A DNA stretch of 46,023 nucleotides, taken from the IMG/VR virus record IMGVR_UViG_3300049782_000037, positions 1 through 46,023 of that record; one strand, given 5' to 3'. Source of the DNA: a virus (Duplodnaviria; Caudoviricetes). Position numbers and translations under genes: made by a program. Of this stretch, positions 1 through 46,023 are shown piece after piece; the first letter of the stretch is position 1; each line of letters starts with the position of its first letter. The notes under the pieces were generated by a model that was given only the letters and a program-made list of their open reading frames with translations, did no database searches and had not been told where the DNA came from.

Positions 1-30
1 GCCGGCCCGCGATAGGGGGCGCGGGCCGGC
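1..30 (-). terminator. GC-rich hairpin downstream of ORF 47..166, possible terminator
   Basis: GCCGGCCCGCG (1-11) pairs with CGCGGGCCGGC (20-30); downstream context is cut by the window edge. Confidence 0.4.
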
Positions 31-46
31 CGGTCAAGGGGCGGGA

Positions 47-166
47 TCAGCGGGCGGCGACCGGGGCGGCAGACACGCCGGGGTCGACCCACGAGCCGCA
101 CTTGCCGCACACGAGCTGCGAGCCGTCGCGCTGCATGGGCTGACCGCAGCAGGTGTAGCCGCACAT
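47..166 (-). CDS. Small Cys-rich zinc-ribbon-like protein (39 aa)
   Basis: MCGYTCCGQPMQRDGSQLVCGKCGSW; ATG overlaps the stop of the upstream ORF (TGATG). Confidence 0.65.
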   Translation of the reverse strand: MCGYTCCGQPMQRDGSQLVCGKCGSWVDPGVSAAPVAAR

Positions 167-444
167 CACGCGGCCGCCCGGCGCAGCAGCAGTGCGTACT
201 CGCCGCGGGTCATGGGCCGGTCGACGGTGGGCATGCGGGCGAGCAACTCGCCGCGCAGCCGGTCGGCGCCGTCGCCGGTGAGCTTCCAGGCGAGGCCGAG
301 CCGGTTGCCCTCGGCGAAGGCGGCGGTCGGCTCGACCTCGGTCAGCAGCCGGTCGGCGATGCCGACCAGGCGCACGACCGGGTCGGCGGTGGGCTGCGGT
401 TGCGGGTCCTGTAAGGCGGGGGCCGCGTCGGTACGATGCGTCAC
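166..444 (-). CDS. Hypothetical protein (92 aa) with a TTA codon at codon 11
   Basis: GTG start after SD AGGAG; high GC3 codon use; TTA = taa at 412-414. Confidence 0.75.
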   Translation of the reverse strand: MTHRTDAAPALQDPQPQPTADPVVRLVGIADRLLTEVEPTAAFAEGNRLGLAWKLTGDGADRLRGELLARMPTVDRPMTRGEYALLLRRAAA

Positions 445-481
445 GTCTGACTCTCCTGTTCACGGCAGGGGGTCGGGCTGT

Positions 482-594
482 CCTGACCCCGTGTGCGACC
501 ACGGGATCGGGGTTGAGGCGGTGCCCGGTGTGCGACCACCGGGCACCGCTACTTGCATCAGCCCCGGTTTCGTGTGCGACCACGGACCGGGGCT
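482..594. repeat. Three tandem stem-loops, each capped by GTG-TGCGAC-CAC
   Basis: GTGTGCGACCAC at 491-502, 528-539 and 572-583; stems 482-511, 518-549 (perfect 13 bp) and 560-594. Confidence 0.9.
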
Positions 595-609
595 TTGTGC
601 TGCGGACCG

Positions 610-641
610 ACCGTAGCACTTGTTGCGCTAGCGATACAAGT
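610..641. promoter_or_regulatory. Divergent promoter region with leftward -10 (TACGGT) and palindromic operator
   Basis: Minus-strand gtgcTACGGT at 619-610; imperfect palindrome ACTTGT-TGCGCTAGCGAT-ACAAGT at 618-641. Confidence 0.55.
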
Positions 642-657
642 ATGGAAGGGTTGCGCC

Positions 658-951
658 ATGCCCGAAGAGGGAGAGGGGAGGAAGCCGCCGAAGATGGTGT
701 CGTTCACAGACATCGCTCGACTCGTCGTCGAACTCGGCTACGTCGACAACATGACGCGTGCGGGAGTGCGGCGAATCTCCCTCACTCACCCAAAGTGGCC
801 GATCCCCGAGGGGGACCTCGTGCAGATCGGAAACGCGAAGGTGATGCCTTGGGAACCGGTTGAGAAGTTCTTCCGAGAGGACTACTCGACCCGAGGCCGG
901 GGGCCGGACCGCCAGCCGCGACAGCGGAAGGAAGACGGGTCAGGCCAGTAG
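658..951 (+). CDS. Small HTH/wHTH-like DNA-binding protein (AlpA/Xis-like)
   Basis: MVSFTDIARLVVELGYVDNMTRAGVRRIS..HPKWP..W.PVEKFF pattern with a basic tail; start at 658 or 694. Confidence 0.6.
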   Translation: MPEEGEGRKPPKMVSFTDIARLVVELGYVDNMTRAGVRRISLTHPKWPIPEGDLVQIGNAKVMPWEPVEKFFREDYSTRGRGPDRQPRQRKEDGSGQ

Positions 952-960
952 AAAAACGAA

Positions 961-1018
961 GCGGTCGAACGGGTGCAACCGTTCGACCGCCGAAGAACCA
1001 GCGGGGTGCAACCCGCTG
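961..1018. repeat. Two tandem stem-loops with identical loop GTGCAA, preceded by an A-tract
   Basis: GCGGTCGAACGG-GTGCAA-CCGTTCGACCGC (961-990) and CAGCGGG-GTGCAA-CCCGCTG (999-1018); AAAAACGAA just upstream. Confidence 0.85.
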
Positions 1019-1050
1019 ATCAGTGATCCCACCTGAGTAAGGGAATCGAC

Positions 1051-1377
1051 ATGCAGTCTACGACTACGACCATCACCATCACCACCGGCCCGAGCGTGAC
1101 CGCCGACACCTGCCCGTCGTGGTGTACGGCGGCCGATCGGCGGGTGCCGCACCACTGTGCCGGCCCGGAGACGAGGGTGACCCTCGGCACCGCCTCGGTG
1201 CTCGCTGCGCGCATCTTCGACACCGAGGACGGGCCGCGTCTCGCGGTGTTCAGCGACGACACGATGGGCGCCGACCTCGACCTCGCGGGCGTTGACGCGC
1301 TGATCGACCGCACGGCGGCATTCGTCGGGCAGCTCGTGCGCATGCGCGCGCAGTTGGCGACCGAGGCAGGCCGATGA
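1051..1377 (+). CDS. Hypothetical protein with CPxWC..H motif (DUF6907-like)
   Basis: TCPSWCT...HH motif and C-terminal helix; SD AAGGGA upstream. Confidence 0.7.
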   Translation: MQSTTTTITITTGPSVTADTCPSWCTAADRRVPHHCAGPETRVTLGTASVLAARIFDTEDGPRLAVFSDDTMGADLDLAGVDALIDRTAAFVGQLVRMRAQLATEAGR

Positions 1378-1748
1378 ACTCGGCGCAGTACACGACACAG
1401 GGCCGAATGGTCCATCCGGGCGCGCACCCGAAAGGGAGCAGCCAAACGGCGGTGTACCGCCTGTACGCGATGGACGGCGAACTCCTGTACGTCGGCATAG
1501 GGCGCAACCCGATGGCTCGTTGGGCCGCTCACGCCGAACAGCCCTGGTGGTCCGAGGTCCATCGCTTCACTGTGGCATGGTTTGCGACGCGCGCCGAGGC
1601 AGTCGACGAGGAACGCCGCGCGCTGCGTAACGAAGCGCCTGCGCACAACATTCAGGGAACCCCGCGGCATGGACTCGTGACCGGCGCTGGAGTTCGGCGC
1701 GCACTTGGCGCGCACCGCCGCACCGAGTCCCAACCGACAACCGACTAG
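1374..1748 (+). CDS. GIY-YIG nuclease family protein
   Basis: AVYRLY...LLYVGIG..P..RW..H...E...N motifs; ATGA overlap with the upstream gene. Confidence 0.8.
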   Translation: MNSAQYTTQGRMVHPGAHPKGSSQTAVYRLYAMDGELLYVGIGRNPMARWAAHAEQPWWSEVHRFTVAWFATRAEAVDEERRALRNEAPAHNIQGTPRHGLVTGAGVRRALGAHRRTESQPTTD

Positions 1749-1764
1749 CTAGTCGCCCACACTG

Positions 1765-1798
1765 CAGCGGCCCCAGCCGAGACCGGCGGGGGCCGCTG
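1765..1798. terminator. Hairpin between convergent genes, probable bidirectional terminator
   Basis: CAGCGGCCCC (1765-1774) / GGGGCCGCTG (1789-1798) followed by TTGTGTG. Confidence 0.6.
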
Positions 1799-1810
1799 TT
1801 GTGTGTGGCG

Positions 1811-2710
1811 CTACGCCGCAGGGTTCCGCCGTGCCCGCGCCGCGGCCCGCTGCCGCGCCCGATCCTCCGCCCGCTTGCGGCGCCGCGCCGCATCGTCGAG
1901 CGCGCTCTGCAGCGCCGCCAACTGCGTCGGCGACGACCAGGTACGCACGCCCCGGACGTCCGGCACCGGGGCCGAGCAGCCGACGGTGCCCCGCTCGCAC
2001 GTCACGGTGTCCGGCTCGCCGCCGCCGCGGTGCAGCGTCAGCGCGCCGCCGCAGTACGGGCACGGGCGGCCGTCCATGACGACGGAGCGCCGGTCGCGGT
2101 CGAGGCCGATGGTCCGCTCGATCCGCCGCGCCGCCTCGCGGGCGACGACCGCGATCTGCTCGCGGTGCCGGTCCTGCAGCGGCAGGTACGGGCCGGCGTC
2201 GTCGCGCAGCCGGGCGAGCAGCCACTCGGCGGCGCGCACTGCCGTACGCCCGCCGAGGTTGTACCGCCACCGTGCCGGATCGGTGCCGTCGTGCTGCACC
2301 TCGGCGGCGACCTGGTCGGCGAGCGCGCACAGCGCGACCTCGACGGCGCGGCACGCGTCGACGACGTGCAGCCGCAGCGGCACCGGGCGCTCGCCGAGTT
2401 GCGCCGCGTGGCGGTCGCCGCGCGGGGTGTGGCTGCGGCCCTCGCCGACGTATTCGCAGTGCAGGCACTCGTACTGGACGCGGCCGTGCTCGTCGTGGCG
2501 GGTGACGAGGTGCTGTGCGTGCTGCAGGAGTAGCGCGGTCTCGTCGCGGTCGTGGTCGTCGAGGGCGCGCATGTACTCGGTGCGGCCCATGGTGGGCGGC
2601 CAGGTGTCCGAGGTCTGCGAGGTGTCGACGAGGGCGCGCATGTGCTGCCAGTGGTCGACGATGGTCTGCAGGTCGTCGGCGGTGGTGCGGGTGCGGGCGG
2701 TGTGCTGCAT
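1811..2710 (-). CDS. Zinc-finger-containing phage protein at the end of the early operon (possible late-gene regulator)
   Basis: CLHC and CPYCGG...TC motifs; ATG at 2710 with SD AGGAG; function inferred from position only. Confidence 0.65.
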   Translation of the reverse strand: MQHTARTRTTADDLQTIVDHWQHMRALVDTSQTSDTWPPTMGRTEYMRALDDHDRDETALLLQHAQHLVTRHDEHGRVQYECLHCEYVGEGRSHTPRGDRHAAQLGERPVPLRLHVVDACRAVEVALCALADQVAAEVQHDGTDPARWRYNLGGRTAVRAAEWLLARLRDDAGPYLPLQDRHREQIAVVAREAARRIERTIGLDRDRRSVVMDGRPCPYCGGALTLHRGGGEPDTVTCERGTVGCSAPVPDVRGVRTWSSPTQLAALQSALDDAARRRKRAEDRARQRAAARARRNPAA

Positions 2711-2810
2711 GGGTGCGCTCCTGGTGGTGCGTGGGGCGTAGGGTTGATCGCACCGCGAGGGTTGGTGGGGCGCCCGGTTGCTGGCCGGCATGGGGCGCCC
2801 CTCCGTCGTT

Positions 2811-3032
2811 TCAGCGGGCTCGGCGGCGTTCCGCGCGGGCTGCGGCGCGCTTCGCCTTCTGGGTCTTGTGCCACTCGGCCGCCTCGCGGAATTGGCGGCG
2901 CGTGCCGATGCGTCGGCGGTCCTGCTCTCGACCGGGCTCTGCGTCGGCGCGGCGGTTTGCCGTCCACTCGCGCGCCGCATAGACGAGGGCGAGCAGCGTG
3001 GCGACCGCCCCGGCGAGCACTACGGCGCTCAC
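2811..3032 (-). CDS. Small membrane-anchored protein
   Basis: N-terminal hydrophobic helix, basic tail; GTGA overlap with the upstream gene. Confidence 0.65.
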   Translation of the reverse strand: MSAVVLAGAVATLLALVYAAREWTANRRADAEPGREQDRRRIGTRRQFREAAEWHKTQKAKRAAARAERRRAR

Positions 3033-3157
3033 GGGCGCCGCTGCCCGCGTATCGTGCGTGCCAGAACGGTCGCGCCGGCGCAGAGGAAGCAGACGCCGCC
3101 GAGGACGAAACAGACCAGGGCGGCCGCGACGAATGTGCCGGGCTCGGGGATGTCCAC
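3029..3157 (-). CDS. Small membrane protein (42 aa)
   Basis: GTG at 3157 with SD GGGAG; hydrophobic FVAAALVCFVLGGVCFLCAG. Confidence 0.6.
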   Translation of the reverse strand: MDIPEPGTFVAAALVCFVLGGVCFLCAGATVLARTIRGQRRP

Positions 3158-3195
3158 GGTGTTACTCCCAATCTGTGGATGGATGGATGGGCGGG

Positions 3196-3411
3196 TCAAA
3201 GGGTCGGCAGCACGTCGTGCATGCCGCGGCCGGTCGCGTCCGGCTTGCGCTGGCGGGTGACCGGGGTCGGGTAGCCGAGCAGCGGGTCGCCGTCCTTGCT
3301 GTCCCGCGGCTCGTACAGCAGCTCGAAGGCGCGTGCCCGCTCGTCGTCGGTCAGTTCGGGCCACACGTCGTCGAGCGTCGCCTCGTCGAGGTCGTCCCAC
3401 CGGCTTGTCAT
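3196..3411 (-). CDS. Hypothetical acidic protein
   Basis: MTSRWDDLDEATLDDVWPEL; ATGA overlap with the upstream gene. Confidence 0.65.
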   Translation of the reverse strand: MTSRWDDLDEATLDDVWPELTDDERARAFELLYEPRDSKDGDPLLGYPTPVTRQRKPDATGRGMHDVLPTL

Positions 3412-3722
3412 GCCGCCGGCCTGGTGTCGGTGGTGAGCCACGGGGCGAGTGCGTCGAGTACGGCGGTGATGCGTCCCTCGGTGCGGTCGGCGCCGCACTT
3501 GCAGGGCGTGGTGCGGCTGCACTTCGGGCACGGCACCGGGCGGCGCAGGGCGTGCTCGACGACGCGGCGCTGCACGAGCGGCGCCGCGGCCGGGCTGGCG
3601 GTGGTGTGCCCGTTGAGTTCCTGCGCCGCCGAGTTGATGAGTTCCCGTGCCGCCTCGGCGTCGATGTGGCGGCGTACGAGGGTGAGCAGCGCTTCGACGG
3701 CGGTCATCGGTTCGGCGGTCAT
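3408..3722 (-). CDS. Hypothetical protein with CxxC/CxC
   Basis: MTAEPMTAVEALL...CPKC...CKC; coupled to the methyltransferase stop. Confidence 0.65.
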   Translation of the reverse strand: MTAEPMTAVEALLTLVRRHIDAEAARELINSAAQELNGHTTASPAAAPLVQRRVVEHALRRPVPCPKCSRTTPCKCGADRTEGRITAVLDALAPWLTTDTRPAA

Positions 3723-4732
3723 GATGCGTCGCTCTCGAAGAAGAAGGCGCCCTGCGCGAACCGCCCGCGGGCGAGATCGTGATACGCCGAGTTCAGGTCG
3801 ATGCCGATATACCGGCGGTCGAGCTGCCGGGCCGCGGCACCCGTCGTGCCTGATCCGGAGAACGGGTCGAGGACAGTCCCGCCGGGCTTGCAGCCGGCCT
3901 TGATGCAGCGCAGCGGAATGTCGATGGGGAACACGGCGAAGTGCGCGGCCGGGTATGGGCGGGTCGGGATCGACCACACGTCGCCGGGGTTCCGGCCCTT
4001 GGGGTTGTAACCCGCGCCGGTAACCAAGCCGCTGTTGCCGTTGTCTGTGGGGCGGTGGCGGGTGCGGAACTTGTGGTCGCTGTCTGCGTAGTCGTTGGTT
4101 CCTCGCACGGCTGCGCGTTGCCGTCCACCGTTGCCGATCGTGTGCGGCTCGCGGATCGGGTCTAGGTCGAAGTGGTAGCGCTGCGACTTGCTGAACAGGA
4201 ACAGGTGCTCGTGCCGCGTGCTCAGGCGGTCCTTGACCGGCTCGGGCATCGCGTTCGGCTTCGCCCAGATGATTTCGTTGCGGAGGATCCATCCGTCGTC
4301 CTGCAGCGCGAACGCCACTCGCCACGGAATGCCGAGCAGTTGCTTGGCGGCCAGTCCGCCGCCATTCTTGCCGCCACTTCCGGCAGGCGTCGTGCGGTGA
4401 TTGTTGCGCCCTTTCAGTCCGCTCGTTTTGGACTCGCTGCCCTTGGGGCTGCACACGTAGCTGTCGCCGAGGTTGAGCCACAGCGTTCCGTCGCCGGCGA
4501 GCACGCGCCGCGCCTCGGCGAACAGCGCACGCATCGTTTCGACGTACTCGACCGGCGACGCTTCGAGCCCGTACTGCCCGGCAGTGCCGTAGTCGCGGAG
4601 TCCGTAGTAGGGCGGGCTGGTGACGATGCAGTCGACGGAGGCGTCCGGCAGGGTGCGCAGGGTTTCGAGGGCGTCGCCGAGCAACAGCGACACGGTCTCA
4701 TCGGAGTAGTACAGCTCGGGTGGCGTGCTCAT
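3719..4732 (-). CDS. Orphan DNA amino-methyltransferase (N4-C/N6-A, beta class)
   Basis: TSPPYY catalytic motif precedes DPFSGSGTT SAM-binding motif; IIWAKPNAMPE, HFAVFP. Confidence 0.92.
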   Translation of the reverse strand: MSTPPELYYSDETVSLLLGDALETLRTLPDASVDCIVTSPPYYGLRDYGTAGQYGLEASPVEYVETMRALFAEARRVLAGDGTLWLNLGDSYVCSPKGSESKTSGLKGRNNHRTTPAGSGGKNGGGLAAKQLLGIPWRVAFALQDDGWILRNEIIWAKPNAMPEPVKDRLSTRHEHLFLFSKSQRYHFDLDPIREPHTIGNGGRQRAAVRGTNDYADSDHKFRTRHRPTDNGNSGLVTGAGYNPKGRNPGDVWSIPTRPYPAAHFAVFPIDIPLRCIKAGCKPGGTVLDPFSGSGTTGAAARQLDRRYIGIDLNSAYHDLARGRFAQGAFFFESDAS

Positions 4733-4959
4733 GCTGCATTCCGTTCGGTCGTGGCGGTGCGGTAGCGGGTGTTCACGCCGTAGCCGCGGCTCTTGTCGAT
4801 CGCGGCGACCTCGGCGGCGAGTTCGGCGAGGTGCCGTGCCGCATCGGGATCCGGGCCGCGGCGCTGCGGGGTCCGTTCGCGTGCGCGGCGGGGGCGGGCA
4901 CCGCCGAACGTGCCGTCGGGCACGGTCTCGGCGAGCAGCGGATCGGCGGACACCTTCAC
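4729..4959 (-). CDS. Hypothetical protein
   Basis: Fills the operon with 4-nt overlaps at both ends. Confidence 0.55.
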   Translation of the reverse strand: MKVSADPLLAETVPDGTFGGARPRRARERTPQRRGPDPDAARHLAELAAEVAAIDKSRGYGVNTRYRTATTERNAA

Positions 4960-5459
4960 GACACGGCCTCGCTTTCCTGGGTGATGGCACGGGCGGCCTC
5001 ACGCGCTGCGCGCAGCGCCTCGCGGGCTCGCCGGTACTCGTCGTTCGGGCAGCCTGCGGCGACCGGCTCGGATCCGGCGAGCAGCGCCCGCAGCTCGATC
5101 GGGTCGTCGGCGCCGCGGCGCACGCCCTCTCGCTCGGCGCGCAGCGCGGCCCGGTATCCCGGAATGTCGTCCGGGTCGAGGCGCGGGTGCGCGCACGGCT
5201 CGAACGTTCCGACGTGCCGGTCGAGTCGGCGGCGAGCGTTCGCCCGCCACCGGGCGGCGATGTCCTTTGGCATGACGGGCCACGCCGACTCGGCGTAGTG
5301 CTCGCCGACCGCCTGTCCGGCGAACTCGTACGGCACGTCGCGCAGGATCGCCGCCCACATCGTGACCTGCGCAGCCTGCTCGGTCTCGTCGATCCGCACG
5401 ACGCGGTCGTCGACGAGCGCGATCTGCTGCAGCAGCCTGACAGTCTCCTTCACGTTCAC
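4956..5459 (-). CDS. Helicase loader/inhibitor-like protein (G39P-like N-terminus)
   Basis: Directly follows the replication initiator; W..IL.DVPY..A..AV..HY......MP.DI pattern. Confidence 0.55.
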   Translation of the reverse strand: MNVKETVRLLQQIALVDDRVVRIDETEQAAQVTMWAAILRDVPYEFAGQAVGEHYAESAWPVMPKDIAARWRANARRRLDRHVGTFEPCAHPRLDPDDIPGYRAALRAEREGVRRGADDPIELRALLAGSEPVAAGCPNDEYRRAREALRAAREAARAITQESEAVS

Positions 5460-6238
5460 GCGGTGTGACCTCCGTCCAGTTCTTCCATGAGCCGGTCAAG
5501 TCCCGCCCGCTGCTGCTGTCCTCGGGTCATGGCGGGGTGCTGCACGACGTTGCCGCCGACGGCGGGCTCGGTGCGTTCGTTCTCGGCCCACTGCCGCCAG
5601 CGCCCGCCCCACGCGGCCGCCTGCACCTGGTCGTCGAGCATGCGCTGCCGGAACTTGCGCGTGACGGCGGTGATCTGTGGCGGGGTGAGCTGCGGTCGCC
5701 CGGCGTCGGCGCGGGCGAGCTGAGCCGCCTCGACGTCCTCGTCGCTCGGCTGCCAGTCCGCGGGGATCGGCCCGGCCGCCGCCGTCCGGCTGCGCCCGCG
5801 GTCTCGGGCCGGCGGGGTGTCCTCGCCGGCCGGGCGGGGCGGGCTCGGCTTGGGCGGACGTTGCTCGCCCTGCGCCTGCCGGGCGCGCTGAGCACGCTTC
5901 TTGTCCGCGACCCGCTCGCGCCTGGCGAGGACGTCGGCCCGGCTCGGGTTGTACGGGGCGAGGTAGTCGTGCATGTAGTAGTCGCCCGGCGCCGGCTGCA
6001 CGCACTTCGGGTGCGGGCAGCTGTGCCCGTGCTCGTGCCACAGTCCGGCCTGAACGAGTCGGCGCACCTGCGCCGTAGTGCCGCTGCACATGCGGACGAC
6101 AGCGGCGGGCACGATGCCGTCGGTCAGGTGCTGCGCCGCATAACTGCCCGCGCGCAGCCACAACCCGAGCGCCGCGTTTCCCGCGGCGATCAGCTTCGGG
6201 TGTGAGTATGCGTTGTCGTCGACGACGAACCAGGGCAT
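5456..6238 (-). CDS. Phage replication initiator protein
   Basis: MPWFVVDD...HPK.....AALGLW....SY....LTDG, typical actinophage Rep N-terminus; PADWQP..W..W C-terminal domain. Confidence 0.75.
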   Translation of the reverse strand: MPWFVVDDNAYSHPKLIAAGNAALGLWLRAGSYAAQHLTDGIVPAAVVRMCSGTTAQVRRLVQAGLWHEHGHSCPHPKCVQPAPGDYYMHDYLAPYNPSRADVLARRERVADKKRAQRARQAQGEQRPPKPSPPRPAGEDTPPARDRGRSRTAAAGPIPADWQPSDEDVEAAQLARADAGRPQLTPPQITAVTRKFRQRMLDDQVQAAAWGGRWRQWAENERTEPAVGGNVVQHPAMTRGQQQRAGLDRLMEELDGGHTA

Positions 6239-6249
6239 CGGGGGTTCTC

Positions 6250-6612
6250 CTATCCGAGGGCGAGCTGTCCCTCGGGGACCGAGGTGGTACGGGGCCGGGG
6301 CCGCGGCCGCGCACGGGCGGCCGGCGGCGCCTGGCACTGGTGATCGAGTACGTGCGGGCGGGTGCACTGCGACGACAGCCGGTGGCAGGTTGCCCACTGC
6401 AGTTCGAGCCCGCCGGCGGTGCGGCGCACGCACCAGTCGAGCCGGTTGACGCCGCGCAACAGCACGGCCGCCGCGGCGGTCAACTCGTCGGCGTCGGCGG
6501 TCACGTCAAGTGCCGCGCGATGTCCGACGAGCTGCCGCAGCACCGTGCGGCCGCAGCGGCAGCGCACTCGGCGCGCGCCGCCGCTACTGCTGCTGCTCGG
6601 CGGGCGGGTCAT
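6250..6612 (-). CDS. Hypothetical Cys/His-rich protein
   Basis: CRCG...C..PHVLDHQC; operon-coupled. Confidence 0.65.
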   Translation of the reverse strand: MTRPPSSSSSGGARRVRCRCGRTVLRQLVGHRAALDVTADADELTAAAAVLLRGVNRLDWCVRRTAGGLELQWATCHRLSSQCTRPHVLDHQCQAPPAARARPRPRPRTTSVPEGQLALG

Positions 6613-7061
6613 CCGTACTGCTCGACCCGGCTGCCGCGGCGCTCCTTCGCCGCCCGCTCGCGTTCCTGGTGCGCCTCGAACTCGACCTCGCTCGGGTGCT
6701 CGGCGAGCAGCAGCTCGACCGCGGCGTCGATGTCGTGAGCGCCGGGCCCGATCTCGTCGAGGGTCCCGTCCATCTTCCGCTTGCGGTACATGGCGCGCAT
6801 GACCTCGCGAAGCTGCCGCATCTGGTCGCCGTCGACGGCGACCTCGGCGAGCTTGACCCGCAGCTTCACCTGCGGGTCTTTGTCCTCGCCCGCGGCGTGC
6901 CCGGTGTATGTCGTCGACGCGAGTTCGACGACCGCGACGATCCGGGCGCCGGGTGCCTCGAACAGCCCGCGGCGCAGGATCGCGGGTATCGCCTGCTGCA
7001 GCATCGCTGCGGCCGAGTCGAGCTTGACCTCGACCTCTGCGTCGTCGTCCAACTTCGGCAT
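6609..7061 (-). CDS. Hypothetical protein
   Basis: ATG with SD AAGGAAG; good codon bias. Confidence 0.75.
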   Translation of the reverse strand: MPKLDDDAEVEVKLDSAAAMLQQAIPAILRRGLFEAPGARIVAVVELASTTYTGHAAGEDKDPQVKLRVKLAEVAVDGDQMRQLREVMRAMYRKRKMDGTLDEIGPGAHDIDAAVELLLAEHPSEVEFEAHQERERAAKERRGSRVEQYG

Positions 7062-7065
7062 GGGA

Positions 7066-7338
7066 TCACTTCCTTCGCTTGCTCATGGAGTGCTGCAGGG
7101 CGGCGTACTGGCGGGCGGCCGCCTCCCGTATCTCGGGAATCGGGCAGTCGTCACGGCGGTGCCGGCCGTACCGGATCACGAGCGCCTCGACTTCGGCGTA
7201 TCCGACGGCGTCCTCGGCGTGCCCGCAGGGGCACATGAAGTCGCCGGCGGCGAGCGTCTTCGCCTTGGGGTGGTCGAGGCGGACCCGCAGCCCGTAGCCG
7301 GGATGCGGGTTGCCGATCGTCGGCCCGAGCCCGGTCAT
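7066..7338 (-). CDS. Hypothetical protein (CPCGH...H...C)
   Basis: ATGA overlap with the methyltransferase stop. Confidence 0.65.
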   Translation of the reverse strand: MTGLGPTIGNPHPGYGLRVRLDHPKAKTLAAGDFMCPCGHAEDAVGYAEVEALVIRYGRHRRDDCPIPEIREAAARQYAALQHSMSKRRK

Positions 7339-8576
7339 GCCACGCGCGCCGTGTCCTGGCGGGCGTACTCGACCAGGTGCCGCACGAGAGGCACCTCGGG
7401 GGCGACTCGGTCGAGCAGGTAGCGCACGGCGACCGAGCACTGCAGCGGAACGACCCCGTTCCCAAGGGCTTTGAGTCGCGCGTTTCGCAGTGCCGTCTCG
7501 GTCATTCCGGGGGCGGGCGGCACTGAGCAGACGTGACCGGCGGGCACGCCCATGTGCCACTCGGAGAACTCGGGCGCTAGGCGTCCTTGATCGTCAGTTG
7601 GCCAGGGGTGGCGGCGTCCGAGGATCGTTTCCCACCGGCGGACTGCGGGCTCGTAATCGCCCCACTCAATGTCGGGTTGCCCCGCCCGTACGTCGGACTG
7701 GACCGATCCCCGTCCGCTGTGGTCGGCGTCGGCAGCAGCGGTAGCACGACTTGCGACAGCGGCGGCCGGAACCCTTCTGACGCTCGCGGGGTCGGCAGCA
7801 GCCGCACCGCGTCGAGCAGCGTCATCCCGTACCCCGTCCCGTACGGCGTCCCGTCCGGCCGGAAGTTCGCCGTCGCCGCCGGGGCGGTCGCCGCCGCCGT
7901 CGGCAGCAACTTGATCGCCGTCCGCAGGTCGAGACCACCGGCCCCGTGCTCCCCCGCCCCGTTCGTGTCCGAGGTCCGCGGGGTCGGCAGCAGCCGGCCA
8001 CGCGATGATGAACTCGCGGAACCGCTCATGGGGAGCGCCGACCTCCGAAGCGCGTACGCCCGCCCATTCCGCATCGAACCCGATGGTGGCCAGGTCTCCG
8101 AGTACGGCACCAAGTGCTCGCAGAACAGGTTTCCCGCCTGCGTAGTCCAGACAGCACGCGTCGGGTCCCACTCCGCTACGAGCCTGCGTCGAGAGGATGC
8201 CGCGGACATTCTCGATCACCACCAATCGGGGTTGTAGGGCGGCGATCCCTTCGAGCATGTAGTGCCACAAGCCCGAGCGGGTGCCGATCATGAGGCCGAG
8301 GCGCTGCCCGGCGGAAGACAGGTCGGTGCAGGGGAACCCGCCCGTGACGACGTCGACCGGCCCGTGCTCGTCGAGCACGCGCTGCCACTTCACGCGGGTG
8401 ATGTCGCCGAGGTTGGGCACCTCGGGCCAGTGGTGCGCGAGGATCCGCGCCGCGTACTGGTATCTGTCCTCGGGGTCGTACTGGCAGTGCCACGCGATCT
8501 CGCCGCCGAGCACGGCCTGCACGCCCATGTCGAGCCCGCCGTACCCGCTGAACAGGGATCCGATCCGGAGCGTCAT
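7335..8576 (-). CDS. DNA (cytosine-5)-methyltransferase
   Basis: Motifs I (SLFSGYGG), IV (GFPC), VI (ENV), VIII (PHERFR) and X (LGNGVV). Confidence 0.93.
   Translation of the reverse strand: MTLRIGSLFSGYGGLDMGVQAVLGGEIAWHCQYDPEDRYQYAARILAHHWPEVPNLGDITRVKWQRVLDEHGPVDVVTGGFPCTDLSSAGQRLGLMIGTRSGLWHYMLEGIAALQPRLVVIENVRGILSTQARSGVGPDACCLDYAGGKPVLRALGAVLGDLATIGFDAEWAGVRASEVGAPHERFREFIIAWPAAADPADLGHERGGGARGRWSRPADGDQVAADGGGDRPGGDGELPAGRDAVRDGVRDDAARRGAAAADPASVRRVPAAAVASRATAAADADHSGRGSVQSDVRAGQPDIEWGDYEPAVRRWETILGRRHPWPTDDQGRLAPEFSEWHMGVPAGHVCSVPPAPGMTETALRNARLKALGNGVVPLQCSVAVRYLLDRVAPEVPLVRHLVEYARQDTARVA
7577..8209 (-). CDS. Nested out-of-frame ORF with four LLPT(P) repeats; putative second (TRD-bearing) subunit of the C5-methyltransferase
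   Basis: 210 codons open; ATG inside the ENV codons with SD-like GGTGGTGATC; repeats LLPTPRTSD, LLPTAAAT, LLPTPRASEG, LLPTPTTADG; codons CTG CTG CCG ACC fit host bias better than the outer frame. Confidence 0.7.
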   Translation of the reverse strand: MSAASSRRRLVAEWDPTRAVWTTQAGNLFCEHLVPYSETWPPSGSMRNGRAYALRRSALPMSGSASSSSRGRLLPTPRTSDTNGAGEHGAGGLDLRTAIKLLPTAAATAPAATANFRPDGTPYGTGYGMTLLDAVRLLPTPRASEGFRPPLSQVVLPLLPTPTTADGDRSSPTYGRGNPTLSGAITSPQSAGGKRSSDAATPGQLTIKDA

Positions 8577-9178
8577 GCCGCGGCTCCCATCACGTACCGC
8601 TGCCGGTACGCGTCCGGCCACTTCCCTTTGCTCAACCGGTCCCGCTGCGCCTGCGGCATGTCGAACAGCGGCAGGCCGCACCAGTCATGGCCGGCGGCGC
8701 GCAGCCACCAGGCGTCGCACTGGTCGCCGCCCCTGTCGTCGACAAACTCGGCCCCGGCCGCGAGATAGGCGGCCGCCGCCATGGCGGATTTGTCGGCGCC
8801 GCCGTTGTCGCACGCGTAGCTCTTGAGCGTCGCCGGGACGATGTACGCGTACGGCACGTCGGCGTCGAGCAGTTCGGGCAGTACCGCGCCGTGCACCTTC
8901 GCCGTGATCCCGGCCGCCATGGCGTGCTTGGGCAGGTCTTCGATCACTACGAGGTGTGGCCGGTGGTCGGCGATGTCGTCGCGGATGCTGTCGCGGATGT
9001 GCAGCAGCCTGCGGTCGCCGTCCGCGGCTCGGGTCTTGATCCGGTAGGTCGTGCCGTCGGGCAGGCACACACCGGTCGACGTCAGCGACAGGTCGAGCCC
9101 GATCACGCGGAACCCGTCGGGGCCGGCGATCGGGGCGGCGGGCTCGTGAGGGGCGAGCAGTCCGGGGATCGTCGTCAC
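8573..9178 (-). CDS. RuvC-like Holliday junction resolvase
   Basis: VIGLDLSLTSTG, VVIED, K..A...G.ADK, DQCDA catalytic pattern. Confidence 0.88.
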   Translation of the reverse strand: MTTIPGLLAPHEPAAPIAGPDGFRVIGLDLSLTSTGVCLPDGTTYRIKTRAADGDRRLLHIRDSIRDDIADHRPHLVVIEDLPKHAMAAGITAKVHGAVLPELLDADVPYAYIVPATLKSYACDNGGADKSAMAAAAYLAAGAEFVDDRGGDQCDAWWLRAAGHDWCGLPLFDMPQAQRDRLSKGKWPDAYRQRYVMGAAA

Positions 9179-9648
9179 GCCGCACCGCCCCGGTGCACGG
9201 GCGCGATCGGCCCGCGCAGCGCCCGCAGCGCGTCGAGCGGCTCGGGCGTCGGGTGGTCGTTCGACCGCATCAGCGGCGCGCCCTGCCCGTCGAGGCTGCC
9301 GTACCACAGCCACGTCGACCCGGCGGCGTCCTGCCACGGCATCGACAGATCCCACGCGTGGCCGGTGCCGTCCGTCCACACCTGCGCGGAGCGGTCGAGA
9401 CTGCCCGCGTTCGAGTGCAGCGGCTCGTCGGGCCGCGTCCACCGCGGCGTTCGCTCGGACGGGCCGCAGGGGCCGTGCGGGTGCTCGTTGGCGAGCATGT
9501 CGGCGATGACCCGCAGCACCGTCGCCGCCTTGATCTTGCATACCTGGTCGTCGCCGTGGATCTCGGCGCCGCCCGAGGTGTCGACGAGGATGACGAACGG
9601 GTGCTCGGTGAAGTCGATGATCCGGTGCCGGCTGAAAATGTCGCTCAT
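9175..9648 (-). CDS. Hypothetical protein (phiSA1p31-like C-terminal domain)
   Basis: WDLS..WQD..G.TW.W.G.....PLM......PL..L....GPI pattern, recalled from Streptomyces phage proteins. Confidence 0.55.
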   Translation of the reverse strand: MSDIFSRHRIIDFTEHPFVILVDTSGGAEIHGDDQVCKIKAATVLRVIADMLANEHPHGPCGPSERTPRWTRPDEPLHSNAGSLDRSAQVWTDGTGHAWDLSMPWQDAAGSTWLWYGSLDGQGAPLMRSNDHPTPEPLDALRALRGPIAPVHRGGAA

Positions 9649-10475
9649 GCGCTCGCCCCCTCGGGCTCGGTGCTGTCGGCGGTCGGCGCAGCCCACGGGC
9701 GCAGCGGCCACGCGCGGTCGACGACGGCGTCGGGGTTGGTCTTGCGTAGGTGCTTTTCGAGCCCGGCCGCCTGGTCGGCCGCCCACTCGATCTGCGCGGC
9801 GTGCAGCTCAGCGACCGTGAGGTCGCGGAACGGCAGGAAGGTGACGCGGCGCTCGGCGCGTACGTGCTCGGGCCAGTCCGCCCGCCGCATGTGCGCGAGA
9901 TCGGCGATCCTGCGGGCGATCTGCGCGGCGGCGATCGCGTCGAACGAGCAGCCGTGCGCCGCGTCCTCGTCCCACGGCACGCCGTAGAACTGCGCGAGGG
10001 TGACGAGCTGCCGTGCGCCCTGCGTCTCCGATACGCGCTTGCGGTACGGCACGGCCCGCTGATCGAGCACGCGGGTGTCGATGACGTGCAGCGGGTGCCC
10101 GTCGAGCCGGTCCAGTAGGGTCGGCAGGCTGTAGCGGCGGCACTCGCGGTCGAGCAGCGTCAGGTCATACGACACGTTGTGCCCGACGACCGCGGCGCCG
10201 CCCAACACGATGTGCGAGGCGAGACGCGCGGTCACGTCGTGCACGACCTCGGCGGCGGGCGTGCCGTGCTCGCGGGCGTACTCGGTGCTGATCTTGTGCA
10301 CGGCGGATGCGTCGGCCGGAATCTCGATTCCGGGGTCGGCGAGCCACTCGCGGGCGTCGGGGTCGAGCCCGCCACCGCGGGTGTGCACGGCGGCGGTCAC
10401 GATCCGGTCGTTCTCGACGTCGACGCCGGTCGTCTCCAGGTCGAATGCGGCCCAACGGCCGAGGTGCCACGTCAC
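9645..10475 (-). CDS. DnaQ-like 3'-5' exonuclease (DEDDh)
   Basis: FDLETTG, GHNVSYD, AHGCSFDA motifs. Confidence 0.9.
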   Translation of the reverse strand: MTWHLGRWAAFDLETTGVDVENDRIVTAAVHTRGGGLDPDAREWLADPGIEIPADASAVHKISTEYAREHGTPAAEVVHDVTARLASHIVLGGAAVVGHNVSYDLTLLDRECRRYSLPTLLDRLDGHPLHVIDTRVLDQRAVPYRKRVSETQGARQLVTLAQFYGVPWDEDAAHGCSFDAIAAAQIARRIADLAHMRRADWPEHVRAERRVTFLPFRDLTVAELHAAQIEWAADQAAGLEKHLRKTNPDAVVDRAWPLRPWAAPTADSTEPEGASA

Positions 10476-10642
10476 GATGCCTCCCCAGTGGGCGCCGGGG
10501 CGTCGAGCCCGAGCGCTTCGAGCAGCTGCTGCTCGTCGTCGTGGTCCGTGGCGTTGCGCGCCACCAGCCGTGCCGCGGCGGCACGCTCGGCGTCGGTGTT
10601 GCCGGTGACCGTCGTTTCCGTGAAGGACGCGAGGTTCGTCAT
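10472..10642 (-). CDS. Small hypothetical protein
   Basis: 56 aa, 4-nt overlaps on both sides. Confidence 0.6.
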   Translation of the reverse strand: MTNLASFTETTVTGNTDAERAAAARLVARNATDHDDEQQLLEALGLDAPAPTGEAS

Positions 10643-11727
10643 GGGCGCGGCCCCGATCCGGGCTGCGCGGCCGCCGGCCACGTCACGGCGCCGGGCTCGG
10701 CGACCGGCGGCTCGTCGTCGACGACCTCGCCGTCGATGACGCCGTCGTCGTCCGGCCCGTACTCGTCGTCGCCGGTGTCGTCCTGGTCGCCGATCTGGCC
10801 CGTGCTGGGGTCGATGCCCTTGTCGATGTCCTCGGCAATCCGCATGAGGTCCCGCGACAGCTCGTCGGACCCGTCGCGGGCGACGTGCCCGGCACGGTTC
10901 GCGCGCCTCCACACCTCACGCACCTCGGCGGACGTGCGGCAGGCGCGGGCATCGGCGAGGTAGTCGGGACGCTCGGCGGGCGCCGCCTCGATCGCCGGTC
11001 GGTCCAGCGTGCTCGGGTCGAGCGCGGCCGCCGTCGAGATCGGCCCGCTCAGCGCGTGCCGCAACTTCGGCAGCGCGGGCACGAGCATGACGACTTGGTA
11101 CTGCTTCGTCTTGCCCTCGCGCACCGCCGTGCGCTGCTCGATCCACATGCGAACCGGCAACAGCCCGGTACCGCCCGTCGCCTGCAGCACCGTGTCGAGC
11201 CCGCCGGCGATCGCGTCGGCCGCGTAGTACGACTTCGTCTCCAGGCGCCACACGCCCAGGTCGGGAAGGTCGGGCAGGAACACGCCGATCCTGGACGTCG
11301 GGCGGCACACCTGCGTCGGCGGCCGCTCGTGCCAGTTCTCGCCGTACTGCGCGAGGCAGATGCACGGCTGCCCGCTGATTGACTCGGTCACGCCGTCGCA
11401 GCGGCGCTCACAGCCGCCGCCTCCCCACTTCTCATTCGCCTGGTTCAGCACGTCGCCGGCCGGGAGGATTGCCCGCAGTTCGTGCGCCTTGGTGATGACA
11501 CGCCACTGCGCGACGCTCTGCCGCTGCGGCGTCCACTGCTCGACCCGGCCGCCGTACAGATCGGCGGCCGCGGCGACGTACTCACGGGAGTGCGACGTCA
11601 GGATGAACGTCTTCGACTTGACGGGGATCGGCTTCCCGTCGGGCTTGGGGTTCGGCCGGCTGTAGCCGGTGCGGATACGGCCGAGTTCAGCCGCCTGCCG
11701 CTTCAGAGTCATGATTCGGGAGCCCAT
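10639..11727 (-). CDS. Gp3-like recombination directionality factor family protein
   Basis: LGRIRTG, RRCDG, C.PTSR..V.LPDLP.LGVWRLETKSYYAA motifs. Confidence 0.75.
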   Translation of the reverse strand: MGSRIMTLKRQAAELGRIRTGYSRPNPKPDGKPIPVKSKTFILTSHSREYVAAAADLYGGRVEQWTPQRQSVAQWRVITKAHELRAILPAGDVLNQANEKWGGGGCERRCDGVTESISGQPCICLAQYGENWHERPPTQVCRPTSRIGVFLPDLPDLGVWRLETKSYYAADAIAGGLDTVLQATGGTGLLPVRMWIEQRTAVREGKTKQYQVVMLVPALPKLRHALSGPISTAAALDPSTLDRPAIEAAPAERPDYLADARACRTSAEVREVWRRANRAGHVARDGSDELSRDLMRIAEDIDKGIDPSTGQIGDQDDTGDDEYGPDDDGVIDGEVVDDEPPVAEPGAVTWPAAAQPGSGPRP

Positions 11728-11728
11728 G

Positions 11729-12553
11729 TCAGGCTGCCTTTCGGTCGGCGCCCGGCGCCCACGGCGGAACGACCGTGGAGTACGCCGAGGGCGCGTCGTG
11801 CAGATAGCGAGCGGTGCGCATCGCGCCGAGGAACGCGCGGAACTGCGCCCGGCCGCTGGGGACCTCGATCAGCCGGTGACTGCGCGGCCGCAAGTTGAGC
11901 AGCGCCGTGCGATGCACCCGCGGCGCGGGCTCGCTGGTGTCGTCGGGCAGCAGCCACTCGGGCGCCTGCCGCAGCGCGGCGAGCTGCAGCGGCTGCTCGT
12001 CGTACACCGTGTCGACGGGCTTCTTCGCGCTCGTCTTGTAGTCGATGAGCCACAACTGCCGCCGCCGGTAAGGGCCGGTCGGCAGCCACAGCCACACGTC
12101 GCCGGTGCCGGCGTAGCCGTACTGCCGGTGCATCACGGTCGTCTCGACAGCCTCGACGTCGCGGTCGACGTCGACCCGCCACAGCCGGTAGAAGGCGGCG
12201 AGTTGGACGGCGTACGGCTCGACCTCGGGGTCGTACGGGTGCGGGGTGTTGAGCACCAGGGCGACGGCCCGCAGGTGCACGCGCGTGCCGAGGTCCTGCG
12301 CACGCTCGGTGTACTGCCGGTGCGCGGCGACGAGTTCGCGTCGCAGCGCGGCCGGCGCGGTGCGGGCGCGGCGTGCGGTCGCGATCGGGTGGGCGATCAC
12401 CTGGTCGGCCGCGAGTCCGGCCGCCCACGGCAGCAGTGCGGGTTTCGCGATGTGCGACAGCACGTTGGTAACGGAGATCAGGTCGGGCCCCCCGGCGGGG
12501 TCGCGGTAGTAGCGACCCCGCTCGGTTGCGACGGCCCACTTCGGGTCGGTCAC
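11729..12553 (-). CDS. Cas4-like/RecB-family PD-(D/E)xK exonuclease
   Basis: SVTNVL, GTRVH, YAGTGD, IDYKTS, QLAA motifs. Confidence 0.85.
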   Translation of the reverse strand: MTDPKWAVATERGRYYRDPAGGPDLISVTNVLSHIAKPALLPWAAGLAADQVIAHPIATARRARTAPAALRRELVAAHRQYTERAQDLGTRVHLRAVALVLNTPHPYDPEVEPYAVQLAAFYRLWRVDVDRDVEAVETTVMHRQYGYAGTGDVWLWLPTGPYRRRQLWLIDYKTSAKKPVDTVYDEQPLQLAALRQAPEWLLPDDTSEPAPRVHRTALLNLRPRSHRLIEVPSGRAQFRAFLGAMRTARYLHDAPSAYSTVVPPWAPGADRKAA

Positions 12554-12885
12554 TGCTCGCCGCCTGCCTGCGTCGGCTCGTGAGTGGCTACGTCCTCGCG
12601 CGGCTGGCTGCCGCTGGGGATGCTCTTCTCACTGGCCTTGACCGCACGACCGACCGCGATACGCAGGGAGTGCTCGACGCCTCGGGCGCCGTGCCCCCTC
12701 TCGTTCTCGCCGTACTTGAACTGCGATTGCGCGTTCCGATCAGCGATACCGACCGCCTCGCGCAGCACGTCGACCCGGTGCTCGGCGTCGTACTGCGCGA
12801 GCAGCTTGTCGACGATTCCCTGCGGGTCGCGGCTGTCGGCGAAGTACACGCGCAGCGCGTGCTCGATCACGGTTCGAGCGGTCAT
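12550..12885 (-). CDS. Hypothetical protein
   Basis: Operon-coupled ORF. Confidence 0.65.
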   Translation of the reverse strand: MTARTVIEHALRVYFADSRDPQGIVDKLLAQYDAEHRVDVLREAVGIADRNAQSQFKYGENERGHGARGVEHSLRIAVGRAVKASEKSIPSGSQPREDVATHEPTQAGGEQ

Positions 12886-13448
12886 GCCGTCTCACCGCCC
12901 CCACGCTGCGCAGCGATCCGGGCGTCGAGCCGGTCGCGCTCGATCTGCGCGACCTCGACGGCGAGGTCGAGCGCCTCGTCGAGCCCGTACGCGAACGCCT
13001 CGGCCCGACCGATCTCGGTGACGTACTGCCACCCGTCCGGGTCGCGCCACGCCCGCAGCCCGGTCACGGCGCCGTCGGTTACGGCCCACCGGTTCGAGTC
13101 AGCAGAGTCGCGCTGCACGACGAGTTCGCCGTACCCGCCGCCGAGCCCGTCGGGCAGCGGCACCCGGAACTCGGATGCGAGGGTGATCTGCGTCGCGAGG
13201 TGCTTCACGTACTGCGCCAACACCCATTCCTCGGCGCCGTCGAGGTCCCACCGGTCCGGGTCGGGCATGGTGGCGAGCACGTCGTCGGCGAGCCGGCGGT
13301 ATGCTTGCGCGTCAAGCACGAGCCGGGACGGGTTGAGGTCGTCGCCGAGGATCTCCCGGCGCACCTCGGCGCGGTACGCGTCGAGTCGAGCGACACGCTT
13401 CGGGTGATCGGCGCGCTGCGCGCGGTACAACTCGTCGCGGGCGCTCAT
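12882..13448 (-). CDS. Hypothetical protein
   Basis: Operon-coupled ORF, good codon bias. Confidence 0.7.
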   Translation of the reverse strand: MSARDELYRAQRADHPKRVARLDAYRAEVRREILGDDLNPSRLVLDAQAYRRLADDVLATMPDPDRWDLDGAEEWVLAQYVKHLATQITLASEFRVPLPDGLGGGYGELVVQRDSADSNRWAVTDGAVTGLRAWRDPDGWQYVTEIGRAEAFAYGLDEALDLAVEVAQIERDRLDARIAAQRGGGETA

Positions 13449-14095
13449 GCCGACTCACCCGCCTCAACGGCCAGCACATCGCGGCCGCACTCCGTCACCT
13501 GCGACCGCCTGTACGTGCAGGTACCGCCGTCGGGCAGATCCTCGGCCGTGAGCGCCACCATGCCCACCCAGCGGTGAGCATGCTTGCGGCACAGCAGGAG
13601 ACCGGGGCGGTCCGGGTCGCGGTAGGCGACGACGCCCTCGTCGTGCACGGGGATACCCCGCTCGGTGCGGAACTCGACGATTGCCTCGTCGCAGCACACC
13701 GGCTCGCCCGCGACGCTGTGCTCGTCCTGCACGCACCCGTCGTCGGATGCCTCGGCCTCGCTGAGTACCTCCCACGGCAGATTGCAGTGCGAGCAGAACT
13801 CGGTCTCCGTGCAGGTGACGGACACGTCGGCGACGTGTGACATCGTGCGCAGTTCGGCGGCGATGTCCTCGCAGCGGCGCCGGTAGTCGCCCTCGACGTC
13901 GCGGCTCGCGAGCCGGTCGCCCATGGACACGAACCCGAGGTCGCCGAGCCGGCGCGGCAGCACAGCGAACGTGATCGGCTCGGCGACGGCGACGAACTCC
14001 GCGAGGTCGCCGAGCCCGGTCAGTCCGAGGTCGGCGGGGCGGCGAGGCTTGAGAGTGGCCATCACGCGCCACTCGTCGCGGTGTGTGATTTTCAC
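13445..14095 (-). CDS. Hypothetical Cys-rich protein
   Basis: CSHC, CC, C..H, C...CG motifs; GTGA overlap. Confidence 0.7.
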   Translation of the reverse strand: MKITHRDEWRVMATLKPRRPADLGLTGLGDLAEFVAVAEPITFAVLPRRLGDLGFVSMGDRLASRDVEGDYRRRCEDIAAELRTMSHVADVSVTCTETEFCSHCNLPWEVLSEAEASDDGCVQDEHSVAGEPVCCDEAIVEFRTERGIPVHDEGVVAYRDPDRPGLLLCRKHAHRWVGMVALTAEDLPDGGTCTYRRSQVTECGRDVLAVEAGESA

Positions 14096-14463
14096 GCGGC
14101 CGCACCTCCCTCGCCGGCCTGCCGCGCGGCCACGGCCGGTGCGGCGAGTTGCGCGATCTGCCCGGCGAGCGCGAGCGTCTGCAGCCCGTACACCGGCAGC
14201 TTCGTTCCCGCGACGGCGACCAGGTCGGCGACGAGCGACTCGAACCGCAGGTCGCCCGCCCGCTCGATCACATGCGGGTCGCGCGCCTGCACGTCCTGCA
14301 GCTCGGCGAACCGGTCGGCGAACCGGTCGTTGTTCACCAGCGCGGCGAGGACGTCGTGCACGGCGCTCTGCACGAATGCCTCGACGTCGAGGGTCACACC
14401 GGTCGGGATCGGCTCGACGGTGATACGGAACGGCCCGTCAACGGGCGTGACCTTCTCCGTCAT
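14092..14463 (-). CDS. Hypothetical protein
   Basis: MTEKVTPVDGPFRITVEP; ATGA overlap. Confidence 0.7.
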   Translation of the reverse strand: MTEKVTPVDGPFRITVEPIPTGVTLDVEAFVQSAVHDVLAALVNNDRFADRFAELQDVQARDPHVIERAGDLRFESLVADLVAVAGTKLPVYGLQTLALAGQIAQLAAPAVAARQAGEGGAAA

Positions 14464-14960
14464 CGGACACCCCCAGCACGCCGAGCGGCGTTCACCTCGC
14501 CGTACATGGCGGGCACCCCGACGCCGACGAGCCGGGCACGGACGCCGCCGTACGTGAGGCGCACGACCATCGACGAGCCGGTCGACTCGCCCCGCGCGTC
14601 GCCGACGTCGAGCGTGTGCATCCACTGCCGCCAGTCGGCCAGGCACTTGGGGTGAACGACGATCGTCACCTCGCCGCGTACCGCGGTCACTTCGGGCTCG
14701 CCGGGCATCCCGGCAGTCTCGACGCCCGCCTGATAGGCGGCGTTCTTCGCCTTCCGGCACTGGTCGAGCATCGCGACGGCGGCCGGGCTCGGGGCGGGCC
14801 GGGTCCGGCCGGGCACCCCGAACGGGTCGGCGGCCGGAACGAGCAGACCCAACTCGTCCAGTTCCTGCGCCGCTTCGAGCGCGGGATCGTCGCTCGTGCC
14901 GTGCACGACGGCGGCGGCGATGATGCGGGCGGCGCGCTGCGCCTGCAGGCTCGTCGTCAT
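14460..14960 (-). CDS. Hypothetical protein
   Basis: MTTSLQAQRAARII; ATGA overlap. Confidence 0.7.
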   Translation of the reverse strand: MTTSLQAQRAARIIAAAVVHGTSDDPALEAAQELDELGLLVPAADPFGVPGRTRPAPSPAAVAMLDQCRKAKNAAYQAGVETAGMPGEPEVTAVRGEVTIVVHPKCLADWRQWMHTLDVGDARGESTGSSMVVRLTYGGVRARLVGVGVPAMYGEVNAARRAGGVR

Positions 14961-15310
14961 GCCGACACCGCCCCGCGGAACTCGGCGGGCACGAACTCGT
15001 GGTGCACGAGGGCGACGTGCACGAGGATCCGCACGGTCGACCCGTCGCCACGGGCGGGCGTCGCGGTGCGCAGCGTCCACAGCGACGCCCCGTCGAGGGC
15101 GGGCGCGCGGCTCACGTCGCCGCCGAGGGCGAACACCCACGCGGCGAACTCCTCGCCGCCGGCGACGACGACGTGCACGCCGTCCTCGCGGGCGAGCGGG
15201 GGCCGCGCGGTGGGCAGGTTGAGGTAGTCGACCGCCGCCTCGACCGCCATGATCTGCCGGTCGGCGGTCGGCGGGGTGGCCGATCGGATGGGGATAGGCT
15301 CAGCGCTCAT
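14957..15310 (-). CDS. Hypothetical protein
   Basis: MSAEPIPIRS; SD-like GAGG upstream. Confidence 0.7.
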   Translation of the reverse strand: MSAEPIPIRSATPPTADRQIMAVEAAVDYLNLPTARPPLAREDGVHVVVAGGEEFAAWVFALGGDVSRAPALDGASLWTLRTATPARGDGSTVRILVHVALVHHEFVPAEFRGAVSA

Positions 15311-15412
15311 GGCGCGTGCCTCGCTTTCCTGTCGCGGGATGAGTGGGGCGGTGCGCCCCATGGGGTCGTCTCGCTGCTTGGCCGTTGCGGGACGGCCCCT
15401 TTTGTCGTGTGG

Positions 15413-15634
15413 CTACGCCGCCGACTGCTGCTCGCCGTGCTCGGCGGCGCGACGGCGGACGATCTCGGCCTCGATCGCGTCGACCGTGCCGAGCGGGTGA
15501 CCGGGGTACCAAGCGGCGGCGGCCGCTTCGCGGGGGGTGCGCGCGGCGCGCTCGGCGACCGCGTCGACCAGCGCGGCGGCGGCCGCCCGGATGGCTCGGG
15601 CCCGCTCCAGCGACGGCGTTGCGGGGGCGCTCAC
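15413..15634 (-). CDS. Small Ala-rich hypothetical protein
   Basis: GTGA overlap with the Cro stop. Confidence 0.6.
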   Translation of the reverse strand: MSAPATPSLERARAIRAAAAALVDAVAERAARTPREAAAAAWYPGHPLGTVDAIEAEIVRRRAAEHGEQQSAA

Positions 15635-15897
15635 GCCGCCGCCTTCACGCGTTGCGCCGCCCGCGCCTTGGCCTGCGTCGAGGCGACGGTGCCGAACGTG
15701 AACAGGTCCTCGAACCGCACGCCGTACGTGGTGAGGATCCGCGCGATCGCGGCCGGCCCGGCCTGCCCGCCGTTGCGCAGCCGGTGCAGGGCGCCGACGC
15801 TCATGCCCGTTGCCTCGGCCTGCTGCTCGTAGGTGGTGTGGCCGCGTGCGCCGGCCACGTCGAGGAAGTCCTCGACCTTGAGCACGATGGTGTCCAT
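15631..15897 (-). CDS. Cro-like XRE HTH regulator
   Basis: TYEQQAEATGMSVGALHRLRNGG...FEDLF; divergent from the repressor and first gene of the early operon. Confidence 0.85.
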   Translation of the reverse strand: MDTIVLKVEDFLDVAGARGHTTYEQQAEATGMSVGALHRLRNGGQAGPAAIARILTTYGVRFEDLFTFGTVASTQAKARAAQRVKAAA

Positions 15898-15906
15898 CGG
15901 GCTTCC

Positions 15907-16130
15907 TTCCAGCGATGGAAGTTCCGTTGATGGAAGGAACGTAGCACCTTCCTTCCGTGAGTGGAAGTTCCGGTGACGGAAGGAAGGTGAACCGTCTTCC
16001 GGTTGCGGAATGGGCACAGATGTTCGAGGATGACAGCGACGTGCAAGAACGGCGAAAGGTTGTACGGCCAACTACTTGACGCGCCATTCCGCTACTGGAA
16101 GGTTGCCTAAATCTGCTTCCAGTGGCGGTA
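15907..16130. promoter_or_regulatory. Lysis-lysogeny switch: array of TTCC-N6-GGAA operators and divergent promoters
   Basis: Sites at 15907-15920, 15922-15935, 15953-15966, 15968-15981, 15997-16010, 16087-16100, imperfect 16117-16130; leftward -10 TACGTT between the two pairs; rightward -10 TAATCT 6 nt before the repressor ATG. Confidence 0.85.
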
Positions 16131-16140
16131 ATCTGCGCGC

Positions 16141-16611
16141 ATGCGGAGACGAGATGATCACGACGGCGGAGGCGGCGGGCACCGGCCCGAATGGCTGCCA
16201 TGGCTCACCGGAGCGCTAGCGGACAGAGGCTATGACCTCGACCGCCGCGGCGGCCGCACGAGACTTTCCGAGGACACCGGACTGTCGGCGAGCATCATCG
16301 CTCGCCTGCTGGCCGGCGAGGCGGTCTCGTACGAGACGCTGCTCGCCATCGCGCGGGGAACCGGCGTGCCCTTGGCCCAGCTCCTAATCCGGACCGGTAA
16401 AGCAAGTCCCGACGATTTCGCCCTTCCAGGGATGGAAATCGGTCACGTTGGGGTATCGTCCGGAAAGCGATTGACACCTGAAGAGGTGGCAGCGCTCGCG
16501 GGGGTGCCGGACGACGACCGACCATGGTTCAACACGATGCTGAGGCGTTTGCGTCGAGACGGATACGAAGAGGGCGACAGCGCAACGGGGGGTGCTGCCG
16601 CGGAGGGGTAG
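16141..16611 (+). CDS. Immunity repressor (XRE HTH)
   Basis: RTRLSEDTGLSASIIARLLAGEAVSYETLLAIARGTGVPLAQLL; divergent from Cro, upstream of the integrase. Confidence 0.85.
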   Translation: MRRRDDHDGGGGGHRPEWLPWLTGALADRGYDLDRRGGRTRLSEDTGLSASIIARLLAGEAVSYETLLAIARGTGVPLAQLLIRTGKASPDDFALPGMEIGHVGVSSGKRLTPEEVAALAGVPDDDRPWFNTMLRRLRRDGYEEGDSATGGAAAEG

Positions 16612-16616
16612 ACGGA

Positions 16617-16985
16617 ATGCGGGATGTGCGCAGAGTGACAGGTCTGGCCAAAGCTTGCGCGGTTGTGGGGATCGCGCTCGCCCTCCACGGGATCGTCACG
16701 GACCAGGCAAGGACCTTCCGAATAGGCACGCTGACCCTGATCACGTCCATAGGGGTCACGCTGCATCTCACGTCCCGGATGGCCGTGCATGAGGTCATGG
16801 CGCACCAGGCCCGCGTCGCCCGACTGACCGCGCAAGAGCGGCAGCGGTACACCGAGATCGGCTATCGAGCAGCCCAGATCGACGCGCGGACGGAACGGAC
16901 TCCCGGCTGGGCGGGCGATGCGGGTGTCACGCGACTTCCGCACGCTCGCCACACCCCCCAGATGCGCCGAGACGGGAGCGCCTGA
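16617..16985 (+). CDS. Two-TM membrane protein between repressor and integrase
   Basis: ACAVVGIALALHGIV and IGTLTLITSIGVTLHL hydrophobic segments; SD GGAGG upstream. Confidence 0.65.
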   Translation: MRDVRRVTGLAKACAVVGIALALHGIVTDQARTFRIGTLTLITSIGVTLHLTSRMAVHEVMAHQARVARLTAQERQRYTEIGYRAAQIDARTERTPGWAGDAGVTRLPHARHTPQMRRDGSA

Positions 16986-16998
16986 AGCAGGGGGTTTA

Positions 16999-18657
16999 AT
17001 GAAAGAGATCCGGGGCACACGGAATCAATTGCCTACATGGCAAATCCCGAGGGCGGAAAGCATCCCTGCCCTTATCCCCGTTATCGGATACGTCCGAGTA
17101 TCCACATGGCGCGAAGAAAAGGTCAGCGACCAAATCCAGATGGACGCCATCAAGGAAGCGGCCGCCCGCCGCGGACGCTACGTCGCCGAGTGGATCCCAG
17201 ACCTCGACGCGACCGGCCGTAACTTCAAACGCCGCATCATGGAAGCGATCGGCATCGTCGAGGACACCGGCCGCCCCGAACGCGAAATCTGGGTATGGAA
17301 GTTCAGCCGATTCGGCCGCAACAGACACGGCGTCGCGATCAACCTCGCCCGGATCGAACACGCCGGCGGCGCCCTTGTCTCAGCGACCGAGGACGTCGAC
17401 GCGTCCACCGCCGTGGGCGAGTTCACCCGCGACATGCTGTTCGCCGTCGCCGCCTTCGAGAGCAACCGCGCGGGTGAGCAGTGGACGGAGACGCATGACC
17501 TGCGGCGCTCGATGGGACTCCCCGCCACCGGCCGCAAACGGTTCGGGTACCGATGGCACCCGCGGCGTCTGCCCGACGGCGAAGGCGGGTGGCGACTGCA
17601 AGACGAGTGGTACGAGGTGCAGCCGACACCAGCCGAGGTGATCAGCGAAGCGTACGACCTCTACAACCGCGGCACGACCGGCTTCACACGGCTCGCCGAA
17701 CGCTGGCAAGGTCTCGGCATGGCTAACGCGTGGGGCAACCCTTGGCAGAGCCAAGGCGTCCGCGACTACCTCGACAGCGGATTCGCGGCCGGGCTGCTGT
17801 ACGTGCACAAGCCCGATGTGCCGTGCCCGGACAAGAGCCGCTGTCACAAGCGGATCCGGGAGCACTGGACGTACCTACCCGCCGAGCACGAATCAATCAT
17901 CGACGGCGACGTGTGGGACAACTACCGCGACCGCCGCGAGACACGGAAAGCCACCCCTCGCCGCTCACTCGCCCCCAGGTACCCGCTGTCGGGACTCGTC
18001 GAGTGCGGCATGTGCCGCGACATGGGCCGCAAGTCACATGCCGCGCCTGCGCCGTCGGGCGGCGTCGCCGGGAAGGCGTACCGGTGCGGCGTCCTGGTCC
18101 GCAAGGGCGTGCAGCACGACTCGGTGTGGGTGCACCGCGTCGACGTCGAGCGCGAGGTGTTCGAGTGGCTGCTGCAGGTCCGCGACGAGATCGACGCGAT
18201 CGTCGCCGGCCGCGTCGTTATCCCGCAGCCTCGGATCGACCCGACCGTCGAGGTACGCCGGAAGCAGCTCACGGACGCGGTGAGCAAGTTGACGCGGGCG
18301 CTCGACCGGGCAACCGAGGGTTACACGATGGGCGACATCCCGCGCGACTCGTACCTGCGGACGAAGGAGCGGCTCACGCAGCAGCGCGACGAGCGGCAGC
18401 GTGAACTCGACGAGCTGCCCGGCCGGGAGACGCCGACGCCGGGGCCGATGCCGTACCGTGCGGTCGTCGCCGATCTGCTGACCGAGTGGAACACGATCAG
18501 CGTCGACAAGAAAAGGCTGCTGCTGTCTGAGCTGATCCGGCGGGTCGAGGTGCGGCGGGCCGAGCCGACTATCACGGTCGTGCCGGTGTGGGCACCGCCC
18601 GATGAGCCGCTGGTGATCGACCTCAAGCGCAGCGCGGGCTCGCCGCCGTCGGGGTGA
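16999..18657 (+). CDS. int: Large serine recombinase (integrase)
   Basis: YVRVST catalytic Ser, SRFGRN, recombinase domain, CGMC...YRC zinc ribbon, coiled coil. Confidence 0.95.
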   Translation: MKEIRGTRNQLPTWQIPRAESIPALIPVIGYVRVSTWREEKVSDQIQMDAIKEAAARRGRYVAEWIPDLDATGRNFKRRIMEAIGIVEDTGRPEREIWVWKFSRFGRNRHGVAINLARIEHAGGALVSATEDVDASTAVGEFTRDMLFAVAAFESNRAGEQWTETHDLRRSMGLPATGRKRFGYRWHPRRLPDGEGGWRLQDEWYEVQPTPAEVISEAYDLYNRGTTGFTRLAERWQGLGMANAWGNPWQSQGVRDYLDSGFAAGLLYVHKPDVPCPDKSRCHKRIREHWTYLPAEHESIIDGDVWDNYRDRRETRKATPRRSLAPRYPLSGLVECGMCRDMGRKSHAAPAPSGGVAGKAYRCGVLVRKGVQHDSVWVHRVDVEREVFEWLLQVRDEIDAIVAGRVVIPQPRIDPTVEVRRKQLTDAVSKLTRALDRATEGYTMGDIPRDSYLRTKERLTQQRDERQRELDELPGRETPTPGPMPYRAVVADLLTEWNTISVDKKRLLLSELIRRVEVRRAEPTITVVPVWAPPDEPLVIDLKRSAGSPPSG

Positions 18658-18658
18658 T

Positions 18659-18704
18659 GCGTGCTTTTGGGTGACTGTCCAGCTTTACCTACTCAAAAGC
18701 ATGC
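18659..18704. other. Candidate attP site
   Basis: 46-bp AT-richer imperfect inverted repeat (GCGTGCTTTTGGGT / ACTCAAAAGCATGC, 12 of 14 match) directly after the integrase stop; centre dinucleotide AG at 18681-18682. Confidence 0.65.
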
Positions 18705-18728
18705 GCAGCACGGGCACGAAACGCCGCA

Positions 18729-18766
18729 GCCCCGGCCCTGTCTTTGCGGAGACGAGGGGCCGGGGC
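18729..18766. terminator. Hairpin between convergent units near attP
   Basis: GCCCCGGCCC / GGGCCGGGGC stem with A-rich left flank. Confidence 0.55.
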
Positions 18767-18989
18767 GCGGTGGTCGCCTCTCCCGCGTGGGGCACAGGAT
18801 CGGCGACGGCGGTCCGCTCCTGTGCTGACGGGAGCGGAGTCATCATGCCCTCGGTGAGGGCTCGGTAAGTGCTCGGGGCATATCCCCTCACAGCACCGAC
18901 ACAATCAGGCAAGGCGGCGTAACAGCGCGTAACAAGCGGTGGTGAGGGTGCCCGGCGGGACAGGGGGGAGTCGACCGCCAGGCACCCCG

Positions 18990-19622
18990 CTATGTGGCGG
19001 CCGCGAGTTCCGCAGCCAGATCGACGATCGTGCAGCCGTGCAGCGACCGCACGAGCTGAGCGGCGAGCACCCACCGCGCGGCCGGCGAGCTGTACGCGAC
19101 GACCCCCCGGTTTTCCGTGCGCACCGGATACCCGAACGCCGACGACGCCCATATGCGGCCGTACACCGCGCACACCTGACTGTCGCGGACGCGTACGGCG
19201 ACGCTGCGGTCGATCAGGTGCGGGCACATCCGGACCGCCTCGCCCGCGCAGGGCAGGCACACGGGCGGGTGTGTAGTGAGCAGATCGTTCGGCCAGCCGC
19301 GCCAGTCGCCGCGGGCATCTTCGAGCAGCCACAGCCACCCGCGCCGGTCGCGGGCGGCCGGCCGCCCGCACACCTGACACAACAGGTGTTCCATGGCGAC
19401 GCGCTGCCGGGCCGGGTGCACGTCGCCGTACTGCGGGCGGCCGGTGCCCTGCGCGAGCGCGCGGCCGAGCCACAGCACGCCGTATTGGTCGCGGTCCTCG
19501 GGCGTCTCGTCGGCGAATCCGATGCCGCCCCGGCCCGAGTACACGATCGTGCGGCGATGCCGCGGCTCGCCGGACCATGCCGCGATGAACGGCACGACGT
19601 CAGGCCGCGCGAGCGCCTTCAT
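18990..19622 (-). CDS. Cys/His-rich protein of a type common in actinomycetes
   Basis: VPFIAAWSGE, HPARQR, CQVCG, HPPVCLPCA...CPHL; ATGA-coupled. Confidence 0.8.
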   Translation of the reverse strand: MKALARPDVVPFIAAWSGEPRHRRTIVYSGRGGIGFADETPEDRDQYGVLWLGRALAQGTGRPQYGDVHPARQRVAMEHLLCQVCGRPAARDRRGWLWLLEDARGDWRGWPNDLLTTHPPVCLPCAGEAVRMCPHLIDRSVAVRVRDSQVCAVYGRIWASSAFGYPVRTENRGVVAYSSPAARWVLAAQLVRSLHGCTIVDLAAELAAAT

Positions 19623-20104
19623 GACGCACCTCCGGTCGGGCGGCCGACGCGGGCGAGGGCGAGGTGCAGGCGGCCGGCCGCGTGCGCGTGCTCGCGGTAC
19701 TCGTCGACCTCGGCGACCGATGCGACCCGCGACAGCTCGTCGAGTCCGACCGCGAGCAGCGCGCCGCCGGCGTCGTGGACGGCGCGCACCCACCGCGTGT
19801 GCGCGATCTTGAGCGCGTACTCGGTGTCGGTGAACCACAGCAGTGCCTCGCCGCCGTGCACGGTGAGCCGTACGCCGGCGTCGGGTACGGGCTCGCCGGC
19901 CGGAGCGGCGCCGAGGGACGCCGCGACTCGCCGCATGGTGGTCTCGACGGCGGCCGGGTCTGCCTCGCCGAGCGGCGGTGCCGCGTGGGTGAGCAGGAGA
20001 CAGCACATCGGCTCGCCGTCACCCTGGTCGATCCATGTGCGCACGTTGATCGACATGAGCGTGCCGAGGGGCACGGCCAGCGCCGACGGAGTTCCGGCGG
20101 TCAT
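19619..20104 (-). CDS. Hypothetical protein (DUF5949-like)
   Basis: LGTL....W.......P...LLL pattern recalled from Streptomyces DUF5949 proteins; ATGA-coupled. Confidence 0.6.
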   Translation of the reverse strand: MTAGTPSALAVPLGTLMSINVRTWIDQGDGEPMCCLLLTHAAPPLGEADPAAVETTMRRVAASLGAAPAGEPVPDAGVRLTVHGGEALLWFTDTEYALKIAHTRWVRAVHDAGGALLAVGLDELSRVASVAEVDEYREHAHAAGRLHLALARVGRPTGGAS

Positions 20105-20640
20105 CGGACGTCGTCCATGGCCATGCGCGCGCTCGCGGCGGCGTACGCCTCGTACAGCGCCATGGCGTCCGTCAGCGTCACGGACGGCGGCACGATCCAC
20201 GATCGGGCGCGCAGCGTGCGCGGTGCGACGACTGCGGGCGGCGGCACCGTCAGCAACTCGCCGACCGGGAGGACGGTCGCGCCGTCGAGGTCCCAATCGG
20301 TGACCGATCCGAGCGGCACGAGCACGTCGACGTGCGCCTCGGTGTGCAGTACGGGCCCGATCTCGGCGCCCGCGGTACGCAGCGCCGTGACGGTACGCCA
20401 CCCGCGCGAGCGATCCATGCGGACGACGTCCCATCCCCTGCCGGCGGGGAGGTCTGCGAGCTGTCCCTGATCCCACGCCGCGAGGGTCAGCGACACGCTC
20501 GCGCCGCTGTCCCTGATCCAGTCGACGGACATGAACCCGTCGAATCCGCCGGCCGCCTCTGCAAGGTGGGCTCGGCGCAGGTGGTCCGATGTGGTGCGTG
20601 CTGGTAGTGCGCGCTGCGGGAACGCGTCATTCGAGGTCAC
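20101..20640 (-). CDS. Hypothetical protein, degenerate Prim-Pol-like fold
   Basis: AG..WDVVR, GPVL, LVP.G....W, L.VP.P, W..PP...LTD pattern of Streptomyces XRE-associated proteins; no clear catalytic DxD/H set. Confidence 0.6.
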   Translation of the reverse strand: MTSNDAFPQRALPARTTSDHLRRAHLAEAAGGFDGFMSVDWIRDSGASVSLTLAAWDQGQLADLPAGRGWDVVRMDRSRGWRTVTALRTAGAEIGPVLHTEAHVDVLVPLGSVTDWDLDGATVLPVGELLTVPPPAVVAPRTLRARSWIVPPSVTLTDAMALYEAYAAASARMAMDDVR

Positions 20641-20641
20641 G

Positions 20642-20905
20642 TCACTCGCTCCGCTCGGGGGTGGCCGGAGGGACCGACTCGGCGAGCAGACGCCCGAGTT
20701 CGGCGTGCAGCGCCTCGGCGCTGGCATTCGTCAGCACGAGGTCGCCCGTGCCGATGGCCTCGCCGTCTTTGCCCACGGCGAGCGGAAGCGCGATCCGTCC
20801 GGCCGCCGTACGCCGTAACGATCCGTTGCGGTTAATGCGTACGCCCTGCGCGGGATTCGCGGTCACGCCGACACTCCCTCGCCGCACTCGCTGAGTCGTC
20901 GTCAT
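20642..20905 (-). CDS. Hypothetical protein (87 aa), leaderless, with a TTA codon at codon 30
   Basis: ATG 7 nt after -10 TACGGT; TTA = taa at 20816-20818. Confidence 0.7.
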   Translation of the reverse strand: MTTTQRVRRGSVGVTANPAQGVRINRNGSLRRTAAGRIALPLAVGKDGEAIGTGDLVLTNASAEALHAELGRLLAESVPPATPERSE

Positions 20906-20912
20906 GGCACGG

Positions 20913-20966
20913 ACCGTAGGGGCGAAACGACGGAGCGACCCGGAAGGAAATTCCGGGTCGCTCCGT
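20913..20966 (-). promoter_or_regulatory. Leaderless promoter with a perfect 16-bp inverted repeat over the -35 region
   Basis: ACGGAGCGACCCGGAA-GGAAA-TTCCGGGTCGCTCCGT (20930-20966); TACGGT at 20918-20913. Confidence 0.7.
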
Positions 20967-21009
20967 GTTCCGGGTGAGTCAACTGGTTGAGCAGGCACGC
21001 CCGTTCGAG

Positions 21010-22242
21010 CTACGCCAGTACACCGACGTGCTCGGCGATGCGGTGCACGTCCGCCCGCATCTGCGGGCGCGGACGCTTGAGCAGCGCCTGCACAGCCTCA
21101 CGGACGAGGGGGAAGTACCTGATCTCTTCGGGTGACGCCTCCATGATCTGTTTGAGCATGTAGAGGGTGCCGAAATCGTCGCCGGTCAGCCGGTGCGAGT
21201 GCATGACCTCAACGAGGTACCGCGTTGTACGCTCCAGCGGCAGTACGCCGCCGGGCTCGGGCACCTCGACGTCGTCGGCGAGCCGCAGCGCCTCGGCCGC
21301 GTCGCCTTCCTCGGCGGCGAGGTGCACGCCGTGCATGGCAACGTTGGTCGGCCCGAACGATGTGTGGAAGTCGTTCCGGTCGACGCCGAGCCGCTGCGCA
21401 ACGGTGTTCGCCTGCAACAGCAGATCCCATGCGGTCGGCGCCTTGCTGTCGCGCACGGCGGCGATGACTGCGGCGAGGTGCAACGCGCCGTAGGCCGAGA
21501 GGTGTTCGGGGGTGGCGTCGTCGCCGGGACGGCAGTGCTCGATCGTCGTGCGTGCGAGGTCGAGCGAGTCGGCGACTTCGCCGCTCGACGTGAGGATGCC
21601 GCAGACGTTCCATGCGGAGGCGGCGATCAGGGCGGGGTCGCCGGTGCTATCGGCGATCTGCATTGCTCGGTCGGCGGCGCGCAGTGACAGCTTGCGCTCG
21701 CCGACGCGCCGCAGAAATACCTGGTGCAAGTGCAGCAGGGACACGAGCGCGCGGGTCGCGTCGAGTTCCGCCTCGCCGCGTGTGGCGCGCAGTGTGGCGT
21801 ACGCCTCGGCGAGTAGTCCGGGCAGAATGCCGCCGACGGGCGCGTATCGCTCGGTCTCGTTCTCGTAGATCGACCATGCGTCGGCGACGCGCTCGGCGAG
21901 CTGCGCGGCGGTGAGTGGGTCGCCGGACAGTCCGAGGCCGAGGTGCGACGGGGGGGCGTTCAGGGCTCGCCGGATGTCGGGCACCGAGGGGTGCTCGGGT
22001 CCGCCGACGAGGTTGAGGTCGATCGTCGAGCCGACGAGGTCGGCGACGTTGTCGAGGGACAGCTCGCGGGCAATTCGGATGAGCATGGACAGGGAGTCGA
22101 TACCGATGACGTTTCGTTCGACCTTGCTGAGCCAGTCCTCGGAGCGGCCGACGAGTCCGGCGAGCGCGGCCTGCGACTTGCCGGTCTTGAGGCGGTAGTA
22201 CCTGATCCGCTCCCCGGTCGTCATGACGGATGGATTGATCAT
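21010..22242 (-). CDS. XRE-family HTH regulator with an alpha-helical TPR-like C-terminal domain (410 aa)
   Basis: TGERIRYYRLKTGKSQAALAGLVGRSEDWLSKVERN HTH; helical repeats; FGPTNV..H motif; SD AAGGGG. Confidence 0.88.
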   Translation of the reverse strand: MINPSVMTTGERIRYYRLKTGKSQAALAGLVGRSEDWLSKVERNVIGIDSLSMLIRIARELSLDNVADLVGSTIDLNLVGGPEHPSVPDIRRALNAPPSHLGLGLSGDPLTAAQLAERVADAWSIYENETERYAPVGGILPGLLAEAYATLRATRGEAELDATRALVSLLHLHQVFLRRVGERKLSLRAADRAMQIADSTGDPALIAASAWNVCGILTSSGEVADSLDLARTTIEHCRPGDDATPEHLSAYGALHLAAVIAAVRDSKAPTAWDLLLQANTVAQRLGVDRNDFHTSFGPTNVAMHGVHLAAEEGDAAEALRLADDVEVPEPGGVLPLERTTRYLVEVMHSHRLTGDDFGTLYMLKQIMEASPEEIRYFPLVREAVQALLKRPRPQMRADVHRIAEHVGVLA

Positions 22243-22387
22243 GGGTTCCCCTTGCTGGGAGTTGAGCACTCGCCAACCAGCGTACGGCCACGGGTCGCCC
22301 CGGCTCGGGCCATACTGGGGTTGCCCCTTCGGGGAGCACTCACCCGGCCCTCGCCGCCCGTGCGGCGGGGGCCGGCACACGCACGAA

Positions 22388-22423
22388 AGCGCCCCTGTCC
22401 GGCCGTGGCCGGACAGGGGCGCT
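22388..22423 (-). terminator. Intrinsic terminator of the late/lysis operon
   Basis: Perfect 17-bp IR AGCGCCCCTGTCCGGCC-GT-GGCCGGACAGGGGCGCT, followed by TTCGT on the minus strand. Confidence 0.8.
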
Positions 22424-22429
22424 CTGGTG

Positions 22430-22747
22430 TCACACACCGGTCCTGTAGAACTCCTCGATCTCGCTCGGCGTCGGCTCGGGCTCGCCGTCGAGCTGTACCA
22501 CCTGGTCGCGTAGGCGCGTGGCCCACCGCAACGCCACCCACAGGAAGGTCCGCAACTTGGTGATCTGCATCTGCATCCTGTCGCGGTCCTTCTCAAGCTG
22601 CTCGACCGACTTGACCAGCACCGAGAGGTCAACCTGCCGTTGCTGCGGCGCGGCCGCAGCACGCGACCCGCGAACGCTGAACCACCCGGCCACGATCGCC
22701 GCGATCACCGCAGCGACGGCGCCCGCGACGGCGACGAGTCCGTTCAC
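22430..22747 (-). CDS. Lysis-cassette membrane protein (one TM plus coiled coil)
   Basis: LVAVAGAVAAVIAAIVAGWF followed by a heptad-like segment; GTGA overlap. Confidence 0.75.
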   Translation of the reverse strand: MNGLVAVAGAVAAVIAAIVAGWFSVRGSRAAAAPQQRQVDLSVLVKSVEQLEKDRDRMQMQITKLRTFLWVALRWATRLRDQVVQLDGEPEPTPSEIEEFYRTGV

Positions 22748-23187
22748 CCCGGCCCCCCTGATGCCGCCGGGCCGACGGTTGCTGTGGTGGGTGTCTCCTC
22801 CCGGACGCGTGACGCCCACACGATCATCCCGACGTGGTGCGTCAGGTAGAAGATGAACGGGAAGATCCCGCGGCTGTAGACGCCGGTCAGGAACGACACC
22901 GCGTAGGCGGTGCACCAGAACGTCGGCGGTACAAGCGCGGCGACGAACCCCCAGCGGTCCCGTCCCGTGGGCAGGAACCCGGACACGCCCGTGATGATGC
23001 CGGGCACGATCCACAACAGCGACCAGCACGCGAGCGGACCGATCGCGGTGAGCATCTCCAGTCCGCGGGCGGACGGGGGGTCGGTGATCAGACCGATCCC
23101 CCACACGACCTTGCCGATCCCGAGTATGAGCAGTGCCGCCCCCCTGCGGCCCAGGCGCTTACGCAGCCGCCGGACCGCGCGGCGCAT
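22744..23187 (-). CDS. Lysis-cassette membrane protein (about four TM)
   Basis: Basic N-terminus and four hydrophobic segments. Confidence 0.75.
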   Translation of the reverse strand: MRRAVRRLRKRLGRRGAALLILGIGKVVWGIGLITDPPSARGLEMLTAIGPLACWSLLWIVPGIITGVSGFLPTGRDRWGFVAALVPPTFWCTAYAVSFLTGVYSRGIFPFIFYLTHHVGMIVWASRVREETPTTATVGPAASGGPG

Positions 23188-23516
23188 CAGACAGCCGCCG
23201 AGCCGCCGCTGCCCGCGTCGGGCAGGTACCGCGCGCCCTCGATCGGTGCGAGCTGCTCGAAGCGCGGATACGCCGGCGGCCGCGCCCACCCGAGGAACAC
23301 GCCGGCGAGGTGCTGCAGGAAGGTCCCGCGCGCCCGCTCGCCGACGAGTTCGAGCACCCGGAACGCGAGGTAGTACGCGAGCGCGAGCAGGACGGTCACG
23401 GCGCCCGTGACGGTCGCCGAGTCGATGTCGACGCCGGCGTGCACGGCGAGGGTGAGCAGCCATCCCGCGACGAGCGGCACGACGGTGCGCATGGCGCTGA
23501 TGAACAGACCGGACAT
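23187..23516 (-). CDS. Putative holin
   Basis: RTVVPLVAGWLL...YYLAFRVLE...G.FLG..RPP.Y; two TM segments, directly after the endolysin. Confidence 0.75.
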   Translation of the reverse strand: MSGLFISAMRTVVPLVAGWLLTLAVHAGVDIDSATVTGAVTVLLALAYYLAFRVLELVGERARGTFLQHLAGVFLGWARPPAYPRFEQLAPIEGARYLPDAGSGGSAAV

Positions 23517-23574
23517 GGGCCGGCCCCCTTCCACTGGTGGTGAGCCCGGCCGCGCGGCGGCGGCCGGGCGAGGA

Positions 23575-24495
23575 TCACGCGACGACGGCGAACCCGTGCC
23601 GCGCGGCGAGCCGCTTGAGCGACGTCGCGCCGGGGATGCCGTCGGCGTCGTCGCCGCGGTAACCGAGCCGCTCCTGCCACAGCGCGTAGCCGCTGCGCGT
23701 CGCCGAACCGGCGTGCCCGTCGGCGTACCGCTCGGCGAGCAGCCGCTCGGCGACGAGCGCCTGCTCGACGTACTCGACGGGCGCGTACGAGACGGGCGTG
23801 CCCCGCTTCGGCGGGTCCGCCTTGAAGGCGGCGACGAGCTTCGCGAGGCTGACGACTCTCTTCGCCGTCGTGCCCGAGGGCAGCTTGAGCTTGCGGCCGG
23901 CCGCGATTCGGTCCGGGTCCTTGATGCCGTTGAGGTCGACGAGCGCATGCACGGTCGTGCCGTGCGCCTCGGCGATCTCGGACAGGGTGTCGCCGGACTT
24001 CACGGTGTACGTGCCGCCCGACGCCGCCGAGCCGGTGTTCGCCGGCTTGTACGTGGGGCGGCCGTACCCGGCGATGCTGGCCTCGGTGCGCACCCGGCGG
24101 GCGCACACGTCGGCGGTGTTGCCCTCGATGGTGAACACCTTGTCGCCGTCGACGGCGGTGACGATGCCGACGTGGTCGATCTTGGCGATCTCGTTCGTGC
24201 CGGCCCAGTCGAAGAACACGATGTCGCCGCGGCGGATCCCGCGCGCGCCGGCGTGCCACTGCCCGGCCGTCTTGAAGCGCTGCGCGTGCGCCACGGTGTA
24301 CGCGTAGTCGGTGCCGAACAGCACTGCCTCGCGTTCGCCGGCCTGCGTCGCCCAGTACGTGATCGCGGCGTTGCACCAGGGGAACTGGTAGTTGTACGCC
24401 GAGCCGTTCCGCTCGCGGTACCACTGCTGTATGTGGTTGGGCTCGCCGAGCCCGAGGGACTTCTCGGCCTCTCTGATCATCCCGTCGAGGCTCAT
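23575..24495 (-). CDS. Endolysin: CHAP + LysM + peptidoglycan-binding domain
   Basis: PWCNA, HVGIV, TIEGNT (CHAP); [13 protein letters not shown] (LysM); [17 protein letters not shown]. Confidence 0.92.
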
Positions 24496-24767
24496 GCGCT
24501 CGTACCCCCCTTCGGGCCGTCCGCCGCCGCGGCGTCGCCGGCCTCGGCCGCGCCGTCGGTGCTACCGGCGCGGTCCGGCTCGGCGTCGTCCTGGTCGACG
24601 CGCTCGGGCCTGGTGTAGAACCCGCTCATGTCCGCCGGCCCGTACCGCTCGTCGAGCAGTTGCTGCTCGTCGTCGACGGTCGGCCCGTTGCCGGTGCGCA
24701 CCAGGTGCGCCGCCTGTTCGTCCTGGTCGCCGTCCCGCTCGGGGATCGGCCGTTCTGTGTCGCCCAC
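24492..24767 (-). CDS. Small acidic protein coupled to the endolysin
   Basis: GTG at 24767 with SD AGGAAAGGGG; ATGA overlap with the endolysin start. Confidence 0.65.
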
Positions 24768-24847
24768 GGGGTGAGCCCCTTTCCTGGCATGCAGAACGCC
24801 CCGGCCGGCCGGCTCGGGGCGCAGGTGTGTGGGTGTCGGGCCGCTGG

Positions 24848-25645
24848 TCAGTGGCTGTGCGGTATCTGCAGGGCGCGCCATATCGTCTCGTTCGGGTAGC
24901 CGGCGTAGGCGCCGCCCGGCGACCCCTGCGCGGTGTGCCAGTTGCCCCACGCGGTCAGGTCGGCCGAGCCGATGTCGGCGGTCGGGGTGAACGAGCCCGC
25001 ACCGACCGCGACCAAGCGCTTGGCGGCCGCGAGCGCGAGCGGCGAGGTGCGGCCGACGCGGAACCAGTCTTGTCCGGGGTACGGGGCGTACGCGGCGGCC
25101 GTGCCGGACGACGTCTTGATCAGCGACGCGTCGTTGACCCAGTTCGGATCGGCGGTCACCATCGGCGAGCAGTATTTCGGGTAGCCGTAGCCGTACACCG
25201 CGGCGTCGGACCGGTTGCGGACGCGCATGTATACGCCGTCGCCGTTCGGCGAGCCGCTCGTGTTGGTGTTGCCCTCGATCGTCCAAATCTGTGTGGAGCT
25301 GTACTGGTAGACCAGGCCCGTGTGTTCGTGCCCGTTCGCGCCGAGCATGACCTGCGCGCCGACGGCCGGGTACCAGCTCCAGCGGTTCCATGATTGGTAC
25401 GTCGTGATGGCGACGTTGCATGCGGGTGTCTGCGGCATGATCGTGACGTCGCCGGCGCGGTGCGCGAGCCACAGCAGGAAAATGACGCACCAGGACTGCC
25501 CGTCGTAGCCGGCCATGCCGGGTGTTTCCTTGGCGTACCGGTTGAGGTTGGTCCATGTGCCGCCGGTCTGGTCTTCCTGGTACTTGATGGCAGCCTCTTG
25601 CTGCCCGAGTTCGATCAGGGTCTGCGGTGCGATCGCAGCGGGCAC
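24848..25645 (-). CDS. Second CHAP-domain lysin with C-terminal peptidoglycan-binding domain
   Basis: SWCVIF, HTGLV, TIEGNTN (CHAP); PYPGQDWF..GR.....RLVAVG...GYP...W..L C-domain; GTG with SD GGAGG. Confidence 0.85.
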   Translation of the reverse strand: MPAAIAPQTLIELGQQEAAIKYQEDQTGGTWTNLNRYAKETPGMAGYDGQSWCVIFLLWLAHRAGDVTIMPQTPACNVAITTYQSWNRWSWYPAVGAQVMLGANGHEHTGLVYQYSSTQIWTIEGNTNTSGSPNGDGVYMRVRNRSDAAVYGYGYPKYCSPMVTADPNWVNDASLIKTSSGTAAAYAPYPGQDWFRVGRTSPLALAAAKRLVAVGAGSFTPTADIGSADLTAWGNWHTAQGSPGGAYAGYPNETIWRALQIPHSH

Positions 25646-25656
25646 GGGTCCTCCAG

Positions 25657-27171
25657 CTAGGACGGGTCGAGGATGCGCCACCCGACGACGGATGTGTCGG
25701 TTGACGAGGTCGACCGGATCACGAATGACGCGCCGGCGGTGCGCGTGTTGACGTACGGGGCGCCGACCGTGCCGCCCGGTGTTTGCGTCGTGAGCACGAT
25801 CACGCTGGTCGCCGTGACCGCCGTCGTGTTGACGGTGACGGTGCCCGCCGCGAGGGTGGCGGTTCCCATGCGGGCCCCGGTGCCGGTGGTCGGAACGACG
25901 GTCTTGCCGGCGACGACGAGGGAGCCGTCGCCCGCGTCGAGACGGTTGACCGTGCCGTTCAGGCTGTTGGGCTTGACGGCGGTCAGACCGATCGCGGTCA
26001 CGATGGTGCCGGCGTCGGTGCGCAGACACGCCGTCGCCGCGGCGACGGGCGCGATCTCGGTGACGCCGGCCAGTACGACGCCGGTCGCCGAGTTGGTGAC
26101 CCACACGGACGTGCCGTCGGACGCGTCGGAGACGAACCCCTGCACGGTGGCACCCTTGCCGCCGTACACGATGAGCCCGGTCGTGCACTGCTCGGCGCCG
26201 CATCCGGTGAGGGTGACGGCCGTGCAGCTGTCGAGCCGGATGCCGAAGGGCGACTGCTGCGTCGCGCAGGCGGTCAGGCTGGTGTACGACATGCCGTCGA
26301 GCAGGAAACCGCCGCTCACGTTGCCCTCGGCGGTGCAGCCGACGAGGGACGTCGACGTACCGCCCACGATGGTGTCCTGCGGGGCCTGCAGGTGGAATCC
26401 CACGCCGCCGCAGGTGCGCACCCGCACCCGGTGCAGGACGCTCCCGGCGAACTGGTGGCAGAACACGCCGTCGCCGCCGAACGACTGGATCAGCAGGTCC
26501 CGCAGGGTGATCCCGGCGGTCGCCGGCGCGCTGAACCGCGTGAACCGCACACCGCTGCCGAACCCGCGGCCGGGGCCGGACAGTTGCAGGCCCTGCAGGG
26601 TGACGCTGTGCACGTCGGTGCCGACGATGCAGTCGTTGTTCTGGTTCGTCGACTGCAGGATCGACACGCGGTCGCCCGCGCCGATCAGGTTGACGCCGCT
26701 TGCCCAGGTGAGTGCGGCCCCGAGCAGGTAGCGGCCGGCCGGGAGGTACAGCGTGCCGCCGCCCGCGCCGGATACGGCGTTGATCGCGGCCTGTATCGCG
26801 GCCGCGTCGTCGGTGACGCCGTCGCCCTGCGCGCCGTGCTCCGTCACGCTCACCCAGTCGAGGGGCGACTCGGGCGCCGAGCCGCCCCCGGCGCTGAGGT
26901 TGTGTGCCTCCATCCAGGCGCGGGCGCCCTCGTTTGCGGACGCCCACATGCCGGTCACGCCGTCGGGTCCGAGGAACCGCGGAATGAAACCGTGCTCCGT
27001 GGCGCGTACCGACGTCATGGCCGTGCCGCTCGTGTCCTGCAGGTCGGTGTACTGGTTGCCGCCGTCTGCGGCATCCCACAGCGTGATCACCGCTCCGGGG
27101 GTGACCGTCCACACGCCGTCGACGGCCGCAACCACGTAATCGGCGATGCCGCCGCCGAACTCGTGCCGCAT
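25657..27171 (-). CDS. Tailspike/receptor-binding protein with pectate-lyase-like beta-helix
   Basis: VTEHGAQGDGVTDDAAAIQAAI...GGGTLYLPAGRY entry motif followed by beta-helix repeats. Confidence 0.85.
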   Translation of the reverse strand: MRHEFGGGIADYVVAAVDGVWTVTPGAVITLWDAADGGNQYTDLQDTSGTAMTSVRATEHGFIPRFLGPDGVTGMWASANEGARAWMEAHNLSAGGGSAPESPLDWVSVTEHGAQGDGVTDDAAAIQAAINAVSGAGGGTLYLPAGRYLLGAALTWASGVNLIGAGDRVSILQSTNQNNDCIVGTDVHSVTLQGLQLSGPGRGFGSGVRFTRFSAPATAGITLRDLLIQSFGGDGVFCHQFAGSVLHRVRVRTCGGVGFHLQAPQDTIVGGTSTSLVGCTAEGNVSGGFLLDGMSYTSLTACATQQSPFGIRLDSCTAVTLTGCGAEQCTTGLIVYGGKGATVQGFVSDASDGTSVWVTNSATGVVLAGVTEIAPVAAATACLRTDAGTIVTAIGLTAVKPNSLNGTVNRLDAGDGSLVVAGKTVVPTTGTGARMGTATLAAGTVTVNTTAVTATSVIVLTTQTPGGTVGAPYVNTRTAGASFVIRSTSSTDTSVVGWRILDPS

Positions 27172-28113
27172 CTACTCCACCACCCAGCACTGACCCGACG
27201 TCGGAATAACGCTCTCCCCGGTCTTGATCTCCTGTTTGTTGGTCAGCCACAGCTGACCGCGCTTGTCGTCGGCGTCCGAGTAGAGGATCGCCCGCCCGGT
27301 GCGCGCGCCTGATACGTACACCGCTATCTGCAGGTCACGGTCGGCGTACCGGTACTTCTCGGGGATCAACACGGGGAGACGGGACGGCGTATCCGCGTCG
27401 AGCGTGCCGGCCTTCCTGCGGAACGTCCCTAGGCGCAGGCACGCGATCGCACCCCAGACCTGGAGGACGCTCTGTGAGGCGATCTCCCATGCGTCGTTGG
27501 GGGCGTCGCACACGACGGTGCCGCTTCGGGAGTACAGGATCACCCATCGCGACCCGTTCCACATCCGGAGATCGCCCGTGTCGACCTCGAAACACTGTTC
27601 ACCCCGCGCGGGCGCGGGCGGGCGGGTCTTCGACGTGCACGGCCGGGTGCGGGCGCCGATATACAGCTCCTCGCGGTCGACGGTCACGGCCGTCGCCCCG
27701 TTGGTGACGGTGATCCGGGCGAGCGGCACCTCGTACACGCCGGACCCGAACCCGTTCCGGGTGAGCGCCGGGGCACCCGAGCCGGGCGTGCCTTCCTTCA
27801 CGACGGCGCGGACGGTCCACGTTGCGCGATCCAGCCGCAGCACGACCCGGTCGACCCGTGTCTGCCCCGACGCATTCGGGGCGACGTCGAGAGACACGGG
27901 CGTCGTCCCGGAGTACCACGTCTGACCGCGCACATGCCCGTACGCCTCGGCCCGCACGAGGGCGGTGAGACCGACGCCGGCCGAGACGACGGGGTCGTCG
28001 GTCGGATCGCCCGCGATGCCGTCGAGGGTCTCCCACGCGTGTAGCGCTTCCAGTTCCGCCTCGGTGACCGCGCGTCCGTTGTGCGCCGGGGATGGCCAAC
28101 TCTGCTGTACCAC
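27172..28113 (-). CDS. Minor tail protein
   Basis: RVDRVVLRLD...GTP...P.L......YEVPLA motif; position in the tail module. Confidence 0.8.
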   Translation of the reverse strand: MVQQSWPSPAHNGRAVTEAELEALHAWETLDGIAGDPTDDPVVSAGVGLTALVRAEAYGHVRGQTWYSGTTPVSLDVAPNASGQTRVDRVVLRLDRATWTVRAVVKEGTPGSGAPALTRNGFGSGVYEVPLARITVTNGATAVTVDREELYIGARTRPCTSKTRPPAPARGEQCFEVDTGDLRMWNGSRWVILYSRSGTVVCDAPNDAWEIASQSVLQVWGAIACLRLGTFRRKAGTLDADTPSRLPVLIPEKYRYADRDLQIAVYVSGARTGRAILYSDADDKRGQLWLTNKQEIKTGESVIPTSGQCWVVE

Positions 28114-28117
28114 GTAC

Positions 28118-29275
28118 CTACCTCGTTTCCAGTCGGCCGATTCGGCGGCCGAGGTCCTGCACCAGCCGCACCATGGCCGGGTCGGTGGTCGCCTCGTGTG
28201 AGCCGATGACAGACGTCACGTACTCGCCGGACTCGGGGGTCGCCTGCAGGTGGATCGAGCGCACGACGTCGGCGACCTCGACGCCGTACGGGAGCGCGAC
28301 GGTCACCCGATCGCCGAGGCTGAAATCACGGCCAGCCTTGAGGTCAGGGGTGTCGACCGTGACCGTGGCCAGCTCGACCGAGGCGGCGCCGCTCGCGATC
28401 GCCTCGGTCCCGGCTCGGGTCAGCGCCCCGTCGGCGTCATTGTCGGCGCCGCCGTCGAGGTACCGCTCAACCCTCCACCAGGACGCGGCCGCTGCCGTGT
28501 CGGCGACCTGCAGGTACGCGCGGCCTGTCGTCCCGGTGTCCGGCTCGGTGCCCCCGACGAGCGCGTGCGTCACGGTCGGCGCGCTGTGTCGGGCTTGGAT
28601 CGAGCGGAGGTTGCCGAGCCCGATGCTGAACCGGGCGATCCCGGTCCGGTCGGCGGGCGCGTAGCAGCCGAACCGGATCTTCCCGCCGGCCTGCCTGGTG
28701 CGGAAACCGATCCCGCCGGCGAGCGCCGCCCGCCGGGCCGCGTCGAGCACCGGCTCGAACCGCGTCGACACGCTCGTCGACGTGCCGACGCCGGCGACGG
28801 GATCGAGCACGAACTGCGGGATGCGGCGCTCAGCACGGGCGCCCGGCCCACAGTTCTCATCGACGAGGGTTCGCACGATCGTCTCGGCGCTGACGTCGTT
28901 GATCTGCCGCTGCGTGTTGGCGGGCTGTGTCGACCAGGCGCTCGCCGGGGCCGGCCATGTGATGTAGCCGGCCACGGTGGCGAGATCGTCGGCGAACGTG
29001 ACCTCTACCCGGCCCTCGCCGGGCGCCTCGGTGACCGACCACGAGTAGTCGGTCGGGATCTCCAGCGGCCCGGCCATCCACACCGCACGGTCCCGGATGA
29101 CGACGAGCCGATTGCCGGGCTGCAGTTGCGCCATGATGTCCGGCCGGGCCGGAAGACTGACCTGTCCCGAGCCGGGCTCGTTGAACCTGCGCGTGCAGTC
29201 GAGGCTCGTCCATCCGTCGAGCGGGTCGCCCTGCACGACGAGGTTCTTGTCGGTGATGAGCAGATGCACGGCCAC
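28118..29275 (-). CDS. Minor tail protein (Gp37-like baseplate hub)
   Basis: Follows the distal tail protein; GRDFSLGDRVTV, C-terminal RIGRLET. Confidence 0.82.
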   Translation of the reverse strand: MAVHLLITDKNLVVQGDPLDGWTSLDCTRRFNEPGSGQVSLPARPDIMAQLQPGNRLVVIRDRAVWMAGPLEIPTDYSWSVTEAPGEGRVEVTFADDLATVAGYITWPAPASAWSTQPANTQRQINDVSAETIVRTLVDENCGPGARAERRIPQFVLDPVAGVGTSTSVSTRFEPVLDAARRAALAGGIGFRTRQAGGKIRFGCYAPADRTGIARFSIGLGNLRSIQARHSAPTVTHALVGGTEPDTGTTGRAYLQVADTAAAASWWRVERYLDGGADNDADGALTRAGTEAIASGAASVELATVTVDTPDLKAGRDFSLGDRVTVALPYGVEVADVVRSIHLQATPESGEYVTSVIGSHEATTDPAMVRLVQDLGRRIGRLETR

Positions 29276-29293
29276 GCGTCCGCGCCCCCTTTC

Positions 29294-30256
29294 TCACGCG
29301 GACTCATACCGCGCGTTGAACACCAGATCGACGGCACTGCCGGGGCCGGACCCGCTCAGCTGGAACTCGATTGCATTGACGCCGGGCTCCAGTCCCCACA
29401 GCTCCGCGTCCGGCCAGTCGAGCGCGCCGCTCCAGTTGGCGCCGTCCTGGTAGCGCACTGCGGGCGGGTCGGTTGAGACGGTGACCCGCTGCCCGGCGAG
29501 CAGCGCGCCGTGCCCGACCGCGTCCGGGTCGAGCGAGAACGACTCCCCGGTACCGGTGTGCGTGAACGTGATCAGCGTCGCCGGGCCGGTGACCGTCCAG
29601 CGCGGCCACACGATCACGTCGCCCGGATTGGTCACCTCGGTCGCGCCGAGGACCTGCGACGAGGACACGGAGGGATACGGCACCAGGTAGTCGACGAGGC
29701 TGCCGGCCTCCCGGTGCACGACGACCTCGGCGGGGTCCTGCCAGTACGGATCCTCACACCACAGCGTGATCACCGCCGTGTCCGAGACGATGCCGGTCGC
29801 CCGGCCCGCCCGGCCCTCGAACCCCTCTTGGTAGTGGACGGCGATCCGGCGGCGGGTCCCGTCCGGCCGGGCGATCTCCAGCCATCCGGGTCCTTCGCGC
29901 AGCGTCCGCGTGAACGCTCGCGCGAGCGCCCGCCACCGGCCGATGAACTCGGTGTGATCCTCGCCGTACACATGCAGCGGCCACACGATCGTGCGCGGCT
30001 GCGGCTGTGCATGACGCAGACGCGCCCCGCCGCGCGGATGCGCGTCGCTGGTCAACGTGTACGGCGCCGCACCGAGCCCGGAACCGCCGTCGAGGGTGAA
30101 CCATCCGGCCGCCTCGTCGGTCAGCGGCCACACCGCCCCGGACGGGTCGGTGTAGGTGGCGACGGCGAGCCCGACCTCGGGGAGCGGTACCGGTGCCGGT
30201 GCGCCGCCGCCGGTGTCGGGCGGCGGCGTGATGACCGGTGGTGCGATCAGCGGCAT
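29294..30256 (-). CDS. Distal tail protein
   Basis: Directly after the tape measure gene; DPYW, NPGD...WP...VTGP, L.PG.N. Confidence 0.82.
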   Translation of the reverse strand: MPLIAPPVITPPPDTGGGAPAPVPLPEVGLAVATYTDPSGAVWPLTDEAAGWFTLDGGSGLGAAPYTLTSDAHPRGGARLRHAQPQPRTIVWPLHVYGEDHTEFIGRWRALARAFTRTLREGPGWLEIARPDGTRRRIAVHYQEGFEGRAGRATGIVSDTAVITLWCEDPYWQDPAEVVVHREAGSLVDYLVPYPSVSSSQVLGATEVTNPGDVIVWPRWTVTGPATLITFTHTGTGESFSLDPDAVGHGALLAGQRVTVSTDPPAVRYQDGANWSGALDWPDAELWGLEPGVNAIEFQLSGSGPGSAVDLVFNARYESA

Positions 30257-33200
30257 CTAGCGTGGCCTCCCCACCCGTGCGCGTGCGTCCTGCTGTCGCT
30301 GCAGCAGCTGCAGGTCATGCACGGTCATGTCGAGCGTGCGCGGATACACGTTGATCGTGTCGCCGGACTGCGGCGCCACCTGCCCGACCGCAGACCGCAC
30401 CGCCGTTGCAGTCGGCACGACGGGCGGGATCGCGGCCGTGCTGAGCCGCCGCGCGCCCGCCCGCACCGCGGCGAGCGACTTGTCGGTGCCGACGACGACG
30501 CCCGCGCCGAGTTGCTCGCCGATCCGCTCCGTCTCCCGGCTCGGCGAGTGAATGTCGAGCCGCTTCTCGATCGCGTCGACGAGGGTGTCGCCGAGTTTCT
30601 TCATCTGCTTCTGCAGCGCCGCCTCTTGCGCCTTGAGACCGGTCAGGAATCCCTTACCGGCCTCTTTCCCGCTGTCGTACATCGCGTCGGCCATGTAGTT
30701 GCCGTACGACTTGGACATCTTGGCGCCCTGCGCAGTGAGCGAATTGATCTGTTTGATCTCACCCGCCGATGCGCCCGCGACGATCCGCGCGAGGTCGCTG
30801 TCGGGGCCGAGGGCGATGAGCTGTCGAATGACGGACTGACTGACTCCCTTCTTCTGCGCCGCCTGAATCTGCGATTGAAAGCCCTTGAGATCCTTCTGCT
30901 TCGTCCGCATCCCCATGAGCAGCGATTCGACCGACGTGACGTTCGCGAAATTCGACAGACCGATGTAGTCGGACGCGGTCCCGCGCTGATCGGATGCCGC
31001 CTGCCGCGCCGTCTCGATCCGCGCCGTGACCTTGTCGCGCTGCGCCGCGAGCGTCCGCAGCGTGCTCGACGTCTTCCCGACCTGGTCGGCGAGCGCCTTC
31101 CCGGCGCTGCCGGTCTTGCGCAGGTCCTCGGCGAGCGCCCGCGCGGCCGAGGCGATGTCACTCGCGCTGCCGGTCAGGCTCTTGGTGAACTCCTTCAGGT
31201 CGCCGGGCACCTGCTTGCGCGCCGCCGCGGCCGCGCCGCTCGTGCCCTTCGCGAACCCGCGGGCGCCGAGCCCGGCGACCATGCCGAGGGACGTGCGGTG
31301 GTCGAACACGGTCGACCGGCCCGACCCGAACCTCACGAGTTCGGGCCCTTCCTCGCCCACCCACGCCAGTTCGCCCGCGCGTGGCCGGCCGCCCGAGGCG
31401 TATCCGCCGGGGCGGTTGTAGGCCGAGGCGAGCGAGCCGTACCTCGCGAGGGCGTACCGCATCGAGGCGTAGATGTTCGCGAGCGGATCCCAGACGCCGC
31501 GCGAGCGCATCCCGCCGGCGTACGCGTTGAACGTCGGGTCGATGACCTGCATCAGGCCCTTGGACGGCGTGCCGTTCTTGGCGTTGATGTCCCAATTGTT
31601 GATCGCGCGCGGGTTGCCGCCGCTCTCCTGGTGCATGCGCCGCAGCACGACCGGCAGCAGACTCGCCGGCTGCCCGACGAGCTTGAGCGCCTGCAGCACT
31701 ACCGACGACCAGCGCTGTACGCCCGAGCCGCCGATGTCCGCCGACCCGCCGAGCATGCCTCTCGCGGCGTCGACGACCTTGTCTTTCAGTCCGGCGAGCA
31801 TCTTGAGCGGCACTTTGCCGATCATCTGAGCGAACTTGCTCTGCCCGATCTGAGCGATCTTGTCGCGGACGAATCCGGTCGCCTTGTCCCACAGCCGACC
31901 GGGGTTGGTCAGGAAGTCGACACCGCTCATCACGGCCGAGCCGACCGCTTTCGCCTTGTCGCCGAGCCAGCCCGTGACCGCGCCGACGACACCGCCGTCG
32001 GCGAACCGCTGGACAGGCGCGGCCGGCAGCTCGCCCGTACGGTTGATGTACTCCAGCGTCCCGAACCCGACCGAGCGGGCGCTGCTGCGCTTCACGACGA
32101 ACTCGTCGGCCATCATCAGCGCCGGAATGCTGTCCTTGCCGGGGATGCCGCCGCGGGTGCGGCCGCCCTCGGCAAGCAGCTTCGGCGCCCTCGGCAGCGG
32201 GTCGAGGTCGACGATGTCGGCAACCTTGTCCCACACCGCCTTGATGCCCTTGGTGTAAACGAACTCGATCACGAAGTTGATCGGCTTCTTAGCGATGCCC
32301 GACACCTGCGACCACTGCCGAGAGATCGACTCCTTCGCGGACTTGAATGCGCCGCCGAAAAGCCCGACCGCCCGCTTACCGGAATCGAATGCGGGCCGCA
32401 GCGCTTTTTCCCACAGCCACGACGCCGCAGCGCCGATGCCCTTGAATGCGGGCTGAATCGCCGTCTTCCACAGCCACGAGCCGGCCGCACCGAACGCGCG
32501 GAACGACGCGACCACGTACGCGAAGTACGGTTTCACGACCGACGAGTACAGCCACGACACCGCGCCGCCGATACCGCGCATCGCGGGCTGTATGGCGTTG
32601 CGCCACAGCCACATACCGGCCGCGCCGAGCGCGCGGAACTGCGCGACACCGACCGCGATCATCGGCCGGACGACCGTGTTGAATGCCCAGATCGCCACCG
32701 CGGCAATGCCCTTGAGCGCCGGCCCGACCGCCGACTTCCATAGCCACTGGGAGACGATCGCGAACCCGCGGAACGCGATCACGAGCGGAGCGATCACGGC
32801 GACCGCGACGATCGCGAACATGATCTTCGCGCCCGTCGCGATCCCCGAGAACACCGGCGACAGCACGGTCGACCACAGCCACGACGCCGCAGCGCCGACC
32901 GCCCGCAGCCCGGTCATGAGGTAGCCGAGACCGGGTTTCAGCGCCGTGTTCCACAGCGCATCCCACCCCGTTTTGATGCCTGCCCACGCTGTCTGTACGA
33001 CCGCCCGGAACCGGTCGCTCTTGTTGTAGGCGACGACGAGCAGCGTCGCCAACGCCGCAACACCCGTGATGACCAACCCAATCGGGTTCGCGGTCATCAC
33101 GGCGTTGAGGATGCCCTGCGCGATCGCGTACCCGCGGGTGACGGCGGCGGCCGCGAGCAGCACGCCGCGGTACACCGCGAAAACGGCGGTCACACCGGCC

Positions 33201-34546
33201 GTGGCGATCGCGCTCGCGTTGAGGGTGATCGTCAGACCGGCGATCGCGACGCCGAGCGGCAGCAGCCATGCGCCGTAGTCCCGCACCCATCGGGCACCCG
33301 CCGCGAACGCGTCGCCGACGCCCTTGACCGCGGGCACCAGCACGCCCGCGACGGCGCTGCCGACGGTCTGTGCGGGCGGCAGCACGTACCGGTTGAGGAA
33401 CACGCCGAGGTCGCGCACGGCCGGCAGCGCGTACTTGGTCGCGAAGTTGGCCATGCCCTGCAGCGCCTGCCGCTTGAAGACCTCGATCTGCTGCGTCGCA
33501 GTGCCGTGCAGTGTCTTCCCCATGCGGTCGGCGGCGCCGCTGACCTTGCCGAGGTCGGAGACCGCCTTGCTCGGGTCGAGGGCGTAGAGGCTTTGCTGCA
33601 GGTCCTCGGCCTGCGTACCGAACAGCAGCACGGCCGTTTGGCTGCGCTTGACCGGGTCCTCGATTTTGCGCAGCCGGTCGAGCACGCTGTCGAGTGCTTT
33701 CGCTGCGCCCGGACCGCCCTTCGAGAACGTCGCCGCCATCTTGTCGGCGCTGAGCCCGAGAGCGTCGAATCCTTGCTTGGTGGTGTCCGAGCCGTCCTTG
33801 GCGCGGATCGCGAACTCCTTGAGCGCGTCCGCAACGATGTCGCTGTCGCGGGCGCCCGCGGCGATGCCCTGCGTGATGAGCCCGACGGCCTGCGCGCCGG
33901 TCAATCCGAGGTCACGCCATTGGGTGCTGTACTCGTTGAGGGTGTCGAGGTAGTCGCCGGCCTTGTCCGCCCCGCGCTGGAACCCGACCGTGATCAGGTC
34001 GAACGCCTGCTTGGCGTCCTTCACCATGCCGGTGCGGATGAGCTGACCGGCCGCCCGCGCCGAGTCGGCGACGTCGGCGTCGAACGTCTCGGCCAGGTTC
34101 AGCGCGGCTTTGCTGAGCCCGGCGAGTTCCTTGCGCGGCGCGTTGATCGACGCGACCGAGTTCTGTGAGAGCGCCTTGAGGGACTGGTTCACCTGGTCGA
34201 CCGACTCGCCGTACCCGGCCGCGTACACCTTCCCGGCGAGCTTGCCCGCGGCGGCCGACTCGCGCTCGGTGAGCCCGAGCTGCGCGCCGAGCTTCGCGTT
34301 CGACTTGTCGTCCTCGACCGCCTTCGCGAACCCCGCCGCGAACAGCGCGCCCGCGCCCGCGGCGACACCGACGACGCCCGCCTTCAGCACACCGCCGATG
34401 CCGCCGAGGAACCCGCGGCCGGCTTCCTGCCCGGCCGACGTGCCGACGGGCTCGATCTCGCCGGCGAGCTGCCGGTCGAGCAGCCGGCCGAAGTCGCGCG
34501 TCTCGGGGACGACGGAGACGTAACCGACGCCGACCTCAACCGCCAT
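30257..34546 (-). CDS. Tape measure protein with lytic transglycosylase (SLT) domain
   Basis: 1429 aa Ala/Gly-rich with W-periodic repeats; QESGGNP...GLMQVI...DPLANIYA SLT motif. Confidence 0.95.
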   Translation of the reverse strand: MAVEVGVGYVSVVPETRDFGRLLDRQLAGEIEPVGTSAGQEAGRGFLGGIGGVLKAGVVGVAAGAGALFAAGFAKAVEDDKSNAKLGAQLGLTERESAAAGKLAGKVYAAGYGESVDQVNQSLKALSQNSVASINAPRKELAGLSKAALNLAETFDADVADSARAAGQLIRTGMVKDAKQAFDLITVGFQRGADKAGDYLDTLNEYSTQWRDLGLTGAQAVGLITQGIAAGARDSDIVADALKEFAIRAKDGSDTTKQGFDALGLSADKMAATFSKGGPGAAKALDSVLDRLRKIEDPVKRSQTAVLLFGTQAEDLQQSLYALDPSKAVSDLGKVSGAADRMGKTLHGTATQQIEVFKRQALQGMANFATKYALPAVRDLGVFLNRYVLPPAQTVGSAVAGVLVPAVKGVGDAFAAGARWVRDYGAWLLPLGVAIAGLTITLNASAIATAGVTAVFAVYRGVLLAAAAVTRGYAIAQGILNAVMTANPIGLVITGVAALATLLVVAYNKSDRFRAVVQTAWAGIKTGWDALWNTALKPGLGYLMTGLRAVGAAASWLWSTVLSPVFSGIATGAKIMFAIVAVAVIAPLVIAFRGFAIVSQWLWKSAVGPALKGIAAVAIWAFNTVVRPMIAVGVAQFRALGAAGMWLWRNAIQPAMRGIGGAVSWLYSSVVKPYFAYVVASFRAFGAAGSWLWKTAIQPAFKGIGAAASWLWEKALRPAFDSGKRAVGLFGGAFKSAKESISRQWSQVSGIAKKPINFVIEFVYTKGIKAVWDKVADIVDLDPLPRAPKLLAEGGRTRGGIPGKDSIPALMMADEFVVKRSSARSVGFGTLEYINRTGELPAAPVQRFADGGVVGAVTGWLGDKAKAVGSAVMSGVDFLTNPGRLWDKATGFVRDKIAQIGQSKFAQMIGKVPLKMLAGLKDKVVDAARGMLGGSADIGGSGVQRWSSVVLQALKLVGQPASLLPVVLRRMHQESGGNPRAINNWDINAKNGTPSKGLMQVIDPTFNAYAGGMRSRGVWDPLANIYASMRYALARYGSLASAYNRPGGYASGGRPRAGELAWVGEEGPELVRFGSGRSTVFDHRTSLGMVAGLGARGFAKGTSGAAAAARKQVPGDLKEFTKSLTGSASDIASAARALAEDLRKTGSAGKALADQVGKTSSTLRTLAAQRDKVTARIETARQAASDQRGTASDYIGLSNFANVTSVESLLMGMRTKQKDLKGFQSQIQAAQKKGVSQSVIRQLIALGPDSDLARIVAGASAGEIKQINSLTAQGAKMSKSYGNYMADAMYDSGKEAGKGFLTGLKAQEAALQKQMKKLGDTLVDAIEKRLDIHSPSRETERIGEQLGAGVVVGTDKSLAAVRAGARRLSTAAIPPVVPTATAVRSAVGQVAPQSGDTINVYPRTLDMTVHDLQLLQRQQDARARVGRPR

Positions 34547-35021
34547 TCTCCGCCGCCCCCTTCACCTGCTTGACGATGTGGTGATACGCCTCGCGCCGCT
34601 GCGCCGCCCGCTGCTCGTCCGCCGCCCTGGTGTCCTCGGGCAGCGGGTCGCCCGGCCGCCATGACGGTTTCGGGTACGGCAGCGGCTGGCTTTTGTCCGG
34701 GTCGCGGTTGGCGTTGAGGAACGCGACGAGCAGCAGCTCGACCAGGTCGCGCGTGTCCCAAGCGGCGTAGTCGCGGTGCGCCCAGTCGTGCCCGGCCGCC
34801 GCCCGCGCGAGCGCCCCGTCGGTCGGCAGGTGCTCGACCATGACGCGCAGCCACCGCAGGCTGATCTCGCCGCGCCAGTACGCGGCGAGCGGCCCGCCCG
34901 GCCCGTAGCCGGGGTAGTGGTGGGCGAGGTCGGCCTCGATCGCCTCGGGGTGCTCGCCGAGGACGTCGAGCACGGAATAGGTGACGGTCTCGACGACGCC
35001 CTCGCCGTCGCCTACCCCTTG
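34536..35021 (-). CDS. C-terminal (T) part of the frameshifted tail assembly chaperone
   Basis: Open -1 frame overlapping the end of 35012..35335; EAIEADL..Y......W.G..S.R.L...V.HLP. Confidence 0.75.
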   Translation of the reverse strand, partial: QGVGDGEGVVETVTYSVLDVLGEHPEAIEADLAHHYPGYGPGGPLAAYWRGEISLRWLRVMVEHLPTDGALARAAAGHDWAHRDYAAWDTRDLVELLLVAFLNANRDPDKSQPLPYPKPSWRPGDPLPEDTRAADEQRAAQRREAYHHIVKQVKGAAENGG

Positions 35022-35335
35022 GTAGGGCGCACCCGCTGCACGGTGTCCTGCGACTCGTTGCGAACCGCGACGTGCAGCAGCATGAGGCTGGTTGCGTCGC
35101 CGCCGGCCTCTACGAACGCGTCCCACTGGTCGCCGAGCAGGATGCGCGCGCCGGCCTGGTCGCCCTTGGCTTCGGCGAGCTGCTGCTGCATGTCGTCGGG
35201 GGTGAACAGCGGGTGCGGGAAGGTGAACACCTTCCCGTCGCCGACCTCGAACTCGACGTCCTCGCCGCCGACCGCGTCGGCGTACGACCGCCGGACCGTC
35301 TCCAGCCGGTACCGCTTGCCGTTGGGCTTGCTCAT
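35012..35335 (-). CDS. Tail assembly chaperone (G)
   Basis: Between major tail and tape measure genes; ARILLGDQWDAF..AGG. Confidence 0.85.
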   Translation of the reverse strand: MSKPNGKRYRLETVRRSYADAVGGEDVEFEVGDGKVFTFPHPLFTPDDMQQQLAEAKGDQAGARILLGDQWDAFVEAGGDATSLMLLHVAVRNESQDTVQRVRPTKG

Positions 35336-35439
35336 GATCGTGTCTCGCTTCCTCGGGTGAGCAGTGGGTGAGCATGCACGAGGGCGAGGGGCGGTCGGGG
35401 CTCACCCAGAACCGCCGCCCCCCGCCCGATCAGGGGGTG

Positions 35440-36081
35440 TTACGGGGTGGTGTCGAACGCCCGCCAGCCGGGCCCGTCGATCCAGTTGCGGCAGGCGGTG
35501 CCGAGCACGCTGTCGCGGTACGCGTTGAAGGTGACCGGCCGCTGCGTCTCGGTGCTGCGCGCCCACTGCTCGTCGTCCCGCGAGGTCAGCCGCGCCCGCG
35601 GGAAGAACTTGACGTGGTAAATCTCCTGACCGCTGTCGTTGTAGTCGAGGCCGATGAACAGCAGCCGCCTGTACGGGTTCCGCGGCGCCGACGCCCGGTC
35701 CCACTGCCACGCCGCGCCGATCGCGGGCAGCGCACCCGTCCCGGACAGCGGCAACCCTTCGTACAGGGCGAGCGTCGCGGCGTTCGTCTCCTGCGGCGCG
35801 AACTGCGCGCTCAGCACGTCGGATTCGACGTCGGACCGGGTGGGCTCGGTGGCCTGCGACGAGGTGACGTCGGCCATCGACAGATCGGACGTGAACGTCA
35901 CGCCATCGTCGGTGGTGTAGCCGACCGGCACGTACGCGGCCGGGATCGTGGCGAGGGTGCCGTCGAGCGCGACGAACGGCGCGCTGATCGCCGCGGCGCT
36001 GTAGTCGGCAGCGAAGATCGCTTGCACCAGCTGCTTGCGGATGTACTCGGTGTGCAGACCGGTCTCGATCGGTGTGCTCAT
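35440..36081 (-). CDS. Major tail protein
   Basis: VGYTTDDGVTF motif; SD GGAGG; position. Confidence 0.85.
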   Translation of the reverse strand: MSTPIETGLHTEYIRKQLVQAIFAADYSAAAISAPFVALDGTLATIPAAYVPVGYTTDDGVTFTSDLSMADVTSSQATEPTRSDVESDVLSAQFAPQETNAATLALYEGLPLSGTGALPAIGAAWQWDRASAPRNPYRRLLFIGLDYNDSGQEIYHVKFFPRARLTSRDDEQWARSTETQRPVTFNAYRDSVLGTACRNWIDGPGWRAFDTTP

Positions 36082-36160
36082 GCTGGGGTGTCCCTCCGTG
36101 GGAAACCCCCGGCCGCGAGCGGTCCGGGGGCGTGAACTCTGGTGGCGGGTGAGCCGATGA

Positions 36161-36568
36161 TCAGGGGGTGTCGAGTGCCTTCCCGCGCAGCGACACCTCG
36201 ACGGCGAACGCCGCCCGCGGCTGCCCCGACTCGGGGTCGGGCAGCGTGGTCGGTCCACCGACCTCGACGACGTCGTACGCGACGACACCCCGGTATCCGG
36301 GCATCGCAAACACCAGCGCCCGCACGAGCGTGACCAGGTCGGCGAGCACGTCCTCGTCGTCGGCCCAACACGACACGTCGATCCGCGGCCGGTCCGTGAT
36401 CCGATCCAGCCGCGTACCGCCCACACGCTCCAGCCGGACGAACCGCGCCGGCCTCGGGGTCGGCACCCGCGTGCGTACGGGCACGTCCTCGCCGCGGTCG
36501 ACGAGCGCGTCGCGCAGGTACGCCCGCACGACCGCGACGCCGTCCGGGAACCCGACGGGCGCGGCCAT
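36161..36568 (-). CDS. Tail terminator
   Basis: VP.PRP.RFV...RVGG, PDP.SGQPR; precedes the major tail gene. Confidence 0.8.
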   Translation of the reverse strand: MAAPVGFPDGVAVVRAYLRDALVDRGEDVPVRTRVPTPRPARFVRLERVGGTRLDRITDRPRIDVSCWADDEDVLADLVTLVRALVFAMPGYRGVVAYDVVEVGGPTTLPDPESGQPRAAFAVEVSLRGKALDTP

Positions 36569-36837
36569 TACTCGGCCGCCCGTGCGGCGTCGAGGGCGCG
36601 CAGCAGCGCCCGCCGTGACTTCTCCGGGTCGCGGGTCGAGTAGTCGCCGATCACAGCGCCGCGCACCCGCCGCTCGCCGACCTCGACGTCGACCCGGAAC
36701 ACCCCGTCGGCCTCGGACGCCTCGGCGGCCGCCTCGGCGACCGCCCGCGTCTTCCGCTCGATCAGCGCCTGCGTCTCCGGGCTGCGCAGGAACGAGGCGA
36801 CGCCGCGCCGGTTCACGCTTACTCGGGTACGTCCCAT
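36568..36837 (-). CDS. Neck/tail completion protein
   Basis: N.RG...FLRS....RALLRALDA; position. Confidence 0.7.
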   Translation of the reverse strand: MGRTRVSVNRRGVASFLRSPETQALIERKTRAVAEAAAEASEADGVFRVDVEVGERRVRGAVIGDYSTRDPEKSRRALLRALDAARAAE

Positions 36838-36839
36838 GC

Positions 36840-37199
36840 TCACCCCTCCACCGACCGGAGCCGGATCTCGTAGTGGTGCAACTCGGCCGGCGTGTACGCC
36901 GGTCCGGGCGGGCCGATCACCTCGAACCGCAGCGCGCCCCAGTGCACGCGGTCGGCGCCGTACACCGTGAGCGGGTCGCCGCCGGCCGTGACCGGGTTGC
37001 ACAGCATGAGCCACTCGCCGATCTGCGCGTCGCGCTGGTCGGTGTCCTCGGCGCTGGTGTTCTGCTGCAGCCACGCATTCACGGGCGCCCGCGTCGACGT
37101 CGACCAATCGACGACGGTGTTCTCGTACCGATCCGTGCGCGTGCCCGGATGCTCGACCTCGACCAGGTGCGGCAGCAGCGACTCGTCGATCACAGCCAC
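36840..37199 (-). CDS. Head-to-tail stopper
   Basis: D.Y.N...DW, DRV.W....FEV.G.P, HH.E..L..VEG. Confidence 0.8.
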   Translation of the reverse strand: MAVIDESLLPHLVEVEHPGTRTDRYENTVVDWSTSTRAPVNAWLQQNTSAEDTDQRDAQIGEWLMLCNPVTAGGDPLTVYGADRVHWGALRFEVIGPPGPAYTPAELHHYEIRLRSVEG

Positions 37200-37603
37200 C
37201 GCCCGTAGTCCGCCGGGTCGAGCGTCCAGCCCGGCATCCCCGAGTCGGCGAGACCGACCGTGTACGCCGCGTCGGCGCTCGGGTCGGTAGCGTCCTCGGG
37301 CTGCAGCTGCGCGATCTCCTCGTCGGTGAGGTACAGCCCGCCGTCCTCGCCGAGGGTCTCGCTGTACTGGCCGATGGTGCGCTGCCTGTAGCCGCCCGGA
37401 TTGGCCATGACCCGCCGCACGACCGACACGGCGATCGCCCGCAGCGTCGCCGGGTCCGGCTCGTGCCCGGCCGGGATGTGCCGCCGCATGAGCGCCGACG
37501 CGTCGTCGAGGTACGCCTCGACCTGCCGTCGTTTCGGGCTGCCCTCGGGGAGGGTGACGGCGACGCGATCCGTGTAGTCCGTGACCGTCGCGAACGCCGC
37601 CAT
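37190..37603 (-). CDS. Head-to-tail adaptor
   Basis: FATV.D...LDDAS.L.R...V.RV..NP.G....T.G.YS...GLYLT..E. Confidence 0.82.
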   Translation of the reverse strand: MAAFATVTDYTDRVAVTLPEGSPKRRQVEAYLDDASALMRRHIPAGHEPDPATLRAIAVSVVRRVMANPGGYRQRTIGQYSETLGEDGGLYLTDEEIAQLQPEDATDPSADAAYTVGLADSGMPGWTLDPADYGRWL

Positions 37604-37607
37604 GCGC

Positions 37608-37967
37608 CTACTCCCTCGGCTGCTCGGGCTCGACGACGCCGGCCGCCTCGCACGCCGCGATGATGTCGTCGCGGGTCGCGTCGGGGGCGACCTCGACGCC
37701 GTTCTGCTCGGCGAACGTGCGCCACGCCTCGACACCCGAGCCGCGGCCGGTGCGCGGCGGCGCCTTGTCCGCCGAGCCGGGCGACCGCTGCGCGCGCGGG
37801 TCCTCAAACCCGACGTTTCCGGGCTCGCGGCTGTCGCCGTCGCCCTGGTCGCTGTCGTCGACCCACGCGTGATCGCCGATGCGCTCGGCGACCTCGGGCG
37901 GAACCTCGCTGTCGGGGCCGTACGCGACGCCGTCGACGTGCACGAACGTGCTCAGCCTGCGCGCCAT
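37608..37967 (-). CDS. Capsid-associated small protein
   Basis: Coupled to the capsid stop; PP..G.GSG.EAW..FA...ATRDDIIAA C-domain. Confidence 0.7.
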   Translation of the reverse strand: MARRLSTFVHVDGVAYGPDSEVPPEVAERIGDHAWVDDSDQGDGDSREPGNVGFEDPRAQRSPGSADKAPPRTGRGSGVEAWRTFAEQNGVEVAPDATRDDIIAACEAAGVVEPEQPRE

Positions 37968-39022
37968 CAGCGCACCACCGCCTTGAAGGTCAGGTTCGGC
38001 GTGCGCAGCACCGGCATGCCGATTGCCGCGACATGCGTCCACAGCCGAATCGGATTCTTCGTCTTGTACGTCGCCGCGACGACGCCGGCCCGACCGTCGA
38101 CCGCCGCGTACTCCGGTTCGAGGGACTCGGCGGTCGTGCCGAGCAGGAACCCGCCGAGGTCGGTCGGCTGCGCCGAGGTGGTCGGGCCCGGCGCGGGCAC
38201 GAACACGATGGCGTTCGCCGGCAGGATGCGCGTCGCGACGCCGTCGACGGACACCCGCGCGTCGTTGATCTCGATGGGCGGCAGGTCCATCGACGCCAGA
38301 ACGGTGTTGATCTGCTCGACCGACACCATCGGCGCCGACCCGGCCGGCGCGAGCGGGTACACCTGCCGTACGACCTGGTCGCACTGCCGCATGTCCGCCA
38401 GCACCGTGCGCGGCATCAGCATGCGGTCGGGCGGGGTGCCGTTGGTGTCGATGTACGTCTGCACCCACGACTCCAGGTCGGTCAGAGGCTTCGCGTTGGC
38501 GTGGTCCGTCCACAACACGGCGGCCGTCACGGAGTGCTCGGGCTTGCGGCCGAAGTCGACCGGCGGCAGCGTGAGCCCGTTCTCGTTGATCGTGAACCGG
38601 GCATCGGCAAGCGCCTCGCCCTTGCCGACCTCGAACCGGGCCGCGATCTTCGCGGCGAGCCGGTTCGCGTCCCGCGCGATCAGGCGGCGCATGGGGTTGT
38701 TGTCGTCCATGTTCCGCACGCGCAGTGAGTCGTACTCGTTGAGCGGGATCGCCTCGGAGATCGGGGGCAGCTCGCCCATGACGTCCGAGACGCCCTCGCG
38801 CCGGCCGATCCTCGACTCGGCGTCCCATGACCGGTACACCGCGGTCTCGGTGAGACCGCCCTCGCCGCCCTTGCTGTACCGGTACGTGATGTCGTCCATC
38901 TCGACGTTGGGCAGCCACCGCGACAGCGTGAACGCGTTGACCTGCTGTTCGGCGAGCGCTACCCGCGTGAGCGGGGTGAGTTCCTCGGGAGCGATGTACG
39001 TGTCGTCGAAAACCCAGCTCAT
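37967..39022 (-). CDS. Major capsid protein (lambda gpE-like)
   Basis: 351 aa after the decoration gene; VDFG, P..DL..W, AIGMPVL..P. Confidence 0.88.
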   Translation of the reverse strand: MSWVFDDTYIAPEELTPLTRVALAEQQVNAFTLSRWLPNVEMDDITYRYSKGGEGGLTETAVYRSWDAESRIGRREGVSDVMGELPPISEAIPLNEYDSLRVRNMDDNNPMRRLIARDANRLAAKIAARFEVGKGEALADARFTINENGLTLPPVDFGRKPEHSVTAAVLWTDHANAKPLTDLESWVQTYIDTNGTPPDRMLMPRTVLADMRQCDQVVRQVYPLAPAGSAPMVSVEQINTVLASMDLPPIEINDARVSVDGVATRILPANAIVFVPAPGPTTSAQPTDLGGFLLGTTAESLEPEYAAVDGRAGVVAATYKTKNPIRLWTHVAAIGMPVLRTPNLTFKAVVR

Positions 39023-39037
39023 CTAGGTCACGTCCTC

Positions 39038-39430
39038 TCAGATGAACCGGATACGGCCGGCGACGTCGGCCTGCCCGGCGGCGTCGACGGCGCCCAGCGG
39101 CAGGCGCGCGGTGCGCACCTTGCCGTGCACGAACAGGGCGGCGCCGACGTCGATCGTGTTGTCGGTGGGGGCGCCGACGGCGGCGAACAGGAACCCTTCG
39201 AGGGTCTGCCGGCCGTCGGCCGCGGCGTTGTCGTAGGGGCCCATCTTGCCCGTGGCGGTGATGCGGCCGAGCGGGATGCCGCTCTTGAAAAACCCCTGGG
39301 GGTAGTGGGTTGCCGGGGTGAACGTCGAGGTGTCGAGGGTGCACGACTCGGTCGCCTGCGTACCGTGCTCGCTGCCGAGCCACGACTGATCGTCCATCCC
39401 GAACGTGCGAACCGTCTGCTGCAGGTTCAT
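39038..39430 (-). CDS. Head decoration protein
   Basis: SGIPLG.ITATG..GPYD.AA.DGRQ...GFL...HG.V...RLP. Confidence 0.82.
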   Translation of the reverse strand: MNLQQTVRTFGMDDQSWLGSEHGTQATESCTLDTSTFTPATHYPQGFFKSGIPLGRITATGKMGPYDNAAADGRQTLEGFLFAAVGAPTDNTIDVGAALFVHGKVRTARLPLGAVDAAGQADVAGRIRFI

Positions 39431-39447
39431 GTTCGGTTACTCCTTGG

Positions 39448-40206
39448 TCAGTTGTTCGCGGTGCTGCGGCGCGGGCCGATGAGTTCCTCGTAGAGAGCAA
39501 CCCCGTCCGCCGCCGCGCCCCGCTTGGTGTCCTTGCTGCGGCCGCTGCCGTTGCGTGCGCCCTGGTAGCCGCGCCCCTGCCGACGACGGCGGCGCGTGTC
39601 GCGCTCGTCCTGGTCGTCGTCCTCGTCCGTGTCGGACTTGGGGGCGATCTTGTCGACGAGCGCGGTGATCGCGTCGTCGTCGACTTCGCCCGTCTCCGGG
39701 TCAACGTACTTGCGCAAGTTCAGCTCGTCGGCGACGTCCCTCGGGCTGTCGATCCGCCCTTTCGCCGCTGCGAGAAACGCCGACCGGGCCACCCGCTCGC
39801 CGGCCTTGACGCGTTCCTCGGCGCGGGCGGCGGCGACCGCCTCATCGACGCGCTTCTCGACCTCGCTCATTCCCTCGCGCTTGAGCTGCGCGAGTTCCTT
39901 CGCGGCGGCAGCGTTGCCCTTCGCACGCTCCTGCCACTTACGCATCAGCGCCTTGTACTTCTCCGCCTCGGCCTTGTGGTCGGTCGTGTCGTCGCCCTTG
40001 CCGTCGCCGTCGCCGTCGTCGTCCGTGTCGGACTCGTCGTCGGCGTCGTCGTCCTGGTCGCCCTTGTCGTCGTCGCCGCCGTCGTCCGGGGCGCCGCCCA
40101 GGATCGGCCATACCGGCTGCGGTCCGTTCTCGCCGGGGCGCGGCCGGCGCCAGCCGAGGGCGAGCAGCCCGGTACGGGCGTGACGAGGCAGAGTGCGCGC
40201 GTGCAT
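39448..40206 (-). CDS. Capsid scaffolding protein
   Basis: Acidic N-region, KYKAL.RKWQERAK.N coiled coil; position. Confidence 0.85.
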   Translation of the reverse strand: MHARTLPRHARTGLLALGWRRPRPGENGPQPVWPILGGAPDDGGDDDKGDQDDDADDESDTDDDGDGDGKGDDTTDHKAEAEKYKALMRKWQERAKGNAAAAKELAQLKREGMSEVEKRVDEAVAAARAEERVKAGERVARSAFLAAAKGRIDSPRDVADELNLRKYVDPETGEVDDDAITALVDKIAPKSDTDEDDDQDERDTRRRRRQGRGYQGARNGSGRSKDTKRGAAADGVALYEELIGPRRSTANN

Positions 40207-40266
40207 GGTGATCTCCCGTGTCGGGGTGGGGTGAGCGTGTATAGGTGCGCCGTGCCGGCGCGGGGA

Positions 40267-41073
40267 TCACGGGCTCGGTACGTCGTCCGGCCCGGTGAAC
40301 TCGTGACGTCGCACGGCGAGCAGCGGCCCGTACTCGCCGTGCTCCCGAGTGACGATGACCTGCCGATAGTCGGGTGCGCGGCCCCCGGCGTCCGCCTTCC
40401 CGACGCCCTGCGCGACCGCGGCGTGCGCCTCGCGCAGCAGCGACTCGTCGATGATCTGCCCCGGATCACGGTCGCCGGGGATCGGCTCGGGCTCGCAGTG
40501 ACAGCCGGGGTGAATCGGCATCAGGTTCTCGACCCGGTACCGCTGCGTACTGGCGATCACGCACAGCGCGCAGTTCTTCGAGCCGGACAGCCGGCGCCGG
40601 AAGAACCGCGCGCCGTTGCGCTGCATGGACTGCCGGGCGGCATGCGTCCGGGCGAGCTGCAGGTCGGTCTCGGTGATGCTGAGCAGCCGGTTCCGCCCCT
40701 GCCCGACCGCGTCGGCGAGATCGTGACCGGCCGCGAGCGCCGAGTACACCGACACGAACGGCCGGCGATACACCTCGTCGGGCGGCACGCCGCGCAAATC
40801 CTCGGCAAGCTGCACACCGGCCGGGGCCGCGGCCCCGTCCATCATGTCCGCAATCACCGCCGTCAGATACGCGTCGGTGACCTGCCCCATGGTCTGCTGC
40901 GCCGCGAGCACAACCGGCACGACCCGGTCGAGGAACTCGTCGGCGTCGCCGTCCCGGTACGAGGACAGGGAATCGAACGCCGACAGCACGAACGTGATCA
41001 GCCGGTCGCGCAGGCTCATCGACAGGGCGTGATACCGCTCGGCGAGCGCCGCCTGCAGGGCGGGATCAGGCAT
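40267..41073 (-). CDS. MuF-like head morphogenesis protein (often annotated capsid maturation protease)
   Basis: NCALC..AS...Y......HPGCHC after the portal. Confidence 0.75.
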   Translation of the reverse strand: MPDPALQAALAERYHALSMSLRDRLITFVLSAFDSLSSYRDGDADEFLDRVVPVVLAAQQTMGQVTDAYLTAVIADMMDGAAAPAGVQLAEDLRGVPPDEVYRRPFVSVYSALAAGHDLADAVGQGRNRLLSITETDLQLARTHAARQSMQRNGARFFRRRLSGSKNCALCVIASTQRYRVENLMPIHPGCHCEPEPIPGDRDPGQIIDESLLREAHAAVAQGVGKADAGGRAPDYRQVIVTREHGEYGPLLAVRRHEFTGPDDVPSP

Positions 41074-42493
41074 CGCCGGCCCCCGAGTCCGGGAGCGTGT
41101 TGCCCGCTGTCGGCGCCGGGTTCGCCGGCAGCAGCGACGCGGCGAGCAGCTGCTGCGCTGCGGCGCCCGCGCTGATCCGGCGCACCCGCTCGGGCGTCTC
41201 GTCGAGGTCCTCGGCGATCACGTCCAGCGGATACCCAATCGACTTGAGCTTGGTCGCGGCGTCCGCCCGGACCGCAGGCGACAGGTACTCGGGCCGCGCC
41301 CAACGCACGGTCGCTTCGGTGTAGTCCGCCTCGACGCCGGCCTGCGCCGCGGCGAGCGCGAACACGTCCTCAAGCCCTTCGCCGAAACTCAAAATGTGCT
41401 CGCGGCACTTGGCGACGTGCAGGAGATCGAGCGCGGCGATCGTGTCGGCGCTGATGTTGATCAGGTCGCCGGCGTAGTAGTACGCGGGTGTCTGGCTGAT
41501 CACCAGCATGTCCCGCACATCGGCCGCGTGTTCTTCGAGGAACGGACGCAGATCAGTCGCGTCGAGCTGGCCGAAACGCGCCTCGGGCCCCTCGGACACC
41601 CACACGTTGTTGGGGCCGGGCACGAACGGCTGCTCGACGACCTCGATCTGCCCGCGCGAGTTCCGGCGCTTCTCGAACTTGTGGCCGGTGACGGTTTTCT
41701 GCCTGAATCCGGAGTACCGCGACGCGGCCATGCGGTTCAGGATCCCCATGTTCGTGCGGTCCTGAATGTCGACAACGCACGCGAACTCGGGCTCGGGGTC
41801 CTCGCCGAGGTCGGGCATGCGCGCGAACTCGACCAGCGGCATGCGGCCGAGGTCGTGCGGCACGCCGTCGTCGAGCGGCTCCCACGAGTCCGGGCCCCAC
41901 GGCAGCCGGTTCGGGGTGCACCGCTCACGCGTCTTGTACGCGTAAATCTCGGTGTCGTACAGGACGTACGCGTATCCATAGCCGTCGAGGTCGCTGTGCA
42001 ATGCCTTGATGCCGGCGACCGGCTCGCCCGTCTCCGGGTCCCGCTCGACGATGGCCTCGCGCGGGTGCTCGGCCGTGATCAGCGGCGAGGGGCGACCGTT
42101 GGGCTCGGTGCGGGTGGGGTGCTCGCCGACGAGCATGTAGCCGACGCTCTGCGACATGGCCACCCGCCACACCTGTTTCTGCCTGCTGTCGAGCCGGTTG
42201 AGCTGCCACCAGCGGGCCGCGTCCGCGTCCGGTGCGCCGTCCGGGCCGGTCACGCCGAGGGCGCGCAGCCGGTGCACGGTGCTGTTCGCGATCACGCCGC
42301 AGAAATTCGTGCGGCTCTTGCGCTGGAAGTCGATGAACGCCTGCTCGGCCTTACGCGGCAGTTCGGGCAGTGGCGGCCGACCCCGGTAGTACCGCCACCA
42401 CTCGTCGAGCACGCCCTGCCGCTTGCGCAGCCGGCGGCCGAGCCGCAGCAGCATGAAATCGGGATTGTCGAGTTCCGGCGTCTCGTCGAGCAC
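41066..42493 (-). CDS. Portal protein (SPP1 gp6-like)
   Basis: RYYRG, NFC.VI.....RL, GRMPLVEF, F.Q.DATDL, NISAD; GTG with SD AGGAAGGGGG. Confidence 0.9.
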   Translation of the reverse strand: MLDETPELDNPDFMLLRLGRRLRKRQGVLDEWWRYYRGRPPLPELPRKAEQAFIDFQRKSRTNFCGVIANSTVHRLRALGVTGPDGAPDADAARWWQLNRLDSRQKQVWRVAMSQSVGYMLVGEHPTRTEPNGRPSPLITAEHPREAIVERDPETGEPVAGIKALHSDLDGYGYAYVLYDTEIYAYKTRERCTPNRLPWGPDSWEPLDDGVPHDLGRMPLVEFARMPDLGEDPEPEFACVVDIQDRTNMGILNRMAASRYSGFRQKTVTGHKFEKRRNSRGQIEVVEQPFVPGPNNVWVSEGPEARFGQLDATDLRPFLEEHAADVRDMLVISQTPAYYYAGDLINISADTIAALDLLHVAKCREHILSFGEGLEDVFALAAAQAGVEADYTEATVRWARPEYLSPAVRADAATKLKSIGYPLDVIAEDLDETPERVRRISAGAAAQQLLAASLLPANPAPTAGNTLPDSGAGDA

Positions 42494-42509
42494 GGTCGCC
42501 CCCTTCCTG

Positions 42510-44186
42510 TCAGAACGTGCCGCCGAACATTTCCTCGTCCTCGGCCGCGACGCCCTTCGCGATCGCGTCGAGCCGGCACTGCCACGCCAGCACCGCGGCG
42601 ACCGCCGCGTCGATCTTGTGCGGGCTGTCGGGGTGCGCCTTGCCGATCTGCAGTCCGCTGCGACTCGGCCGGCGGCGCGCGTTGCACAGATGCCGCACGA
42701 GCGCCGACGACCCATCGTGCGTCAACTCGCCCTCGACGAGCGCGGTATGAAACTTCTCCAGCGCCCGCACGATCAGCACCGACCGGCCGCCGGTCATCCA
42801 CCACTCGATCGGATGGTTCCGGGTCGCCTGCACCTGCAGCCGCGGCCCGTATGCCGCCTCCCAATCCGCGACGTGGGATTCCCACTTGGCGGGGTCGGCG
42901 TAGAACCCGACGACGTCGTACGTCGCGAACACCTCGGCGATCGTGGCGAGCACTTGCACGACCGGCACCTGCCACTCGACAGGCTTGCCGTCCGGGCCGA
43001 CCGGCAGCCGGTCGGGCTGCTCCCACACGCCGATCGTGAACAGGTGCCCGTCGGACAGCCTGCAGCCGATCAGCGCGGTCGCGTCCGTAACACCCCGCGC
43101 CCGCTTCCGCGAGCCATCGAACCCGAGCACGATCCGGTCGCCCGGCTGAACGGTCTTGCCGAGGTCGGACGAAGCGCGCACCTCGGGCTCGGTCAACCAT
43201 GCGTCACTGGCGTGCGTGATCTGGTTCAAGAGGTCGGCCCGCAGGTCCTGCGGGTCGTTCGACGTGTCCCAAAACTCGGCCGTCAGCCGCTCGATCGGCG
43301 ACCAGCCCGGCGCGCACGGCGGATCGTGCAGCACGCACCCGTCAGGGTGGTCACTGCTGTCGCCGTACGCGTACCGCAGACCGGCCACGATCGACCGCTC
43401 GTCGGTGATGTCCGTGTCCGGCGGCGCCTCACGGTGGTCGACCAGGATGCCGCGCGCCCGCGACCGGCCGTCGAGGATCGCCTGATAGTCCGCCGCGGAC
43501 TGCTCGGCGACGCTGCCCTCACCGGGCGTGAACGCGTTCGGCGTCTCGATCAGGCTGCCGCCCAACTTCGCGGCGTTGAACCGCATCACCTTCGCCAGGC
43601 GGACGCCGCCGTTCGACGCCTTCCACTCCTCGGTCTGGTCGAGCGACGCGAAGCACGCCGGGTCACCCTTCGCGCTCGTCGCCGACGACGTGATCGGGCT
43701 GATCTCGCCACGCGGCAGATAGATCACGGTGTCGAGGACGTCGAGCCCGTAGTCGGTCGACAGCGACCGGCCGCGCGCCATTTCCAGCAACGGAATCCAT
43801 GTGTTGTCGGTCTGATCCTCGGTCACCGCCGCGATACGCACGAGCGGCGTCCGGACCGAGTGCCACGGCCGGCCAACCGGCTCGCCGTCGGCGTCGAACC
43901 CGTCGGCGACGACGTCGGCGCACGCCTCGGCGAGCGCGATCGCCCCGACGAACGGGCTCTTGCCCCACCCGCGCGGCCGCGACAGCAGCGCCCGGTGAAT
44001 CACCCGCCGGCCAGTGACCGGGTGCACCTCGTAGTACCGCAGCAGGAAGTCGGCTTGCTCCTGCGTCGGCAGGAACGGCTCGCCGTCGTCCCGGCCGGGC
44101 TGCGCGAGATTGGCGATCATCCAGTCGAGGACGTACCAACCCAGCGTGGGGAACTCGCCATCGAACTGGGGGCCGCGCCACGGCAT
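42510..44186 (-). CDS. Terminase large subunit
   Basis: RPRGWGKSP Walker A, AAVTEDQT, LDQTE, GFDGS, KIDAAVA nuclease motifs. Confidence 0.95.
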   Translation of the reverse strand: MPWRGPQFDGEFPTLGWYVLDWMIANLAQPGRDDGEPFLPTQEQADFLLRYYEVHPVTGRRVIHRALLSRPRGWGKSPFVGAIALAEACADVVADGFDADGEPVGRPWHSVRTPLVRIAAVTEDQTDNTWIPLLEMARGRSLSTDYGLDVLDTVIYLPRGEISPITSSATSAKGDPACFASLDQTEEWKASNGGVRLAKVMRFNAAKLGGSLIETPNAFTPGEGSVAEQSAADYQAILDGRSRARGILVDHREAPPDTDITDERSIVAGLRYAYGDSSDHPDGCVLHDPPCAPGWSPIERLTAEFWDTSNDPQDLRADLLNQITHASDAWLTEPEVRASSDLGKTVQPGDRIVLGFDGSRKRARGVTDATALIGCRLSDGHLFTIGVWEQPDRLPVGPDGKPVEWQVPVVQVLATIAEVFATYDVVGFYADPAKWESHVADWEAAYGPRLQVQATRNHPIEWWMTGGRSVLIVRALEKFHTALVEGELTHDGSSALVRHLCNARRRPSRSGLQIGKAHPDSPHKIDAAVAAVLAWQCRLDAIAKGVAAEDEEMFGGTF

Positions 44187-44198
44187 GACGCCCCCTCG

Positions 44199-44684
44199 CT
44201 AGCTTGTGCCTGGTGCGCTCTTTCCGCCTGGCAGCGACCGCAGGTTGCCGTACCGCTCGCGCGCGCTCGGCCCACCAGACCGGCCCCGGCCCTGGTCGGC
44301 GCCGTCCGCCTCGGCGAACACCATGCGCAGCCGCGCCCGGTCCGCCGGCGTCGCACCGAACGCAGCCACGCGCAGCCGCAACTCGGCCGCGGCCGACAGG
44401 TCACCCCGCCACAACCGGGCGTGAATCAGGGCGGTGTCGAGCAGGTACTGCCAATCGGACGACCCGAAGTGCTCGGCCTGCGGGCTGTCGATCCACATCT
44501 GCCACCACTCGCGGGTGCGCTCGGGCCACACGAACTCGTGCAGCTCGCCGTCGCGCTCGATCCGGAACTCGGGGAGTTCGGGCGCCTCGGCGTGCTCCCA
44601 CCTGAGCACGGTCTGCGGAACGGTGTCCTTGTTGCGGCGCTGCCTGCGGTTCGGGTCCTTCGGCGCCGGCCCGTTGCCCGCCAT
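44199..44684 (-). CDS. Terminase small subunit
   Basis: MAG.GPAPK...R.RRN, W..W..SP.A......W..L.D, ELRLR.A.FG.TP.DR.RLR. Confidence 0.88.
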   Translation of the reverse strand: MAGNGPAPKDPNRRQRRNKDTVPQTVLRWEHAEAPELPEFRIERDGELHEFVWPERTREWWQMWIDSPQAEHFGSSDWQYLLDTALIHARLWRGDLSAAAELRLRVAAFGATPADRARLRMVFAEADGADQGRGRSGGPSARERYGNLRSLPGGKSAPGTS

Positions 44685-45199
44685 CAGATCAACCCTTTCT
44701 CGAGCAGCACGGTCGCACACGAGGGGGCGTCGCGACGTACTAGCCACTCGGCCCGCTCAATGCCGCACTTCGAGCAGTGCAGCGGATCGCCGGGTCCCTG
44801 GTCGCCGAAGCGGTGCCCGCTCGCCCCGTCGATCTGAATCTGCATCGCGGCAGACACGATCGCCTTCCAGTTGCGCAACCGATCGAGCCCGAGCGCGTCG
44901 GTGATCTCGTCCATGCGGTCGACGAGTTCGAGCTGCTGAGCCTCGGTGAACACCTCGGCGACGAGTGCTCGCGGATCGGGCAGCGTCACATCGTTCGCCG
45001 GAATCTCGACCGTCTCGGGCGTGACGATCACGCCGCGCGCGCCGATCCGCTCGGCGACCTCATCCCAGTAGTCCCGCCCCGCGCCTTGATCCATGCCGAT
45101 GATCACGCGCTGCGGCACGGTCTCGTCGACGACGAGCACGAACGGCGGCCGCGAGTCGTCCGCCCCCTCGGGTAGTTCGAGGATCTGCAGGCGTGCCAT
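44684..45199 (-). CDS. Hypothetical protein
   Basis: MARLQILELP...PFVLVVD; SD GGGAGG; TGATG overlap with terS. Confidence 0.7.
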   Translation of the reverse strand: MARLQILELPEGADDSRPPFVLVVDETVPQRVIIGMDQGAGRDYWDEVAERIGARGVIVTPETVEIPANDVTLPDPRALVAEVFTEAQQLELVDRMDEITDALGLDRLRNWKAIVSAAMQIQIDGASGHRFGDQGPGDPLHCSKCGIERAEWLVRRDAPSCATVLLEKGLI

Positions 45200-45251
45200 G
45201 TGCTGTACCTCCCGTGTCGGGTGAGCGCTGCAGCTCACCCGTGTCGGGCCG

Positions 45252-45833
45252 CTACAGCAGAGAGTCGATGACGTGCTGCAGGTCGCCGAGCCGCGACGGC
45301 GTGCCGCCGAACGTCCGGCCGGTGACCGCGATGTACCGGCCGGTGCCGTACAGCTCGACCGAGCCGGACCCGACCGTGATGCGCCTGCCGTGCGGCAGCG
45401 CGCCGTACCCCCAGACGTGCAGCCCGTCGCCGCCCTGCGAGACCTCGACCCATGTCGAGCCGGCGTCGTCGACGATGCGCTGCGCCCACGGCAGCAGCTC
45501 GCCGTCGACGAGGGCGTGATCGAGGTCGAGGCAGACGACGCCGTCGCCGTCGAGGACGAACCCGAGCCCGGCCCCCGCCGACGAGCGAGCGGCATCGCGG
45601 TACCGCGACCAGGTCGCCGGGTCCGTGCTGCTCGCTGCCGAGCCGTCGACGGCGACCGGCACCTTTCGCGCGGTGCGCCGGATCCACCGCGGCCGGCGGG
45701 TCAGCTCGTCGGGGATCGTGCGGGCCGCTCGGTGCGCGGCCGCGCGGCACGCCGATCGGCAGAACCGCGCGTGCCGCCGGGCGGTCAGCGGCATCGGTCC
45801 GTCGCAGTGCTCGCAGTCCCGGCGCGTCGTCAT
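45252..45833 (-). CDS. Stand-alone AEP primase-polymerase domain with N-terminal zinc finger
   Basis: CEHC...CRSAC; ASSTDPATW; GLGFVL....VCLDLD; EVSQGGDGLH; VELY...RY..VTG; -10 TACCAT 6 nt before the ATG. Confidence 0.82.
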   Translation of the reverse strand: MTTRRDCEHCDGPMPLTARRHARFCRSACRAAAHRAARTIPDELTRRPRWIRRTARKVPVAVDGSAASSTDPATWSRYRDAARSSAGAGLGFVLDGDGVVCLDLDHALVDGELLPWAQRIVDDAGSTWVEVSQGGDGLHVWGYGALPHGRRITVGSGSVELYGTGRYIAVTGRTFGGTPSRLGDLQHVIDSLL

Positions 45834-46023
45834 GCATCCATGGTATCGCGGCGTACGCTTTTAGTGCGCTGACCTGCATGTATCAGGTACGTATCGGAAG
45901 TGCGGCAGGCTGAGAGGCGATCTGCGTGCCCCATTCCGCGCGCCATCAAATCAGCCTGCCGCACCCGTGCGCGCCGCCCTGCGCGCCACCCACGCCCCGC
46001 AGCGTGGCCGTTTTCCCCAGACC

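Follow-up and report, generated by a model that had tools for sequence, protein, structure and literature searches.

A C5-methyltransferase gene of a tailed soil phage carries a second reading frame nested within the first. Both frames are conserved among relatives, and they likely specify an enzyme of two chains; of these, the nested one is predicted to associate with the outer (alpha) chain and likely supplies the recognition modules. The gene was found in the window, i.e. the whole stretch of DNA that was analyzed (46,023 nt), to which all coordinates refer unless a relative is named. The source record is a 46-kb virus with a GC content of 71% (0.71). Comparisons with published enzymes draw on excerpts of the cited papers.

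The outer chain

The outer ORF (7335..8576, (-) strand) encodes the alpha chain of 413 aa, in which C5-methyltransferase motifs I–VIII are followed by a filler and by motifs IX and X. A Pfam match to PF00145 covers aa 4–192 (E 2e-24), the phmmer matches include M.HhaI and M.HaeIII, and the matching PHROG families, phrog_363 and phrog_116, are labelled DNA methyltransferase. Motifs I, IV (PC), VI (ENV), VIII (RxR), IX, and X are present in this order. Motif IV, with the catalytic Pro-Cys, lies at aa 79–87 (8316..8342, (-)), and P82 and C83 are invariant in all 41 alignment rows. Motif VI (8205..8216, (-)) contains the ATG of the nested frame. Motifs I–VIII and X had been recognized in the original prediction, but motif IX had been missed; PHROG matches and a motif search place it in the outer frame at aa 332–348 (7533..7583, (-)), ahead of motif X at aa 367–377 (7446..7478, (-)). 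SAM-dependent formation of 5mC by the enzyme is predicted from the sequence.

The filler extends over about aa 196–300. Its AAAD repeats, which had been described correctly, are the other-frame shadow of LLPT codons. A specificity region between motifs VIII and IX is absent from the outer chain: the filler has a pN/pS of 2.5, and in the AF2 model aa 204–295 have pLDDT values <50, whereas the remainder is confident. The outer chain thus possesses all catalytic and cofactor motifs, but the place of the recognition region of other C5 enzymes is taken by a disordered filler. The outer chains of Raleigh (L007) and Darolandstone (L008) have about 55 extra residues between motifs IV and VI.

The nested chain

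The nested ORF in the +1 frame (7577..8209, (-)) encodes a beta chain of 210 aa, which comprises an N-terminal arm, four modules, and a tail; the coordinates and the start at an ATG in the ENV codons had been given exactly. This ATG lies within GAG AAT GTC (E-N-V, outer codons 122–124), behind GGTGGTGATC-GAGA, and the Shine-Dalgarno (SD)-like GGTGGTGATC (8214..8223, (-)) is situated 4 nt ahead of it. Among relatives, GTGGTGATC is found ahead of ENV in 24 of the 45 high-GC multi-module loci. The nested frame starts with an ATG in ENV in 59 of 162 loci and with other start codons in 93, while no start was found in 10; one clade has AGGAG ahead of an in-frame start codon in 32 of its 39 loci. The nested start thus seems to shift between clades yet to retain a putative ribosome site. 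Further in-frame starts are present at nested codons 33, 34, 46, and 61. An AAT-to-AAC change at the nested start is silent, and the further starts could mask the loss of the nested ATG; internal starts are described to have masked the effect of a start mutation in M.EcoHK31I (PMC2836561).

The arm (aa 14–52; 8054..8170, (-)) contains a WPxSGxMxNG motif and is overprinted on motif VII of the outer frame. At the other end, the C-terminal GQLT motif and the stop (7577..7603, (-)) are held by rare outer-frame codons: in 20 loci, the outer codons over the nested tail are CCA in 16, ACT in 15, and GAT in 16 cases, compared with 0.00, 0.05, and 0.06 upstream.

The nested chain has 251 protein relatives. 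The family phrog_1008, also labelled DNA methyltransferase, matches nested aa 9–153 (E 8e-23) as well as outer aa 279–394. No match for the nested protein was found in Pfam or PADLOC, a sequence search against the PDB gave 0 matches, and a search of the ESM Atlas returned unnamed clusters only, with a low recognition value.

The sliding-clamp-binding motif is given as QL(S/D)LF in the cited excerpt (PMC9690074). The only similar strings in the nested chain of the window are QAGNLF in the arm (8113–8146, (-)) and GQLTI in the tail (7580–7603, (-)). A relaxed clamp pattern is matched by 10 of 62 distinct arm strings, several of them as QLDLF. Relatives with clamp-motif-like strings are L060, L071, L083–L086, and L090, and a GQLT(I/L) C terminus is conserved in the streptomycete copies. 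Through such motifs, the enzyme might be linked to the replication clamp.

Selection on both frames

Searches with the outer protein or an N-terminal alignment retrieved 172 loci, of which three could not be parsed and five were duplicates; some of the remaining 164 are near-copies. A profile of the nested arm matches the +1 frame in 161 of these 164 loci. As the profile was built from the same frames, codon-level tests were added. When the window gene was recoded synonymously with the outer protein fixed, the +1 frame was open in 2550 of 5000 trials; the window alone therefore does not prove the nested frame, and the proof comes from the relatives.

The codon-level set consisted of 124 loci anchored on motif VII, including the window. 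Nested stops in homologs, which the original prediction had named as the sign of a spurious frame, are missing: over motifs VII–VIII there are 0 stops in 5,208 codons of the +1 frame, compared with 318 in 12,276 codons upstream. The +1 frame is open in all 124 loci, although synonymous recoding predicts 56.5, and the Gly codon of motif VII is GGG in 122 of 124 (baseline 0.15). Outer-frame codons are bent to serve the +1 frame. Sixty longer genome stretches, which partly represent the same loci, gave the same picture: 54 could be parsed, the +1 frame is open over the arm in all 54, and 45 have an ATG in ENV. Conservation of the nested frame extends down to a GC content of 0.43.

For modules of the same cluster in window-like loci (350 non-independent pairs), the pN/pS value is 0.30 in the nested frame versus 2.5 in the outer frame, and the differences concentrate at nested third positions (1490, 1051, and 3616 at the three positions). 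The nested values for the arm (0.97) and for the first 22 tail codons (1.39) show that constraint there is local and confined to few positions. The outer frame, in turn, is open across the nested modules in 67 of the 68 loci with motif IX in the outer frame, whereas the stop rate of AquI-like loci would predict 9.4. These patterns indicate that both frames are under selection.

The modules of the window copy and of its relatives

The repeated 12-mer had been located exactly, at 7728, 7791, 7899, and 7983; four matches compare with 0.06 expected, and 0 of 100 shuffles reach four. It had also been noted that the nested frame has the better codons over the modules, and the codon adaptation is indeed 0.67 for the nested and 0.34 for the outer frame. 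Four modules are present as predicted, forming the cluster string 2-8-9-15, but not all of them begin with LLPTP. Module 1 (28 aa, cluster 2; 7910..7993, (-)) is intact, with pN/pS values of 0.25 in the nested and 2.33 in the outer frame (10 pairs). Module 2 (36 aa, cluster 8; 7802..7909, (-)) begins with LLPTA and is missing the conserved Asp (pN/pS 0.75, nine pairs). In module 3 (21 aa, cluster 9; 7739..7801, (-)), two RAS repeats flank a deletion of 30 nt that preserves the frame; the 10 codons are kept by all nine relatives of its type, and the bases are identical in sequencing runs X6 and X7. Module 4 (27 aa, cluster 15; 7658..7738, (-)) is intact (pN/pS 0.39, six pairs) and at its end overlaps the lead-in to motif IX in the outer frame. 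Modules 2 and 3 of the window copy look altered.

The sequence of 7335–8576 is matched by identical contigs in run X6 (6824–7982 and 7960–9112) and run X7 (7649–7799), neither of them flagged as a potential source of the record, so that it does not represent an assembly slip. Contig joints near the module starts in run X6, with 80% likeness, were set aside because they may stem from other organisms.

The 447 modules form 40 clusters of at least three (three mis-cut), with 113 modules outside clusters, and their median length is 36 aa. The prediction that modules are shuffled while both frames stay open is supported by the relatives. Among 145 cluster pairs, 24 are found in both orders, the 41 window-like multi-module loci have 39 different strings, and no locus repeats a cluster. 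Indels were expected to be multiples of three without stops; accordingly, Raleigh and Darolandstone have four and six modules, of which the first three are common, and in each frame the difference between them amounts to 45 codons. The records of Raleigh, Darolandstone, and Tweety annotate only the outer ORF. Of the 26 clusters displayed, nine occur in both frames, and the outer chains of 22 mixed loci and the chain of the single-chain locus L158 have identical module clusters between motifs VIII and IX. The number and order of modules thus vary among relatives, and shuffling in whole codons is supported. No published description of the module family was found in the literature covered, which was chiefly open access.

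Layouts among relatives

Including the window, 75 of 165 loci have the window-like layout, 40 are AquI-like (IX and X nested), 22 have modules in both frames, eight are EcoHK31I-like (IX nested, X outer), one is a single chain (L158), and 19 are broken, cut off, or unclassified. Motifs I–VIII (143 rows) were used for a FastTree tree, which needs 15 layout changes versus a minimum of 4 and whose starred branches force four to five per large group; long branches leave some placements unsure, and the direction of change cannot be told. Within-gene recombination would yield the same pattern. The six nearest tree relatives of the window copy are all window-like.

Several individual loci deserve mention. 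L158 (2001–3224) encodes a single chain with four modules between VIII and IX and has no arm in the +1 frame; it is the simplest enzyme for probing module specificity. In L010 (phage Samy, 1543–2526), the +1 frame is open from 1543, and the second gene of the record begins at 1777 and omits the arm. In L049, L111, L131, and L159, neither chain has motifs IX and X in its frame, and the outer frame of L159 runs into the arm and loses motifs VII–VIII; these four are broken copies, assembly slips, or off states.

Comparison with known two-chain enzymes

M.EcoHK31I and M.AquI are the described two-chain C5 cases in the excerpts consulted (PMC2836561, PMC3404938). In M.EcoHK31I (E. coli, YGGCCR), as in the window, the small chain lies wholly within the large gene in another frame (PMC2836561). 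Its nested chain carries motif IX, its large chain carries a predicted TRD, and the N-terminal part of the small chain is needed for association (PMC2836561, PMC3404938), a likeness to what is proposed for the nested chain here. The analogy drawn originally therefore stands for a chain nested in another frame, but not for the distribution of parts: in the window, the outer chain contains IX as well as X, the modules form a string on the nested chain, and the neighbours tested include no recognizable restriction endonuclease. The eight EcoHK31I-like relatives do share the arrangement with IX nested and X outer. These likenesses refer to the described layout and not to the sequence; when M.EcoHK31I was sought in plasmids through an EcoHK31I-like relative, nine weak records were obtained, none of which could be identified as this enzyme.

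M.AquI (CYCGRG) is described as a two-polypeptide C5 enzyme split after motif VIII (PMC3404938). The 40 AquI-like relatives (e.g. Samy, Camperdownii, and Eesa) resemble it in that one chain comprises motifs I–VIII and the other the arm, the modules, IX, and X. In contrast, the outer chain of the window reads through to IX–X, and the second chain ends before IX. The window copy thus misses one defining feature each of M.EcoHK31I and M.AquI, but is predicted to work like them.

The enzymes SPR, H2, and SPbeta MtbP of Bacillus phages have tandem recognition domains between VIII and IX, according to the cited excerpt (PMC8936443). The window enzyme is likewise a phage-borne orphan with tandem units, which in L158 and the 22 mixed loci occupy the same place. 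The Bacillus phage enzymes are, however, single chains with proven multiple targets, whereas the units of the window are on a separate, overprinted chain. The families phrog_363, phrog_116, and phrog_1008 have only DNA methyltransferase labels, and the two-frame layout is unrecorded there. The ShiLan methylase, as excerpted (PMC11855218, PMC9957025), was rejected as a precedent; it belongs to a different methylase family, and its case is that of an HNH insert out of frame and not of this overlap.

Predicted association of the two chains

A complex of the alpha and beta chains was predicted with a score of 0.89, while the best of three controls reached 0.00. The mark used for complexes is reached by 116 of 157 solved pairs and by 2 of 215 mismatched pairs. 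The runs share at least 44% of the contacts, with a partner pLDDT of 50. In the predicted complex, nested aa 43–47 pair antiparallel with outer aa 168–172, and the two ends of module 2 are close to motifs IX–X.

A resemblance to monomeric C5 enzymes of solved structure may underlie the score, and alignments derived from the same nucleotides could feed false covariation into the prediction. The antiparallel register (constant sum 215) is unlike that expected from shared bases, yet it crosses that diagonal. The prediction therefore supports, but does not show, association of the chains. Together with the stop-free +1 frame and the open outer frame, it argues for the two-chain enzyme of the original prediction, and we regard two-chain function as very probable.

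Function of the modules and alternative explanations

The specificity region of C5 enzymes sits between motifs VIII and IX, as stated in the cited excerpt (PMC3404938). Since the same modules occupy this position in L158 and the mixed loci, and since the outer filler of the window cannot serve, the modules are, as judged from position, probably target-recognition units. In the proposed mechanism, ribosomes would start the nested chain at the internal SD site, the nested arm would pair with the motif VII strand, and one module at a time would dock beside motif IX and read the target. Recombination at shared LLPT codons would add, drop, and reorder modules in whole codons, and the orphan enzyme would protect the phage DNA from several host restriction systems. 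A wider reading, which we put forward tentatively, is that the nested chain serves as a free-standing specificity subunit of many cassettes, with one target per module of 25–45 residues, some 40 or more kinds among actinobacterial phages, and layouts that interconvert by a single frameshift, which would place the modules and motifs IX–X on either the catalytic or the nested chain.

In the AF2 model of L158, the modules have pLDDT values <50, and Foldseek with this model returned matches to the catalytic core only, with M.HhaI first and no module match. The best match of a module profile to SPbeta MtbP was the catalytic PC stretch; the SPTLTT stretch, which we take to be the TRD core, came third. 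Retention of 6-bp palindromes was compared with module clusters at 68 loci (13 of 81 were left out as non-streptomycete-like or module-less) in 403 tests. The best family-wise p was 0.048 (0.94 versus 0.85 observed/expected) without correction for kinship, and this was counted as no result.

The lacking association with palindromes at these loci is compatible with two chains that have a single or little specificity, either because one module works or because modules are spacers, protein-binding sites, or relics; so are the altered modules 2 and 3 and the shortness of the modules (median 36 aa), which remain unfolded in AF2. We consider this explanation unlikely, as many distinct clusters are under purifying selection at any string position, and as the occurrence of each cluster only once per locus fits distinct functions.

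A decaying or inactive window copy, in which a real family layout arose by frameshift from an AquI-like gene and the nested chain is dead, is improbable. The window-like layout is present in 74 other loci, including the six nearest tree relatives, the catalytic residues are intact, and start, ribosome site, and tail codons are retained. The two altered modules would fit decay, as would the 19 broken, cut off, or unclassified loci and the near absence of several 6-bp palindromes from the phage, so that site avoidance is also used; modules 1 and 4, however, have the low pN/pS values given above.

Two separate chains, and not a frameshift product, would have to be made, because the overlap includes catalytic motifs: the arm and motifs VII–VIII are conserved on the same bases, and one chain cannot hold both. 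One polypeptide made through programmed frameshifting from the outer to the nested frame and back would be a sensible product, given that modules and IX–X share one frame in 40 AquI-like, 22 mixed, and one single-chain loci. Such frameshifting is nevertheless very improbable, since 67 of 68 loci have no stop in the outer frame over the modules and the nested frame retains its own starts, tail, and stop. That the nested ORF stays open by chance in DNA of high GC content (0.71, with half of the recodings open), or is an unrelated overprinted gene without Pfam, PADLOC, or PDB match, can practically be dismissed in view of conservation down to GC 0.43, codon-level selection, the presence of these modules within the methyltransferase chain in relatives, and the coverage of nested arm, modules, and IX–X by phrog_1008.

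Phage and locus

The phage is of the Streptomyces type and temperate, with genes for a serine integrase, terminase, portal, capsid, tape measure, and lysin (Pfam). The nearest tree relatives of the window copy are viral contigs and Streptomyces loci, from which we infer that the host is probably a streptomycete. The methyltransferase gene is located in the early region, flanked by a RuvC-like gene and a small gene of unknown function, and the outer ORF is joined to both neighbouring genes by ATGA overlaps. No cognate restriction endonuclease was detected among the neighbours tested (17 proteins with PADLOC, 41 with Pfam, 13 with PHROGs), several of which have no assigned function.

A second orphan methyltransferase of the N6/N4 type is encoded at 3719–4729 (-) (PF01555, E 6e-53) and is a confounder in any methylome of the phage. 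Several palindromes are strongly and selectively avoided in the window (1–46023), i.e. CCCGGG (0 versus 29.8 expected), CTCGAG (1 versus 40.7), CACGTG (0 versus 14.6), and GAGCTC (0 versus 11.5), while CTGCAG, GACGTC, and GGATCC are kept in the window and avoided by Raleigh and Darolandstone. A tail-spike-like protein with pectate-lyase beta-helix and K1-lyase C-terminal domains (Pfam) is encoded at 25657–27171 (-).

Implications

Nested two-chain C5-methyltransferases have been proven for one enzyme, whereas here the layout is the rule throughout a large family of phages (161 of 164 loci). Within one Streptomyces sample, a close match of the outer chain was found in 21 of 401 genomes. If the outer ORF were cloned or modelled after codon recoding, the partner chain would be lost. 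If the modules are recognition units, they amount to a naturally occurring collection of very short cassettes for specificity. If the multi-cassette reading is true, a plug-in code for cytosine-methylation targets would be hidden in thousands of single-protein annotations, and EcoHK31I-like, AquI-like, mixed, and single-chain enzymes would be states of one interconverting gene.
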